The notes under the pieces: model-generated | What the model was told of the DNA's origin: nothing | The model's input: the letters and a program-made list of their open reading frames with translations, nothing else | Database searches by the model: none | Source of the DNA: an uncultured Gemmatimonadaceae bacterium | GTDB taxonomy: Bacteria > Gemmatimonadota > Gemmatimonadetes > Gemmatimonadales > Gemmatimonadaceae | NCBI GenBank assembly: GCA_963781585.1 | Contig: CAWAGQ010000009.1 | Coordinates: 1-64,000, forward strand | Direction: 5' to 3' | Length of the DNA stretch: 64,000 nucleotides | In this document: piece by piece, positions 1 through 64,000 of the stretch | How the letters are laid out: each line of letters begins with the position of its first letter | How positions within the stretch are numbered: position 1 is the first letter of the stretch | Program-made: the position numbers and the translations under genes

Positions 1-294
1 ATCCAGCGCCTGCGTCCGCGCATGCTGCGTCCTGAGACCAGGGCGACGATGTCCGGGACGACTCCGGGAAGTACCGTGGCGGCGAACCCGATGGGCGCCG
101 GGCCCACGCTCTTGACGCCGGAAGTGTACATGAACGAGCGGCCGTACTCGACTGAGATCGCCGCCCTGCGCGACCTCCTGATCAGTAACATCTCGGAGAT
201 CCGGTTCCTGACGCCGTCGGAGGCACAGATGCGATGGGGATCCGGCCATCTCGGAGGAGTGATTCAGATAGTCACCGCCGACCGGCCGAAGTAG
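1..294 (+). CDS. TonB-plug-like small protein, 5'-truncated by window edge
   Basis: Frame open from base 1 (IQRLRPRML...). C-terminal EIRFLTPSEAQMRWGSGHLGGVIQIVT resembles the end of a TonB-receptor plug domain. Paralogous to 449..922. Confidence 0.7.
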   Translation: MQRLRPRMLRPETRATMSGTTPGSTVAANPMGAGPTLLTPEVYMNERPYSTEIAALRDLLISNISEIRFLTPSEAQMRWGSGHLGGVIQIVTADRPK

Positions 295-448
295 CGGCCC
301 CACTCATGCAAGGGTCTCGCGTCGGGTCGGCCCACCGACGACGCTTGCGGCATCATCAGACGGGCGGTACGGTCCATGGGGCTGGCAACGAGACGACTTT
401 GCGCACCAGGGAGCGCGCCGAGTCGTCCGCCGAACATCGGAGCAGGAC

Positions 449-922
449 ATGGAGCAGATCGTGAAACGCGAGAGTTGTCGGGCGCGGATGCTGTACGGCG
501 CCGCCGGAACCGTCATGCTCGCGCTCACCATGGCGTGCGCGAGCGGTGGCAACAGCTCGCGGGCCGCAGTCGGACCCCGGAAGGAACAGAATCTCATCGG
601 CCGGTCGGAACTGGCCGAGACGGCGGCAACCAACGCGTATGACGCGATCAACACGCTCCGTCCGCAGTGGTTTCGCAACGTGGGACGCGTGACCCTCACC
701 ATGCCAGCGGGGTCGGGAAACTCACCGGGCGCCCAGACGCGCACACCGGTGGTGTACTTCGATCAGCGCCCGTATGGGCCGGACCTGACGATCCTGCGAT
801 CCGTGGCAATCAACTCGATTCTGGAGCTGCGTTTTCTCTCCCCCTCGGAGGCGCAGATGAAATGGGGCGAGGGTCTCCTCGGGGGAGTGATCCAGGTCGT
901 CACGATGACGGGCACCCCCTGA
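449..922 (+). CDS. Stand-alone TonB-plug-like lipoprotein
   Basis: AGGA RBS before ATG, lipobox-like LTMAC, and YDAINTLRP...PVVYFD...ELRFLSPSEAQMKWGEGLLGGVIQVVT. No beta-barrel follows. Confidence 0.75.
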   Translation: MEQIVKRESCRARMLYGAAGTVMLALTMACASGGNSSRAAVGPRKEQNLIGRSELAETAATNAYDAINTLRPQWFRNVGRVTLTMPAGSGNSPGAQTRTPVVYFDQRPYGPDLTILRSVAINSILELRFLSPSEAQMKWGEGLLGGVIQVVTMTGTP

Positions 923-948
923 TTCCGCCGGCCGTATCCGGCAGCGCA

Positions 949-986
949 TCGCGGGGAGGGAGTTCACCTCTCCGCGAACTTTTTTT
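949..986 (+). terminator. Intrinsic terminator
   Basis: Stem TCGCGGGGAGG/CCTCTCCGCGA followed by ACTTTTTTT, just downstream of 449..922. Confidence 0.75.
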
Positions 987-1068
987 GCCGGTTCGGTCAC
1001 TTAGCTTGCGGTCCGCGATGCAGCCCCGTCCTGTTCGCGCGACGACACGAGCCGGAGTCAGTTTCCCA

Positions 1069-3105
1069 ATGAGCGTTGGATTGCGATGCCTGTCGTCAGG
1101 TCGTGCCCGGTTGCCGCTGGCGGCAATCACCCTGGTGATCACGGCACTGGCGTGCCGCGACACCCTGGACAGCGTCGACTCCCACGGCGACGTCGCTTCG
1201 CTGGAGGTAGTCCCGGCCACGGCGTGGCTTGCTCCCGGATCCACGCTCGCCCTCGGCGCCCGCGTGCTCAATGTGCAGGGGGACCTCTTGCAATCCGTAC
1301 CGGTTCTGTGGTCATCCTCCGACGCCGGCGTCGTTTCGATTTCATCGTCGGGCGAGGTCCGTGCCATTGCTCCCGGCACGGCACATGTCACGGCCCGTGC
1401 AGCCGGATTCCAGAGCGATGTCCTGATTACGGTCGCAAATGCTGCCGCACCTCTCGTGAGCTGGAGCGTTGAGGACGAGGGCATCACGGACGCCTCGCTG
1501 CTCGGGGCCTGGGCCGACGGACAGACGGGAGACGCCTTCGGTGTTGGACAGGCGGGCGTCGTGATGCACTCCTCAGTCGGCGTGTGGAGCCTCATGCCGA
1601 CCGGATCGGAGGAGACTTTCGTTGGCGTGTGGGGCTCGAGCGCGCACAACGTGTTCGCCGCAGGTACCAGCGGAGTGCTCTTCCGCTACGACGGCACCAC
1701 CTGGCGCGAGATGGCGAGCCCGACGAGCGCCACACTTCTCGGATGCTGGGGACTGGACGAGAACAACGTGTATGCCGTTGGCGTGGACGGAACGGTGGTT
1801 CACTGGAACGGATCGGTGTGGCAGGTGCAGTCGACCGGGACAGGCTGGGAGCTGTGGGAAATCTGGGGATCAGGACCGAACAACCTGTGGGCCGTCGGGC
1901 AGAACGGGATCATCGTGCACTACGATGGCGCGAATTGGGCGCCGGTCGAATCACCTACGGGACTGGCCCTGTTCGGCATCTGGGGCAGCGCACCCGACGA
2001 CATCTGGGCGGTCGGGATCTTCGGATTGGTGTTGCACTTCGATGGTAGCGCGTGGAGCAGGGTGCCCGCGCCAACCGAGCGAAACCTGTTCGCCGTGTGG
2101 GGTCGCGCGGCGAACGACGTGTATGCGGTAGGGAACACCGGCGCCATTCTCCACTTCGACGGGTCGGCGTGGAACGTCGTGACGGAGCCGGGAACCGGGG
2201 AGAACCTGCGCGCACTCTGGGGCGACAATGCCGGACGGGTTTTCGCGGCCGGCTGGGATGGCACCATCGTGCGCGGAACGGCCCAGAGCTGGATAACAGA
2301 GACGACATCTCCGGTGCTGACGTCGGTGTGGGGCGCCGATGCGAACACGGTCTGGGCCGCGGGCGCCGGCGGGACGCTGCTGAGGCGGCAGGGGGGACAC
2401 TGGGGCCTCGAGGACGTCCCGCCGGCGCATCCCCTCTACGGATTGTTCGGAACGAGCGGGAGCAACGTCTACGCGGTCGGCGACACGGGAACGATCCTCC
2501 ACTACGATGGCGCGCACTGGAACGCCGAGACGAGTCCAACGCGGGTGTTGTTGCGTTCGGTGTGGGCGGCCGGCCCCGAGCTGGTGTTCATCGTCGGCGA
2601 AGACGGGGTGATTCTCCTGTCCACACCTGGGGGATGGGCCCAGGTGCCGAGTCCCACGCAGGGATTCCTCAGACATGTGTGGGGGCTGGCGCCGGACAAT
2701 GTCTACGCGGTGGGCGACTCGGGGGCCGTAGTACACTTCGACGGATCGCGGTGGTCGCTCCAGTCGACACCCACCCAGGAGCTGCTCCGTGGCGTGTGGG
2801 GCAGCGGGCCCAACGACATCTTCGCCGTCGGCGAAGCCGGGACGATCCTTCGCTACGACGGCGTGCGCTGGTACACGATGTCGAGTCCCACCACGAAGGC
2901 TTTGCGGACCGTGTGGGGGACCGGCCCGATGGATGTGTATGCTGCCGGCGAGGATGGGACACTCGTCCGATTCGACGGCGCCGGGTGGACCACCGTCGCA
3001 TCGCCGACGGACCGCTTGCTGATACAGATGTGGGGTCCGCCGGGTGGCGCGAGCGTGTACGCTGTCGGACTTGTAACAACGATCGTTCGAGGGATCCGGC
3101 CGTAA
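1069..3105 (+). CDS. Lipoprotein with one Ig-like (Big_2) domain and 14 ~39-aa beta-propeller blade repeats
   Basis: Lipobox ALAC, Big_2 signature WSSSDAGVVSISSSGEVRAIAPG, then repeats of LxxVWGxxxxDVYAVGxxGxILHYDGxxW. Start could be 1018 or 1069. Confidence 0.8.
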   Translation: MSVGLRCLSSGRARLPLAAITLVITALACRDTLDSVDSHGDVASLEVVPATAWLAPGSTLALGARVLNVQGDLLQSVPVLWSSSDAGVVSISSSGEVRAIAPGTAHVTARAAGFQSDVLITVANAAAPLVSWSVEDEGITDASLLGAWADGQTGDAFGVGQAGVVMHSSVGVWSLMPTGSEETFVGVWGSSAHNVFAAGTSGVLFRYDGTTWREMASPTSATLLGCWGLDENNVYAVGVDGTVVHWNGSVWQVQSTGTGWELWEIWGSGPNNLWAVGQNGIIVHYDGANWAPVESPTGLALFGIWGSAPDDIWAVGIFGLVLHFDGSAWSRVPAPTERNLFAVWGRAANDVYAVGNTGAILHFDGSAWNVVTEPGTGENLRALWGDNAGRVFAAGWDGTIVRGTAQSWITETTSPVLTSVWGADANTVWAAGAGGTLLRRQGGHWGLEDVPPAHPLYGLFGTSGSNVYAVGDTGTILHYDGAHWNAETSPTRVLLRSVWAAGPELVFIVGEDGVILLSTPGGWAQVPSPTQGFLRHVWGLAPDNVYAVGDSGAVVHFDGSRWSLQSTPTQELLRGVWGSGPNDIFAVGEAGTILRYDGVRWYTMSSPTTKALRTVWGTGPMDVYAAGEDGTLVRFDGAGWTTVASPTDRLLIQMWGPPGGASVYAVGLVTTIVRGIRP

Positions 3106-3127
3106 CGGTGGAGAGCCGTGCGCGGTA

Positions 3128-5236
3128 CTAGACCTCCACGACCTCCTCCTTCTTCTCCTTGGCCGATTCTTCGACGACCTTATGGGATGCCTCCGGTGGC
3201 ATCTGCTCGTATCCGTGGAAGCGCCGGATGAAGGTCCCACGACCATGGGTCATGGAGTTCAGGTCGGTGCCGTAGAGGTGCAGCTCGGCCTGCGGCACAT
3301 AGCCGCGCACCTTGGTACCGCCTCCATCTGCGGCCTCGGTGCCCAGAATCTGGCCGCGCCGGGATGACAGGTTGCCCATCACGTCACCGAGATACTCATC
3401 GGGAGTAGTGATCTCGATATGGTCGATGGGCTCCAACAGCACCGGCCGGCATTTTGGCGCGACTGTCCGGAAGGCGAGAATCCCGGCCATCTTGAACGAC
3501 ATCTCGTTTGAGTCGACCGAATGGTACGAGCCGTCGAACAGCTCGACTTCGAAATCCACCATGGGATATCCCGCGAGGACGCCGCGGGCCGACGACTCCT
3601 GAATTCCCTTGTCCACGGCCGGGATGAATTTTGAGGGGATCACGCCCCCGACGATCTTGTCCACGAACGAGAAGCCCGCGCCCCGTTGCTGCGGCTTCAT
3701 CCGGATCCAGCAGTCGCCGAACTGCCCGCGGCCGCCGGTCTGCTTCTTGTGCCGCCCCTGGCCCTCGGCCCGCGCCGTGATGGTCTCGCGATAGGCGATC
3801 TTGGGGCGCGTGAGTTCCGCCGAAACGCCATATTTGCGCTTGAGGCGCGCGAGCGAGACCTCGAGATGGCGTTCGCCCAGGCCGGAGATAATGGTCTCGT
3901 GGGTCTCGCTGTTGTAGTGCGTCTCGAACGTGGGATCCTCGTCGTGGAGCCGGTGCAGGCCAAGCTGGAGCTTCTCCTCGTCGTGGCGCGCCGAGGCGTG
4001 GATCGCGAACTGCACCAGTTCTTCCGGGAAGGCCATCTGGGGCAACCGCGTCGGGTGTTCGCGCGTGGACAGCGTGTCGTTGGTGTGCGTGTTGCGCAGC
4101 TTGGCCACGCAGCCGATGTCGCCGGCGTGGAGGATGGGGACCTCGATACGGTCCTTTCCCTGCGTAACGCACAAATGACCCATTTTCTCGACGCCGTCAC
4201 GCGTGGCGTTGTACACCTCCTGGCCGTTGCTCACCGTGCCCTGGTAGATGCGGAAGAACGAGACATCGCCGACGTGGGGCTCGGAGTGCGTCTTGAACAC
4301 GAGCGCGCTGAACGGCAGGGCGTCGTCGGCATGGATCTCGATGGTGCTTTCGCCCTCGGCGCCCTTGAACGCGTGCAATTCCTCCATTTCGTAGGCTGAC
4401 GGCATGAGTTGCACGATCTCGGTCAGCAACGCATGGATGCCGATCATGTGGTCGGCGGAGACGCAGAAGAGCGGATACAGGTCTCCGCGCTTCATGGCCT
4501 CCTTCATCCCGTGAATGGCCTCGTCTCGTCCGATCTCAGCCCCTTCCAGATAGCGCTCGAGCAGTTCGTCATCGGTCGCGGAGATCGCTTCGATTAGCTC
4601 CTGGTAGTACTTGTCGAAATGTGCGCGCTCTCCTGCCGGCACGTCGGCCTCTTCATACTCCCCGGCCTTGGAAGAGGTCTTGTAGAGATAGGCCTTTCTG
4701 GCGAACAGGTTGATCACGCCGTGAAAGCCGGCGCCCTCGCCGAGGGGGATCTCGACCGGGATGACTTTCGCCGTGAGCCGGTCCTTGATCTGCTGATAGA
4801 CGCGCTCGAAGTCGGCGTGCTCCTTGTCCATCATGCTGACCACGAAGAGCACTGGATCGCCCCGCGACGTGGCCTGGGAGAACATTTTTTCCGTACCAAC
4901 CTCGACGCCGGACGACGCGGCTACCACGCACAGGGCGCCGTCGGCAGCCGCCAGCCCGGCCACGGCATCTCCGTGAAAATCCAGGTATCCCGGCGTGTCG
5001 ATGAGGTTCACCTTCGCGTCACTCCATTCGCTGTACGCCACCCCGACGTTGATGGAGTACCCGCGCTCGATTTCCTCCGGCGTGTTGTCCGTGAGCGTCG
5101 TTCCGTCCTTGATCGAACCGTGTCGTTTACTTGAGCCGGACACGAAGGCGAGGGCGTCGACGAGAGTCGTCTTGCCGCTCGCACCGTGTCCGACAACCGC
5201 CACATTTCTGATGTCTGCTGCCCGATATTCCCGCAT
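3128..5236 (-). CDS. fusA: Elongation factor G paralogue (EF-G2/FusA2-like) with degenerate G-domain motifs
   Basis: 702 aa with GHGASGKTT, ERGYSI, DTPGYLDF, LGERHLEV, AYRETIT, KKQTGGRGQFG, DGSYHSVDSNEMSF and LLEPI. Confidence 0.92.
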   Translation of the reverse strand: MREYRAADIRNVAVVGHGASGKTTLVDALAFVSGSSKRHGSIKDGTTLTDNTPEEIERGYSINVGVAYSEWSDAKVNLIDTPGYLDFHGDAVAGLAAADGALCVVAASSGVEVGTEKMFSQATSRGDPVLFVVSMMDKEHADFERVYQQIKDRLTAKVIPVEIPLGEGAGFHGVINLFARKAYLYKTSSKAGEYEEADVPAGERAHFDKYYQELIEAISATDDELLERYLEGAEIGRDEAIHGMKEAMKRGDLYPLFCVSADHMIGIHALLTEIVQLMPSAYEMEELHAFKGAEGESTIEIHADDALPFSALVFKTHSEPHVGDVSFFRIYQGTVSNGQEVYNATRDGVEKMGHLCVTQGKDRIEVPILHAGDIGCVAKLRNTHTNDTLSTREHPTRLPQMAFPEELVQFAIHASARHDEEKLQLGLHRLHDEDPTFETHYNSETHETIISGLGERHLEVSLARLKRKYGVSAELTRPKIAYRETITARAEGQGRHKKQTGGRGQFGDCWIRMKPQQRGAGFSFVDKIVGGVIPSKFIPAVDKGIQESSARGVLAGYPMVDFEVELFDGSYHSVDSNEMSFKMAGILAFRTVAPKCRPVLLEPIDHIEITTPDEYLGDVMGNLSSRRGQILGTEAADGGGTKVRGYVPQAELHLYGTDLNSMTHGRGTFIRRFHGYEQMPPEASHKVVEESAKEKKEEVVEV

Positions 5237-5404
5237 TCCGTGTGTCCTCTCCGCGCTGGTGATTGTATGGGTAGAGCGTGTCGCGTGGATGAGGGCGCGT
5301 CAAGGGAGCGCGGGAGACGGCAGCCGACGCGCTCGGAGCGGCGCGGGCAGGCTGAGCCGGAGCGCAATTGCTCGCGCGTTCCGTGCGGTCTGGCAGCCCG
5401 GCAC

Positions 5405-5442
5405 CAAGAAGAACGGGCCGCGGACGGTGTCCGCGGCCCGTT
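5405..5442 (-). terminator. Probable intrinsic terminator of the 5471..6010 gene
   Basis: Perfect 14-bp stem AACGGGCCGCGGAC/GTCCGCGGCCCGTT with 3-nt loop. On the minus strand it is followed by CTTCTT. Confidence 0.65.
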
Positions 5443-5470
5443 TCAGATCAGACGTGAGAATCTCGCTCGC

Positions 5471-6010
5471 TCAGTCTCCTTCGTTATCGAACGTGAACCC
5501 GTCGCTCTGGCGATACAGTTCCAGCAGCGCGTCGACGCGCGCCCCAGCCCCGACGGGAAGAATCGCATACGGCGTCAGCGAGAAGCTGATCGCGCGGCGG
5601 GCCCCTTCCGGCCAATCCGGCATCGACAGCCCGGCCACCAGTCGGCGAATGGCCAGACCGCATTCGTCCAGCAACCGATTCGCTGTGTCACGGATAACGT
5701 CGTAGGGAATCGTGAGATCGCGGGTAACGAGTTCGCCGGTGCTCTCGTCCCGCCACGCCGCGTCTCCGATCGCCCCGCGTTCGGGCCACAACCCGAGGTG
5801 GCGAATCGTGTCCGACCGCTCCGTGGGCTCACGCCGGGACTCCATCGCCGCCGCCAGGGCCATGGCAAGCGATTCGGGCGTGGCTTCCCCGTACAGTGTC
5901 ACCACGTCTCGTGCCCGCCGATCCGAGTTGAGCGGCGACGGCACGGAGTTCACGTGCGCAAGCACGGTGGAGTGTTCGGACGTTTCCTCGAGCATCACGA
6001 GGACATCCAT
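5471..6010 (-). CDS. Hypothetical protein (179 aa, acidic)
   Basis: Strong SD (AGGGAGGAG) before ATG at 6010 and its own downstream hairpin. No recognised domain. Confidence 0.7.
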   Translation of the reverse strand: MDVLVMLEETSEHSTVLAHVNSVPSPLNSDRRARDVVTLYGEATPESLAMALAAAMESRREPTERSDTIRHLGLWPERGAIGDAAWRDESTGELVTRDLTIPYDVIRDTANRLLDECGLAIRRLVAGLSMPDWPEGARRAISFSLTPYAILPVGAGARVDALLELYRQSDGFTFDNEGD

Positions 6011-6133
6011 TGTGCTTGTCTCCTCCCTGCTGCCAGGAAAAAACGCTCCGAGGACGATCGCGAGCCGGTGTGCGCGCAGAGTCATCAGCGGAGCGGGGAC
6101 CCTACATTGCGTAAGACCCCGCGTGCCAGCGAT

Positions 6134-6160
6134 CCGACACACCGCATTTGCAAAGGTTCC
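6134..6160 (-). promoter_or_regulatory. Putative ECF-sigma promoter
   Basis: Minus strand reads GGAACC-N16-GTCGG, matching the GGAAC...GTC pattern of ECF promoters, about 125 nt upstream of the 6010 start. Confidence 0.35.
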
Positions 6161-6248
6161 GTGACGAACGCGTCGCGGCGCGCATGATCGGAACTCACCG
6201 CATCCGCATGATGAACGGACGCGGTCACGGCCGTCGGGCTGCCATCTG

Positions 6249-6689
6249 CTATGCTCGCGCAATTCGCATACCCAGCAACAGCGATGTTGCGAAGAGCAGG
6301 AGGAGCAGCAACGTCTGAGGCAGCGACCGGGCTGCCATGACGCCGGCGCCGAGGGCGCCGGGTGCCACCGTCCGCGTCAGCAAGCCGACCACTGAGGTGA
6401 ACACCAGGGCAGCGACGATCGACGGCACCCGGCGAAGAGGTGTGGCAACGACGCTGAAGCAGATCCCCCACAGGAGCATCCAGGCGGTGTGCAGGACGAT
6501 CCCGAACACGGTGGCGAAGCCGGCCGACGCTACCAGCCCGGTCGTCGCCGCGATGGTCGCTCGTCCGGCGACCAGGAACGGCGCGAGCGCCGAGTCTTCC
6601 CGGAGTCCGTATCCGACGATAACACCGGCCGTCGTGGCGGACGCCAGGAGCCCGGTTCGTACGCCGGCGGCAAGGCGGGAGGAGGACAC
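6249..6689 (-). CDS. Hypothetical multi-pass membrane protein
   Basis: 146-aa ORF with about four hydrophobic segments. Start uncertain. Confidence 0.65.
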   Translation of the reverse strand: MSSSRLAAGVRTGLLASATTAGVIVGYGLREDSALAPFLVAGRATIAATTGLVASAGFATVFGIVLHTAWMLLWGICFSVVATPLRRVPSIVAALVFTSVVGLLTRTVAPGALGAGVMAARSLPQTLLLLLLFATSLLLGMRIARA

Positions 6690-6773
6690 GCGGGAAAGGA
6701 ATCGACGCCACCAGCATCGCTCAAGGGGCGAGGTTGTCTAGGAAGCTGGCGAGCCCGATAATAGAATGTGACG

Positions 6774-7481
6774 ATGCAGACATCCGAGACCAGACACGTG
6801 GCCGCGAGCATCCTGGTAGTCGAGGACGCCCGCGAGGTGCTCTCCGTCCTGGAGCGCACCCTCGCGGATTCGGGGTTTACGGTCTTCACGGCGGTAGACG
6901 GGGAGGCAGGGCTGCAACTGGCTCTCGATCGCCGCCCGGACCTGGTCATCCTCGACATCGGACTGCCCAAACTCGACGGCTACGACGTGGCGCGTGAACT
7001 GCGCGCGCGCGGCTTCACCAATCCGGTGCTGATGCTCACGGCCCGGGGAACCATCTCCGACAAGGTCGAGGGCTTCGACGCTGGCGCCGACGACTACCTC
7101 GCCAAGCCGTTCAGCTACGACGAACTACTCGCTCGCGTCAAGGCGCTGCTGCGCCGATCGGCCCTCCGTACCGACCTCGCGATGATCCGCGTCGGCGATC
7201 TCACCATCGACCCGTTCTCGCGTGACGTCAGGCGGGGAGCGCGCGAGATCACCCTGACGCAGAAGGAGTACTCCCTGCTCGAGTACCTGGCGCGGCACGC
7301 GGGTATGGCCATGACCCGCGAGTCGATTTCACAAGCCGTGTGGAAGCAGGAATTCGACCCGACCACAAATATCGTGGACGTCTACATCAATTATCTGCGC
7401 AAGAAGGTCGACCACGAGGGAGATTCCCAGCTCCTCCATACCGTCCGAGGCGTCGGTTACGTACTGAAGCCCGAGGGCTGA
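6774..7481 (+). CDS. OmpR/PhoB-family response regulator (no adjacent kinase)
   Basis: ILVVED, LVILDIGLP, LMLTARG, GADDYLAKPF and winged-helix LLHTVRGVGY. Start is ATG 6774 or GTG 6768. Confidence 0.93.
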   Translation: MQTSETRHVAASILVVEDAREVLSVLERTLADSGFTVFTAVDGEAGLQLALDRRPDLVILDIGLPKLDGYDVARELRARGFTNPVLMLTARGTISDKVEGFDAGADDYLAKPFSYDELLARVKALLRRSALRTDLAMIRVGDLTIDPFSRDVRRGAREITLTQKEYSLLEYLARHAGMAMTRESISQAVWKQEFDPTTNIVDVYINYLRKKVDHEGDSQLLHTVRGVGYVLKPEG

Positions 7482-7596
7482 CGAAGCACCGTGCGCCCTG
7501 GCCGAAGTTGCCGGCCACCCCACGATGGGATCTCCCTTCACACCTCGGGGTCTGGTGCGTCTATACGTGTCAGACTCGAAAGTCCGGAGCCCAGCG

Positions 7597-9543
7597 ATGC
7601 GCCGATTCGCCTCCTTTTCCGTCTTCGCCGCGGTGGTCACGGTCGTCGGCACTGCCGCCGTCCGGGCCAACGGACCGATCGCTCGTGCGAACGCCGCCCC
7701 CCGGGAGCTGACGCCGCGTGAGCAGGCGGTGCAGGCCCTGAACCGCCTCGCTTTCGGTCCGCGGCCGGGAGAGGTCGATCAGGTGCTGCGTATGGGCGTG
7801 GACAAGTGGATCGAGGCACAGCTCCACCCGGAGCGGATCGACGACCGCAAGACCGCGGCTGTGCTGGCCGCCTACCCGAATCTCGGGCGCTCGGCGACCG
7901 ATCTCATGCGCAGTTATCCGCCCGCGGCGGCGATTCAGGCGCGCGCGCGGCTCTCGGGGACGTCCATGACGCCGCAGGACAGCACGCAGCTGCGACGCAT
8001 GCTGCAGGCGAATCGGGCGTTCGCGGGCGAGATCCTGTCGGCCAAGGTGGCACGGGCGGTGGTGAGCGATCGCGAGCTCGAAGAAGTGATGACCGATTTC
8101 TGGGAGAATCACTTCACTGTCTTCATCGGCAAGGGCCAGCAGATCCGGTACTACATTCCTGACTTCGATCGAGAGACGATCCGGCCCCACGCGCTGGGCA
8201 AGTTCCGCGATCTGCTGGGTGCCGTGGCCAAGAGCCCGGCGATGCTGTTCTATCTCGACAATGCACAAAGCGTGGCCGACAGCGGCCGACCGACGCTGGC
8301 GGCGAGTCGCGGACGGCAGGGTGGACGTGGGGTGGTGGTACCGCGACGTCCGAATCCTGCGCGCCGCCCCGGTCTGGGCGGACGGCCCGTCGGGGGCCGT
8401 GGCCAGCTGCCGCCGGACATTCGTGATCGAATCGCGCGACGCGACACGGCCGGTCTTCCCGATCGCGCCCAGGCGGTGATCCGGCAGCTGCAGCAGCGCC
8501 GGCCGCGGGGCATCAACGAGAACTACGCGCGCGAGTTGCTGGAACTGCACACGTTGGGAGTGGACGGTGGGTATACGCAGCAGGACGTGATCCAGGTCGC
8601 CAGAGCGCTGACCGGATGGAGCATCGAGCCGCCGCGTTCGGGTCGCTCCGGATTCCTGTTCCGACCCGAAGTGCACGACGCCGGCGAGAAGGTAGTTCTG
8701 GGGCGCCGCCTGAAGGCAGGGCGAGGAATCGAGGACGGCGAAGAGGTGCTCGACATTCTGGCCCGAAGCCCATCCACGGCGCGCTTCATCGCGCGGAAGC
8801 TTTGTGTGCGGCTCGTCAGCGATACGCCCCCGGCCTCGCTGGTCGATCGCGCCACTGCCGCATTCTCCCGAACCGACGGCGATATCCGCGAAGTGGTGAA
8901 GACCATCGTCACGTCACCCGAATTCTTTTCGCGCGCCGCCTTCCACACGAAAGTAAAGTCACCCTTCGAGGTCACGGTGAGCGCGTTGCGCGCGATCGGC
9001 GCCGCGGCGGACACCACGCCCCGGACGGCCGCGATCGTGGCGTTTCTCGGCCAGCCCATCTTCGGCCACCAGGCGCCTAACGGCTGGCCCGAAACCGGCG
9101 AGGCCTGGATGAACACCGGGGCGATCCTGAATCGCATCAACTTTGGACTGGCGGTTGCGGCGGGGCGGCTGCCGGGAGCGGCGCTGAGCGCGTGGCCACT
9201 CTACGACAGCCTGTCGCGGAGCAGCCGCGAGACGCAGGTGAACGGCGTTATCGACGCCCTGCTGGGGGGTGAGGCGTCTCCGGAAACGCGGGAGATCCTC
9301 AGCTCGGGAACCAACCCGCTGCTGGCCGGAGGGACGCCGGCTTCCACGGTCATGCCCGACAGCGGCGGAATGACGGGTAACGACATGACAGGCGGTGCGC
9401 GCGGACGGGGACGACCCGCACCGGGTGGGCTGCCAGGACCCGGACGCGGGGGGCGCGGTGGACTCGGTCGCATCCCCGCACTGAACGGGCTGGCGCAAGT
9501 GGTGGGACTGGCACTCGGAAGCCCGGAGTTTCAGCGAAGATAA
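7597..9543 (+). CDS. DUF1800 family protein
   Basis: LNRLAFGPRPG, MTDFWENHF, PAMLFYLDN, NENYARELLELHTLG, PNGWP, C-terminal SPEFQRR and an N-terminal signal peptide. Confidence 0.9.
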   Translation: MRRFASFSVFAAVVTVVGTAAVRANGPIARANAAPRELTPREQAVQALNRLAFGPRPGEVDQVLRMGVDKWIEAQLHPERIDDRKTAAVLAAYPNLGRSATDLMRSYPPAAAIQARARLSGTSMTPQDSTQLRRMLQANRAFAGEILSAKVARAVVSDRELEEVMTDFWENHFTVFIGKGQQIRYYIPDFDRETIRPHALGKFRDLLGAVAKSPAMLFYLDNAQSVADSGRPTLAASRGRQGGRGVVVPRRPNPARRPGLGGRPVGGRGQLPPDIRDRIARRDTAGLPDRAQAVIRQLQQRRPRGINENYARELLELHTLGVDGGYTQQDVIQVARALTGWSIEPPRSGRSGFLFRPEVHDAGEKVVLGRRLKAGRGIEDGEEVLDILARSPSTARFIARKLCVRLVSDTPPASLVDRATAAFSRTDGDIREVVKTIVTSPEFFSRAAFHTKVKSPFEVTVSALRAIGAAADTTPRTAAIVAFLGQPIFGHQAPNGWPETGEAWMNTGAILNRINFGLAVAAGRLPGAALSAWPLYDSLSRSSRETQVNGVIDALLGGEASPETREILSSGTNPLLAGGTPASTVMPDSGGMTGNDMTGGARGRGRPAPGGLPGPGRGGRGGLGRIPALNGLAQVVGLALGSPEFQRR

Positions 9544-9626
9544 GACGACTCCGGGGCGTCGCGCTCACACAGGCTGCGCGCTGCAGGTGTGCGTCCCGGC
9601 GAGACAGGTTCGACACGGAGATCGAC

Positions 9627-10886
9627 ATGCAACGGCGAGTTTTTGTGCGGAACGGCGCGATGGCGCTGGTGACCATGGGGTTGAGCCCGAGCTTTCTGCG
9701 GCGGGCAGCGTTCGCCGCACAACTCCCGGCGGCACGCCGTGGCAAGATCCTCATCTGCCTCTTCCAGCGTGGAGCCGCGGACGGCCTGAGCATGGTGGTC
9801 CCGCACGGCGAGCGCGCGTACTACGGCGCGCGGCCGAACATCGCCGTTCCGGCACCAGGAACCGGCGTAGCCGACGCTGCGATCGATCTCGACGGCTTCT
9901 TCGGACTCCATCCGGCGCTGCGTCCGTTTGAGTCGCTCTACAAGCAGGGATTACTGGCACCCATTCATGCCGTCGGAAGTCCGAGCGCCACGCGTTCGCA
10001 TTTCGACGCGCAGGATTACATGGAATCGGGAACGCCGGACCGGAAGGCTACGCCCGATGGCTGGCTGAACCGCTATCTGGCGGTGCAGGGGACGTGTGAG
10101 GAGTGCGCCGCAGCCGCGGCCTCGCCGTTCCGTGCGGTGTCGCTGACGCCTCAGACGCCGCGGATCCTCGAGGGCCCGGCGCCGGCTGTCGCGATGAATT
10201 CGCTGGGCGAATTCACTGTGCGTGCCGCCGGATCCTCGGCCGACCGTCTGGAGGCGCTGTATCGCACCGGCGAAGCCGATCTGGTGCACGGTGCCGGGCG
10301 CGAAATGTTCGAGGCGGTGAAGATGCTGCAGTCCGCAAACCCTCAGCAGTATGCGCCGGACAACGATGCCGACTACCCGAGGTCCCAGTTCGGCCAGCGG
10401 CTGAAGGAGATCGCGCAATTGATCAAGTCGGGGGTAGGCCTCGAGATCGCGTTCGCCGACGTGGGTGGCTGGGACACGCACGTCAATCAGGGCAGCGGGA
10501 CGGGTCAGCTGGCCAACCGTCTCTCCGATTTTTCGCAATCGGTGGCGGCCCTCACGACCGACCTGGGTGACCGCATGCAGGATGTGGTGATCCTGTCGAT
10601 GTCGGAGTTCGGGCGGATGGTTCGCCAGAACGGCAATGGCGGAACCGATCATGGCCACGCTGGAGCGATGTTCGTCATCGGTGGTGGCGTACATGGAGCC
10701 AGGGTGCACGGCCGGTGGCCGGGGCTCGAACCGGAACAGCTGTACGAGGGGCGGGACCTCGCGCTCACCACCGATTTCCGCGCGGTCTTCGCGGAGATTC
10801 TGGTGAAGCACCTGGGTGCCGACCGGCTGGATTCGATATTCCCGGGCTACGACGCGAAACCGCAGGATTGGGTCGGACTGCTCTAA
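9627..10886 (+). CDS. DUF1501 family protein (Tat-like RRxF signal)
   Basis: FQRGAADGL, FGLHP, RSHFDAQ, GGWDTH, SEFGR, GTDHG and TTDFR. Usual partner of DUF1800. Confidence 0.9.
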   Translation: MQRRVFVRNGAMALVTMGLSPSFLRRAAFAAQLPAARRGKILICLFQRGAADGLSMVVPHGERAYYGARPNIAVPAPGTGVADAAIDLDGFFGLHPALRPFESLYKQGLLAPIHAVGSPSATRSHFDAQDYMESGTPDRKATPDGWLNRYLAVQGTCEECAAAAASPFRAVSLTPQTPRILEGPAPAVAMNSLGEFTVRAAGSSADRLEALYRTGEADLVHGAGREMFEAVKMLQSANPQQYAPDNDADYPRSQFGQRLKEIAQLIKSGVGLEIAFADVGGWDTHVNQGSGTGQLANRLSDFSQSVAALTTDLGDRMQDVVILSMSEFGRMVRQNGNGGTDHGHAGAMFVIGGGVHGARVHGRWPGLEPEQLYEGRDLALTTDFRAVFAEILVKHLGADRLDSIFPGYDAKPQDWVGLL

Positions 10887-10905
10887 CCCCGATCTTCGCG
10901 AGGGA

Positions 10906-11838
10906 TCAGAGGAAGTCGCTGGAGACATTGCTTCCGCACAGGACCGTGGCCACCACACCCCTGGACCAGCGCCCGCGGTGCTGGAGCAGTGCGGCCACAC
11001 CCGCTGCGCCCGCCGGCTCCGACAGCACGCCAACGGTCGCGGACACCAGCCGGCAGGCGTCCCCGAGCGCCTCCTCACTCACCAGAGCGATGTCATCGAC
11101 TACACCGTGCAGCGTCTCGAGCGCCTGCGGCACCGGAACGCGCACCGCGATGCCGTCAGCGATCGTGTCGGCATCTGTCGTCTCGATTGCCAGTCCGGCC
11201 CGCCACGAGCGCTCCATTGCAGGCGCACGGGCTGCGCAGACTCCGATCATCCGGGTCTCAGGTGCCATCGCCCTGATCCACGTCGCCACTCCTCCCAGCA
11301 GGGCCCCATTCCCGAGCGGCACGATAACGGCATCGAAGCGCTCGGGCCACGCGGTCAGTTCGACGGCAATGGTGCCGGCGCCCTCGGCGATCGTGGGTTC
11401 GCGCCCGTCCTCGACAAAACGGGCGCCGACGCGTTCGGCGTGAGCGCGTGCCTCGGCCTTGGCTGCATCGAAGTCGTGACCAGCGAGTTGCACACGAGCG
11501 CCGAGGGCCCGCATCCGTTCGACCTTGAGCTGATTCGCGGATGTGGCGGCGAACACTTCGCACGTCAGGCCGTGCTTGCGCGCCGCCCAGGCGAGCCCCT
11601 GACCGAAGTTGCCGGCGGAGGCGCAGACGAGCGGCTGGGCGGGATCGGTGACGTGTTGCGCGAAGTAGTCCGCCCCGCGCCCCTTGAACGAGCGGATCGG
11701 GTTGAGGCTCTCGACCTTGACGACCACGCGGACGCCCAGCGCGTCGCCAAGGGCGTCCGCCTGGAATTGGGGCGAATGGAGGAAGACGGGATCGATTTCG
11801 CGCGCAGCGCGGTCGATGGACTGGACAGACAGCGGCAC
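10906..11838 (-). CDS. PLP-dependent threonine/serine dehydratase family protein
   Basis: KVESLNPIRSFKGRGA, ASAGNFGQG, PLGNGALL, TIADGI, EPAGAAGVAA and CGSN. Confidence 0.88.
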   Translation of the reverse strand: MPLSVQSIDRAAREIDPVFLHSPQFQADALGDALGVRVVVKVESLNPIRSFKGRGADYFAQHVTDPAQPLVCASAGNFGQGLAWAARKHGLTCEVFAATSANQLKVERMRALGARVQLAGHDFDAAKAEARAHAERVGARFVEDGREPTIAEGAGTIAVELTAWPERFDAVIVPLGNGALLGGVATWIRAMAPETRMIGVCAARAPAMERSWRAGLAIETTDADTIADGIAVRVPVPQALETLHGVVDDIALVSEEALGDACRLVSATVGVLSEPAGAAGVAALLQHRGRWSRGVVATVLCGSNVSSDFL

Positions 11839-11863
11839 GAGCGGGAGCCGGCGCCGACGGGCG

Positions 11864-14089
11864 CTACCGGGGGATCACTCGCCTCAACAGAGCTGACAGC
11901 CGTCGGGCGATCCGCGCGTTGAGGTCGGACATCCAGTCGTCGAATGACGGGCCATCGTGCGCGTCGCAGTACTCGGTGGGTTCAGTGCCCACCTTGAACC
12001 ACGAATGCGCGGTCAGGGGGCACCATTCTCCGGCGAGCAGTCCGGTGTCGAGATCGATGTCCCGCTCGACGAGTCCCTCCGGGACGGGCCAGTCCCGCCC
12101 CTTCTCTCGCCATCCGCGGAGGTAGAAGTCGGCCCAGGCGGGAGCAGCCAGGCGACCGCCGCTCGCGGCGTCGCCCAGCGAGCGCGGCGTGTCATACCCG
12201 AACCAGAATCCGGCCACCAGAGTGGGCGTGAAACCCACGAACCACACGTCGGTGGCATCGTTGGTGGTTCCGGTCTTGCCCGCCACCGGGCCCGCCACGC
12301 CGTACTGCCGCAGGGCGTTGCCGGTACCTCCGTCCACCACGCCGCGGAGCATGGTCATCAGCTGGAAGGCATCGCGCGGGTCCATCACCTGCGTCCGCCG
12401 CACGGAGTCCTGCCAGACCAGGCTGCCGTCGAGTCGTTCGATGCGGCGCACCAGCCGCGGCGTGACGCGGAAGCCGCCGTTGGCGAACGGCGCGTAGGCG
12501 GTGACGAGCTCGAACGGCGTTACATCCACCGCGCCTAACGCGACGGCGGGCACCACGGGTATCGGCGACGTGATCCCGTTGCGCTGGGCCACGGCGACCA
12601 CGTTGCGTTCCCCCACCGCGCGACTCAGCCGCACCGTGGCGGCATTGGCAGAGCGCATGAGGGCCCGGCTCAAGGTCACCGGTCCAAGGTACTCGTCGCC
12701 GTAGTTGGCCGGACGCCAGACACCCCGACTGCCCTGATCCACCTCCACCGGTACGTCTTCAACCAGCGATGCGGGGGTGAACCCGGCCTGCAACGCCGCG
12801 GCATACACGAATGGCTTGAACGCCGATCCGGGCTGTCGACGGGCGTTCAGTGCGCGGTTGAACGACCCCCTCGCGTAGCTTCGGCCGCCGACCAGCGCCC
12901 GCACGTCTCCCGAGCGCGGATCGAGGGCCACCATGGCGCCCTGCACCCCGCTGTCCTCGTCGTTCCCGACCTGGCGCCAGCGTCCGGCTTCCCGCTCGAT
13001 GGATCCGGCGCGCCGGCGCACGGCGAGCTCGGCGGCGTGTTGGGCCGACGGATCGAGCGTCGTGTACACCACGACGTCCATGCCGGCTTCGCCGGCCGCG
13101 CGCAGCACCGAATCCACCAGCGATCGCACCGCGTCCAGAGCATATGACTCGTTAGGCTGCGGCGGTCGCCACTCCTGAGCAGCGAGCCGGATCGGAGCGC
13201 GGCGCGCGGCCGCCTCCCGCGCCGGGTCGAGATATCCCTCACGCCGCATCAGCGCCAGGATGAGGTTGCGGCGCTGGAGCGCACGCGCCGGATCGTGACG
13301 TGGCGTGTATGCCGACGGCCCCTTCGGCAGGGCGGCCAGCACGGCTCCCTCGGAAACCGTCAGGTCTCCCACGTGCTTGCCGAACAGGTCCCGACTGGCC
13401 GCCTCCACCCCGTAGACGCCGTTGCCGAGGTAGATGGCGTTGAGATAGAGCTGCAGGATGCTGTCCTTGGACAGGGCATGCTCGAGCAGGCGCGCCAGAC
13501 GCAACTCCAGGAGTTTGCGGCCGAGCGAGCGACCCAGCGGCATTGAGCCCGCAAGAAACGTGTTCCGCGCGACCTGCATGGTGATGGTACTGAAGCCTTC
13601 ACGGGCGCTGAGGCTCGTGAGGTCCCGCGCGCCGGCACGGGCCACGCCGCGCCAGTCGAGGCCCCCGTGGGAATAGAAGCGTCGATCCTCGGCGGCAACG
13701 AAGGCCTCGCGCACGTGCCGCGGCACTGCCGCGAGCAAGACGTTCACGCGCGGCACCGCGTTCACGCGTCCGAAGAAACGGCCGTTCCGGTCGAGAACGC
13801 GTCCTCCCTCTGGCGGGCGGTAGGCCCGAATCGCGCGCGGTGAGGGACAGGTGCCGAATCCGCAGGTGAAGAGCCAGCCGTCGACAGCGATCCCGCTCAG
13901 CACCACCACACCCAGAACCACCGCAAGCTCCCAATGGCGACGCAGCCAGCGCCGCGGGGGGTCGTCGGGACGTGACCGCGCTGCCTCGCGCAGGATCCGC
14001 CAATGGTCCGCAATGGTTGCGAAAGCGGTCACGAGTCGCCCGCGAAGAATGAAGGTGTCCACGCTCGAATATGCAGGGCAGGTCGACAC
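11864..14089 (-). CDS. Class A penicillin-binding protein (PBP1A family)
   Basis: Transglycosylase motifs EDRRFY, GFSTITMQVARN, RKLLE, YLNAIYLG. Transpeptidase SAFK, SAN, KTGT. Start uncertain (14032-14089). Confidence 0.92.
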   Translation of the reverse strand: MSTCPAYSSVDTFILRGRLVTAFATIADHWRILREAARSRPDDPPRRWLRRHWELAVVLGVVVLSGIAVDGWLFTCGFGTCPSPRAIRAYRPPEGGRVLDRNGRFFGRVNAVPRVNVLLAAVPRHVREAFVAAEDRRFYSHGGLDWRGVARAGARDLTSLSAREGFSTITMQVARNTFLAGSMPLGRSLGRKLLELRLARLLEHALSKDSILQLYLNAIYLGNGVYGVEAASRDLFGKHVGDLTVSEGAVLAALPKGPSAYTPRHDPARALQRRNLILALMRREGYLDPAREAAARRAPIRLAAQEWRPPQPNESYALDAVRSLVDSVLRAAGEAGMDVVVYTTLDPSAQHAAELAVRRRAGSIEREAGRWRQVGNDEDSGVQGAMVALDPRSGDVRALVGGRSYARGSFNRALNARRQPGSAFKPFVYAAALQAGFTPASLVEDVPVEVDQGSRGVWRPANYGDEYLGPVTLSRALMRSANAATVRLSRAVGERNVVAVAQRNGITSPIPVVPAVALGAVDVTPFELVTAYAPFANGGFRVTPRLVRRIERLDGSLVWQDSVRRTQVMDPRDAFQLMTMLRGVVDGGTGNALRQYGVAGPVAGKTGTTNDATDVWFVGFTPTLVAGFWFGYDTPRSLGDAASGGRLAAPAWADFYLRGWREKGRDWPVPEGLVERDIDLDTGLLAGEWCPLTAHSWFKVGTEPTEYCDAHDGPSFDDWMSDLNARIARRLSALLRRVIPR

Positions 14090-14205
14090 GGACGGCGGCC
14101 GCTCGAATCCCCTTCCGCGGCGAACCGGAGCGCGGCTTCCGTCGGGCTCGTGTGATCGCGCGGCCGCTCCGATTCCCTGCTCTGGTTAGATACGTGGTAT
14201 ACGCT

Positions 14206-14601
14206 TCAGAGTTTCCCCGACTCCGGCACTTCCTGGCGCAAGCCGTCCAGCTCGTCCCATCGCGCCACGGCGCGCCGCAGGTGAGGAACGCAGATGGAGC
14301 CGCCGACCACGAGCCCGATGGACAGCGCCTCGAAGATCTCATCGCGCCTGACCTGTTCCTCTGCGCAGCGAGTGAGGTGATACGTCACGCAGTCGTCGCA
14401 GCGCAGCACCAGTGACGCCACAAGGCCCAGGAGCTCCTTGGTCTTGACGCCGAGCGCGCCGGCCTCATACGCACGGCTGTCGAGGGCAAAGAACCGGTTG
14501 ATCACCAGATTGCCCTCCCCGAGAATCTCCGCGTTGAGTCGCTCGCGGAACTCGCGGAAGTGAGCCAGCGACCCGGCTTCAGACTCGTGCTCGTGTCTCA
14601 C
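14206..14601 (-). CDS. Carboxymuconolactone decarboxylase/AhpD-like protein
   Basis: GALGVKTKELLGLVASLVLRCDDCVTYH (CxxC). GTG start overlaps the upstream stop (GTGA). Confidence 0.85.
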   Translation of the reverse strand: MRHEHESEAGSLAHFREFRERLNAEILGEGNLVINRFFALDSRAYEAGALGVKTKELLGLVASLVLRCDDCVTYHLTRCAEEQVRRDEIFEALSIGLVVGGSICVPHLRRAVARWDELDGLRQEVPESGKL

Positions 14602-15191
14602 AGGCGCCACCCACGCAGCGAGCGAAGCGCGGCGGCGACGGCATCGCGCTGCGCGGCCTCGGCGCTCCGATCGAGGAGTCGCTCGTACGTACTGATGGCC
14701 AGATCGAGCATTCCATGGTCGCGCTCGGCACCGGCAACGGAGGCGGCGTTGTCGGCGAGCGCCGCGAGGGCAAGGCTGTCCTCGGGGAAGCGCGAAGCCA
14801 CCTGCTCCCACCGCTGCGTCCGCAGACGAGGGTCGGATTCGGCGAGCGCCCAGAGATGCCACGCTCCTCGATTCGCCGGATCCGCTGCGATTGCCCGGTT
14901 CGCCAGCGCACCCACAAGCTCGGGCCCACGTCCCTGCAACCAGTAGGCGTTGGCAAGTATCACCATGGCACGCGCATTCTGCGGTTCGGCCGCCACCACG
15001 CGCTCGTAGAGCGGCGCCATCACTTCGGGTTCGTCACGATAGGGCTCTGCCAGGGCAGCGATGGACCCGGCCGGCACACTGGCGGCCAGCGACTCGATCC
15101 GCTCGCGCAGCCACCCGACGTCGGGGCGTCGCGCGTATTCCGAGAGCAGGTTCGCCAATTCCGTTGCGTGGTCTGCGTCCTCGGAGATCAT
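14598..15191 (-). CDS. TPR-like helical repeat hypothetical protein
   Basis: YERVVAAEPQNARAMVILANAYWLQG and RAIAADPANRGAWHLWA are TPR-like. Coupled to the CMD gene. Confidence 0.7.
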   Translation of the reverse strand: MISEDADHATELANLLSEYARRPDVGWLRERIESLAASVPAGSIAALAEPYRDEPEVMAPLYERVVAAEPQNARAMVILANAYWLQGRGPELVGALANRAIAADPANRGAWHLWALAESDPRLRTQRWEQVASRFPEDSLALAALADNAASVAGAERDHGMLDLAISTYERLLDRSAEAAQRDAVAAALRSLRGWRL

Positions 15192-15356
15192 CGGTCAAAA
15201 GTATCGATCCGGCGTGACCTGCGCACACGGCTCGTGCGTACCCCGTCAGGGCAATGGGTGTGTTGCCAGAGCGGGCAGACGCCCGTCCACCATATGTCGC
15301 GGCACAAGGTCCGAACGCCGCGGCCGGCAAGCGGTTCGCCCCCACGCGGGGAATGC

Positions 15357-15385
15357 TTGCGCGAAACCTGACGCTGTGCGATACT
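15357..15385 (+). promoter_or_regulatory. Putative sigma70 promoter upstream of rho, implying a ~440-nt leader
   Basis: TTGCGC-N17-GATACT with an extended -10 TG. Confidence 0.4.
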
Positions 15386-15831
15386 CGTAGTACCGGCTGG
15401 CGATGTCGTAGTCGCACCCCGGTTGCGCCGCTCGGGTGACGACACTCCAACTTTCCGGAGTGAACACGCGAGACGTTCGCAAAGCAGAGATAGACGTCGC
15501 CGGTTTCGCGTGAGGGATCCGCGCCACCTGGCGACTTCGAATTCCGTGCGATTGACGCACGACTGTTCCCGTCTCAGCCACATTCTCGAAGACTCGCGCA
15601 CGCGTTACGTGCGCATGGTCTTGCGTACGCGTTTGGTACAGTGCGTGCCAGCAACCAACAGCTTCCGGCAGTGCGATCTCGCCACAGGCGTGGGGGTGCT
15701 GGATGTGAAGCACCGCCTGGAGGACAGAAAAGCGACCTCCCGAGCGGGAGCGGTCGTGATGGGAGTAGCACACGAAACATGATTTCCGCGGTACGAGACC
15801 GCGTTTCTCACCTTCAACAGACAAGAGTTGT

Positions 15832-17376
15832 ATGACCGAACGTCGACGTCCTCCGCGCCGGGGCCGCCGCCCATTCAATCGAAAGCGGCCGTCAGACCCG
15901 AACGGGGAGCAGAGCCCATACCGAGACACTTCCGGCGAGTCGGAAGCAGAGATGGGCGCCGCGGGAGAAATGCCCATGCCGGAGTCCGACCCCGGACACG
16001 GGGGGAGTGACAATCCGGGCGCCGACGAGGCGCCAATGAGTGCGCCTCCGCCCACAACCGAGGCCGCCGAGACGGGTGGAGAGGCCACATCGCCCAGGAG
16101 CGGCGAGGCCGATACCTCCCCGGCACCGCGACGCGACTTTCCGTCGCGACACGACGCGGACTTTCACCACCATCAGAGAAACGGCAGGCGGCATCGGCGG
16201 CATCGCGGACGCGGCCGACACCCCGGCGAGCAGCACTTTCCGCCCACACCGGTCACGCCGGACAGCGAATCGATCGGCTGGTTCGAGCCGTCGCGCGACG
16301 GCGGCTTCATCCGGGGAGCAGCAAACAGCTACCTGGCCGAACCCGGCGATGCCTGGGTGCCACCAAACGTTGTTAGGCAGTTCGCCCTGCGCCAGGGCGA
16401 TGCGCTGCACGCGGTGACCGGACACGACCACCGCGGTCGTGTGGTGGTGTGCGAGATCAAGACGATCAACAGCATCGATCCGGCCAGCATCGGCCGCCGG
16501 CCCGACTTCCAGTCGCTGACGGCCACCTATCCGGAGCGACGTCTGACGATGGAAACCGGACGCCCGGCCAAGGGCGGACCCGAGCTCACGCGTCGCTGCA
16601 TCGACCTGATGGCCCCGATCGGATATGGACAGCGGGCGCTGATCGTCGCCCCTGCCCGGGCGGGGAAGACGATGCTGCTCCACGCCCTCACCGAGGGCAT
16701 CGCGCTGAATCACCCGAACGTGACGCTGCTCATCCTGCTGGTCGACGAGCGACCGGAAGAGGTGAGCGAGGCGATCTCGTGGGGAGTGGGAGAGGTCATC
16801 GCATCAAGCTTCGACCAGCCCGCCGACCGCCACGTGCAGGTGTGCGAAATGGTACTCGAGCACGCACGCCGCCTGGTCGAAATGGGACAGGACGTGGTGA
16901 TCGTGCTCGATTCCCTGACGCGGATGGCCCGCGCGCACAATACCGCAGAACGCGGCAGCGGTCGCACCCTTTCCGGCGGCCTCGACTCCACGGCAATGGC
17001 GAAGCCGAAGGCGTTCTTCGGATCGGCCCGGTGCGTTCACCCGAAGGACGGTGGTGGCAGCCTCTCGATCATTTCCACGGCGCTCGTCGAAACCGGCTCG
17101 CGCATGGACGACGTGATCTTCGAGGAGTTCAAGGGAACCGGGAATTGCGAGATCAAGCTCGACCGCAGTCTCGCCGAGAAGCGCATCTTCCCCGCCTTCG
17201 ACATCGCGACATCGGGGACCAGGCGTGAAGAAAAGCTGTACAAGCCCGATCAGATCGACGCGATCTATACGCTGCGACGCGGATTGCAGCAGATGCCGCC
17301 GCAGGCCGCGATGGAATGGATGATCAAGCGGATCGCGTCGACGGCAAACAACGATGCGTTGTTGGCGGGTCTGTAA
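15832..17376 (+). CDS. rho: Transcription termination factor Rho with N-terminal disordered extension
   Basis: [76 protein letters not shown] and SGTRREE. Confidence 0.93.
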
Positions 17377-17379
17377 GGG

Positions 17380-18636
17380 TCAGCGGCCGCAGGCTCCGGC
17401 GACCACAGCCAACGCATTCCCCACCGGGCGCTCACCGGTGCTGTCCGAGGGCTGGTTCACGACGGCATAGCGGAAGGACGCCCCGTTCCTCGTGGCGATC
17501 ACCAGGGTTGTAGAGCCCCCGCCATCGAGGTTCATCGCGTCGGTGGCCCCCAGATCGCGCACCAGCTGCGCCGCTTCCCGCAGCGTCATGCCGGCACTGT
17601 GCCCCGACTGACGCCCATCGACGGTGACGAGCATGAGGCGCCGGCCGCGGGCTCCGAGAGCGACGATGGTTCGAGGGTGCCGCACCGGTGCAAACGTGGC
17701 CGCACCCGCGCTGTCGAGTCCCGCTGCCTCGGCGCTGTCCCGCACCAGGATCGGGAAGCCTCCGACTGCATCCCGCGGGAAGAATGGCGTGAGGTGAACG
17801 GCCACTGTGAAGTGGGCGCGGGTCCTCGCCAAGAGGAGCATGCGGGAGCGCACATCAGACGCGGCACCGGGCCCGACCTCGAGAAGGCTCCCATCACGAA
17901 CCAGGGGCGTCGCTCTGCCGCTCGTATCGACCGCGACCACGTTCCCCCCATCCGGACCGTCGAGCACCACGCGAATGCTGCTGCGCACACTGTCCACGCT
18001 GCTTCCGAACCGCGAATCGAAGAAGGCGACGCCGTCGCGCGAATGGCGATTCCATGCCGTGACCGGAATCGACTCCGGACCCGATGATGCCGTTCCCTGT
18101 GCCCGCAGGACGCCGAGCCAGGGACGACCGGCGCTGTCCACCGCGAACACGGGCCGTTCGCTGGGACCTGCCACCAGACGCCCGTCCTCGATGTGGGCGC
18201 CCTCCGTCAAACCCGGGGGCTGGAACAGGAAGAAGTCGGCGTTGACGGCGCCGATGATCGAGGCGCCGGGGCTCCCCGGTGCCGCCTCGCTGCGGGCCTG
18301 CGCGGTGATCACCGACGTCTTCTCGCGCCCCACAGCGCCGCCGCCGCCCCCCTTCAACACCACGGGCCGCCAGCAGGCCGCTCGATCGACGTCGAGCACG
18401 TGGATGGCCCACGGCGCGCTGTTGATGACGAACGCGCGATGGAGGACACCGCGGGCGACGGTGTCCACCGTGGCCACGTCGGCGCGCAGGGACGGCGCCG
18501 GCAGGTCGGGACTCCACCGGGGTTCCGGGACACGGCGTGCGAGGGGCGCGCAGGCCGCAACCAGCGCGGCGCCCGTCAGGTGCACCAGCAGACGGGGGCC
18601 GGGAGGCCTGGGGCGACGAACGCGTCGCAAGCGCAT
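17380..18636 (-). CDS. Phosphodiester glycosidase (NAGPA-like) family lipoprotein
   Basis: AVNADFF, RHPRT, TVDGRQ, AMNLDGGGSTT, NQPSD, ERPVGNAL and lipobox VAAC. Confidence 0.85.
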   Translation of the reverse strand: MRLRRVRRPRPPGPRLLVHLTGAALVAACAPLARRVPEPRWSPDLPAPSLRADVATVDTVARGVLHRAFVINSAPWAIHVLDVDRAACWRPVVLKGGGGGAVGREKTSVITAQARSEAAPGSPGASIIGAVNADFFLFQPPGLTEGAHIEDGRLVAGPSERPVFAVDSAGRPWLGVLRAQGTASSGPESIPVTAWNRHSRDGVAFFDSRFGSSVDSVRSSIRVVLDGPDGGNVVAVDTSGRATPLVRDGSLLEVGPGAASDVRSRMLLLARTRAHFTVAVHLTPFFPRDAVGGFPILVRDSAEAAGLDSAGAATFAPVRHPRTIVALGARGRRLMLVTVDGRQSGHSAGMTLREAAQLVRDLGATDAMNLDGGGSTTLVIATRNGASFRYAVVNQPSDSTGERPVGNALAVVAGACGR

Positions 18637-18652
18637 GCGAAAGGTCGTGGCG

Positions 18653-19051
18653 CTACTTCGCGTGGCCGGGATCGAGATCGAGCGACGCGCTGTTGATGCA
18701 GTATCGCAATCCGGTGGGGGCCGGTCCGTCATCGAAGAGGTGGCCCAGGTGGGCCCCACATTTCTCACACTGGACTTCGGTGCGTCGCATGAAGAAGCTG
18801 CGATCCTCCTCGGTGCGTACGGCGCCCGGCTCGGCCGGCTGGTAGAAGCTGGGCCATCCGGTGCCGGAGTCGAACTTGGTCCCGCTCGAAAACAGCGCGT
18901 TGCCGCAACATACGCAGCGATACGTTCCGTCGTCGTGACAGTCCCAGTACTTGCCCGTAAAGGCGCGCTCGGTGCCCTTCTCTCTCGTGACGTGATACTG
19001 CTCGGGGCTGAGCTTCGCGCGCCACTCCCTGTCCTTCGTGCTGTCGGCCAT
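18653..19051 (-). CDS. msrB: Peptide-methionine (R)-S-oxide reductase
   Basis: [33 protein letters not shown] and two CxxC pairs. GAGG RBS. Confidence 0.95.
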
Positions 19052-19125
19052 CGGATCCTCGATCGTTAGGCATGCCGTTGCGGGCGAGCCACGCCGTGCC
19101 GGCAATGCATCCCGTCAGGTGCCGG

Positions 19126-21963
19126 TCAGGGCAGCGCGCCGGCCGCGCCTGACCGCCGCGGATCGGCGCCGGCCGTCACCTTGCCGGGGCCAAACGCCAC
19201 TGCCGATCCGTAGCCCATGCGCAGCTCGCCCATCATGGAAATCACGTTGAAGTGGTAGCCGATCTGACGCAGGTGGTCGAGCACGTCGGGAGAAAACCCA
19301 TCCTCGATCTGCACCACGAATTCGCGTCCGCCCCCGCCTCCGCCGCGACCGCCGAATCCACCGCGTTGAGACGGCAGAAACCGCGGAAGTTCCAGAGCTC
19401 GCTGCGGGGAGAGCCCGAAATCCACCACGCCGACCAGGGTTTCGTAGACCGCGCTGGTGATCCAGGCGTTGCCCGCGGCGCCCACCGCAAGAACCGGCTT
19501 GCGCTCCGATCCGTTCCCGCGAAACACCAGGGTCGGCGCGAGTGTGCTGCCGTGGCGCGCGTACGGCAGGCGCGCCCCGTAGGAGTTTGGATCCGTCCCG
19601 TATGAGGTGAGCTTGTCGTTGTACAGAAAGCCGAGTCCGGGCGAAACGTAGAAGTTGCCGCCCCAGGTGCCGAGTGTCTGGGTCGCCGCCACGACGTTGC
19701 CGTCGGCGTCCGCCACCACGAACGCGGTAGTCCCGGAGGCGCGACAGACCGCGCCGTCGGCGTGCTGCTGACCGGCACACTCGTCGGCGGGCGGCGGTGG
19801 CGCGGAATCGGCACCGGACGCCGGGCGTCCGGCGCCACACACGAGCGAATCGCCGCGGAAGATGCGCGGCGTGAGGGCATGGTCGGGATCGAAGCACTTC
19901 CAGCGTGCGCGGGCCGTGTCCTTGCTGGTAAATGGCCGGACATCGACCGGCCACAAGCCCGGATCGGCAATGCGCCCGCGTGCGGACGGAACCAGCTGCC
20001 AGGCGGCGATCATCGCGTGCAGCGTGGCCGCATCGTCGGTGTACGCTTTCGGGGCGGCGACCTGCTCCAGCAGATTCAGCTGGGCCGCAAGCGTGGCGCC
20101 TCCGCTCACCGGCGGTGCGCTGGAGAAGACGGTCAGTCCGCGATACGTGGTGCTGACCGGTTCCCGATCGGCGGCGAAGTAGCGGCCCAGGTCGGACAGA
20201 GTGATCGCGTTTCCCTTCTCGCGCAGGTCGTTGACCAGCCGCCGCGCAACCTCGCCGCGATAGAACCCGTCGGCGCCATTCTTCGCGATCTGCTCGAGCG
20301 TCCAGGCCAGGTCGGCGTTCCGGATGCTGTCGCCCGCGACGACCGGCGCGCCGTTCCGGAAGAAGAGCGTGCGGCTGCCCTCGTATCTGGCGAAGCCCTC
20401 GCGTTCGGTGGCGAGGGTGGTGGCCAGGCCATCGCTCACGACGTAGCCGTCCCGTGCGGCACGGATCGCCGGCCCGAGCAGGTCGGCCCAGGGGATCTTC
20501 CCGCTGCCAAATTGCTTCCAGGCCGAGTACATCCCGGCCACTGTCCCGGGCACCATCGCCAGCACCGGACCGTCGGACGGGTAGCGCCCTCCCTGCAGCA
20601 GGCTGCCGTTGGAGAGACCGGCCTGCTCGGGAACGCGCGCCATGAACTCGATGAGCGCCGGGCGTTCCATGCCCTTGAGGCTGACCAGCATCTGGCCATA
20701 GCCGCCGGGGCCGCTGGCATCGGGCTCCACGACGCCTAACGCGAAGGAGACGGCAACGGCGGCGTCGACCACGTTGCCGCCGCGGCGCAGCATGTCGAGT
20801 CCGGCGGCGGTGGAGACCGGATTGGCGCTCGCGACCGCGGCCCGGCCGCTCGCCTCGTTGCGGAGCGTGGGCCGCGCCTGCAGCATGGCGTAGAGTACGC
20901 GCTCCAACGCGGCGTCGTCGCGGGCGGCCCCGGCCCGCGCTCGCCAGCTGTCGCGCATCGCAACCCACTTCGCGCGCCGATCCGCGGCGTCGGGAGTGCG
21001 GTAGTAGACGCGATCCATGCGTTCCCACACCCGGTCAAACGCCTCGACGTTGCGAGCCGCCTGGTCGAGTGGGGCATTGGCGACGACCGTGTCGGGCGAC
21101 TCGTCGGGCGGTACGGGCGCCTGCAGGTTCACCATGGCCTGCCCTGGGGCGAAGGTCTCCGCGGCATCGCGATCGCCCACCCGATCCGGATCGCCGTTGT
21201 ATCCGACCGGGTCGGGGGCACGCGCGGCCACCAGGATGGTACGGCCGTCGGGCGCCCAGCACGGCGCACCAGCCTCAGAGCTCACCTCGTTCACGTAGTG
21301 CCCGTCGACGGGTGCGACGTAAATACCGGGGCGCGGCGACGAGGAGTAGAAGGCGAGGCGCCGGCCGTCGGGTGACCACGAAGGGTTCTGCGGCGCGCGG
21401 TCGGCGACGACGACGCTGTCGCGACCCCCGGCAAGCGGTCTCACGAGCAGCCGCCGTCCGCCATCGCTCACCTGCACGTAGGCCACCCGTTTGCCATCCG
21501 GGGCGACCACCGGCCAGCGCTCGCCGAGTTCTGTCTTCGTCAGGCGCTGCTCGGTGCCGTCGGGCGCGCGGAGCCACAGGCGCGCGGATGCGCCGCGCCC
21601 GCGTACGAACACGATCGATCCGTCTGCCGCTACGCTCGGCTCCACGTCGGATGCCCGATCGGTGGTCAGCTGCGACGGGGCGTCGGCCGCACCGGTGGCA
21701 CTGATGGAGATTCGCCAGAGGTCGTCGTTCCCACCGCGATCCGACACGAACACCACCGATCGGCCATCGGGCGTCCACGCGGGCTGCCGGTCCCAGGGCT
21801 CGCCACTCGTCAGGCGGCTCCAGGACCTACCGGCGGCGTCCCGCAGCCACAAGTCCCCTTCGATGGACACGACCAGGCGGCCGTCGGTGGCAAATGCGGG
21901 ATCGCGGGGTGCGGGCGCGCCCTGCGACTGAAGCAGGGCGAGGAACGCCAACAGGATCGGCAT
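19126..21963 (-). CDS. Secreted fusion of PD40/TolB-like propeller, tricorn-C1-like helical domain and gamma-glutamyltransferase (Ntn hydrolase)
   Basis: Signal peptide, PAWTPDGR/PSWSPDGR repeats, FDRVWERMDRVYY segment, GGNVVDAAVAVSFALGVVEP, VPGTVAG, GFYRG, GTTAFVVADADGNVVA and ADPRR. Confidence 0.85.
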   Translation of the reverse strand: MPILLAFLALLQSQGAPAPRDPAFATDGRLVVSIEGDLWLRDAAGRSWSRLTSGEPWDRQPAWTPDGRSVVFVSDRGGNDDLWRISISATGAADAPSQLTTDRASDVEPSVAADGSIVFVRGRGASARLWLRAPDGTEQRLTKTELGERWPVVAPDGKRVAYVQVSDGGRRLLVRPLAGGRDSVVVADRAPQNPSWSPDGRRLAFYSSSPRPGIYVAPVDGHYVNEVSSEAGAPCWAPDGRTILVAARAPDPVGYNGDPDRVGDRDAAETFAPGQAMVNLQAPVPPDESPDTVVANAPLDQAARNVEAFDRVWERMDRVYYRTPDAADRRAKWVAMRDSWRARAGAARDDAALERVLYAMLQARPTLRNEASGRAAVASANPVSTAAGLDMLRRGGNVVDAAVAVSFALGVVEPDASGPGGYGQMLVSLKGMERPALIEFMARVPEQAGLSNGSLLQGGRYPSDGPVLAMVPGTVAGMYSAWKQFGSGKIPWADLLGPAIRAARDGYVVSDGLATTLATEREGFARYEGSRTLFFRNGAPVVAGDSIRNADLAWTLEQIAKNGADGFYRGEVARRLVNDLREKGNAITLSDLGRYFAADREPVSTTYRGLTVFSSAPPVSGGATLAAQLNLLEQVAAPKAYTDDAATLHAMIAAWQLVPSARGRIADPGLWPVDVRPFTSKDTARARWKCFDPDHALTPRIFRGDSLVCGAGRPASGADSAPPPPADECAGQQHADGAVCRASGTTAFVVADADGNVVAATQTLGTWGGNFYVSPGLGFLYNDKLTSYGTDPNSYGARLPYARHGSTLAPTLVFRGNGSERKPVLAVGAAGNAWITSAVYETLVGVVDFGLSPQRALELPRFLPSQRGGFGGRGGGGGGREFVVQIEDGFSPDVLDHLRQIGYHFNVISMMGELRMGYGSAVAFGPGKVTAGADPRRSGAAGALP

Positions 21964-22159
21964 GAGGGTCGCCTCGGCGCCGGAGGCGCCATCGGGGGAA
22001 CGAACGGTCGCTGCCGGTACGATTCGCACCCGGGGCCGGCCTCGTCAACCGGGGGTGCAGGTCGCACATTCCCCGGGCACCTCATCGGACCAGCGACTCT
22101 CGCGGCGTCACGGCACACATGACGTAGCACCGACGCATTCCCTTCCCGAGCCTCCGCCG

Positions 22160-23308
22160 GTGACCGAACCGTCGTACGATCTGCAGGCGATCCGGACGCG
22201 CATCCCCATTCTGGGACACGCGATTCCCATGAACAACTGCTCGCAGGCGCCGCTGAGCGACGCCACGCGGGCGGCGGCCGACGAGTTCGTCAGCTCCTGG
22301 AATTCGCGCGGGATGGATTGGGAGCGTTGGATGCACGAGGTCGATCTCGCGAAAGCCGAGTTCGCGCGTCTCATCAACGCCGATGCGGACGAGGTCGCGG
22401 CCGTGACGTCGGTGTCTCACGCCACCAGCGTGATCGCGAGCTCGCTCCTGTACGACGCCGGACGGGACGGCGTGGTGACCAGCGCCGCCGAGTTTCCAAC
22501 GGTCGGCCATGTGTGGCTCGCGCACGAGCGCGTTGGAGCGTCAGTGCGCTGGGTTCCGATACGCGACGGCGCCCTGGAAGTAGAGGACTACGCGCGGGTG
22601 GTGGACGACCACACGGCTGTGATATCCGCGACACTGGCGTACTTCCTCAACGGCTTCAGGCAGGACGTGACCGCGTTGGCGACGGTGGCGCACGAACGCG
22701 GCGCCCTGCTGTACGTCGACGCGTACCAGGCGCTGGGCGCGGCGCCGTTCGATGTGAAGACCAGCGGAGTCGATTTCCTGGCCTCGGGAACCCTCAAGTT
22801 CCTCATGGGGACGCCGGGCATCGCGTTTCTGTATGCGCGTCGCGATCTGCTCCATCGGCTCCATCCCACTTATACGGGGTGGTTTGGCCGCGTGAACCCG
22901 TACGCCTTCGACACGACGCGCCTCGACTGGTCGCCTACGGCCAGCCGGTTCGAAGCCGGCACACCGTCGATCTTCAGCGCGTACGTGAGCCGGGCCGGCA
23001 TGGCGCTTGTGAACGAGGTCGGCGCGGCAGCGATCGGGGAGTGGAATGGCGAGTTGTCCCGCCGACTGGTCGAGGGGGGCATCGCCCGCGGTCTCCAGGT
23101 GTTAGGCCCGGGGCTCTCGCGGCCAAAGACGCCGACGACCGCTTTCCGGTGTTCGATCGACTCGCACGTCGTGGAGGAGCGGCTGCGCGGCCGGGGCGTG
23201 ATCGCGTCGGCGCGCGGGCCGGTGATCCGGCTGGCTCCGCACTTCTACTCGACGCTCGACGACGTGGACCGGGCCCTCGACGCGCTGGTGGCGGTGACGC
23301 AGGGGTGA
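22160..23308 (+). CDS. Aminotransferase class V / kynureninase-like PLP enzyme
   Basis: EFPT, VDAYQALG, PLP lysine in SGTLKFLMGTPG, GWFG, RFEAGTP and RLAPHFY. No desulfurase catalytic Cys loop is evident. Confidence 0.85.
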   Translation: MTEPSYDLQAIRTRIPILGHAIPMNNCSQAPLSDATRAAADEFVSSWNSRGMDWERWMHEVDLAKAEFARLINADADEVAAVTSVSHATSVIASSLLYDAGRDGVVTSAAEFPTVGHVWLAHERVGASVRWVPIRDGALEVEDYARVVDDHTAVISATLAYFLNGFRQDVTALATVAHERGALLYVDAYQALGAAPFDVKTSGVDFLASGTLKFLMGTPGIAFLYARRDLLHRLHPTYTGWFGRVNPYAFDTTRLDWSPTASRFEAGTPSIFSAYVSRAGMALVNEVGAAAIGEWNGELSRRLVEGGIARGLQVLGPGLSRPKTPTTAFRCSIDSHVVEERLRGRGVIASARGPVIRLAPHFYSTLDDVDRALDALVAVTQG

Positions 23309-24642
23309 GCGCGGCCCGCGAGACATTCGGCTCGCGCTTCGGCGTGTTGATGACCATGGTGGGCGTCGCAGTGGGATTGGGCAACGTGTGGCGCTTCCCG
23401 TATATGGTGGGGCGTTACGGCGGGGCCGCGTTCGTGATGGTCTACGTCGTGCTCGCGCTGGGGATCGGCGTGCCGGCGCTGATGGGGGAATGGGCGGTGG
23501 GGCGCCATGCGCGGCGGGGAACCGTGGGCGCGTTCGCGGCCGCTGGGCTCCCGGGCGGGTCGGCGCTGGGGTGGGTGCTGTTCGCGGTGGTCATCGCCGC
23601 CACTGCCTACTACACGAACGTGGTGGGGTGGGTGCTCTACTACGCCGTGGGCGAAATAGGCGTGGCGGTGGGCGCGACGTGGTCGAGCAGCGCCGTGCTC
23701 CCGCCCCAGGAGGGGTTCTCGCGGACGGCGTTCGCCCTCCAGGTGCTGTGCACCGTGGCGGTCATCGGCAGCTGTGGGGTGATTCTCGCGCGTGGACTCC
23801 GGTCGGGCATCGAGCGGGCGAGCCGGGTGATCATGCCGGCGCTGTTTGTGATCCTGCTGCTGCTCATTGTCCGCAGCGTCACGCTCCCGGGCGCCGGCAC
23901 CGGGCTGCGGTGGTACCTCGGCAAGTTCGCGTGGTCGGACCTGACGCCGACGGTGATGGTGGCCGCGATGGGACACGCGGTATTCTCCATGTCGTTAGGC
24001 GGCACGTTCATGGTGACCTACGGATCGTACCTCGAGGGCCGCCAGGATCTGGGCCGCAATGCGATCGGCACCGCGCTCGGAGACACCTTGGCGGGGCTGC
24101 TCGCCGGACTGGTGATCTTCCCCGCCGTCTTCGCGTTCGGCCTGACGCCGGGAAGCGGCCCGGGCCTGGTGTTCGACACCATCCCGCGCGTGTTCGCGCA
24201 GATGCCCTTTGGCGCGCTCTTCGGTCTCCTGTTCTTCGCCGGGCTGTTCGGTGCCGCCTACCTGTCCGACGTCGCCGCGTTCGAAGTGCTCGTGGCCGGC
24301 CTGACCGACAATACCTCGCTTTCCCGGAAGCGAGCCATCTGGCTCATGGCTGGAGCGGTATTCGTGGTCTCGCTGGTACCCATGATCAACCTGCGCGTTT
24401 TCCTCCATTGGGATCTGACCTTCGGCTCCGGTATGCAGACCTTCGGCGCGCTCTGCGCCGCCCTCACCGCAGGCTGGGCGCTCAAGCGCGGCGAACTGCT
24501 GCGGCAGCTGGGGCCGGGGGCCCTGACGGGGTGGAGGCGCTGGATACCGTTCTGGCTCAGGTACGTTGTGCCGGGGGCGATTCTCGCGGTGGGTATCTGG
24601 TGGGTACTCACCGACGTGCTGGGGGTCCTGGGAGGGGCGTAG
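23305..24642 (+). CDS. Sodium-dependent transporter, neurotransmitter:sodium symporter (NSS) family
   Basis: RETFGSRFG, AVGLGNVWRFPY, FSMSLG, TYGSY and GPGLVF. GTGA overlap with the upstream gene. Confidence 0.92.
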   Translation: MSAARETFGSRFGVLMTMVGVAVGLGNVWRFPYMVGRYGGAAFVMVYVVLALGIGVPALMGEWAVGRHARRGTVGAFAAAGLPGGSALGWVLFAVVIAATAYYTNVVGWVLYYAVGEIGVAVGATWSSSAVLPPQEGFSRTAFALQVLCTVAVIGSCGVILARGLRSGIERASRVIMPALFVILLLLIVRSVTLPGAGTGLRWYLGKFAWSDLTPTVMVAAMGHAVFSMSLGGTFMVTYGSYLEGRQDLGRNAIGTALGDTLAGLLAGLVIFPAVFAFGLTPGSGPGLVFDTIPRVFAQMPFGALFGLLFFAGLFGAAYLSDVAAFEVLVAGLTDNTSLSRKRAIWLMAGAVFVVSLVPMINLRVFLHWDLTFGSGMQTFGALCAALTAGWALKRGELLRQLGPGALTGWRRWIPFWLRYVVPGAILAVGIWWVLTDVLGVLGGA

Positions 24643-24813
24643 CGGTTCTGGCGGGTAAGGACGGCGGGCGGTAAGGTTGAGGCTGCCGAGTTTGGGAGCA
24701 GGAGCTACAGGTCGTTTTCCGAACCGCGCCGCCCAGGTCGCAGTCCGAACGTCAGGCGCCGGATATGGGCGCAAAGCGCGCGCGCCGCGAACCACGTTGA
24801 GCCGGAGGTTCTC

Positions 24814-25236
24814 ATGGATCTCGGTCGCATCATCAAGACAACGCTGGTCGCCGGAATTGTCGCCAACGCCATCGACTACGTGTCGTTCACGTTCCTGTTC
24901 ACGAGCTACATGCAGCTCCCCTTCATGAATCCGATGCCGCCGATCGCCTGGCTCGTGATCGGAGACTTCGTGGCCGCGCTGATTTTCGTCGTCGTCTTCG
25001 CCCGGGTGCGTGGGAGCTTCGGGCCGGGCGCGATGGGCGGGATGACGTACGGCCTCTACGCGGGCATTCTGATGAACTTCCCGGTCTGGATTCTCATGCA
25101 CCTGATCGTGAAGGACTGGCCGTACGGGTACTCCTGGTTCTCCACCATCTACGGCATCGTGTGGGCCGTGATCGTCGGGGCGGCGGCGGGCGCCGTGTTC
25201 GGGGCGCCCCGCAGCGCGCAGACTGCGGCGCCGTAA
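24814..25236 (+). CDS. Hypothetical 4-TM membrane protein
   Basis: GGAGG RBS and four hydrophobic segments. Confidence 0.75.
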   Translation: MDLGRIIKTTLVAGIVANAIDYVSFTFLFTSYMQLPFMNPMPPIAWLVIGDFVAALIFVVVFARVRGSFGPGAMGGMTYGLYAGILMNFPVWILMHLIVKDWPYGYSWFSTIYGIVWAVIVGAAAGAVFGAPRSAQTAAP

Positions 25237-25429
25237 TCGCGGAGTCGGGGGTGATCGGTCGCGGCGGGTCGGGATCGCTCCCGGCCCGCCGCGCGTCTGC
25301 GCGGGGTCCTACGTCCGTGACGCGGCTGCCCTCCCGCAGAAATGGTCGAACGGTTCGCGGGCGTCCTGGATAGTGTCGGGCAGCCGCGTCCCCTGGGCCG
25401 GCAGGAGGTCGGCGGCCTGCTCGCTCTGC

Positions 25430-28400
25430 CTACGCGGGGGAATCGCCAGCCGCCGCGATGCGAAACTGGCGCCCGCGGATCGCCACCAGGAGGGTCGGCA
25501 CCACGTACAGCGTGATGGGCGTGGAGAGGGCCAGCCCGCCGATGACGGCGAGGGCGAGGGGGCGTTGCAACTCGCTCCCGGCGCCGATGCCCATGGCCAA
25601 TGGCAGCAGGCCGAACAGCGTGCACAGCGTGGTCATCAGGATCGGCCGCAGTCGGACGCGCGCCGCTTCCCGGATCGCATCCTCCAGGGGGAGCGCATCG
25701 GCAAGCATCAGGCGCCGTGTGAAGTCGAGCAGGATGATCCCGTTCTTCACGATGAGGCCAACCAGCAGAATCAGGCCCATGAACGACGACACGTTCAACG
25801 CCGTGCCGGTGATCAGCAGCAGCACCAGCGCGCCGCCGAACGACAGAGGCGCGGCGAGGAGCACCACCAGGGGCTCCACGAACGACTGGAACTGTACGAC
25901 CATGACGGCCACCACGCTGGCGGCGGCGAGGGCCAGCACCAGGAGCAGCGCGTCGAACGCTTCCCGCTGGGGACGATCCAGACCGCCCAGTTCGACGCGG
26001 ATTCCGGCCGGTGCGGGATTGCCCGCGAGGATCTTTCTCACGTCGACCATGATATCGCCTAACGCGCGTCCACTGACGTCGGCGGTCAGGGTGATCATCT
26101 GCTGCTGGTTCTCGCGCAGCAGCTCGGCGCGACTCTCCACAGGCTCGAACCAGGCCAGCGCGCCCAGAGGCACGGTCTCGCGGGTAAGGGGCGAGAGCAC
26201 CGGCAGCGCGCCAAGCAGCGCCGGCGTGAACCGCACCGAGTCAGGCGCGCGGACGCGGACGTTGATGGAGCGGTCGTCCAGCCGCACTTCGCCGGCGCCG
26301 ACGCCGAGCAAGGCACCGCTCACCCCGGCCCCCACGTCTTCCGGGGTCAGCCCGACCCGGTTCGCTTCCGGCGTGCGGACGTGCATCAGGAGTTCCGCGC
26401 TCGGTTCGCTCACTCCGTCATACAGGTCCTCCAGGCCGTCCACTTTCTCCAGGTTCCCGGCCAAGGCCTTGCCGTAGGACTCCAGCGCAACCAGGTCCGG
26501 GCCAAAGAGCTTGATCTCCACCGGCCGGGAAACGCCGGAGGCATCGTTGAGCACGTCGGTGATGATCTGCACGAACTCGATGCGCAGGCGTGGCAGTCCG
26601 GTCTCGATCCGGGTTCGGACGTCGTCGATGACGTCGAACACCGACCGGTCCCGAGCGCCGCGCGGCACCAGTCGGACGACCAGGTCACCTCGATTCTGCA
26701 GCGTGGCGAAGAGTCCGAGTTCCGCGCCGGTGCGTCGGGAGGTTCCCGAGATTTCCGGTGTCCCGCCAAGAATCCGCTCTACCAGGCGGAGTTGCCGGTC
26801 GGTCTCATCCAGCGCCGTTCCGCCCGGCGTCCAGTAGTCCAGCACAAATGCGCCCTCGTCCATGTCGGGCAGAAACCCGGTGCTTGCCGCGCGTTGGGCG
26901 ATCACCCCACCCAGCACCAGCGCACCGGCGCCGGCAAAGATCCATCCCCGGTGCCGCAAGGCGCTGCCGAGGGTGCGCGCATAGCGGGTCGCGAGCGCAT
27001 CCACCGCCCGCCCGAATCGCTCCAGCACCGTGGGGGTCGCCCCCGAGGCAGTCGCGTCGGCCGCGGTTTCCGCGTCCCGCGGGACCAGAAACTGATCGCT
27101 GAGCAGTGGGATGATGGTCAGCGCAAGCACCAGCGAGACGAGCACCGCGATGGTGAGGGTAATGGACAGCGCGGCGAAGAATTGCCCGGCAACGCCGGTG
27201 AGCAGCCGCAGCGGCAGGAATACCACCACGGTAGTCAGCGTTGACGTGGTCACCGGCCAGATGATTTCCTGCACCGCTTCCCGGATCGCGCGCGTGCGAT
27301 CCGGGGTGAGATGGATGTGTCGGACGATGTTTTCGGTGATGACCACCGCGTCGTCGATCACCAGGCCTGTGGCTATGGCCATCGCCCCCAGTGTCATCAG
27401 GTTGAACGTCTGGCCGACGTACGACATCACCAGCACCGTGATCGCCATGGTCAACGGGATCGCGGAAGCGCTGATGGCGGTGATACGCGCGTGCTGGAGG
27501 AAGACCATCAGCACGACGATGGCCAGGAAGGCGCCGATCAGCATCGCGTCGCGCACCGAGCGCACCGCGTCGCGCACCAGGATCGCCTGGTCGTAGACCG
27601 GCTTGAGACGCACGCCCGGTGGCAGCGTCGGGGTGAGGGCGCGAACCACCCCGGCCACGCTGTCGGCGACCGCTACCGAATTCCCCCCGATCTGCCTGGT
27701 GATGTTCACTTGCGCGACGAGCTGACCGTCTCCACTGATAATCCGGACGCGGTCCTCGCGACCAAGTTCCACGCTCGCGAGATCGCGCACCCGCAGCCCG
27801 TGGGCGACGACGATGTTCGCGATGTCGTCCACCGAGTGCGCCTCGTGCGCGGTGACGACAAGGTATTGTCTGTAGTCCCGGGGCATCCGGCCTACCGCCC
27901 CCACCACGGTCGACTGCCGGATGGTCGCAGCGAGGTCGTCGTAGGTGAGTCCCTGCTGGGCCAGTCGTGCCGGATCGGCCACCACTTCGACTTCGCGGAC
28001 GTCGGTCCCTTCGACATCGACCCGACCGACCCCGGGGACGCGGGAGATCACCGGCTTGATCTGGTACCGCGCGATGTCGTACAGCGTTGCCGGGTCGCCG
28101 CCCTCCAGATTGTAGGAGAGAATCGGGAACAGTGACGGCGTGAGGCGATCGACGACGATCTCGAGATCCGCCGGCAGATCGCCTCGCACCTCGTTCACGC
28201 GCTCCTGCACCAGCTGCAGCGCGTAGCGCATGTCTGTCCCGGACGTAAACGTGACGTTGATCTCGGCAGCGCCGCGGATGGAGCGGGAGTCGACGCGTAT
28301 CACGCCGGGGACGATGCTGATGGATTCTTCGATGGGGCGTGTGATGCTGAAGACCACCTGCCTGGCCCCCAGCGACGAGCCCTGGGCGACGATGGTGACG

Positions 28401-28543
28401 CGGGGAAACGTCAGCTCGGGATAAATCGCCGACGGCAGTCGGAGCGCGGCCCAGACACCCCCCGCGCTCAACAGCGCGACTGCGAGGTAGATGAATCGGC
28501 GCTGGCCGGCGAGTACGTCGAAAAGTCCCCGATGCGACGTCAC
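25430..28543 (-). CDS. RND efflux permease (CusA/CzcA-like)
   Basis: 1037 aa with GLVIDDAVVITENI, FLPDMDEG, GLIVKNGIILLDF, RLRPILMTT and LQRPLA. Confidence 0.92.
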   Translation of the reverse strand: MTSHRGLFDVLAGQRRFIYLAVALLSAGGVWAALRLPSAIYPELTFPRVTIVAQGSSLGARQVVFSITRPIEESISIVPGVIRVDSRSIRGAAEINVTFTSGTDMRYALQLVQERVNEVRGDLPADLEIVVDRLTPSLFPILSYNLEGGDPATLYDIARYQIKPVISRVPGVGRVDVEGTDVREVEVVADPARLAQQGLTYDDLAATIRQSTVVGAVGRMPRDYRQYLVVTAHEAHSVDDIANIVVAHGLRVRDLASVELGREDRVRIISGDGQLVAQVNITRQIGGNSVAVADSVAGVVRALTPTLPPGVRLKPVYDQAILVRDAVRSVRDAMLIGAFLAIVVLMVFLQHARITAISASAIPLTMAITVLVMSYVGQTFNLMTLGAMAIATGLVIDDAVVITENIVRHIHLTPDRTRAIREAVQEIIWPVTTSTLTTVVVFLPLRLLTGVAGQFFAALSITLTIAVLVSLVLALTIIPLLSDQFLVPRDAETAADATASGATPTVLERFGRAVDALATRYARTLGSALRHRGWIFAGAGALVLGGVIAQRAASTGFLPDMDEGAFVLDYWTPGGTALDETDRQLRLVERILGGTPEISGTSRRTGAELGLFATLQNRGDLVVRLVPRGARDRSVFDVIDDVRTRIETGLPRLRIEFVQIITDVLNDASGVSRPVEIKLFGPDLVALESYGKALAGNLEKVDGLEDLYDGVSEPSAELLMHVRTPEANRVGLTPEDVGAGVSGALLGVGAGEVRLDDRSINVRVRAPDSVRFTPALLGALPVLSPLTRETVPLGALAWFEPVESRAELLRENQQQMITLTADVSGRALGDIMVDVRKILAGNPAPAGIRVELGGLDRPQREAFDALLLVLALAAASVVAVMVVQFQSFVEPLVVLLAAPLSFGGALVLLLITGTALNVSSFMGLILLVGLIVKNGIILLDFTRRLMLADALPLEDAIREAARVRLRPILMTTLCTLFGLLPLAMGIGAGSELQRPLALAVIGGLALSTPITLYVVPTLLVAIRGRQFRIAAAGDSPA

Positions 28544-29616
28544 GGCTTTGCCTGAAGCACCTTCGCGCCATCGTCGATGCCGTAGGCGCCGTACGTCACC
28601 ACGCGCTCACCGGCCGCGAGTCCGTTCAGAATCTGCGCAACGTCGCCGTGTCGCGCGCCGACGGTCACGGCACGGGCATGCGCGATATCCGCGGAATCCA
28701 CCACGAAGACCTTGAACCCTTCACCTTCCGGCACGAGCGCATCGCCGGGCACGGTGATCGCGTTCGCGTGCGTGACGATGGTGACGATTCCGGTGACGGT
28801 CTCGCCGATGCGCAGCACCGACCGTGTGACGCCGGGCCGCACCCGCACGGCGACGCTTCGGGTTGTCGTATCCACCACTCCGCCGACGTCCGAGACCGTT
28901 CCCCGCCCGAGCGTATCTCCGGTGGTGCTCTGCCCACCGCGCAGCACAACCGCCGCGCCCGATCGCACCCGTCCCGCATCGGCCGGGGTCATCTCCAGCA
29001 CCACATCCGCGGCCGTCGGGTCCGCCACTTCGACCAGCACCTGATTCTCGTCCACCGATGCCCCCAACAGGGCGCTCATTCGCGTTACCACGCCGCTGAA
29101 CGGAGAACGCAGCACGGAGAGGTCGACCGCGCGGTTGGCCGCAACCACGTTCGCGCGCGCCAGGGCGAGATCGGCGCCCGCCTGGTCGAGTTCCTTCCGC
29201 GGTGCAATGCCGGCCGCAACCAGCCGCTGGGCGCGTTGATACGCACTGTCGGCCGCGTTCATCGCGGCCGTCGCGCTCCGCAGGCTCGCCTCGAACACCG
29301 ACTGGTCGAGGTGGACAAGCTCCGTTCCGGCCTGCACGTGCTGTCCGGTGGCGACCAGGACCTGAAGCACGCGCGTGGGAGCCGGCGCGCTGAGCGCTGC
29401 CACGTGCCCGGGTCGCGGCACCACGTTTCCGATGGCGCTGATGGTCTCGGTGAAAGGACCGGCCGTCACGAGCACGGTCCGCACGCTCACCTCGACGGGC
29501 GACGATTCCTGTCCGCTGTCTCCCTCGGATTTGCCGCATGCCGTGGCAGCGGTCAGCGCGAGAAGGCCGAGCGCGACACGGGCGAAAGACCGGCGACGCG
29601 AGTGGCGACGCATCAT
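28540..29616 (-). CDS. RND periplasmic adaptor (MFP) lipoprotein
   Basis: Lipobox ATAC, GQHVQAG, LRSPFSGVV and GLAAGERVV. Overlaps both neighbours. Confidence 0.9.
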   Translation of the reverse strand: MMRRHSRRRSFARVALGLLALTAATACGKSEGDSGQESSPVEVSVRTVLVTAGPFTETISAIGNVVPRPGHVAALSAPAPTRVLQVLVATGQHVQAGTELVHLDQSVFEASLRSATAAMNAADSAYQRAQRLVAAGIAPRKELDQAGADLALARANVVAANRAVDLSVLRSPFSGVVTRMSALLGASVDENQVLVEVADPTAADVVLEMTPADAGRVRSGAAVVLRGGQSTTGDTLGRGTVSDVGGVVDTTTRSVAVRVRPGVTRSVLRIGETVTGIVTIVTHANAITVPGDALVPEGEGFKVFVVDSADIAHARAVTVGARHGDVAQILNGLAAGERVVTYGAYGIDDGAKVLQAKP

Positions 29617-30875
29617 GGGCGTGACGTGGGCGTGAGCGTGAAGAGTCGGACAGCGGACGTTTCGATCCACGCCGTCGTGACATCGTCGATGTACTGCAGC
29701 ATCACCTCGCGGGCCGAGCGCTGCGCCTCGAGCACGCTGGTCAGCGGCGCCTGCCCTTCCTGATACGCCTGAATCGACATGGCAACCACGCGATTGGCGC
29801 TCTCCAGCAGGAGCTGGTCGCGCTCGACCTTCGCCGAGGCGACCTGCCGCGCGCGCTGCGCCTGCGCAATCTGCGCCTGGCTTTCGAGCCGCGCGAGCGC
29901 CAATTCTGCACCCGCCCGCTCCCGCTCCGCATCGGCGGAGAGGATGGGCCCGCGGTTGCGACTCAGCAGGGGAAGCGGGATGGACAAGCCCACGGTCGGG
30001 AGCAATCCGCGCTCGTCCCCTCCCGGCACCCGCGTCTCAAAACCGGCCTCGAGAATGGGCCACGGCCAGATGCCGCGGCGCTGGTATCGGACTCCGTATT
30101 CGGCTGCGCTCATTGCGGCTTCCGCGGCGGCAATGCGCAGGGGGGCCCCCGCGGAGGCCGTGGGTGCAGCAGCCGGCGGAACCGTGAGGGAGTCGCTCAG
30201 CGAGATCGCGACGCCATCGGCGGACATGCCGACCACGGTCTGCAAGTCGAGAAGCGTCGAGACCAGGGCCAGCGAATCCGCGATCGCGATGTTCGCCTGT
30301 TGCCCGGCGTTGATGGTGGCCAGCTGCACTTCGAGCTCGCTCGCGTCACCGGCGTCGCGTCGCAGCGCGGCGATGCGTCGAAGGCTGTCGGCGTCAGCCG
30401 CATTGCGACGCGAGAGTCGCGCGCGTGCCAGCGCCGCCAGCGCGATGCTATACGTCGTGTCGGCATCGTGCGCGATGGACGCGCGCTCGTACTCGAACCG
30501 GAGCGCCGCCGCCTGCCGCGACAGCTCGGCAGCGCTGATTCGCGCCCCCCGCAGTCCGCCGAGGTCGAGAGGGATGTCGACCACGACGTGGTACTGCGGA
30601 GCGTCCTTCGTGTAGGTGGTAGTCAGCGAGGGATTCGGGAGGGCACGCGCGGTGATGAGTTGAGCCAGCGCCTGGAGCGTGTCGGCGCGAACGACGGCGA
30701 GTCGCGGACCGGTCGCCAGGGCGCCGTCGACGACCTGGGCACGGGTCATGGCCTGTTGCGCACCGCTGAGCTGCGAAGTCGCACTGAGCGCGATGGTGCA
30801 CGAGAGCATCGCGACGGTCGCGGTGCCGGCCAGGTGAGCGGCGAGTGGGCCGCGGTGGCAGAGGCGAAGCGGCAT
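29613..30875 (-). CDS. TolC-family outer membrane efflux protein
   Basis: ALPNP, GLSIPLPLLSRNRG and YQEGQAPLTSVLEAQR. Start uncertain. Confidence 0.88.
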   Translation of the reverse strand: MPLRLCHRGPLAAHLAGTATVAMLSCTIALSATSQLSGAQQAMTRAQVVDGALATGPRLAVVRADTLQALAQLITARALPNPSLTTTYTKDAPQYHVVVDIPLDLGGLRGARISAAELSRQAAALRFEYERASIAHDADTTYSIALAALARARLSRRNAADADSLRRIAALRRDAGDASELEVQLATINAGQQANIAIADSLALVSTLLDLQTVVGMSADGVAISLSDSLTVPPAAAPTASAGAPLRIAAAEAAMSAAEYGVRYQRRGIWPWPILEAGFETRVPGGDERGLLPTVGLSIPLPLLSRNRGPILSADAERERAGAELALARLESQAQIAQAQRARQVASAKVERDQLLLESANRVVAMSIQAYQEGQAPLTSVLEAQRSAREVMLQYIDDVTTAWIETSAVRLFTLTPTSRP

Positions 30876-31066
30876 GGCGCGCGGTTGGCGGCCCGCTAGC
30901 GCTCGACGGAGGACAGCGTGCAAGAGACCGGGATCATCGGACAGGGTTGTTGCCCGCCATTCGCTCTGCGTAGGGTCGAAGACGCGGCGGCGGTGGCGAA
31001 CTGTCGGCGCATAACCCTGTCAAACTGAACGCCCTGCAGCAAGACGGAGTGGCGAGCCTCCCGGAT

Positions 31067-31513
31067 TCATCCCTTCCCGGGTGCGCGCTTTGCCGCCGCA
31101 GGTTTCTGGTCTTCCTTCTCGCGTTCACCGGCCTCCTCGGTCGCGCTCTCATGCGATCTGCCCAGAAACGCGCCGTCGGTCGCGCCGATGTGAATCTCCT
31201 CGATGCCCTCCTTGCCGGCGACCGCAATATCGAAGGAGTAGAGGAGCTTTCCATCCTCGTTCTCCAGCTCGGCGCTCTTCACGGTGCCTCCGGGCACCTG
31301 GGCAAGGGCCAGAATCGTCGCTGAGTCCTTCGTGATCTTCGCCGCCGCCAGATTCGCCGAGTCGCCGCCCGAGCCACTTCCGACTTCGACCCCGGCGGCT
31401 TCTTCCGCCTCTTCGCCCCTTTCGGATTTCTCCGTCATCCGGCTGACGCTCCAGCCGATGGCCACTCCAATACCGAGGACAGCGACCATCGCCAGACTGC
31501 GGTTCATTCCCAT
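31067..31513 (-). CDS. PepSY-domain exported protein
   Basis: N-terminal hydrophobic segment, then ALAQVPGGTVKSAELENEDGKLLYSFDI...EEIHIGATDGAFL. Confidence 0.85.
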   Translation of the reverse strand: MGMNRSLAMVAVLGIGVAIGWSVSRMTEKSERGEEAEEAAGVEVGSGSGGDSANLAAAKITKDSATILALAQVPGGTVKSAELENEDGKLLYSFDIAVAGKEGIEEIHIGATDGAFLGRSHESATEEAGEREKEDQKPAAAKRAPGKG

Positions 31514-31635
31514 GGAACAGGCTCCGTTCGTGAGGATCTGGCTGCGTCAATCGACGGACCAGTACGCTTGTTGCGCCCACCTTGACCCACCAGAGGCACG
31601 GCGCGCAACACTACCGGCAATAGCTGTTACCAGGA

Positions 31636-32991
31636 TTACAGGATTCGCGTCGCTGCGGCGGCGTCCGTCAGGCTCCGCTTAGCGGCGGAGGCCGGTCCTC
31701 CCCCTTTCACGGAGGCCGGGAATTCCACCGTTACCCGCGTGCCTACATCAGGCGTCGAGTCAATGTGAATCGAGGCGCCGTGCGCGCTCGCGATCCATTT
31801 GGCGATCGCGAGACCCAGTCCAGCGCCGCCGCGATCCAAGGACACGGGACGGTCCTGTGGCGCAGGATCGCGCACCCTGAAGAACCGGTCGAACACGTGG
31901 GGCAGGTGCTCGGGTGCTATGCCAATCCCGGTGTCCTCGACGCTCAGTGTCGGGCGATGCTGCAGTCCGCTCACCCGCACCGTGACCTTGCCGCCCGGCG
32001 GCGTGAACTTGATGGCGTTGTCGAGAATGTTCATCGTGAGCCGGCGCAGCAACGCCGCGTCTCCGTCCACGACCGCTTCTTCGTACTCGACAACGGATAC
32101 GGTGACGTGCGCCATCTGGGCGACAACAGCTGCCGACTGCGCCGTCTCGAGCACGATGTCGTCGAGGTAGAGGCCGGCCGTAACCTGGGGCCGCTCCCCG
32201 GCCTCGGCGCGCGCGAGCACGAAGAGGCTGTCGACCACATGAGCCAGATGCCGCGCCTCGGCGGCGACGCCCTGCAGGGCGGTCACGTAGTCGTCGGTGC
32301 TCCGCTCCCGCTGGAGTGCGACCTCGGCTCGCGTTCGGACAATCGTGACCGGGGTGCGAAGCTCGTGTGCCGCGTCGGCCATGAATCGGCGCATGTGCTC
32401 AATGGTCTGGCCGACCGGAGCGCTCGCCTTCCGCACGAGGATCCAGCCGCCGCCCCCGACGAGAACAATCGCGGCGACAGCCGCGGCACCGAATGCCGCG
32501 ATCAGTTCCGCGTATCGGTCCTCGAGCTCCACACTGCGGTCCACCACCGCAGCAACGAGGGTCGTGCCGTCGGACAGCACGAACCGCTCGGCACGGAGGC
32601 GGAGCGTCGTTTCGCTGCCACCATCCCGCTCATCCCGCGCTGTCCCATCGCGCGCCGCGCGCACGGCGGCCTCGCGCACCCAGGGGTCGGCCGCCGTCGG
32701 GGAAACCGGATGTCCATCAGCGGTCAGGAGGTACGTGGTCCGCTCGCTCCGTCGCGCCGGATGGTCTGCCGGCGCAGCCCAGGAGCGTTCGACAAGGGCC
32801 CGACTCCCCAGTGCCTGCGCGTTCCGGATCGCGTCCGTGGTCGTGACCCGGAGCGAGCGGCGCATTTCGCGCGAGTACTGCTCCCGGATCGCGAAGAACA
32901 GCCCGCCGCCCAGGAGCACCAGGATGACGGTCAGCGTGGCGGCGTACCAGGCGGTGAGCCGGACGCGGAGTCTCGACAGCGGTTCAAGCAC
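31636..32991 (-). CDS. Sensor histidine kinase
   Basis: Two TM segments, H-box FMADAAHELRTP, NILDNAIKF, DTGIGI, FDRFFR and GAGLGLAI. Confidence 0.93.
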   Translation of the reverse strand: MLEPLSRLRVRLTAWYAATLTVILVLLGGGLFFAIREQYSREMRRSLRVTTTDAIRNAQALGSRALVERSWAAPADHPARRSERTTYLLTADGHPVSPTAADPWVREAAVRAARDGTARDERDGGSETTLRLRAERFVLSDGTTLVAAVVDRSVELEDRYAELIAAFGAAAVAAIVLVGGGGWILVRKASAPVGQTIEHMRRFMADAAHELRTPVTIVRTRAEVALQRERSTDDYVTALQGVAAEARHLAHVVDSLFVLARAEAGERPQVTAGLYLDDIVLETAQSAAVVAQMAHVTVSVVEYEEAVVDGDAALLRRLTMNILDNAIKFTPPGGKVTVRVSGLQHRPTLSVEDTGIGIAPEHLPHVFDRFFRVRDPAPQDRPVSLDRGGAGLGLAIAKWIASAHGASIHIDSTPDVGTRVTVEFPASVKGGGPASAAKRSLTDAAAATRIL

Positions 32992-33024
32992 GACCCGGCC
33001 TGGCGCAGGTGGAGATGTGTCTGA

Positions 33025-33693
33025 TCATGCTCCGAACCGATATCCTGAGCCTCGGAGGGTATGAATCAGCTTCGGTTCGAACGCATCGTCGATTTTTCTT
33101 CGAAGCCGCCTCACGAGCACCTCGAGCACGTTGGTGAAGGGATCGTGGTTCTCGTCCCATACGTGCGCCGTGATGGACGCGCGGTCCACCACGCGACCCG
33201 CGTGTCGCAGGAAGAGCTCCAGCAAGGCGAATTCCTTCGCGGTGAGGGAGATGTCGACGTCGCCGCGACGGACCGAGTGGGTGGCCAGATTCACCTCGAG
33301 GTCGGCCACCCGCACCACCTCGTGCAGCAGCGAGGCCGGACGGCGCGCGAGCGCCGCCAGTCGAGCCAGCAGTTCGCGAAACGCGAACGGTTTCACGAGA
33401 TAATCGTCCGCACCGACTTCGAGCCCGGTTACGCGGTCGTCGACTGCGTCGCGAGCCGTGAGCATCAGGACCCGTGATGCCACTGCCTGCGCCCGCAGGG
33501 TCCGGCACAACTCGAATCCGGAGCCATCGGGGAGCATCACATCGAGCACGATGACGTCGAACTCTTCGTGCAGGGCCCGCAGGGCCCCGTCGCGAAATCC
33601 GGTGGCCGTTTCCACATGCCATCCTTTCTCCCGGAGCCCCGCCTGGAGCACCGAGCGCAGCTCGTTATCGTCTTCGACGACCAGCACTCGCAT
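33025..33693 (-). CDS. OmpR-family response regulator (CusR/CzcR-like)
   Basis: MRVLVVEDD, LDVMLP, GADDYLVKPF and LIHTLRGSGY. Confidence 0.93.
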   Translation of the reverse strand: MRVLVVEDDNELRSVLQAGLREKGWHVETATGFRDGALRALHEEFDVIVLDVMLPDGSGFELCRTLRAQAVASRVLMLTARDAVDDRVTGLEVGADDYLVKPFAFRELLARLAALARRPASLLHEVVRVADLEVNLATHSVRRGDVDISLTAKEFALLELFLRHAGRVVDRASITAHVWDENHDPFTNVLEVLVRRLRRKIDDAFEPKLIHTLRGSGYRFGA

Positions 33694-33893
33694 CGAACTG
33701 CGGACCCCCGATGTCGCCAATTTTGGTGCGCGGACCGAGACGTTCAATCCCGGGCGTTGCGCCGCGGCGTTCCGCCCGTCACGATCCTTGCGAAATCTGT
33801 GCTGCCATCATGTCGTTGGCGAATCCTATGCCCGGTCACCTGTCATCTCCATGACCTCTGCGACAGGTCGTGACGTTCCCCCTTGCCTGATTC

Positions 33894-34745
33894 ATGACGG
33901 TTGATCCGGGCGATTCCCTGAGCGCCCTCGCGCCGCTGGAGCGGTTCCATGTCCGCGTGGCAACGCGAATGAACCGCGAGCCGTGGAAGGCTTTCTGGAC
34001 GGCGTGCGGGCGACAGATCAACGCCAGGTGGATCTGGGCCATCGCGCGACGGCAAACCCGGGTTCACGGATTCGAGCATGTGGAAGGAACCTCGCCGCTT
34101 CGGCCGGTGCTGCTGGTGGCGAATCATCGCTCGTTCTTCGACATGCACGTGGTGACCTGCCTGCTGTTCCGGCGCCTTCGGCGCCGCATGCGCATCTATT
34201 TCCCCGTCCGCGGCCGATACTACTACGAGACTGTGGGTGGCATGGCGCTGAATTGTTTCGGAGCCTTCTGGGCCATGTACCCCCCACTTTTCACGCACGC
34301 CACGCACCAGGCCTTCGATCGGTACTCGCTCGAGGTTCTCATCAATCTCTGCCGCGTGGGTGAGGGCCACTTCATCGGGATTCATCCGGAGGGCGGACGC
34401 AATCGTGATGCGGATCCGTACTCCTTCCGCCGCATCCAGCCTGGGACGGGGCGGATCATCCACGCCGCGGCGCCCCAAGTGATTCCAGTCTTCATCGCGG
34501 GACTCGGCAACAGCCTGCGCCGACATATCGCGGCGAACTGGCGCGGCGGAGAACCGATTCGCGTGCACTTCGGCCCGCCGGTCGAGATCACACCATTTCT
34601 GTCCCTGCCGCCGAAGGGAAGCACCTACAAGACCATCACCGAGCATGTGATGTCCTGCGTGCGGGACCTGGCCGAGCAGGATCGCGTGCTATACGCGTCA
34701 GACGCTCCGTCTCGGCCGGGGTGGCCCGATCCAGCGGGATCCTAG
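33894..34745 (+). CDS. Lysophospholipid acyltransferase family protein
   Basis: NHRSFFD (HX4D) and HPEGGR motifs. Confidence 0.87.
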   Translation: MTVDPGDSLSALAPLERFHVRVATRMNREPWKAFWTACGRQINARWIWAIARRQTRVHGFEHVEGTSPLRPVLLVANHRSFFDMHVVTCLLFRRLRRRMRIYFPVRGRYYYETVGGMALNCFGAFWAMYPPLFTHATHQAFDRYSLEVLINLCRVGEGHFIGIHPEGGRNRDADPYSFRRIQPGTGRIIHAAAPQVIPVFIAGLGNSLRRHIAANWRGGEPIRVHFGPPVEITPFLSLPPKGSTYKTITEHVMSCVRDLAEQDRVLYASDAPSRPGWPDPAGS

Positions 34746-35719
34746 TCCTTGCGTCGCCCGGTAGAGGCTGCCGGCTGGGTGCGAGACTGTCCCTTGCCCA
34801 TGCGCTGCGCCGCCCTGGTCTGGTACGCGGCGTCGGGCGGCGGGTTGCCGTTCGGCCAGTCGAGCTCCTTCCCCGGCAGATCGGGGCGTGGCCGCGACGT
34901 GATGAGCGTAGCCAGATCGTAGGCCTGCTGCAGCGTCAACGTCCCAGGCGCGTTCTGCGGCATGACATGTTTGATCCATGCCGTCGCCTGATAGAGTCGC
35001 GCCATCCCGGCGCCGATGTTGAATGAGCGCGGCCCCCACAGCGGCGGTGCAAGATCGGTTCCGAGTCCGTTGGGTCCGTGGCAGGCGACACACTTCTCCG
35101 CGAAGACCTGCTTCGCGCGCAGCGTGTCGCCGGGCGGCGGATTCAGCGGCAGGGAATCGATGTGCGGCAACCCCTGCCCCTCCACCCGCGACCCCACGGG
35201 ATACCCGTTGGAGAGGAAGGCCATGTACGCCACCATGTCGCGCATGTCGCGACCGGCAATCGGGAGCGGCTTGCCGTTCAGACTGCGCAGGAAGCAGTCG
35301 TTGATGCGATCCTCGATCGTTTGCGGATACGCCGAGCGACTCCGGTACTGCGGGTACCGCGCATATGCGCCAATCCAGGGCATGGCGTTGCGGAGCGTGC
35401 CGTCGTTTGGGTGGCAGCTGATGCACTGCAGTGCGTTCCCTACGTGGCGGGTCAGGGAATCCCGGGTGTCCCGCAACAACGCCCGTCCGCGGCGAATCGA
35501 TTGCAGGAGCGCCGGGTTGTCGATCTCGCTCTCGCTGGGAATGCGGAATACCACGCGCGAGACGGGGACGGGGGCCACCGTCACGCCGGTGTCGAGGGTC
35601 GCGTCGGCCGCCGTCTCACCGGGCGATGTATGCACGACCTTGCAGCCGCACACGCATGCTACGGCGGCGAAACCAACGAGCTCCCGCACGCCAGCAGGCT
35701 TTCTTCTCAGACCCATCAT
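34742..35719 (-). CDS. tsdA: Dihaem cytochrome c, thiosulfate dehydrogenase TsdA-like
   Basis: CISCH and CVACH haem sites, YPQYRSR, RINDCFLRSLNG (active-site Cys) and PPLWGPRSFNIGAGM. AGAGGA RBS and lipoprotein-like signal. Confidence 0.8.
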   Translation of the reverse strand: MMGLRRKPAGVRELVGFAAVACVCGCKVVHTSPGETAADATLDTGVTVAPVPVSRVVFRIPSESEIDNPALLQSIRRGRALLRDTRDSLTRHVGNALQCISCHPNDGTLRNAMPWIGAYARYPQYRSRSAYPQTIEDRINDCFLRSLNGKPLPIAGRDMRDMVAYMAFLSNGYPVGSRVEGQGLPHIDSLPLNPPPGDTLRAKQVFAEKCVACHGPNGLGTDLAPPLWGPRSFNIGAGMARLYQATAWIKHVMPQNAPGTLTLQQAYDLATLITSRPRPDLPGKELDWPNGNPPPDAAYQTRAAQRMGKGQSRTQPAASTGRRKD

Positions 35720-36022
35720 CAAGTCCTCTCTGGAACTCCACCCCGTCCCGGCGGCGCCGTTGCGGTTCGAGGTGTTGTGCAGAATCAACAATCCCGCCGA
35801 CCGGCACCGCGTTCCGGCGCTGACGACGGCCTCTCGATGCAGATTACGGCGCGCCCAACGTGCACGATAGAGCGATGGCAGACGCGACGCAGGCGTCCCC
35901 GGGCCGGCGCGGGCCTTGCGCGCACGAGTGTGAGCGGTGCTTCATGCACGCACGGGCGCGCATCCCGACTGCACTGCGGCGGTGCGGCGAGCGCCCGCAG
36001 CGGTTCACCCGGCCTGAGCGAC

Positions 36023-36946
36023 ATGACACGCACCGTACGCCTGATCGGCGCCGGAATCTCCGTCTGCACCGCGCTGCTGGTCGCCGCGCGGCCGGGTGGC
36101 GCGCAAGCATCCGGCTCGATCCTGGTCTCCACGCAATGGCTCGAACAGCACCTCCGCGATGCCGACCTCGTGGTGATCCACACCTCGGGCCAGAAGTCCG
36201 ACTACGATGCCGGTCATGTGCCGGGTGCCCGGTTTCTGCCGTTGCAGGCCTATACGACGCAACGCGACGGGCTGTCGAGCGAGCTGCCGGATCCAGCCCT
36301 CCTCGATTCGGCGCTCGAGGCTATAGGCGTCTCCGACCATTCGCGCATCGTCGTGACCGGGGGGCCGATCACGAACACGGCGCGTCTCTTCTTCACGCTG
36401 GACTACTTCGGCCTCGGCGCGCGCCTTTCGTTGCTCGATGGAGGCATCGATGCCTGGCGTGAGGAGGGGCACCCGCTCGAACGTGCCGCTCCACCGACGC
36501 CCCGCGGCACCGTGACGCTGCGCCCCCAGCCGGACAAGCGGGTCGACGCGCACTGGATCATGGCGAAGGCCGGCTTGCAGGGCGGTCATGTGGCCGTGCT
36601 CGATGCGCGGGTCCCGGAGTATTTCGAAGGGCTGCTGGCCAACAACACGCCACGGGCCGGCCACCTTCCGACCGCGAAGAACGTTCCGTATAGCTGGCTG
36701 ACGGGTGAACTCACCCGGTTTCGCGACCGCGACAAGCTGGCGCGGCTCTTCGCACGTGCGGGGGTCACGCCGGGTGACACGGTGGTCACGTACTGTCACA
36801 TCGGCATGCAGGCCAGCGTGCTGTACGTGGCGGCGCGCGTACTCGGCTATCCCGCGGCGGTGTACGACGGCTCCTTCGAGGACTGGAGCCGGCGCAGTGA
36901 ACTTCCGGTCACCGGCGCGGTCCCCGCGCGACCCCCGCATCACTAG
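36023..36946 (+). CDS. Exported two-domain rhodanese / sulfurtransferase
   Basis: Signal peptide, LVSTQWL, GHVPGA, LLDGG, LDAR, GHLPTA, active loop YCHIGMQA and YDGSFEDW. Confidence 0.88.
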   Translation: MTRTVRLIGAGISVCTALLVAARPGGAQASGSILVSTQWLEQHLRDADLVVIHTSGQKSDYDAGHVPGARFLPLQAYTTQRDGLSSELPDPALLDSALEAIGVSDHSRIVVTGGPITNTARLFFTLDYFGLGARLSLLDGGIDAWREEGHPLERAAPPTPRGTVTLRPQPDKRVDAHWIMAKAGLQGGHVAVLDARVPEYFEGLLANNTPRAGHLPTAKNVPYSWLTGELTRFRDRDKLARLFARAGVTPGDTVVTYCHIGMQASVLYVAARVLGYPAAVYDGSFEDWSRRSELPVTGAVPARPPHH

Positions 36947-36956
36947 GGCCCATTGC

Positions 36957-36990
36957 GCCACGGGCCGCCCCAATCGGGGCGGCCCGTGGC
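36957..36990. terminator. Hairpin between convergent genes (probable bidirectional terminator)
   Basis: Perfect 15-bp stem GCCACGGGCCGCCCC/GGGGCGGCCCGTGGC with AATC loop. No strong U tract. Confidence 0.55.
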
Positions 36991-37012
36991 AGGCTGGAGT
37001 GAAAAACAGGCG

Positions 37013-37645
37013 TCAGAATCCGAGATTGAGGCCCACGCCGAACATCCAGTTGTGCGCGGTGTTTCCGGTCAGGTTCAGACCGGTCGCCTCCTTGAAATCG
37101 AACTTACCGACGTAGTCCTTCGCCATGGCGCGCAGCCCGAGGGCGCGAGTGACCTGGACATCCACGCCTCCACCGAAGTTGGCGGCGAAGTTGGTGGCAC
37201 GGGTGGTGAGCGATGCAGCGGTCACTTCGTAGCGTATCGCGCCCGCACCCGCCTCCACGTAGGGCACCAGTCCGGTGCCCGACGCGCTGAGGACCGGAAG
37301 CCGGAACTGGAGACCGCCGTCGTACAGCAGTGCCTTCGTGTCGGCGATCTTGAGACCGCCGATCAGGGGTAGTCCCACCTCGAGGTTGGAGTCGGTGTAC
37401 CCGACATTCCCCACAAGGGCGACGTTGGGAACGAGCGAGATACCCAGCTGGGCCCCATAGATGACCGATCCCTGATTCGAGAGGTACGTGCCGATCGGAC
37501 CGGTCGCAATGTTGCCGAAGGTGATGTAGCCGACATATGGCGTGAGGCGCGCCACCGAGGAGCCAGTGCTTCGCTGGGCCTGAGCGACTCCGGGAAGCCC
37601 GGCCAGGACGAGCGAGATCAAGGTGCGAACAAAGCGTGCGTTCAT
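37013..37645 (-). CDS. Outer-membrane beta-barrel protein (OmpA-like 8-stranded type)
   Basis: Signal peptide ending AQA, alternating beta-strands (PYVEAGAGAIRY, FGGGVDVQV) and C-terminal Phe (GLNLGF). Confidence 0.82.
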   Translation of the reverse strand: MNARFVRTLISLVLAGLPGVAQAQRSTGSSVARLTPYVGYITFGNIATGPIGTYLSNQGSVIYGAQLGISLVPNVALVGNVGYTDSNLEVGLPLIGGLKIADTKALLYDGGLQFRLPVLSASGTGLVPYVEAGAGAIRYEVTAASLTTRATNFAANFGGGVDVQVTRALGLRAMAKDYVGKFDFKEATGLNLTGNTAHNWMFGVGLNLGF

Positions 37646-37805
37646 TGGGGTCCCCCTGGAAAGGTCGAATTCTCCGAGCGCCCACCAGTAAGGCATGCCC
37701 AATGCCGTATCGTCGCGTCGCCTCAAGTGGCCGGACCGGCGGGACTTGCGAGCGCGCGGCCGATTGGCCGGAATCCCGATGTCCACCACCAGGGACGCCC
37801 GCATG

Positions 37806-39176
37806 TCACCGCGCGGTCCCCAGCTCCTCCCATAGCATGGCGACCGCCTTCATCCCTGTCCGGAAGTTCTCGTCGCTCATCCACTCGTTGGGCGCATGGG
37901 CGTTCTCTCCTGGGAGTCCAAAGCCCAACAGCAGAACGGGGCTTCCCAGGATCCGACGGAAGTCATCAACCACGGGAATCGAGCCGCCCTCACCGGCCAG
38001 CACAGGTGCCTTTCCGAACGCGCGCTGCAGCGCGCGCCGCCCCGCTTCGAAGAGCGGCCCTTCGAGCGAGGCACGCCACGGCCGGCCACCGTGAAGCGGT
38101 GTCACCCTGACCGTCACCCCAGGTGGTGCCACTCGTTGCACGTGCGCCCGCAACAGCCCGGTGATCGTGTCAGGATCCTGATCGGGGACCAGGCGACAGC
38201 TGACCTTCGCCATCGCCTTCGAGGGCAACACAGTTTTGGCTCCCTCTCCCGTATAGCCACTCAGGAGCCCGTTCACCTCGAGGGTTGGACGCGACCAGAT
38301 CCGCTCGAGCGTAGAGTATCCCGTTTCGCCACCGAGGGCGGGCCCTCCCGTTTGGCGCCGGAATGTGTCGTCATCAAACGGCAGGGTTCGGATCTGCTCG
38401 CGAACCTCGGGTTCCCACTCGCGCACGAGATCGTAGAACCCTGGAATGGCAATCCGACCCTGGCTGTCATGAAAACTGGCGATGATCCGGGCCAGCGCGG
38501 CGGCGGGATTCACGACCGCCCCGCCGTAGCTGCCGGAGTGCAGGTCGGTGGACGGCCCCTGCACATCGATCTGCACGTAGGTCATTCCGCGGAGCGAGAA
38601 GAGGAGCGACGGGAGACCCGGCGCGAACATCGACGAGTCGGAGATCACCACTCCGTCGCACGCAAGCCGCGCGGCGTTGGCTTCGATGAAACCGGGCAGG
38701 TGTTCGCTGCCCACTTCTTCCTCGCCTTCCGCCACCACAATCACGTTTACGGGAAGGTGCCCAGTGGTGGCGAGGTGCGCTTCGATGGCCTTTACGTGCA
38801 GGTAGAGCTGCCCCTTGTCGTCGACCGACCCACGCGCGTAGATGCGCCCGTTCCGCACGACCGGATCGAAGGGCGGTGATTCCCACAGGTCCAGGGGCTC
38901 GGCCGGCTGCACGTCGTAGTGGCCGTAGACCAGGATGGTCTTCGCGGCCGGTCCTGCTCCGCGCCACTCGCCGAGGACTATGGGGTGGCCGGCGGTGGGA
39001 TGGACCTCGGCGGTAAGACCGGCCGCGCGCATGCGTTGGGCGAGCCACTCGGCCGCGCGGCCTGTATCGGCCTGATGCTCGGAGCGAGCGCTGACGCTCG
39101 GAATGCGCAGGAAGTCGAACAGTTCCTCGTGGAAGCGGGCATCGTTGGCGTCGAGGAACGACAGGATCTGGCTCAT
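37806..39176 (-). CDS. M20-family dipeptidase
   Basis: LRIPSVS, YGHYDVQP, ARGSVDDKGQ, EGEEEVGS, DLHSG, GGSIP and HAPNE. Confidence 0.92.
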   Translation of the reverse strand: MSQILSFLDANDARFHEELFDFLRIPSVSARSEHQADTGRAAEWLAQRMRAAGLTAEVHPTAGHPIVLGEWRGAGPAAKTILVYGHYDVQPAEPLDLWESPPFDPVVRNGRIYARGSVDDKGQLYLHVKAIEAHLATTGHLPVNVIVVAEGEEEVGSEHLPGFIEANAARLACDGVVISDSSMFAPGLPSLLFSLRGMTYVQIDVQGPSTDLHSGSYGGAVVNPAAALARIIASFHDSQGRIAIPGFYDLVREWEPEVREQIRTLPFDDDTFRRQTGGPALGGETGYSTLERIWSRPTLEVNGLLSGYTGEGAKTVLPSKAMAKVSCRLVPDQDPDTITGLLRAHVQRVAPPGVTVRVTPLHGGRPWRASLEGPLFEAGRRALQRAFGKAPVLAGEGGSIPVVDDFRRILGSPVLLLGFGLPGENAHAPNEWMSDENFRTGMKAVAMLWEELGTAR

Positions 39177-39454
39177 GCTCGGGGCTGGAAGGGGTGGTGG
39201 CGACAGTCGGTGACGGCTGGTGATCGAACCTGCTGCATGGTGCGCGTTGGCACAATGCGTCCGGCGGGCCAACCGAGCCGGCGTTAGGCAGCCGGGCGCC
39301 GGAGGAACTGACACGCTTGCCGCCGGGTGCGACCGGGAGTCGGGACCTCAGCGGCTACCGTGCATCTAACTGGCAACATGCATATTGCCGGTCCAAGAAC
39401 GAGAGTCCGCAATTATATCTGGCATTAATACATTTGTCGGTTAGATTGCCGTCC

Positions 39455-40228
39455 GTGGCCAGGACCAATGGCTCAATGGGCGGCTCGACATACCGTCGCA
39501 ATAAACCGGAACTCCCAGTGTCCCATCAGGTTGCGGCAGACGACGCCTCGCCCCGGTCCAGCGGCACCGAGCCTGGCTCGCGGAGGGCGCTCTGCATCGC
39601 GTTCGCAAATTCGGCTCGATGGACGGAGAACCGGCCGCATATGGACAGCCTGTCCAGCGTGGATGGTGTCGCTCAGTGGCTCATGCAATCGGCGCTCATG
39701 GCTCGAACTGACGCAGATGCCGTCATCGAGAGAGCGCGTGTCGACCCCGCATCGGCCGAGCGCGTCGTCTCCATCGTGGCCCATCATCGCAAGGTCGTGC
39801 GAACGCTACTCATCAAGGCGGCAGCCGGGCCCGGTATCAGCGACTCCGATCTCGGGCCGGTGAACGAGCTCCTTGAAGACGCAATGTCCAGGTTCCGCCT
39901 CTGTGCGACTCATTCGGGGATCCGATGGCAGGCGGCCGCCGGGGCCGCCCCGTCGCGCGCGTTGGCAACGATCGCGTGGTCCGCGGTAGACGTGCTCACG
40001 ACGCCGGCCCTGGCGGTCCGGCTGCGCTGTTGCGCGGAACCAGGATGTGGAACGCTGTTTCTCGACCAGAGTCGAAACGCCTCACGCCGATGGTGTGACA
40101 TGCGCGGGTGCGGGAATCGCGCGAAGGCACGTCGTCATTACGCGCGCCGTCGTGGCGCGCGAGGCCCCGGGGAGTTGCGCCGTGTGCCGGTGGAGCCGCG
40201 GGGCGCGCAGGCGGACGGGGTGCGTTAG
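39455..40228 (+). CDS. ABATE / CGNR zinc-finger protein
   Basis: LCIAFANS and CAEPGCGTLFLDQSRNASRRWCDMRGCGNRAKARRH. Start is GTG 39455 or ATG 39476. Confidence 0.88.
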   Translation: MARTNGSMGGSTYRRNKPELPVSHQVAADDASPRSSGTEPGSRRALCIAFANSARWTENRPHMDSLSSVDGVAQWLMQSALMARTDADAVIERARVDPASAERVVSIVAHHRKVVRTLLIKAAAGPGISDSDLGPVNELLEDAMSRFRLCATHSGIRWQAAAGAAPSRALATIAWSAVDVLTTPALAVRLRCCAEPGCGTLFLDQSRNASRRWCDMRGCGNRAKARRHYARRRGARGPGELRRVPVEPRGAQADGVR

Positions 40229-40268
40229 CGGCCCCGCGCTCTTACCTTGAGGCGGCGCTCCCGCGCTC

Positions 40269-40320
40269 GGCGATGGAGTTCGCCGCGTGTGCCAGCGATC
40301 GGCTGGATGATGACTCCTGC
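40269..40320 (+). ncRNA. Fluoride riboswitch (crcB motif)
   Basis: GGCGATGGAGTTCGCC (P1 GGCGA/TCGCC), P2 CCAGC/GCTGG, and GATGACTCCT, whose ACTCC can pseudoknot with loop GGAGT. Lies upstream of a fluC operon. Confidence 0.9.
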
Positions 40321-40362
40321 GCACTTTACGCCACGAGTTGCCTTTCACCGGGACACCGGCCG

Positions 40363-40824
40363 ATGACGAGCGACATCCTCAACGAGCATCAACGACGTCA
40401 CTATCACGTCCTGCTCTCGATGCTCGCCCAGAGCGCCTCACGAGTGGAGGCGTTGTCGACCCCCCGATCGTCCGACGACTCGGCGCTGATCGAGTACCGC
40501 AACGATCTGCCGAACGAGTTTGCGGCTCGCATCGCACCGCATCTGCGATCGCTTCGAGACATGCTCGCGCGGCTGGCGACGGAACTGGACATCGCGCCGA
40601 AGCAGATCTCCCGTCGCAACTCGGTTCGGGCCATTCTCGTCTCCGAGATCGTCCGGATCGAAGACAGCATGGCCGGCGGCCTTCGCGGCTACGGCGAGGT
40701 GGACAGCCGGGTCCGGGAGCGCCTCGATCCCATGCTGGACCAGATGGTGGGGCAACTGCGCGCGATACGGCGGGTGCTCGAAGGCCACGATGGCGCACCG
40801 GCCGATCCCGTCGCGGCGGCGTGA
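40363..40824 (+). CDS. Uncharacterised helical protein, first gene after the fluoride riboswitch
   Basis: 153-aa ORF (LNEHQRRH...LRGYGEV) ending 14 nt before fluC. Confidence 0.78.
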   Translation: MTSDILNEHQRRHYHVLLSMLAQSASRVEALSTPRSSDDSALIEYRNDLPNEFAARIAPHLRSLRDMLARLATELDIAPKQISRRNSVRAILVSEIVRIEDSMAGGLRGYGEVDSRVRERLDPMLDQMVGQLRAIRRVLEGHDGAPADPVAAA

Positions 40825-40838
40825 GGAGGGGGGGGCAC

Positions 40839-41231
40839 ATGATCTTCTGGTTCATCGCGATTGGCAGCGCGTTAGGCGGCGTGAGCCGCTACGCGCTCAG
40901 CGTCGCCATACAGAATCGGTCAGGCGCGGTGTTCCCCGCCGGCACGTTGATCGTAAATGTGACCGGGTCTGTCGTCGCCGCCTTCCTGCTCCGCTACGCG
41001 CTCGAATCGCCGGCGATCACTCCGCAAACGCGTGCCCTGCTGGTGACGGGGTTCTGCGGAGCGTATACGACCTTCTCCACCTTCAGCTACGAAACGGTGA
41101 AGCTGGTGCAGGACGGCGATTATCGCCGGGCGGCACTCAACGTCGTCCTGAACGTGGGGCTGGCGCTGGTGGCCGCGTTCATCGGATTCGCCGCCGCGCA
41201 CGAAGCGCTGCAGCTGCGTCGCCATTTCTGA
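40839..41231 (+). CDS. crcB: Fluoride channel FluC/CrcB
   Basis: GSALGGVSRY, FPAGTLIVNVTGS and GFCGAYTTFSTFSYE. GGAGG RBS. Confidence 0.95.
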   Translation: MIFWFIAIGSALGGVSRYALSVAIQNRSGAVFPAGTLIVNVTGSVVAAFLLRYALESPAITPQTRALLVTGFCGAYTTFSTFSYETVKLVQDGDYRRAALNVVLNVGLALVAAFIGFAAAHEALQLRRHF

Positions 41232-41261
41232 TCGAACTGCTCAACGCGGGAGTGTCCGACC

Positions 41262-41648
41262 ATGCACGGCTTCAAGGGAGAGCGCGTTCTCATGCGAATT
41301 CATCTCGGCGAACGCGATCGGCACCAGGGCAAGCCGCTGTATCAGGCGATCGTGGAGCTGCTCCGGCAGCGCCATTTTGCGGGGGCGACTGTCTTCCGCG
41401 GCATCATGGGATTCGGCGCCAGCGCCAAGCTCCACACCGATCGGCTCGACGTGCTCTCGCTCGACCTCCCGATCGTGGTGGAGTGCGTGGAAACGGACGA
41501 GCGAATCGCGGAGATCCTGCCCGAGCTCGACAACATGATCGGCGGGGGACTCATCACGCTCGAAGGCGCCCGCGTGATCATGTATCGTCCGGAGCTGCCT
41601 CCCGATCGCCGGACGCCCAGCCACGGGATCGACAAGCCGGACGGATAG
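41262..41648 (+). CDS. DUF190 (PII-like) protein
   Basis: LMRIHLGERDRHQGKPLY, AGATVFRGIMGFG and LSLDLPIVVECV. Commonly adjacent to crcB. Confidence 0.9.
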   Translation: MHGFKGERVLMRIHLGERDRHQGKPLYQAIVELLRQRHFAGATVFRGIMGFGASAKLHTDRLDVLSLDLPIVVECVETDERIAEILPELDNMIGGGLITLEGARVIMYRPELPPDRRTPSHGIDKPDG

Positions 41649-41672
41649 CGCAGCGCCCGCTCAACCCCTGTC

Positions 41673-43730
41673 ATGCCCAACCATCTCGCCGGCGAAACCA
41701 GTCCGTATCTGCTGCAGCATGCCGGGAATCCGGTCGACTGGTATCCGTGGGGACCGGAGGCACTGGCCCGTGCCCGTCAGGAAGACAAGCCGATCCTGCT
41801 GAGCATCGGCTACGCGGCGTGCCATTGGTGCCACGTGATGGCCCACGAGTCGTTCGAGGACGCGGAGACGGCGCGCCGGATGAACGACCTGTTCGTGAAC
41901 ATCAAGGTGGATCGCGAGGAGCGTCCGGATCTCGACTCGATCTACATGCAGGCGGTCCAGGCGCTCACCGGACATGGCGGGTGGCCGATGACGGTCTTCC
42001 TCACGCCGGCCGGGGAGCCGTTCTACGGCGGGACCTACTTTCCGCCTGACGATCGACACGGACTGCCGTCCTTCCCACGCGTGCTGGGCGCGGTGGCGGA
42101 TGCCTGGAAGAGCAAGCGCGAGTCGGTGCAGGAGACGGCGCAACATCTGCGTGAGGCATTTCGCACGACGGCATCCGCCCCCACAGCGGCCGGCGACGTG
42201 GACGCGCGAGTGCTCGACGAGGCGTATCGCGGTCTGGCAGGCGATTTCGATCCGCGCTACGCGGGGTTCGGCGGAGCGCCGAAGTTCCCGCCCACCATGT
42301 CCCTCGACTTCCTGCTCCGATATTCGACGCGCACGAACACGCGCCGGGCGCTCGAGATGGCGCTCCAAACGTATCGCGCGATGGTGCGGGGCGGGATCTT
42401 CGATCAGATCGGGGGCGGGCTGCACAGGTACAGCGTGGACGAGCACTGGCTCGTGCCGCACTTCGAGAAGATGCTCTACGACAACGCGCTGTTCGTCCGT
42501 CTGGGCGTGCATCTGTGGCAGGCGACGAAAGATCCCGAACTCCGACGCGCCGTGGAAGCCACCCTCGAGTGGGCGTATCGCGAAATGCGATCGCCCGAAG
42601 GCGGATTCTTTTCTTCTCTCGACGCCGACAGCGAGAGGGAGGAGGGGCGCTTCTATGTGTGGGAGTGCGCCGAGCTCGACGCGGTGCTGGGAGCTGACGC
42701 GGAGGTGGCCCGGACGTACTGGGGGATGACGCGGGAGGGCAACTTCGAGGGCCGGAACATTCCCTTCGTTCCGGATGAGGTGTCGGCGGCCGCCGTGCGC
42801 TGCGGCATCGATCCGGACCGGCTTCCGGTCATTATCGAGCGATCCCGAACGGCGCTGCTCGACGCGCGTGGCACCCGCACCCGTCCCGGGCGCGACGACA
42901 AGATCATCGGCGCATGGAATGGCCTCATGGTGCGTGCGATCGCCGAGTCGGCGCGGGTAATGGAACGACCGGTGGACAGGACCGCCGCACTCACTGGAGG
43001 AGAGTTCCTCTGGAGCCATCTGGTGCGCGATGGGCGTGTGGCGCGCTCCTTCAACCGTGGCATCGTGAAGGGACCGGGTTTCCTCGACGACCAGGCCGCG
43101 GTTGGCCTGGCGTTCGCCGACCTGTACGCGCTGACCTTCGATCGCCAATGGTTCGCGCGCGCGACCCTCGTCGCCGACCAGCTCGTGGCGTGCTTCCTGG
43201 ACGAGGAATCCGGGCTGCTGTTCGACACGGCGAGCGATCACGAAGCCCTTCTCGTGCGCCCACGCGATGTCGCGGACAACGCGACGCCCTCGGGAACGTC
43301 GCTGGCGGCGGAATTCCTCTGGCGGATGGCGGAATTGAGCGGCAGAGCGCCCCTCGCTGCCATCGCGACCGACGCGGTGCGTCGCTCAGCCGCGCTCCTC
43401 GGCCGCTATCCGAACGCGTTCGGCCATCTCCTCGGCGTGGCCGACGGGCTGGTGTTCGGCGCGGTGCAGGTGGCGGTGGTGGGAGCGCCGGGAGACACCG
43501 ATGTCGCCGAGCTCGTCAGATGCGTTGGAAGCCGATACGTGCCCTCGCTGGTGCTGGCAGGTGGCGAGCCGGCGGACTCGCAGGAGCCCATTGCCCTGTT
43601 AAGGGGTCGAAGGCCGGCCGGCCCCGCGACGGCCTACGTTTGTCGAGGTTACGCGTGCGATGCCCCCACCACACTACCGGCAGAGCTGGCGGATCAGCTC
43701 GCTCGTGCCACGACGGGGGAGCCCGGGTAG
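41673..43730 (+). CDS. Thioredoxin-domain protein (YyaL/DUF255 family)
   Basis: [50 protein letters not shown] and [11 protein letters not shown]. Confidence 0.92.
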
Positions 43731-44142
43731 CGGCGGCGGAATCAGGTCGGCGGGACGCCCGGGCCGGTGGTGAAGGCCGGGCGGGTTCCGCGGGCCCAAA
43801 CACTCGCGCCCGCGGCTCCAGCGTGAGACCTCGGGGGACGGGGGCCCGAGCCCTGAACGTGTCATACGAGTGATGCAATCGGGCACGTCGCTTGCCCCCT
43901 CGGTTCGCAGTTATCGTCCGTTCGGGTCGGTCGTCCCTACCCGGGGCACATGGTGACGTGGGCTCTGGCATGGAGGCGTGCCAGGGTGTTGTTATCTTGC
44001 CACAGAGTCTCTCGGCCTGCGCCTGCAGCGGATCGTCCTGGATGGCAGCTGCCCGCCGTGTGAGAGCAGGGGGTCACACGCCAGATGCGTCGTGGCGGTG
44101 TGGCCGAGCTATCGGATTCTCACGGAGTTGAGTCGACAGCGT

Positions 44143-45570
44143 ATGCAAAGAGCGCGGATCTCGTTGCGGGGACATTGGCCGGCACCAAGGGCAGCGTGGT
44201 ACCTCGGGCTCTCGTTTGCCCTTGGCCTGCTGGGCTCTGGGTGCACAACGCCTACCAGCACGGTCTCGGTGGCGCAGATCAACCTGACGCCGGGATCCGA
44301 TTCAATTGAAGCCGGGCAGGTCTATCCGGGTTTCAAGGTCTCGATGGTGGACAAGAACGGCCAGGTGTTGACCGGCCGGAAGCTGCAATGGACCACAACC
44401 GACCCCGCGACGGCTACGGTTGACGAGTCGGGGCACGTGACGGGAGTCGGCGTCGGCCAAACCGATGTCACGGCGAGCGTCGATGGCCGCAGGGCGACGT
44501 CCACCATCCGCGTGATCACCCCCGTTGCGCAGATCCTGCTTTCTCCCGACACCGCTGACGTGGCGCTGACCACGACGCGAACGCTTTCGGTGCAGCTCAT
44601 CGGGCCGCATGGCGAAGCGGTGGTGGGGCGTGTGATCTCCTGGGCCAGCTCGAATCCAGGGGTGGCCACCGCCGCCCCCAGCGGTCCCCTCGGGGCCGTG
44701 GTCACTGCTGTGTCGATAGGCTCCGCGACCATCACGGCGTCGGCCGGCACGAAGACCGCCACCGCCGCCATCACGATCATCGAAGAGCCGGTGCTGAGTG
44801 TCTTGATCTCTCCGGGTGTGCCGGTTCAGGTGGTGCGCCTGACTCAGAGCTTCCAACTGGCGGCCACGTGCTACGGCGCGACCGGCGTCCTCCCCGGACG
44901 CACTGTTGCCTGGACGTCCAGCAATCCATCGGCAGTGCCCGTTGGTCCCACCGGGCTTGTCGCCGGCAATGCGATCGGATCGGCGACGATCACGGCCAAC
45001 TGCGGTGGAAAGATTGCGCAGATTACCATCCAGGTGACGCCGGTGCCGGTCAGCCAGGTCACGGTGACACCGCCGTCCCTGACGTTATCGGTTGGTCAGC
45101 TGCAGCAGCTGGCTGCCACCGCGAAGGACAGCGCCGGCAACGTACTGTCCCTCCTCACACGGCAGGTCATCTGGACTACCGACAATCTGCTGATCGCGTC
45201 GGTCTCGGGCGCGGGGGTGGTCGCGGGCAGCCAGGCCGGCACCGCGAATATCCAAGTGATCGTTGACGGCGTGGCGAGCAACGTGGTGCCGGTGCTGGTC
45301 GAGAACGTGCCGGTGGCCTCGGTGCAGGTCACCAGTCCGACCCCCTCGCCGAAGGTCGGGACGCAGACTCAGCTCAACGTCATTCTCCGCGATGCCAACG
45401 GCAGCCAGCTCTCCCCCAATGGTCGGCAGATTACGTGGTCGAGCTCGAATAACGCCGTGGCCACGGTGTCGATTAACGGACTCGTCACGGCGCTCGCGGT
45501 GGGGCCGGTCACCATCAGTGCGATGTGCGAAGGACAGACCGGCTTCGTGAACCTGACAGTCATTCCCTGA
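44143..45570 (+). CDS. Lipoprotein with five tandem Ig-like (Big_2) domains
   Basis: Lipobox LGSGC and five repeats of VxxVxxxP...WxSSNxxVATV...GxVT. Confidence 0.85.
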   Translation: MQRARISLRGHWPAPRAAWYLGLSFALGLLGSGCTTPTSTVSVAQINLTPGSDSIEAGQVYPGFKVSMVDKNGQVLTGRKLQWTTTDPATATVDESGHVTGVGVGQTDVTASVDGRRATSTIRVITPVAQILLSPDTADVALTTTRTLSVQLIGPHGEAVVGRVISWASSNPGVATAAPSGPLGAVVTAVSIGSATITASAGTKTATAAITIIEEPVLSVLISPGVPVQVVRLTQSFQLAATCYGATGVLPGRTVAWTSSNPSAVPVGPTGLVAGNAIGSATITANCGGKIAQITIQVTPVPVSQVTVTPPSLTLSVGQLQQLAATAKDSAGNVLSLLTRQVIWTTDNLLIASVSGAGVVAGSQAGTANIQVIVDGVASNVVPVLVENVPVASVQVTSPTPSPKVGTQTQLNVILRDANGSQLSPNGRQITWSSSNNAVATVSINGLVTALAVGPVTISAMCEGQTGFVNLTVIP

Positions 45571-45575
45571 CGGAT

Positions 45576-45797
45576 TCACAGATCGGCACAGGTCTGCAGG
45601 ATCGTCCTGCAGTTACGACAGACGATCTTGCACCGGATCTCCATCAGGTCACGTGAACCGCAGATATCACACCGTGCTGGAACCGTCGACGCGGACGGAT
45701 TCACGGGGCCCGCCGCAGGGTTCGCCGCATGGCCGCCGGCCGACGATGTGTCGCCGGAGCCGGTCCCATGACCGTTTGGCAGTGGTGTCCTGAGCAT
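45576..45797 (-). CDS. Small Cys-rich zinc-finger-like protein (~73 aa)
   Basis: C-terminus CDICGSRDLMEIRCKIVCRNCRTILQTCADL (6 Cys). Follows nadC on the same strand. Start uncertain. Confidence 0.6.
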   Translation of the reverse strand: MLRTPLPNGHGTGSGDTSSAGGHAANPAAGPVNPSASTVPARCDICGSRDLMEIRCKIVCRNCRTILQTCADL

Positions 45798-45835
45798 CTC
45801 GGGGCCGGCGTGGCCGCGCCCAGTGCGCCTCGGCG

Positions 45836-46762
45836 CTACTCGAAGTCCACGGCGAGGTTCATCGCCGGCGCCGAATGGGTGAGCGCACCAATGGAGATGA
45901 CGTCGACCCCGGTCTCGGCGATCGCGCGGACGTTGTCGAGATTGACTCCTCCTGAGGCTTCGAGCTGTACGCGCCCAAGCGCAATGCGCACGCACTCGCG
46001 CATGAGAGTCACGGGCATGTTGTCGAGGAGGACGATGTCGGCGCCGGCGGACGCGGCCGCTTCGACCTGATCCGCGGTGAGACATTCCACTTCGATCCGG
46101 GCACCCGCCGGCGCCAGGTCACGCGCCCGGCGCACAGCGAGCGCCACGTTGCCGTCGACCGCGGCGAGGTGGTTATCCTTGATGAGAATCGACGTAGCCA
46201 GGTCCATCCGATGGTTGGTACCGCCGCCGGCGCGGACCGCGTACTTCTCGAGACTGCGCCAGCCCGGGGTGGTCTTCCGCGTATCGTAGATCTTCGCGTG
46301 GGTGCCCCGGACGGCATCGACGAACTTCGCGGTGAGCGTCGCGACTCCCGAGAGACGCTGCATGAAATTGAGCGCGACGCGCTCAGCCGACAGAATCCCG
46401 CGGGCGTGTCCGGTGAGGAACAGGATGGTGTCGCCCTTCACGGCGCGCCGGCCGTCTTCCAGGTCCACGCGCATGGAGATCTTGGGATCGAGCAGGCGAA
46501 AGGTCTCGAGCGCGAAGGGGATTCCGGCGATGGTGCCGCTCTGTCGGGCCACCAGCGCGGCACGCGCGTGGCGCTCCGAGAGCACGGTGGCAATGGTTGT
46601 TACGTCGTTGAAGGCCCCGTCTTCCTCGAGCGCGTCGCGCACCCGCGTCATCAGCTGCTCGCGCGTGAGCGGAAACCGGAGGCGATCGGAGGCGTTGACC
46701 GCCGGCACCTGGAGCGGTGTGACGCGTCGCGGGGGCATGGCGCCGGGCTCTGGCGTGGTCAT
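45836..46762 (-). CDS. nadC: Nicotinate-nucleotide diphosphorylase (quinolinate phosphoribosyltransferase)
   Basis: ALEED, ERVALNF, DTRKTTPG, NHRMDL, IKDNH, LLDNM and EASGG. Confidence 0.95.
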   Translation of the reverse strand: MTTPEPGAMPPRRVTPLQVPAVNASDRLRFPLTREQLMTRVRDALEEDGAFNDVTTIATVLSERHARAALVARQSGTIAGIPFALETFRLLDPKISMRVDLEDGRRAVKGDTILFLTGHARGILSAERVALNFMQRLSGVATLTAKFVDAVRGTHAKIYDTRKTTPGWRSLEKYAVRAGGGTNHRMDLATSILIKDNHLAAVDGNVALAVRRARDLAPAGARIEVECLTADQVEAAASAGADIVLLDNMPVTLMRECVRIALGRVQLEASGGVNLDNVRAIAETGVDVISIGALTHSAPAMNLAVDFE

Positions 46763-46788
46763 GCGATTCTCCTTACCGGTGCGGAGCG

Positions 46789-47811
46789 CTACTCGCCTGG
46801 ATCCAGGGCGGGAGCGGCAGTGGAGGACGGTTGCCTGGATCCCCCCACGGCGACCATCCGTTCCAGGGCGCGTCTTGCGCGATCAGCGATCTCGGGAGCC
46901 ACTACAATACGATGCTCCATACGTTCCAGCGAGCGGAGCAGCTTGGGGAGCGTCGTCATCTTCATGTACTGACATTCTGCTCGTTCACTGGCCGGCAGAA
47001 ACGTCTTGTCGGGATTTGCACGCCGCAGCCGGTAGAGGATCCCGGTCTCGGTCGCGACGATGAATTCACGCGCCGGCGAGCGCGCGGGTCGCTGGATCAT
47101 TCCTTCCGTGGACAGAATCTGCACGCTGTCCGACGGGATGGCGCCCGCGGAAACAGCCTCCAATACGTTGGTGGAGCACCCGCATTCCGGATGCACCAGC
47201 ACTTCCGCACCCGGGTGCTCGGCGCGCTGCCGGGCAAGAGTCTGGGGCGTGATACCGGCGTGGACATGACACTCGCCCATCCAGATGTGCATGTTCTGGC
47301 GGCCGGTAACGCGGCGTACGTGAGCGCCGAGGAACAGGTCGGGAAGAAACAGCACGTCGGTTGCGAGGGGAATCGACCGGACGATCTCGACGGCATTGCC
47401 CGAGGTGCAGCAGTAGTCGCTCTCCGCTTTCACTTCGGCGGTGGTGTTCACGTAGGAGACAACGACGGCCCCGGGATGTTCGGCCTTCCAGGCCCGCAGC
47501 TGTTCGGCGTCGATGGTCTCTGCAAGCGAGCAGCCGGCTGCCAGGTCCGGGAGAAGAACGGTCCTGGAGGGCGAGAGGATGGCCGCCGTTTCCGCCATGA
47601 AATGGACGCCGCAGAAGACGATCACGTCGGCGCTGGTCCGGGCTGCCTCGCGGCTGAGTCCGAGTGAGTCACCGACGAAGTCCGCGCAGTCCTGGACTTC
47701 GGGGCGTTCATAGTTGTGGGCGAGTATGACGGCATTCCGGTCGCGGGCCATGGCGCGGATTTCGTTTCGCAGTCCAGTGGGCACGGCCGGTTCAGTGGTG
47801 AGTGTGCTCAT
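46789..47811 (-). CDS. nadA: Quinolinate synthase
   Basis: ILAHNYE, GDSL, FCGVHFMAET, AGCSLA, YVNT, CHVH, HPEC and CQYMK. Confidence 0.95.
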   Translation of the reverse strand: MSTLTTEPAVPTGLRNEIRAMARDRNAVILAHNYERPEVQDCADFVGDSLGLSREAARTSADVIVFCGVHFMAETAAILSPSRTVLLPDLAAGCSLAETIDAEQLRAWKAEHPGAVVVSYVNTTAEVKAESDYCCTSGNAVEIVRSIPLATDVLFLPDLFLGAHVRRVTGRQNMHIWMGECHVHAGITPQTLARQRAEHPGAEVLVHPECGCSTNVLEAVSAGAIPSDSVQILSTEGMIQRPARSPAREFIVATETGILYRLRRANPDKTFLPASERAECQYMKMTTLPKLLRSLERMEHRIVVAPEIADRARRALERMVAVGGSRQPSSTAAPALDPGE

Positions 47812-47983
47812 GGGCGAAATGTAGAGGCCTGATGGCGCGCGGGGGCATGACGCGGCGGTGACGATGGGGAGCGACCCTGTTCGTGGGGCGGGACTGGCGG
47901 CTGCCATACCGCCGTGACGGCGGCGCGCAATCCTGTTCGCGGTGGCCTCCCCAGCGGCGCGCCGGGCGACCGTCAGGACCGGG

Positions 47984-49495
47984 TCACCACTCGAAGTGCC
48001 TGTGCCCCCATCCGCGGCGTTTCCTGGGAAAGTCGCTGCGGTAGTGTCCTCCCCGGGATTCCTTTCGCGCCAGCGCTGCTTTCGCCACCAGGGACGCCGT
48101 CTCGCACATGTTGCGCTCCTCGGTGGCACCGGCAGGGAGTCGCTCGCGAATCTCGGCCAGCGTCCGGAGACACGCGCGAAGCCCGCGCGCGTTGCGGTCG
48201 ATCGCCGCGTGTTCCCACATGACGGCACGGACGGCGTCGGACGCCACCTGGGCGGCACCCCGGTCAGGGAGCGGCGGCACGCTCCAGCGTCCTGCGCGAC
48301 GGGGGGCGGCAGCGCGGGGCACGGACTCGAGATCGCGGGCCACGCGTTCCGCGAAGACGAGCCCTTCCAGGAGCGAGTTGGAGGCCAGGCGGTTGGCCCC
48401 GTGCACGCCGGTGCACGACACTTCACCGCAGGCATAGAGATGCGGCGTCCCGGACCGGCCCCGCAGGTCGGTGACGATGCCGCCCATCATGTAGTGCGCA
48501 GCCGGCGTGACCGGAATCAGGTCGTGCCGCGGGTCGATACCCCGGGCGAGACAAATGGCGAAGATGCCCGGGAAGCGCTCCGGGAAGTGATCGCCTAACG
48601 AACGGGCGTCGAGCCAGACCCGCCCGGTGCGTTGGCGCTCCCTGAAGATCTCGCGCGCCACGACGTCGCGTGGCGCGAGCTCGGCCGCCCGATGCCGTCG
48701 CGGCATGAACCGTTTCAGATCCCCGTTCAGGAGCACCGCTCCCTCTCCCCTCACCGCTTCGGAGATGAGCGACAGCGGGTTTTCCCGCGCATCGAGGGCG
48801 GTGGGATGGAACTGAACGAACTCCATGTCGGCCAGGCGCACGCCGGCGCGGTGGGCGACGGCGTAGCCGTCACCGGTGGCCACGATGGGATTGGTCGTAT
48901 AGCGATAGATCTGACCGCAGCCGCCGGTGGCGAGCACGGTGGCGTCGGCTCTGATCTCCACCGGCTGCCCTCGCACGCTCGCCCGAACGCCGGCGCATCG
49001 ACCGGACTCGACGATCAGCTCCAGCACCCGGGCCTTCTCCAGCGCGCGTGTTCGGGCGCTTTCGCGCACCCGCTCCACGAGGGTGCGCGCAACTTCGGCG
49101 CCGGTGCGGTCGCCGTGCGAATGGACGATGCGCCGCCGCGAATGCGCGGCTTCCCGCCCGAGCGCGAGGGTCCCGGCCGGCGTGAGGTCGAACTCGACAC
49201 CCGCAAGCTGGAGCTCGCGAACGCGAGCCGGACCTTCCTCCACCAGCACCTTCACGGCGCGCTCGTCACAGAGCGCGGCCCCGGCGGCCAGCGTGTCCCG
49301 GCGGTGCAGCGCCGGAGAGTCACCTGCGCCGAGGGCGGCGGCGATGCCACCCTGGGCGTAGGCGGTCGCGCTGTCAAAGAGAGATCGCTTGGTCAGCACG
49401 ACCACGTCGCCGTGCTGCGCCGCCCGCCACGCCGTGTGAAGCCCCGCGACGCCACTCCCGACCACCAGGAATCGCGTTCGCATCAGAGATGGCAT
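47984..49495 (-). CDS. nadB: L-aspartate oxidase
   Basis: GSGVAG, AQGGIAA, EAAHSRRRIVH, EFVQFHPT, SEAVRGEG, HYMMGG and HGANRLASNSLLE. Confidence 0.95.
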   Translation of the reverse strand: MPSLMRTRFLVVGSGVAGLHTAWRAAQHGDVVVLTKRSLFDSATAYAQGGIAAALGAGDSPALHRRDTLAAGAALCDERAVKVLVEEGPARVRELQLAGVEFDLTPAGTLALGREAAHSRRRIVHSHGDRTGAEVARTLVERVRESARTRALEKARVLELIVESGRCAGVRASVRGQPVEIRADATVLATGGCGQIYRYTTNPIVATGDGYAVAHRAGVRLADMEFVQFHPTALDARENPLSLISEAVRGEGAVLLNGDLKRFMPRRHRAAELAPRDVVAREIFRERQRTGRVWLDARSLGDHFPERFPGIFAICLARGIDPRHDLIPVTPAAHYMMGGIVTDLRGRSGTPHLYACGEVSCTGVHGANRLASNSLLEGLVFAERVARDLESVPRAAAPRRAGRWSVPPLPDRGAAQVASDAVRAVMWEHAAIDRNARGLRACLRTLAEIRERLPAGATEERNMCETASLVAKAALARKESRGGHYRSDFPRKRRGWGHRHFEW

Positions 49496-49875
49496 GCGGC
49501 GAATTCAATGCGCGCGGAGGGGCGCCGTAAAGCCGGCAGCCGGCGTGCCACGGCCAGCCGCACCTGCGTCGACGCCATACCTCCCGGAGCGCGTCGAAGC
49601 AGACCACCCCGTCGTACCGCCCCCTTTGAGCTGAAGGCTGGCAGGTGAAGGCGGAACACCGAACGCTGCAGGTTCGAGCCTCGGTCCGGTCCACCGAGTC
49701 TGTTGCACGGGGCCGAAACGGACCGGAAATTCCCTGGACCGGGGCCGTCCCCGCGGACGCGGAATCCGTGGTTGGCCGAATGCTCGAACGCGTTGTCGGT
49801 CGCCGGACCTCGGGTTCCCGATCACTCCGCGATGACCGCCACTTGCTGCCACGCCAGATCTCACTCCCGATCACG

Positions 49876-50979
49876 ATGATTCGCACACGGCAACGTCGAT
49901 CTCGGCAAGCGCGGGCTCGCGGTCTGGCGATTGCGGCCGGGTTGGCGCTCCTCGGGACCGCCACGGCGGGGGCGCAGTGGCAGCCGCTCGTCACAGGAAC
50001 CACCGCGTCGCTTCGCGGTCTGAGCGTCGTGAGCGATGACGTCGTATGGGCCAGCGGTACCCGCGGTACCGTGCTGCATACGCTCGACGGCGGCAGCACA
50101 TGGTTGGTGGACTCCATTCCCGGCGCAGCGCGGTTCGACGTGCGGGCGATCCATGCACAGAACGCACTGGTGGCGCATGCCGCGGCTACGTCGGGACGCA
50201 TCTGGCGCACCACGGACGGCGGCCGCACCTGGGCGCTCACGTACGAGGCGGCGGACACGTCGGTCTTTCTGGACGCGATAGCGTTTTTTGACGACCAGCA
50301 CGGGCTCGCGCTCGGTGACCCGATCGCTGGTCGATTTCTGCTGCTGGTGACCGATGACGGCGGGACGACCTGGCGCGAACCCGCGGAGGCATCGCGGCCG
50401 ACCGCGAGGCCGGGCGAGGCGGCGTTCGCCGCCAGCGGGACGTCTGTGGCAACCTGGGGTGGGCGCCTGGCCCTGATCGGCAGCGGGGGGAGTGTGGCGC
50501 GAGTTTTCCGAACCACGGACGCCGGACAGCACTGGACGGACGTATCGACTTCCCTGGCAAGCGGGTCGCCATCGCAGGGGATCTTCTCGGTCGCGCTCGC
50601 CGATTCCCTGTGGGGCGTGGCCGTGGGTGGCGACTATCAGCACCCCGACTCGGTGCAGGGCAACGCGGCCGTTACGCAGGACGGTGGTCGGAGCTGGCGG
50701 CCCGCGGACAGCCCTCCACACGGTTATCGTTCCGGCGTGGCCGCAATTCGGCGTGGCGGCGCCGTGGTCGCGGTCGCGGTTGGCACCACCGGGGCGGACC
50801 TCTCGCTCGACGGCGGACGGACGTGGCGGTCCCTGGGGTCCACCGCGTTCAATGCGGTCCGGTTCACCCCGGGGGGCGCGGCGATTGCGGTAGGGCCGCG
50901 TGGGACGGCGGCGCGATGGCCCCCGTTCCGCGGCGTCCTCCCGGGCGCGGGCGCATCGATCGCCATCGTCGTCCGGTAG
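49876..50979 (+). CDS. Exported BNR/Asp-box (Ycf48-like) beta-propeller protein
   Basis: Signal peptide, repeated TxDGGxTW Asp-boxes and EAAFAASGT. Confidence 0.85.
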   Translation: MIRTRQRRSRQARARGLAIAAGLALLGTATAGAQWQPLVTGTTASLRGLSVVSDDVVWASGTRGTVLHTLDGGSTWLVDSIPGAARFDVRAIHAQNALVAHAAATSGRIWRTTDGGRTWALTYEAADTSVFLDAIAFFDDQHGLALGDPIAGRFLLLVTDDGGTTWREPAEASRPTARPGEAAFAASGTSVATWGGRLALIGSGGSVARVFRTTDAGQHWTDVSTSLASGSPSQGIFSVALADSLWGVAVGGDYQHPDSVQGNAAVTQDGGRSWRPADSPPHGYRSGVAAIRRGGAVVAVAVGTTGADLSLDGGRTWRSLGSTAFNAVRFTPGGAAIAVGPRGTAARWPPFRGVLPGAGASIAIVVR

Positions 50980-51023
50980 TCGACGCGCCGGCCCGGCAAA
51001 CCTTCACACCTAACGAGCACATC

Positions 51024-51734
51024 ATGACATCGCGTTTGCGCACCCTGATCCCTGCGGTGGCCGTTCTGGCCGCCTGTCGCGGCGAATCCGCACCCAGGAC
51101 GGCCGCGGACTCGACGGCCATGCCGCAACCGACTGCAGCGAACGCGCCGGCGCCGGCGGTATTTCAGGTGCGATTCGAAACGAGCCGGGGCCCATTCGTG
51201 GTGGAGGCGCATCGCGACTGGGCGCCGCACGGCGCGGACCGGTTCTACCGGCTCGTGAACAGCGGGTTCTTCGACAAGGCACGTTTCTTCCGCGTCCTGC
51301 CGGGCTTCATCGCGCAATTCGGAATGCACGCCGATCCTGCCGTGACGGCTGCCTGGGACTCCCTGCACATTCCGGACGACCCGGCGATTCAGAGCAACAA
51401 GCGGGGCTTCGTCACGTTCGCCATGGCAATCGGCACGCCGAACTCCCGCGGCACCCAGCTTTTCATCAACTTCGTCGACAACACGAATCTGGACGCCATG
51501 GGGTTCGCGCCGATTGGCCAGGTGGTGGAGGGGATGCCGGCGGTGGACAGCCTGTACGGCGGATACGGCGAGGCGGCGCCCGACGGTCAGGGGCCCACGC
51601 AGGAGCGCATCGCGCGTGAAGGAAACGCGTATCTCGAGAAGGACTTTCCGAAACTCGACTTCATCCGCACCGCGCGCGTGTTGTCGCCGATGACAGCCGA
51701 TTCCGCGGCGATGCACGATTCGGCGAAGAAGTAG
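51024..51734 (+). CDS. Cyclophilin-type peptidyl-prolyl isomerase lipoprotein
   Basis: Lipobox LAAC, FFRVLPGFIAQFG, QLFINF and FAPIGQVVEGM. Confidence 0.9.
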   Translation: MTSRLRTLIPAVAVLAACRGESAPRTAADSTAMPQPTAANAPAPAVFQVRFETSRGPFVVEAHRDWAPHGADRFYRLVNSGFFDKARFFRVLPGFIAQFGMHADPAVTAAWDSLHIPDDPAIQSNKRGFVTFAMAIGTPNSRGTQLFINFVDNTNLDAMGFAPIGQVVEGMPAVDSLYGGYGEAAPDGQGPTQERIAREGNAYLEKDFPKLDFIRTARVLSPMTADSAAMHDSAKK

Positions 51735-51797
51735 CGGCTCGCATCCACAGCGCCGCGCCTTGCAGCGCGCGGCCCCGGCGTCAGATTCTCCGAGCCT

Positions 51798-52835
51798 ATG
51801 CGGAAGCTGGTTCTGCTGCTCGCCGGTCTGTTCGCCGTGCACATCGCGTTTCTGTTTGTGCACCCCTCGGGTGCGGCGGAGCTCGCGGCGGGCGATGGCG
51901 TCGACGTGGGCATCGTCTTCGACGTGGGCGGACGCGGCGACAAATCCTTCAACGACGGCGCCTACGTGGGCGCGACGCGCGCCCAGCGCGAACTCGGCGC
52001 CCGCGTGCGATTCATCGAGCCGGGAGAAGGGTCGGACCGCGAAGCCGGACTGCGCCTGCTTGCGGCTGAGGGGATGGACCTGGTGATCGGAGTGGGGTTC
52101 ATCTTCAGCGACGATCTCACGCAGCTTGCCGCCGAGTATCCGGGAACGCGGTTTGCCGGGATCGACTACTCGGTGGCAACCGATGCCGCCGGCAATCCGG
52201 TGGCACCACCGCCAAATCTGGCCGGACTGAAGTTCCGGGAGGAGCAGGGATCGTTCCTGGTGGGCGCTCTCGCGGCCTTGGTGGGCGGATCGAAGAAGCT
52301 CGGCTTCGTGGGGGGGATGGACTTTCCGCTCATCCACAAGTTCGAGGCAGGATATCGGGCGGGGGTCCACGCGGTCTGCCCTGACTGCGAGGTAATCGCG
52401 CAGTATGCCGGCGTGACGCCCGAGGCGTTTCGCAATCCGGGGCGCGGGCAGGAGCTGGCGCTCAGCCAATACCAGGCTGGCGTCAACGTGATCTTCCACG
52501 CCTCTGGTTCCACGGGACTGGGAGTATTCGAGGCGGCGCGTCGGCGGGGCAAGCTCGCGATCGGCGTGGATGCCGACCAGTACAGTGAGGCGCCGGGGTT
52601 CATTCTCACGTCGATGGTGAAGCGCGTCGATCAGGCGGTGTTCGACGCGGTGCGTGCGGTGAAAGACGGGACGTTCAGGGGTGGGATCTATCAGCTCGGG
52701 CTTGCCGAGCATGGCGTGGACTACGTCTACGACGACCACAACCGGGCGCTGATTCCGGATTCGGCGCGCGCCCGCGTCGAAGAGCTGCGGCGCGAGATCA
52801 TCGAGGGTCGCATCGCGGTGCCGGTCACACGATGA
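51798..52835 (+). CDS. BMP-family ABC substrate-binding protein (nucleoside)
   Basis: GGRGDKSFND, FREEQGSFLVG, GFVGGM, AIGVDADQ and TSMVKRVD. Confidence 0.9.
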   Translation: MRKLVLLLAGLFAVHIAFLFVHPSGAAELAAGDGVDVGIVFDVGGRGDKSFNDGAYVGATRAQRELGARVRFIEPGEGSDREAGLRLLAAEGMDLVIGVGFIFSDDLTQLAAEYPGTRFAGIDYSVATDAAGNPVAPPPNLAGLKFREEQGSFLVGALAALVGGSKKLGFVGGMDFPLIHKFEAGYRAGVHAVCPDCEVIAQYAGVTPEAFRNPGRGQELALSQYQAGVNVIFHASGSTGLGVFEAARRRGKLAIGVDADQYSEAPGFILTSMVKRVDQAVFDAVRAVKDGTFRGGIYQLGLAEHGVDYVYDDHNRALIPDSARARVEELRREIIEGRIAVPVTR

Positions 52836-52851
52836 GATCCGGCGAAGGCCC

Positions 52852-54432
52852 GTGACCGCGGCCCTGGAGGCCCGGGGAATCCGGAAGTCGTTCGGTGCGG
52901 TGGTGGCCAACCGCGGCGCGTCGCTTCAGGTCGCGCGTGGCGGGATTCACGCGGTGGTAGGCGAGAACGGCGCCGGAAAGTCGACGCTGATGCGCATTCT
53001 GGCCGGACTCATTCGGCCGGATGACGGTACGGTCCTGGTGAGCGGCCGCGATGTGACCGGCTGGACGACTCGCGAGGCGATCGCCGCCGGGGTCGGCATG
53101 GTGCACCAGCACTTCATGCTCGTCCCGACCCTCACTGTCGGCGAGAACCTGGTGCTGGGGCGTGAGATGACGCAGGGCCCCTGGCTGGATCGCGCCGCGG
53201 CCGATCGCGCGGTTGTCTCGTTAGGTGTGGAGACCGGTCTGGTGGTCGCCCCCGATCGCCTGGTGGCCGGGTTGACGGTGGGCGAGGCCCAGCGGGTGGA
53301 GATCCTCAAGGTGCTGTGGCGCGGGGCGCGGATCCTGATCCTCGACGAACCAACGGCGGTTCTGTCGCCGCCCGAAGTGCGGGAACTCTGGGCCGTGCTG
53401 CGTCGCCTGCGTGACGCCGACGCCGCCGTCGTCCTGATCACGCACAAGCTGGACGAGGTCATCGAGATTTCCGATACGGTCACGGTCATGCGCGCCGGCG
53501 AGACGGTGGAGCGTCTTGCCACTCGGGAGGCCACACCCTCGGCGCTTGCGAGAATGATGGTGGGCCGCGATGTAGAGCTGGTATCGGTCGGAGCGGCGAT
53601 GACGGACCATGACCCCGGCGCTCCGACGCGGGGAACGGATCGCGCAGCCGGTGTGCCGCCAGAGGCCGACCAACCGCCGGCGCTGGTGGTCCGGGAACTC
53701 AGCGTGACCACGCCGCTTCGACCTCGCGCGGTGGACCGCGTCACGTTCGCGGTCGCTCCCGGCGAGATTCTCGGGATCGCCGGGGTGGAGGGGAACGGGC
53801 AGACCGAACTGGTGGAGGCGGTGGCGGGGCTGCGGGAGGTCTCGTCGGGGAGCGTGCGGCTGGGCGACCGCGACATCACGCATGCGTCGGTTCGTGGGCG
53901 CAGCGATTGCGGGCTGTCGCATATTCCGGAGGACCGCCAGCACCGTGGTCTGATTCTCGATTTCCCGGTGGCGGACAACCTCATCCTGGGACAGCAGCAT
54001 CGGTTTTCCAGGCGCGGAGCGATCGAGCGCGACGAGGTCGCGGCCAATGCGCGGCACCAGATCGCGGCGTTCGACATCCGGCCGCCCGAACCGTTGCTCG
54101 CGGCGCGCGCGTTGTCCGGCGGCAATCAGCAGAAGGTGGTTGTGGCCCGCGAGATGGGGCGCGACTTCACGGTGCTGGTGGCAGCCCAGCCCACGCGTGG
54201 CGTGGATGTGGGTGCGATCGAGTTCATCCACGCACAGCTGCGCGCGGCGCGCGACGCGGGAAAGGCGGTGATCCTCGTCTCGGCGGACCTGGCCGAGGTG
54301 CTCTCGCTCTCCGATCGGGTCGCGGTCATGTTCGGCGGCCGGTTCGTCGCCGTGCTTTCACGCGCAGCGGCCACGGTGGAGGTGGTGGGGCGGTACATGA
54401 CGGGGCTGTCGGGCACGGGGGCCGCGGCGTGA
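52852..54432 (+). CDS. ABC transporter ATP-binding protein (two-domain, sugar/nucleoside type)
   Basis: GENGAGKST, ILDEPT, GVEGNGQ, LSGGNQQK and PTRGVD. Confidence 0.93.
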   Translation: MTAALEARGIRKSFGAVVANRGASLQVARGGIHAVVGENGAGKSTLMRILAGLIRPDDGTVLVSGRDVTGWTTREAIAAGVGMVHQHFMLVPTLTVGENLVLGREMTQGPWLDRAAADRAVVSLGVETGLVVAPDRLVAGLTVGEAQRVEILKVLWRGARILILDEPTAVLSPPEVRELWAVLRRLRDADAAVVLITHKLDEVIEISDTVTVMRAGETVERLATREATPSALARMMVGRDVELVSVGAAMTDHDPGAPTRGTDRAAGVPPEADQPPALVVRELSVTTPLRPRAVDRVTFAVAPGEILGIAGVEGNGQTELVEAVAGLREVSSGSVRLGDRDITHASVRGRSDCGLSHIPEDRQHRGLILDFPVADNLILGQQHRFSRRGAIERDEVAANARHQIAAFDIRPPEPLLAARALSGGNQQKVVVAREMGRDFTVLVAAQPTRGVDVGAIEFIHAQLRAARDAGKAVILVSADLAEVLSLSDRVAVMFGGRFVAVLSRAAATVEVVGRYMTGLSGTGAAA

Positions 54433-55484
54433 CCTCCGGATCGCGGATGGCGACGGTGGTGCTGCCGGCGCTGCTGGCGCTCCTGATCGCGGCGGTGGTG
54501 GGCGACGTGCTGATCGTGTCGTTCGGGCAGCCGCCCGGGAGCGTGTTCCGCCTGTTGCTGGAGGGGACGTGGGGGAACGCGTACGGCCTGGGCCAGGTGC
54601 TGTACAAGGCGACGACGCTCTCGTTCACCGGCCTGTCCGTCGCGTTAGGCATCCGGGCGGGGTTGTTCAACGTCGGGGCGGAGAGTCAACTGGCGGTGGG
54701 CGGCTTCTGCGCCGCGCTGGCCGGCCTGGCACTTCCCGCCGGCGCCCCGGCCCCGGTGGCGGTGGGGCTCTGCCTGGCGGCCGCGGCGTTAGGCGGGGGG
54801 CTGGCCGGTGCCGTGCCGGGCGTCCTCAAGGCACGCTTCGGCGCCAGCGAAGTCATTGTCACCATCATGCTCAACTTCGTCATCCTGGCGCTCCTGAACT
54901 GGATCGTGTCATCCCGGCTGCACGTGGCCGAGTCGCTGCACACAGGGACGATTCACGCCGGGGCGGTGCCGCGCCTGTCGGCCGCGGCCTCCATGTTCCA
55001 CGGGTCGGCGGCGAACTTCACGATGCTGTTCGCGGCCAGCGCCGCGGTGCTGACCGGATGGTACCTCTTCCGCACCCGGGCCGGATACGATCTGCGCGCG
55101 GTGGGACTGCAGCCCGGGGCGGCGCAGTATGGCGGCGTGCGGGTGGGAAATGTCTACCTCTGGACACTCATCCTCTCGGGCGCGCTCGCCGGCCTGGGAG
55201 GAACCAACTACGTGCTGGGTTACAAGCGGTACTACGAGGACGGATTCGCGGGCGGCGCCGGCTTTCTGGGAATCGCGGTTGCGCTGGTGGGGCGCAATCA
55301 TCCCGCCGGGGTCGTCGTCGCCGCGCTGCTGTTCGCGACGATCTCCCAGGGCGGTCTGGCCGTGAACGCCCTCGTGCCGAAGCAGATGGTCGAGGTGCTG
55401 ACGGCGGTGGTGATCATCGCCGTCGCAGCCACTGTCCCCGAGGTACAGCGGATGCTGCGGGCCGCTCGCCGGGCGCCGTCATGA
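54429..55484 (+). CDS. ABC transporter permease
   Basis: AGLFNVGAESQ, SEVIVTIMLN and GFLGIAVALVG. GTGA overlap. Confidence 0.9.
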   Translation: MTSGSRMATVVLPALLALLIAAVVGDVLIVSFGQPPGSVFRLLLEGTWGNAYGLGQVLYKATTLSFTGLSVALGIRAGLFNVGAESQLAVGGFCAALAGLALPAGAPAPVAVGLCLAAAALGGGLAGAVPGVLKARFGASEVIVTIMLNFVILALLNWIVSSRLHVAESLHTGTIHAGAVPRLSAAASMFHGSAANFTMLFAASAAVLTGWYLFRTRAGYDLRAVGLQPGAAQYGGVRVGNVYLWTLILSGALAGLGGTNYVLGYKRYYEDGFAGGAGFLGIAVALVGRNHPAGVVVAALLFATISQGGLAVNALVPKQMVEVLTAVVIIAVAATVPEVQRMLRAARRAPS

Positions 55485-56395
55485 GCCTGCTCGCCTTCCT
55501 GGTGCAGACGCTCCGGATCGCGACGCCGTATCTCCTCGCGGCATCCGGAGGCGTCCTCTCGGAACGAGCCGGGATCATCGCGCTCACTCTCGAGGGGTGG
55601 ATGCTGACCGGCGCGTTCTGTGCCGCCATTGGCAGCTACTTCGCCCACTCACCCTGGGTGGGCGTGGCCTGTGGGCTGGGCGGTGGCGTGCTCGCGGGAC
55701 TACTGCACGCGCTGGTGAGCATCCGTTATCGTGCGAATCAGGTGGTGACCGGCATCGCCGCCAATCTGCTGGCGGTGGGCCTGACCCGGTTCTTTCTGCG
55801 GCTGGCGTTCGACAGCTCCTCGAATTCGCCTCGGGTGCCCGGATTCGACTGGTTCGCCGCCACCGGCGGCGGGTCGACCGCGTCGGCGGGGGGCGCGGGA
55901 GTCATCCTCTCGTCCGTCGCGAACCCGCTGGTGGTGTTCGGTATTCTTTCTCTGCTCCTTGTGTCGACGCTGCTGTCGCGGACACCGTTCGGGTTGCGGG
56001 TGCGGGCCGTGGGGGAGAAGCCCGAGGCGGCGGAGTCGGTCGGCGTGCCGGTGGCGCGCATCCAGTGGTTCGCGGTCGGCCTGGCAGGGGGACTGACCGC
56101 CCTCGGCGGTACGTACCTCGCGCTCGATCAACATCAGTTCACGGACAGCATGACCGCCGGACGCGGGTTCATTGCCCTGGCGGCGGTGATTTTCGGTAAC
56201 TGGCGGCCGGCGCGGGTGGCGGCGGGATGTTTCCTGTTCGCCGCCGCCGAGGCGCTGCAAATCCAGCTGCAGGGACTCCAGGTGATTCCGTCCCAGTTCG
56301 TCGAGATGATTCCCTACGTGTTGACCATCGTCGCACTCGCCGGGGTGGTGGGCAGGGCCACGCCGCCGGCCGCACTCGGACGCGCGGCGAGCTGA
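55481..56395 (+). CDS. ABC transporter permease
   Basis: SERAG...EGWML, GLRVRAVGE, GRGFIALAAVIFG and PYVLT. ATGA overlap. Confidence 0.9.
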   Translation: MSLLAFLVQTLRIATPYLLAASGGVLSERAGIIALTLEGWMLTGAFCAAIGSYFAHSPWVGVACGLGGGVLAGLLHALVSIRYRANQVVTGIAANLLAVGLTRFFLRLAFDSSSNSPRVPGFDWFAATGGGSTASAGGAGVILSSVANPLVVFGILSLLLVSTLLSRTPFGLRVRAVGEKPEAAESVGVPVARIQWFAVGLAGGLTALGGTYLALDQHQFTDSMTAGRGFIALAAVIFGNWRPARVAAGCFLFAAAEALQIQLQGLQVIPSQFVEMIPYVLTIVALAGVVGRATPPAALGRAAS

Positions 56396-56401
56396 CGACG
56401 G

Positions 56402-57931
56402 ATGCCACTCGAGGTGGGCAGCGGCTTCGAATCGCCGCTCGTGCGTGCCGGGCTGGCCGTCATTGGGGCCGCGCTGCTGTACGTGCTGGCCCGCGAGGTT
56501 CGGAAGATCCCGCCCAAGCTCTTCGTGCTGATGGCCACGGCGTTCATCGACATGCTGGGGCTGCTGATGATCATCCCGCTGCTGCCCTTCTACGTGAAGC
56601 AGCTCGGTGGCAACGGGTTCCAGCTGTTCGGGACCCGGGTGGGGATCGGGATGATCACCGGATTCATCGTGTCGGCGTTCACGGTGGCACAGTTGCTCAG
56701 TTCACCGATGTGGGGGCGCTTCTCGGACCGCTTCGGGCGCCGACCGGCGTTGCTCATCGCACTGGGCGCCGAGGGCATCGCTTTCCTGATATTCGGATTT
56801 GCGAACTCGCTGTGGCTGCTGTTCCTGTCGCGGATCGTCCAGGGCGCCGGCGGCGGGACGGTCGGGGTGATCCAGGCCTATGTGGCCGACGCCACCGAAC
56901 CGGAGAACCGGGCCCGCAGCCTGGGCTGGCTGTCGGCGGCCACCAACCTGGGCGTGGCGCTGGGCCCGGTACTGGGAACATTCGCTGTCTCGTTAGGCGA
57001 GCAGGATCTGCTGCCGGGTGCGGGCACGCTGCACATGGGGCGGGCCGCCCCCGGAATCGCCGCCGCCTGCCTCTGCTTCCTCAACATCCTGTTCGCGCGC
57101 CGGTACCTCACCGAGACGCGCCATTCGGCCCTGCACCGGCACCAGCCGCAACGACGCTCGCGCGAGGCGGTGCGGCGGGTCATTACGCACTCCGCCGAGC
57201 CGGCGTCGCGCCTGATCTGGATCTACGCGATCGCCATGGGCGCGTTCAACGGCGCCACGGCTGTGCTGGCGCTCTTCCTCAACGCCCGGTTCCAGGTCAC
57301 CGAGAAGACCATCGGGTACTTCTTCATGTACATCGGCGCCATCTCGGTCTTCACCCGCGTGCTGCTGCTGGGCAAGGCGGTGGACCGGCTGGGCGAGGCC
57401 CGCCTGTCGCGGGTCGGCGTGGTGTTACTGTCACTCGGCCTGGCGCTGATGCCGCTGTCGCGCCACCTCGGGATGCTCGCATTCGCTGTGGCCCTCATTC
57501 CGTTGGGCACCGCGTTCACCTTCCCCTGCGTCACCTCGCTCCTGTCGCGGGTAATCTCGCCCGACGAGCGCGGCCTGTTCATGGGCCTGCAGCAGACCTT
57601 CGGGGGCGTGGCCCGCGTCATCGCCCCGCTCTGGGCCGGATTCGCCTTCGACCATCTCGGGATCGGGGTGCCGTTCTACAGCGCGGCGGTGTTCGTCCTC
57701 GCCACTATCTCGCTCGGACTCGGCCTCGACCAGTACGCGAAGCACAGCGTGCCGGCCGCGGGAGTGAGCTCGCAATCCGCGGCGGCCATGGCAGCGGTCC
57801 CGGAATCGCCGGGTGACGGGAAGATGGCGCATCTCGCCCCCGCTGCCGGGGCGGCGATCGCCGACGCGCATCGCACCGCCGCCCCCGTCCCCGGTCCGGT
57901 ACCGCACGCTTCCCCACCCCGATCCGACTGA
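56402..57931 (+). CDS. MFS transporter (TetA/DHA1-like)
   Basis: Motif A GRFSDRFGRRP, RIVQG, AYVAD and GPVLG. Confidence 0.9.
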   Translation: MPLEVGSGFESPLVRAGLAVIGAALLYVLAREVRKIPPKLFVLMATAFIDMLGLLMIIPLLPFYVKQLGGNGFQLFGTRVGIGMITGFIVSAFTVAQLLSSPMWGRFSDRFGRRPALLIALGAEGIAFLIFGFANSLWLLFLSRIVQGAGGGTVGVIQAYVADATEPENRARSLGWLSAATNLGVALGPVLGTFAVSLGEQDLLPGAGTLHMGRAAPGIAAACLCFLNILFARRYLTETRHSALHRHQPQRRSREAVRRVITHSAEPASRLIWIYAIAMGAFNGATAVLALFLNARFQVTEKTIGYFFMYIGAISVFTRVLLLGKAVDRLGEARLSRVGVVLLSLGLALMPLSRHLGMLAFAVALIPLGTAFTFPCVTSLLSRVISPDERGLFMGLQQTFGGVARVIAPLWAGFAFDHLGIGVPFYSAAVFVLATISLGLGLDQYAKHSVPAAGVSSQSAAAMAAVPESPGDGKMAHLAPAAGAAIADAHRTAAPVPGPVPHASPPRSD

Positions 57932-57976
57932 CGCGCCACAGCGCGGAGGCGCGTGCCCGCGAACGCTCCGCCACCG

Positions 57977-58768
57977 TCAGCGCGGAGCGCCCTCGAGATC
58001 CCGAATCCAGATGTTGCGATACCGGACCCTGTGTCCGTGATCCTGGAGGCTGATGGGCAGACGATCGGCGTGCGCCTGATACGGGGGACGCTGCTGATGC
58101 GCCGTGGGACCGGTGAGTTCGACGTGATCCTGCACCAGAACGCCGTTGTGAAAGACCGTCATGATGGCGGGACTGGTGACGTGGCCGTCGGCGCCGAAGC
58201 GCGGGCGGCGGAAGACGATATCGTAGCTCTGCCAGACGCCGGGCGCGCGCGAGGCGTTCACCAGCGGCGGATACTGGCCGTAGATCGCGGCGGCCTGGCC
58301 ATCGGCATAGGTGCGGTTGCCGTACGAGTCGAGGACCTGCACTTCGTACAACCCCATGAGGTACACGCCGCTGTTTCCGCGATCCTGACCCTCACCGGAG
58401 GCCGGCGCAGGGCTCGCCCACTCCACGTGGAGTTGTGCGTCGCCGAATCCCTGTTGCGTCTGGATGCTGCCGGTGCCAGGGGCAACCTCGAAGTACCCGT
58501 CGTGCACCGTCCACTTCGCGGGCCCCCCAGTCGCGGAGGTCCAGTTTTCGAGACCGTGGCCGTCGAACAGCACCACGGCGTCGTGGGGCGGAGGCACGGG
58601 CAGTGCGCCGGGCCCTGGATCCACGACTGGAGGAACGGGACGTTCCATGGAGTGCTGCGGCCAGTCGCCCGGCTTCTGCGCGGAGGCTTGGGAGGGCTGC
58701 ATTGCCTGCATAACGAGCGCGGTGAGGGAGAGACTCAGGGTGCTGCGGAGAGGGTGTCTGGAGTTCAT
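57977..58768 (-). CDS. DUF1080 (3-keto-disaccharide hydrolase-like) exported protein
   Basis: LFDG, FGDAQLHVEW, RGNSGVY, YEVQVLDS, WQSYDI, LQDHG and YRNIWIR. Signal peptide. Confidence 0.88.
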   Translation of the reverse strand: MNSRHPLRSTLSLSLTALVMQAMQPSQASAQKPGDWPQHSMERPVPPVVDPGPGALPVPPPHDAVVLFDGHGLENWTSATGGPAKWTVHDGYFEVAPGTGSIQTQQGFGDAQLHVEWASPAPASGEGQDRGNSGVYLMGLYEVQVLDSYGNRTYADGQAAAIYGQYPPLVNASRAPGVWQSYDIVFRRPRFGADGHVTSPAIMTVFHNGVLVQDHVELTGPTAHQQRPPYQAHADRLPISLQDHGHRVRYRNIWIRDLEGAPR

Positions 58769-58886
58769 GGCTCAAGGCTCATGGATCAATGCTCATAGCT
58801 CATGCCTCATACTTCACAGCTATAGCTCAACGCTCGCACCCAGCGCACTTCGCTGACAGCTGACCGCTGACGGCGGACAACTGACG
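58763..58886. repeat. Two blocks of degenerate heptamer tandem repeats
   Basis: About 10 GCTCAT(A/G)-like units at 58763-58831 and 5 GCTGACN-like units at 58852-58886. Confidence 0.8.
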
Positions 58887-58893
58887 ACCGCCC

Positions 58894-60186
58894 TCATCCC
58901 GTCCCTTCCCTTCTCGACCAGAGAATGAGTCGCACGCCCCGCTGCCAGGTGAAGAACGCGTACGCCCACTGGAGCAGCACGCTGAGTCGGTTTCGGAAAC
59001 CCGCCAGGTACAGAATATGGACGAAGAGCCAGAGCAGCCATGCCGGGAGTCCGGTAACTCCGATCGGACCGAACTGGGCAAGGGCGCGGTAGCGGCCTAT
59101 CACGGCCAGGTCGCCCTTGTTCACGTAGTGGAACGGGCGCCTCGGCTGCCTCCTGATGTCGCGGATGATGTTGGCGGCGGCGGCGCGGCCCATCTGCATC
59201 GCGGCCGGCGCTACCGCCGGGACCGGCTTCCCGGACGGCTCCGTGACCATGGCCTGGTCGCCGACCACGAACACCTCGGCGTGTCCCGGCGCGCTGAGAT
59301 CCGGTGCCACCCGCACGTGACCAGACCGGTCGAGCGGTACTCCCAGGAGCGTGGATAGCGGCGAGGCTCGATTTCCAGCGGCCCAGAACACCGTACGGGC
59401 CGGAATCCGTTCATCACCCACGTGAACGAAGTCGCAGTCGAGGCCCGTCACCGCCGCATTCAGCCGAACATCCACGCCGAGCGCGGTGAGGTCCGCTACC
59501 GCCTGACGCGACAGCCGCTCCGAAAGCGCGGGTACGAGGCGCTTGCCAGCCTCGAGCAGGATGACGCGTGTGCTCGCAGTGTCGATGTGACGGAAATCGC
59601 GACGCAAGGCGCGTCGCACGATGCTCATGAGGATGCCGGCGAGTTCGACGCCGGTGGGCCCGCCGCCGACGATCACCAACGTCTGGAGGGCGGCGCGTTC
59701 GTCGTCGCTGGCGGCGCACTCGGCGCGTTCGAACGCCAGGAGGAAACGATTCCGGATCAGCAGGGCGTCCTCGACTGTCTTGAGGCCCGGTGCGCAGCGT
59801 TCCCAGTCGTCGTGCCCGAAGTACGCGTGGCGCGCGCCGGCCGCGAGGACGAGATAGTCGTACGAGAGCTCGTGCCCATCGTCGAGCGTAGCCGTGCGGC
59901 GATCGAGCGCCAGGCCGGCTACCGAGCCGAGTATGACCTGAGTGTTGCTCTGCTTGCGCAGCAGCCAGCGGATCGGGACGGCAATGTCGCTCGGTGCGAG
60001 GGCGGCGGTGGCCACCTGATAGAGCAGTGGCTGAAAGACGTGGTGATTGGAGCTGTCCACGAGGGTGATATCGGCCGGCGCGCGGCGCAGCGACCGGGCG
60101 GCGCAGATGCCGGCGAAGCCGCCGCCGATGATCAGGACGCGCGGACGCCGAGGGGCGCCGGATGGCGAGCCCGGGCCCGCGGTCAT
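58894..60186 (-). CDS. ndh: Type II NADH dehydrogenase-like FAD oxidoreductase
   Basis: GGGFAG, FQPLLYQVAT, GGGPTGVELAG, WAAG, FVVGD and AMQMG. Confidence 0.88.
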   Translation of the reverse strand: MTAGPGSPSGAPRRPRVLIIGGGFAGICAARSLRRAPADITLVDSSNHHVFQPLLYQVATAALAPSDIAVPIRWLLRKQSNTQVILGSVAGLALDRRTATLDDGHELSYDYLVLAAGARHAYFGHDDWERCAPGLKTVEDALLIRNRFLLAFERAECAASDDERAALQTLVIVGGGPTGVELAGILMSIVRRALRRDFRHIDTASTRVILLEAGKRLVPALSERLSRQAVADLTALGVDVRLNAAVTGLDCDFVHVGDERIPARTVFWAAGNRASPLSTLLGVPLDRSGHVRVAPDLSAPGHAEVFVVGDQAMVTEPSGKPVPAVAPAAMQMGRAAAANIIRDIRRQPRRPFHYVNKGDLAVIGRYRALAQFGPIGVTGLPAWLLWLFVHILYLAGFRNRLSVLLQWAYAFFTWQRGVRLILWSRREGTG

Positions 60187-61877
60187 GGTGTGCCCGACGT
60201 CGCGAGCCGACGATCCCTCCCCAGCGGGCTCACCGCGAGCCCGACGATCAGCACGGTCACCGCACCCACGACGTTATGCCACAGGAACGACACAGCCGGC
60301 GCCCCGAATGCGACGGTCGCGACGGTCGCCATTCCCGCCAGCAGGCCCACGAAGGCCCCCAGCGCCCGGGCCCTCGGGATCATCGCCAGCAGGAAGACGC
60401 CGAGGATCGATCCGTAGAAGAAGGATCCGAAGCGATTCACCACTTCGATCAGCGAGCCTAACGTGGCGGCGTAGGTGGCCACCACGCAGGCGAACAGGCC
60501 CCAGAACGCCGTCGCCATTCTGGAGACCCGCAGAAAATGCGCGTCCGATGCCACCGGCCGCACCCAGCGGCGATAGAAGTCCACGACCGTTGCCGTGCTC
60601 AGCGAATTCAGCTCGGCAGCGATGCTCGACATCGCTGCCGCCATCACGGCGGCGATGAACAGCCCGGCGAGACCAATGGGTAGCTCGGAGAGCACGAACC
60701 GGGGCATGATATAGTTCGCGTCGCTCGAGTGATCGCCGGTGACCCGGCCGGCCAGAGCCAGGGCGTCGGAGCGCACGGCGCGCACGGCGCTGTCGCCCCG
60801 GGCGAAGTCGGCGCGGGCCGCGACGACCCCGTCGCGGTCGGAGCGCGCGGTGATGGCGAGCTCGCGGGCGGCGCGTTCGCGCGCGGTGAAGGCGGACTGA
60901 TAGCGCGTCTCCAGCTGCTGGTAGGCCGGCGCATCCGCGTCCCGCACGCTCCGCTCGTGCGCGGGATTGAAGAACAAGGGCGGCGTCTGAAACAGGAAGT
61001 ACACGAACACCAGCACGCCGACCAGGAGCACCAGCGCCTGGAGCGGGATCTTCCAGTACGCGCTCATCAGGAGGGAGCTGCGCGCCTCATCCACCGACTT
61101 CGCCGTGAGGTAGCGTTGCACCTGGCTCTGATCCGTGCCGAAATACGAGAGCATGAGGAAGGTGCCGCCAATGACCCCCGACCAGACCGTGTACTGATTC
61201 GTGAGGTCGAACGAAAAATCAAATACGCGCAGACGGCCCGCCGAGCCCGCAAGGTGCAACGCGGCATCGGGACTGACTGGCAGCTTGATCAGCAACACCA
61301 CGACGATCGCGATCAGCGAACCCACGATGATCACCATCTGTTTCACGTCCGCCCAGGTCACCGCCTGGACGCCGCCGATCATGGTGTAGAGCACGGTTGG
61401 AACGCCCATCAGGGCCACCGACCAGCCGATGCTCCATCCGAATATCGCCGAGAATACCACGGCCGGCGCGGCAATGATCCCGCCGCACGACATCGCGCGC
61501 GAGACAAGGAAGAGGAAGGCCGTCAGCGAGCGGGTCGGTGCATCGAATCGTCGTTCGAGATACTCGTAGGCGGTGAAAACCCGGGCCCGGTGCAGCAGGG
61601 GCACCAGCGTCACCCCGAGGATGACCATGGCCAGCGGCAGTCCGAAGTAGAACTGCACGAAACGCATGCCGTCGGTGGCCCCCTGGCCGGTCGTGCCGAT
61701 CATGGTGACGGCGGACAGCTGCGTTGCCATGACCGACAGCCCCACCGCCCACCACGGCAGGCTGCGGTTGGCGAGGAAGTACCCTTCCAGCTCCTTCGTC
61801 CCCTTCGCCCGCCGGATGCCGTCGGTGACGACATAGACGAGGTAGCCGACGACGATCAGCCAGTTGAGCCAGTGCAT
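60183..61877 (-). CDS. Sodium:solute symporter (SSS) family protein
   Basis: YFLANRSLPWW, TAYEYLERRF, GGVQAVTWAD, GTDQSQVQRYL and AAMSS. Confidence 0.92.
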   Translation of the reverse strand: MHWLNWLIVVGYLVYVVTDGIRRAKGTKELEGYFLANRSLPWWAVGLSVMATQLSAVTMIGTTGQGATDGMRFVQFYFGLPLAMVILGVTLVPLLHRARVFTAYEYLERRFDAPTRSLTAFLFLVSRAMSCGGIIAAPAVVFSAIFGWSIGWSVALMGVPTVLYTMIGGVQAVTWADVKQMVIIVGSLIAIVVVLLIKLPVSPDAALHLAGSAGRLRVFDFSFDLTNQYTVWSGVIGGTFLMLSYFGTDQSQVQRYLTAKSVDEARSSLLMSAYWKIPLQALVLLVGVLVFVYFLFQTPPLFFNPAHERSVRDADAPAYQQLETRYQSAFTARERAARELAITARSDRDGVVAARADFARGDSAVRAVRSDALALAGRVTGDHSSDANYIMPRFVLSELPIGLAGLFIAAVMAAAMSSIAAELNSLSTATVVDFYRRWVRPVASDAHFLRVSRMATAFWGLFACVVATYAATLGSLIEVVNRFGSFFYGSILGVFLLAMIPRARALGAFVGLLAGMATVATVAFGAPAVSFLWHNVVGAVTVLIVGLAVSPLGRDRRLATSGTP

Positions 61878-61887
61878 GTGCGCGGCG

Positions 61888-62010
61888 TCAGCCGGAGTAG
61901 CGTGTCTGGAGCAGCCAGAGTGCGCACAGGGTGACGATCTGCACGCTCAGCACGGCCAGCAGGGTCCGGCGGAATCGCCGGCGCCCCGACTCGACGGGCT
62001 CGTCAGTCAT
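61888..62010 (-). CDS. 40-aa single-TM microprotein (below ORF-track cutoff)
   Basis: MTDEPVESGRRRFRRTLLAVLSVQIVTLCALWLLQTRYSG fills the gap between the PIG-L-like and SSS genes, with 10-nt spacers each side and GGGA upstream. Confidence 0.7.
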   Translation of the reverse strand: MTDEPVESGRRRFRRTLLAVLSVQIVTLCALWLLQTRYSG

Positions 62011-62020
62011 CGCCGCGTCC

Positions 62021-64000
62021 CTACTGCACCACCCGGTCCGCCTTCGCCGCCAGCAGATTCACGAACAGGCGCGCCGCGCCCGGCACGCCGTTAGGCAGCT
62101 GGCGGAAGAACGCGAGCGTGGTGTACACGAAGGTCCCCTTGCCGTAGGGAGCGACCAGGATCGCGCCCTTGTTGGGCGGTTCGCCGGGATCATTGACCTC
62201 GAGCATCGCGGCGTACTTGGGGTCGAACGTGCGCGGCATGTAGAGTGTCAGGTCCTGCTGCCAGCCCGTGAAGTCGGCGGTGGTGATCCGGTTGGGCGTG
62301 GTGAGCACCGGCGACGCGGGATCGACGATCCGCACCGGTGCGTCCTCGACGGTCACGCGATCGGCGGGGCGTGCGAGCGTGATGGGATACGGCAGGAGCG
62401 ACGGCATCTCGTACTGGCCGTACTGCACCACCGCCGTCCCCCCACCCTTCACGTAGTCGAGGAGGATCGGGTTGCCGGCCACGAGCGACGCATTGGCCTC
62501 GTAGGCCCGCGTACCGACGACAATCGCGCTGAACTTCGACAGATCGGTGCGCGAAAGCTGCGCCGGATCGAGCAGCGTGACGTTGATGCCGAGCTGTTCC
62601 AGCGTCGGCGCGACGTTGTCACCCACGCCGGCGATGTAGGCAATATGGAGATTGGCCGGCAACGCGAGATCCACTGCCTCCAGTTCCAGCGTCGACGGCC
62701 GGTAGAGCCGCTGCGTCCGAATGTGGTCGTACTCGATGGCGGTGTAGCCATCGGTGAACGTCTCGCCATTGCTGGTGGCGACCGCCTGGAGGTGGTGTCG
62801 TCCCACCGGCAGCCGTCCGTGCACGACGAAGGCGACCGTGCGCTCCGAGCCCGGTGTGGGAAGGGTCAGGTGGCGCACCACCGTGTCGGCCTGGAGTCCG
62901 TTCGGGAGTCGCAAGGTCACGTCGACGTCGCGCGACGCTGACGCCGCGGACGTCAGATGCACGCGGATGGTGCGCTGGAAGTTCGTGTTGGCCGGCGCGT
63001 ACTCCACTTCATGATCGAGGAGCAGGGTGATCGCGGGGGCGCCCGCCACCGGCCTGTCCATCTCGCCCCTGACCGGATCGGCGTGCCGGTAGACGACCGG
63101 CACCCAGAGCGTGAGCGGCGCGCTGTCAACCGCCAACTCCACCCGCACGCCGGCTGCGGCGGGGCGGCTGCTTTCCTCGACCCCGCGTACTTCGGGTGTG
63201 AACATCGAGCCCTGACGCGGCTGGACCAGCCACCAGGGCTGCGAGGTATCGCTCATGGCGTCGGTGGTGAGCCGGCGCGTCCACGTGCTGTCGGGGCCGA
63301 GCGTCGTCCAGGTCGGATGCTCAGCCGCGAGCGCGTGCCGCCCGATCGTGGCCCCGACGTCGCCGATCTGAACCGGCAGCTGGCCGCGGTCGTAGATCTC
63401 CACCGAGACCGGTACCTGTTCACCCACCCCCCAGACTTCGCGTGACGCCGTCGCTTCCACCGCCACTCCGGCGGCGATGGACAATGCCTGGCTGAGACGC
63501 GCGCGCGCGACGGCCACGCTGGTTGCGAGATCGGAATCGATCGTCACCCGGGTTCCCGGCATGGCGGCGGGATCCTGGCACAGCGCGGCGGACGCGCCGG
63601 CCGGAGCGCCACACACCGCGTCCAGAAGGCGGCTGATTCTCGCCATCGCGGGGAGCAGCTTCTCCGGGGCGAAGGCATCGAATCGCTCGCGTGCAGCGGC
63701 GAAAGCGGCCGGGAGCGAGTCGAGCGCGGCGCGTCCGGATGAGGTGCGCACCGTTGTGCGGAAGCGCGCCCAGGTGGTATCCACGCCGTCGAAAATCGAG
63801 CGCTCGATGAGGCCGTTGGCCGGCATTCCCGACCGCGCCTCCTCGAGCCGCAGCCCGTCGGTTCGCGCTCCCTTGCGCTGCAGCGAGCCGGTGGCCTGCG
63901 ACTTGTGCTGGGAGTGCGCGTCGTCGGCGATCTCTCCATACGAGCGCCCGAGCAGCGGATCGTACTCTCCCACATCGATGGAGAGGGTCGGCGGCTCTCC
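62021..64000 (-). CDS. Large LmbE/PIG-L-family protein, C-terminal part (5' end outside window)
   Basis: Frame open to 64000, with GEYDPLLGRSYGEIA..SQHKSQ, YDHIR, YIAGVGD, VVGTRAY, RVTVEDAPV and LAFFRQLPNGVPGAARLFVNLL. The deacetylase domain itself is not visible. Confidence 0.75.
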   Translation of the reverse strand, partial: GEPPTLSIDVGEYDPLLGRSYGEIADDAHSQHKSQATGSLQRKGARTDGLRLEEARSGMPANGLIERSIFDGVDTTWARFRTTVRTSSGRAALDSLPAAFAAARERFDAFAPEKLLPAMARISRLLDAVCGAPAGASAALCQDPAAMPGTRVTIDSDLATSVAVARARLSQALSIAAGVAVEATASREVWGVGEQVPVSVEIYDRGQLPVQIGDVGATIGRHALAAEHPTWTTLGPDSTWTRRLTTDAMSDTSQPWWLVQPRQGSMFTPEVRGVEESSRPAAAGVRVELAVDSAPLTLWVPVVYRHADPVRGEMDRPVAGAPAITLLLDHEVEYAPANTNFQRTIRVHLTSAASASRDVDVTLRLPNGLQADTVVRHLTLPTPGSERTVAFVVHGRLPVGRHHLQAVATSNGETFTDGYTAIEYDHIRTQRLYRPSTLELEAVDLALPANLHIAYIAGVGDNVAPTLEQLGINVTLLDPAQLSRTDLSKFSAIVVGTRAYEANASLVAGNPILLDYVKGGGTAVVQYGQYEMPSLLPYPITLARPADRVTVEDAPVRIVDPASPVLTTPNRITTADFTGWQQDLTLYMPRTFDPKYAAMLEVNDPGEPPNKGAILVAPYGKGTFVYTTLAFFRQLPNGVPGAARLFVNLLAAKADRVVQ

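Follow-up and report, generated by a model that had tools for sequence, protein, structure and literature searches.

In the 64-kb stretch of DNA analysed here (the window), a candidate fluoride aptamer of the crcB motif (RF01734; 40260–40326, + strand, Rfam match of 33.8 bits) leads a run of genes on the same strand. The aptamer core, GGCGAUGG...ACUCCUGC (40269–40320), ends 42 nt ahead of the ATG of ORF1 at 40363. RNA folding places a hairpin over the aptamer 3′ pseudoknot strand, followed by GCCUUUC (40312–40339, +), a putative weak terminator or sequestering stem. ORF1 (40363–40824, +) codes for a soluble four-helix protein of 153 aa, a stand-alone version of a domain whose family has no annotation, as judged by conservation and AF2 modelling. 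Downstream lie fluC/crcB, encoding a fluoride channel of 130 aa (40839–41231, +; PF02537, 102.7 bits against a cut-off of 32.9, E = 1.6e-29; TIGR00494, 99.4 bits, cut-off 80.45), and a DUF190 (COG1993) gene of 128 codons (41262–41648, +), whose product matches PF02641 over profile positions 2–97 of 97 (123.7 bits, cut-off 23.4, E = 3.7e-36). The run continues with a YyaL-like gene with an N-terminal DUF255/Thioredox_DsbH domain (41673–43730, +; PF03190, 1.5e-76). Gaps between these genes are short, at 14 nt (ORF1–fluC), 30 nt (fluC–DUF190) and 24 nt (DUF190–YyaL-like gene); a preliminary description of the DNA had given the same elements and the same four spacings, all of which hold.

Codon-position GC of ORF1 (0.72/0.45/0.81) is the same as that of fluC, DUF190 and yyaL, and the window DUF190 is 67–76% identical to the DUF190 proteins of related Gemmatimonadota operons. 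Scanning for consensus promoters and terminators, we found neither between the aptamer and ORF1. The 24-nt gap ahead of the YyaL-like gene also lacks a terminator-like site, the next one on the + strand being at 43962–43987. On the 5′ side, a same-strand ABATE/zf-CGNR gene stops 31 nt ahead of the aptamer. The region is a fluoride-riboswitch-led operon of aptamer, ORF1, fluC and DUF190, and the transcript probably ends with the YyaL-like gene.

The aptamer itself is divergent. A whole-window Rfam scan gave no match at the gathering score; a local scan (401 nt) recovered the element with 33.8 bits against a gathering score of 34 (E = 9.1e-8), a match far above chance, yet 0.2 bit below the curated cut-off. 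P1 with its conserved GAUGGaGUUC loop and the 3′ UGAUGACUCCU tail agree with the consensus (cmscan, high posterior), and the 3′ UGAUGACUCCUAC tail can pair into the pseudoknot, GGAGU being complementary to ACUCC. The element also occupies a leader position, ahead of ORF1–fluC–DUF190. The cmscan alignment omits 19 positions in the centre of the model. In the 7-nt linker, GCGUGUG stands against a consensus of uuuAACC whose AAC is present in 10/10 aligned relatives; linker length and a 5-bp P3 hairpin are retained despite the change in sequence. The aptamer had been described at the outset as canonical, and although an aptamer is present, that word is a little too strong because the central linker deviates from the consensus. 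Equivalent elements ahead of ORF1 relatives score 38–55 bits (44–55 in loci L001–L008, L010 and L013), at positions syntenic with that of the window.

Relatives also possess strong hairpins over the aptamer 3′ strand (−22 kcal/mol, z −3.9 to −5.1) with U-rich tails after them, which agrees with the description of crcB motifs as overlapping a terminator (PMC2864571, in excerpt). Fluoride binding would keep the aptamer 3′ strand in the pseudoknot; with that strand engaged the downstream hairpin could not form, and the genes would be expressed, creating an ON switch. We infer that such control may also operate in the window genome. It is not assured there, because the score is below the cut-off, the AACC is absent and the hairpin is weak, no different from shuffles (z −1.55). 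The window aptamer might instead have decayed, leaving ORF1–fluC–DUF190 constitutive or dependent on read-through from the ABATE/zf-CGNR gene, so that ORF1 would still be a family member at a locus that is no longer fluoride-switched. The poor U-tract after the competing hairpin and the end of a same-strand gene 31 nt before the aptamer are in keeping with decay, as are the score and the replaced linker. We nevertheless consider it unlikely, given that P1, loop, pseudoknot complementarity, P3 geometry and 3′ tail are all intact at this E value, and that divergent fluoride aptamers scoring below the cut-off have been proposed (bioRxiv 10.64898/2026.10.21.760802, in excerpt).

ORF1 is a genuine, conserved, cytoplasmic protein. 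Its AF2 model is composed of four long helices (pLDDT 91.4; 72.6 for a shallower first model), and the three motifs picked out beforehand in this soluble helical ORF (LNEHQRRH, EYRNDL and LRGYGEV) are all present. Six relatives are 57–69% identical to ORF1 and have the start site in common. The wider family runs to 209 representative clusters when E ≤ 1e-3 is allowed and to 81 when the limit is E ≤ 1e-10; almost all are full-length, with conserved motifs LNxxQRRH, DLP, ED and LRGYGxVDP and near-invariant polar residues N7, Q10, R11, R12, H13, D48, R65, S83, E100, D101, R108, Y110, D114 and D122. ORF1 belongs to no curated family of Pfam-A or NCBIfam (0 matches in either), has no match in PADLOC and does not contain a Dynamin_N (PF00350) GTPase domain. 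Among 120 family members, no two match a common Pfam family. Sequence and profile searches of the PDB reached a best E of 0.15, and structure searches of the PDB and BFVD with the confident model gave no hit at E < 1, the shallow model likewise finding nothing. The nearest ESM Atlas clusters (0.90–0.92) are unnamed hypothetical proteins; the best named cluster, DUF3907 (0.80), is below a meaningful level and was rejected as an identity. A tblastn search of a plasmid collection gave no match. Neither fold nor sequence provides a pointer to a known activity.

A locus search based on a close alignment of relatives returned no genome locus. Loci were fetched using a single peptide pattern, LRGYG[AEP]VDP, with a 14-sequence subset alignment as source; this yielded 20 loci, 19 of them distinct, all matching the family profile (E 1.8e-21 to 4.6e-54), and a 4-kb neighbourhood was scored for each. 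Aptamer counts refer to these 19 loci. A gathering-score RF01734 aptamer lies within 4 kb in 15/19, in at least seven separate tree lineages, and in 12/19 the relative sits inside an aptamer-led gene string. The aptamer ends ~19–30 nt ahead of the relative's start in ten of the aptamer-bearing loci; the relative can also be a later gene of the string, after a CPA2 antiporter (L012) or after crcB–DUF190–antiporter–Usp (L020). In L017 an aptamer below the threshold (25.1 bits, E = 0.009) precedes MFS–Usp–relative–DUF190/CBS. L009 and L011 place the relative on the strand opposite the aptamer-led genes, without an aptamer of its own, and four loci (L014, L015, L016 and L018) have no aptamer even at E ≤ 1. 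These counts overstate the number of independent events, because the loci derive from one peptide pattern, 16/19 are from Gemmatimonadota and several are closely related.

As neighbours, crcB is found in 10/19 loci, DUF190 in 11/19 and a dynamin-like GTPase in 5/19. Co-occurrence with riboswitch, channel and GTPase was the check set by the preliminary description, and the outcome bears out its proposal of ORF1 as a candidate new fluoride-response factor, which draws support from the 15/19 aptamer loci and from the absence of a Pfam or NCBIfam family. On the evidence of gene context, the fluoride regulon of Gemmatimonadota, Verrucomicrobiota and Chloroflexota includes the ORF1 family.

Stop and start codons overlap by 4 nt between relative and crcB (in the L002–L007/L010 clade and in L013), relative and DUF190 (L016) and relative and dynamin (L018). 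Separately, L016 carries a YyaL homologue directly 5′ of the relative. The crcB overlaps, the presence of crcB in 10/19 loci and the place of ORF1 immediately 5′ of fluC in the window are what one would see if ORF1 were a cytoplasmic accessory subunit of FluC, binding the cytoplasmic face of the channel and tuning or assisting export. The dynamin fusions would then reuse, secondarily, a domain that targets the channel or the membrane; such a domain would be useful to the dynamins associated with ORF1 relatives, in which neither a hydrophobic paddle nor a TM segment is seen (KD19 maximum <1.8). We judge a dedicated FluC subunit to be rather improbable. Relatives without crcB occur beside CPA2 (L011 and L012), DUF190 alone (L016 and L017), a dynamin alone (L018 and L019) or none of these (L014 and L015). 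Fluc is, moreover, a constitutively open homodimer, for which we know of no partner. The neighbours vary between FluC, CPA2, DUF190, Usp and dynamin, thus making any one obligatory neighbour unlikely as the partner. Co-folding of ORF1 with a DUF190 trimer scored 0.00 in a single job run without controls, a score that speaks neither to binding nor to its absence.

The NxxxxR...RGYG pattern had initially been likened to helical domains of dynamin-like GTPases, and the likeness reflects true homology. The ORF1 profile aligns with residues 4–150 of P0157 (hhalign 98.2%, E = 4.6e-14), a protein with Dynamin_N at ~200–345. We collected 53 fused clusters, every one with PF00350; the full ORF1-like domain is N-terminal in 54/55 fused proteins (hmmsearch E 1.3e-26 to 2.3e-18), which are ~670 aa long and labelled "dynamin family protein" in Acidobacteriota records. 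ORF1 and the N-terminal ~150 residues of the fused dynamins fall in the same family and, going by these profile matches, dynamin-like GTPases of one BDLP/mitofusin-class clade carry the ORF1 domain at their N-terminus. The family tree puts the window ORF1 and the fused forms into two different major groups. Unfused dynamins in L002, L003, L018, L019 and L020 make up one subfamily, with 31–44% identity to one another and to the fused GTPase. Those of L002 and L003 are in-operon after DUF190, that of L020 is under its own aptamer, and a Pfam scan of L001–L010 places dynamin loci beyond one tree group. The 64-kb window has no homologue of dynamin, DUF6062, Usp or CPA2, and 14/19 loci lack a dynamin within 4 kb; a dynamin-only role therefore cannot account for the family. 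Our literature search found no paper that connects fluoride riboswitches with dynamins, and no published tie between the BDLP/mitofusin class and fluoride.

Because the domain is fused to dynamins, and because unfused GTPases share riboswitch operons with it in some relatives, we favour (at a probability of roughly 0.5) ORF1 being a fluoride-induced adaptor or regulatory module in a not yet recognised branch of the fluoride regulon. ORF1 would be made on fluoride stress and act as a protein–protein adaptor or as a regulatory module. The ORF1-type protein of relatives would represent the detached N-terminal module of a dynamin-like GTPase; for the window genome, we infer that ORF1 may work either with a dynamin coded beyond the window or with FluC and DUF190, which are co-expressed with it. 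A more ambitious proposal, tentative and on balance doubtful, takes the ORF1 domain as the signature of a membrane-directed fluoride branch that has gone unrecognised, in which the riboswitch would, on fluoride stress, turn on a dynamin plus the domain (fused or as a separate subunit); the domain would couple the GTPase to FluC/DUF190 export, or would itself sense fluoride or Mg-fluoride. Were this true, it would be the first protein-level fluoride-responsive module and would supply the first physiological trigger for this dynamin subfamily.

ORF1 might alternatively bind fluoride or a metal fluoride directly, acting as a sensor upstream of DUF190 or the dynamin GTPase, or as an ion buffer. 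The tie of the family to fluoride aptamers, the near-invariant polar residues distributed across all helices and the loop, and the placement of the domain N-terminal to a GTPase (typical of sensor domains) would all suit a binder, but ORF1 has no likeness to known ion-binding folds and sensing is already provided by the riboswitch, and we hold direct binding to be distinctly improbable. ORF1 could also be a passenger that contributes nothing to fluoride tolerance and owes its position to chance in the operon history of Gemmatimonadota. This reading could draw on the 16/19 loci from that phylum with their many close relatives and on the 4/19 without any aptamer, but is very improbable given that the association recurs in Verrucomicrobiota, Chloroflexia and separate Gemmatimonadota lineages with different neighbour genes, and that conservation of the protein extends across 209 clusters.

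Fluoride-resistance genes have so far been tracked down mainly through fluoride riboswitches, so a conserved, unannotated family tightly tied to these RNAs gives a direct clue to a function that is missing. Relatives of ORF1 almost always lie near such a riboswitch or form part of a dynamin-like GTPase, a pattern indicative of a hitherto undescribed component of the bacterial response to fluoride. Operons of the crcB-motif riboswitch, reportedly treated by Baker in 2012, share with our locus a leader aptamer, a hairpin over its 3′ strand and downstream crcB with fluoride-mitigation genes, and in relatives CPA2 antiporter, Usp, MFS and pyrophosphatase-like genes are found under aptamers. The window differs in that its first gene belongs to an unannotated family and in that its aptamer lies just below the cut-off with a diverged linker. 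Under crcB motifs, the excerpts concerned (Weinberg 2010, PMC2864571; Sherlock and Breaker 2020, PMC7266159) list mutS, K+/Cl− transporters, formate hydrogen lyase and eriC/crcB; neither an ORF1-like protein nor a dynamin is among them.

DUF190/COG1993 (PF02641), a known crcB neighbour, co-occurs with ORF1 relatives in 11/19 loci and adjoins them without crcB in L016 and L017. It is of unrelated fold, and ORF1 is not a DUF190 protein. Papers naming both DUF190 and fluoride do not appear to address the function of DUF190, and the present finding offers a handle on this long-uncharacterised crcB neighbour. DUF6062 (PF19538) is likewise a helical protein, coded in the aptamer-led dynamin operon of L019. 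Homology of ORF1 to DUF6062 was rejected (hhalign 0.6%, no DUF6062 match in 120 family members), as was homology of ORF1 to the body of the L019 dynamin. DUF6062 does resemble the C-terminal part of that dynamin (blastp 5e-11).

Within the BDLP/mitofusin class, the GTPases fused to or adjoining ORF1 relatives match their nearest solved counterparts, C. jejuni DLP1/2 (5owv), M. tuberculosis IniA (6j72) and Nostoc BDLP (2j68), in the GTPase domain, with E from 2e-20 to 9e-12, and match the Dynamin_N and LeoA/LeoBC models too. They differ from that class in lacking a hydrophobic paddle, and the 150-residue ORF1-like domain sits upstream of the aligned region (the query match begins at ~186); ORF1 itself has no GTPase domain, and its profile has no PDB match. 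The family defines a new domain for family databases. Physiological triggers of bacterial dynamin-like GTPases are poorly known, and dynamins placed under a ligand-defined switch therefore make the purpose of a bacterial dynamin testable with one cheap inducer, NaF.

The aptamer core in the window runs from 40269 (GGCGAUGG) to 40320 (ACUCCUGC), and 42 nt past it begins ORF1 (40363–40824), encoding a 153-aa protein that bears LNEHQRRH, EYRNDL and LRGYGEV. There follow fluC (40839–41231, 14 nt after ORF1; Pfam CRCB 102.7 bits, NCBIfam TIGR00494 99.4 bits, above its cut-off of 80.45), DUF190 (41262–41648, 30 nt on; Pfam DUF190 123.7 bits) and a YyaL-like gene (41673–43730, a further 24 nt on; Pfam Thioredox_DsbH/DUF255 256 bits). 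The layout of 40269–41648 in the preliminary description was thus recovered in its coordinates, gaps and motifs. Upstream of the aptamer lie a divergent M20 peptidase (37806–39314, minus strand) and a plus-strand putative stress-induced regulator with ABATE and zf-CGNR domains (39317–40228), whose true start probably lies downstream of the listed TTG because the domains only begin at residue 91. With 31 nt between the end of the regulator gene and the aptamer, transcription may read through into the leader.

An Rfam scan of the whole window at gathering score returned no family. A permissive scan of 40050–40450 placed a match to the fluoride aptamer model RF01734 at 40260–40326 (33.8 bits, E = 9.1e-8; gathering cut-off 34 bits), in which P1, its loop and the 3′ tail agree with the consensus and 19 central model positions are omitted. 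Compared with one 55-bit relative and ten aptamers ahead of ORF1 relatives, the window aptamer retains a 7-nt linker and a 5-bp P3 hairpin; the linker reads GCGUGUG against a consensus of uuuAACC, with AAC present in all ten relatives' aptamers. The aptamer, earlier called canonical, is therefore real and syntenic yet not fully canonical: the model match and the conserved P1, loop and tail stand, while the score falls just short and the linker, lacking AACC, departs from both the consensus and the ten relatives. In those relatives, the 3′ strand of the aptamer (UGAUGGCUCC) pairs with a downstream GGGAGCC (hairpin of −22 kcal/mol), followed by AUUAUUGUG and, a few bases on, the start codon. A terminator overlapping the aptamer is a design described for crcB motifs (PMC2864571), and this overlap implies an ON switch. 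The window shares the layout, with a weak hairpin (40312–40339, z = −1.55) and a poor U-tract. We infer that the aptamer functions in the window's genome; the rival explanation of a decayed switch would draw on the linker, hairpin and U-tract, and has the retained P1 and P3 to contend with.

Neither Pfam nor NCBIfam yields a match to ORF1, even with the threshold relaxed to E ≤ 1, and no Pfam family is common to more than one of 120 aligned family members. A word-indexed search found only six relatives (57–69% identity, identical start position). When HMMER was run exhaustively against 1.84 billion representatives, 209 relatives reached E ≤ 1e-3, and 81 of them E ≤ 1e-10; almost all are 135–180 aa long and align end to end. 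In the 120-sequence alignment, L6, Q10, D48, L107, Y110, G111 and P123 are nearly invariant, and N7, R11, R12, H13, P50, S83, A90, E100 and D101 strongly conserved. Codon-position GC equals that of the neighbouring genes. ORF1 is a genuine protein from a conserved, uncharacterised family; both this membership and the operon anatomy are established. AlphaFold, given the alignment, predicts helices at 8–32, 53–74, 84–101 and 115–139, with LRGYG on a short turn (pLDDT 91.4, pTM 0.71). Foldseek found no match to this model under E = 1 in the PDB or BFVD, and sequence and profile searches of the PDB none. The protein lacks a hydrophobic segment and has a pI of 6.5.

An initial genome scan for ORF1 loci found none. 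The pattern LRGYG[AEP]VDP, from a subset alignment, yielded 20, all matching the family profile (E = 1.8e-21 to 4.6e-54). Since L008 repeats L007 (two contigs of one MAG), 19 are distinct (16 Gemmatimonadota, two Verrucomicrobiota, one Chloroflexia), a sample drawn by a single peptide pattern and including many close kin. A gathering-score Rfam scan of all 146,868 nt identified 20 fluoride aptamers at 16 of the 20 loci. Scoring co-occurrence among homologues, as the preliminary description had proposed, gives aptamers at 15/19 distinct loci, crcB at 10/19 and a dynamin-like GTPase at 5/19; DUF190 is present at 11/19. The relative lies within an aptamer-led gene string at 12/19 loci. At ten (L001–L007, L010, L013, L019) the aptamer ends ~19–30 nt ahead of its start codon; at L012 a CPA2-type antiporter intervenes, and at L020 crcB, DUF190, an antiporter and Usp precede the relative and a HEAT-repeat protein follows. 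At L017, an aptamer scoring below threshold (25.1 bits, E = 0.009) lies ahead of MFS–Usp–relative–DUF190/CBS. At L009 and L011 the relative, without its own aptamer, is convergent with an aptamer-led crcB–DUF190 or antiporter. No fluoride aptamer was found at E ≤ 1 in L014, L015, L016 or L018, of which L016 carries YyaL–relative–DUF190 and L018 dynamin–relative. Aptamer-linked loci span at least seven tree lineages, and the association of the family with fluoride aptamers and export genes is strong and multi-lineage. The rival that ORF1 is a passenger gene has to be set against this spread, with the aptamer-free loci on its side.

Several neighbours merit description. The YyaL-like protein, after DUF190 in the window and directly before the relative in L016 (L016:1877–3940; 38% identity over 683 aa), is a second, unexplained neighbour recurring in two gene orders. 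At five related Gemmatimonadaceae loci, a two-domain rhodanese gene lies on the same strand 40–240 nt downstream, after DUF190 (L004, L006, L007, L010) or dynamin (L003), and may belong to the operon. The Verrucomicrobiota contig of L020 (L020:591–6757) looks like a dense "fluoride island", five gathering-score aptamers inside 8.3 kb leading an OEP-family gene, a 96-aa hydrophobic ORF, the crcB–DUF190–antiporter–Usp–relative–HEAT string, a dynamin-like GTPase and MFS–dUTPase_2. In the Chloroflexia MAG, a 504-aa fusion of DUF190 to four CBS domains directly follows the relative (L017:4467–5873), and a second aptamer (minus strand, 7982–8059) precedes by ~450 nt a long ORF that weakly matches inorganic pyrophosphatase (24.3 bits; site L017:5603–8059). 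A c-di-GMP-I riboswitch (L011:115–193, minus strand, 57.3 bits) upstream of the relative's region on a Gemmatimonadaceae contig has no apparent link to ORF1.

A likeness to helical domains of dynamin-like GTPases, suggested in the preliminary description, is borne out. Searching for longer proteins with the family alignment returned three of ~680 aa bearing Dynamin_N. In one, P0157, the ORF1 profile aligns over its full length with residues 4–150 (hhalign probability 98.2%, E = 4.6e-14), with the GTPase C-terminal to it (~200–345). The N-terminal region of P0157 in turn retrieved 53 clusters, all with PF00350, some of which are Acidobacteriota/Vicinamibacterales entries under the name "dynamin family protein". 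Of 55 fused proteins, 54 have a complete ORF1-like domain at the N terminus and the 55th a partial copy. Unfused dynamins at the five loci belong to the same subfamily (31–44% identity): following DUF190 within one string (L002, L003), overlapping the start of the relative (L018), within the aptamer-led operon alongside two DUF6062-type proteins (L019), or led by a separate aptamer and convergent to the operon of the relative (L020). No homologue of dynamin, DUF6062, Usp or CPA2 was found within the 64-kb window. In a maximum-likelihood tree (69 rows; every third representative, 38 in all; L008 left out), a 99/90 branch separates the window's ORF1 and Gemmatimonadaceae forms from L017–L020 and all fused forms; each of the two groups includes loci with a neighbouring dynamin (in that of the window, L002 and L003). 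Profile comparison shows that ORF1 is homologous to the N-terminal domain of a dynamin clade, and it shares gene neighbourhoods with unfused dynamins. DUF6062 and the dynamin body were rejected as ORF1 homologues, no homology being found. At L019:4317–7842, the dynamin has a C-terminal half similar to an adjoining DUF6062 protein of 500 aa (blastp 5e-11, 3e-8), and it also matches DUF6062 itself at 435–561; given these mutual matches, DUF6062 may represent either a stalk-like module of dynamins or a dynamin paralogue that lacks the GTPase.

We propose that fluoride would stabilise the aptamer so that ORF1 is made, and that ORF1 would work through protein–protein contacts: as a detached N-terminal module of a dynamin-like GTPase where one is present and, in the window's genome, with FluC/DUF190 or a dynamin encoded elsewhere. 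Because the relatives' neighbours vary, the data argue for a general role in fluoride stress and not for one fixed neighbour as partner. A direct FluC subunit is a rival that the 4-nt stop/start overlaps of the relative with crcB (L002, L007, L013) would suit, set beside equal overlaps with DUF190 (L016) and dynamin (L018). A further rival, that ORF1 itself binds fluoride or a metal-fluoride, would suit the aptamer linkage.

Literature searches pairing "fluoride riboswitch" with "dynamin" found no paper (the supplementary gene lists of Baker 2012 may bear on this), and none combining fluoride, riboswitch and "bacterial dynamin-like". Papers with crcB and dynamin appear unrelated to this topic, and those naming DUF190 with fluoride appear not to address DUF190 function; searches on COG1993, DUF6062, PF02641 and PF19538 gave unrelated material only. 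For crcB motifs, passages from sources including PMC2864571 list as associated gene classes mutS, K+/Cl− transport, formate hydrogen lyase and eriC/crcB. The fluoride-riboswitch operon is already known as a kind; its first gene and the dynamin connection appear undescribed. Solved dynamins have no counterpart of the ORF1-like domain of the fused forms, since the aligned region starts only at residue ~186; the GTPase that follows matches those of C. jejuni DLP, IniA, Nostoc BDLP and mitofusin by sequence.
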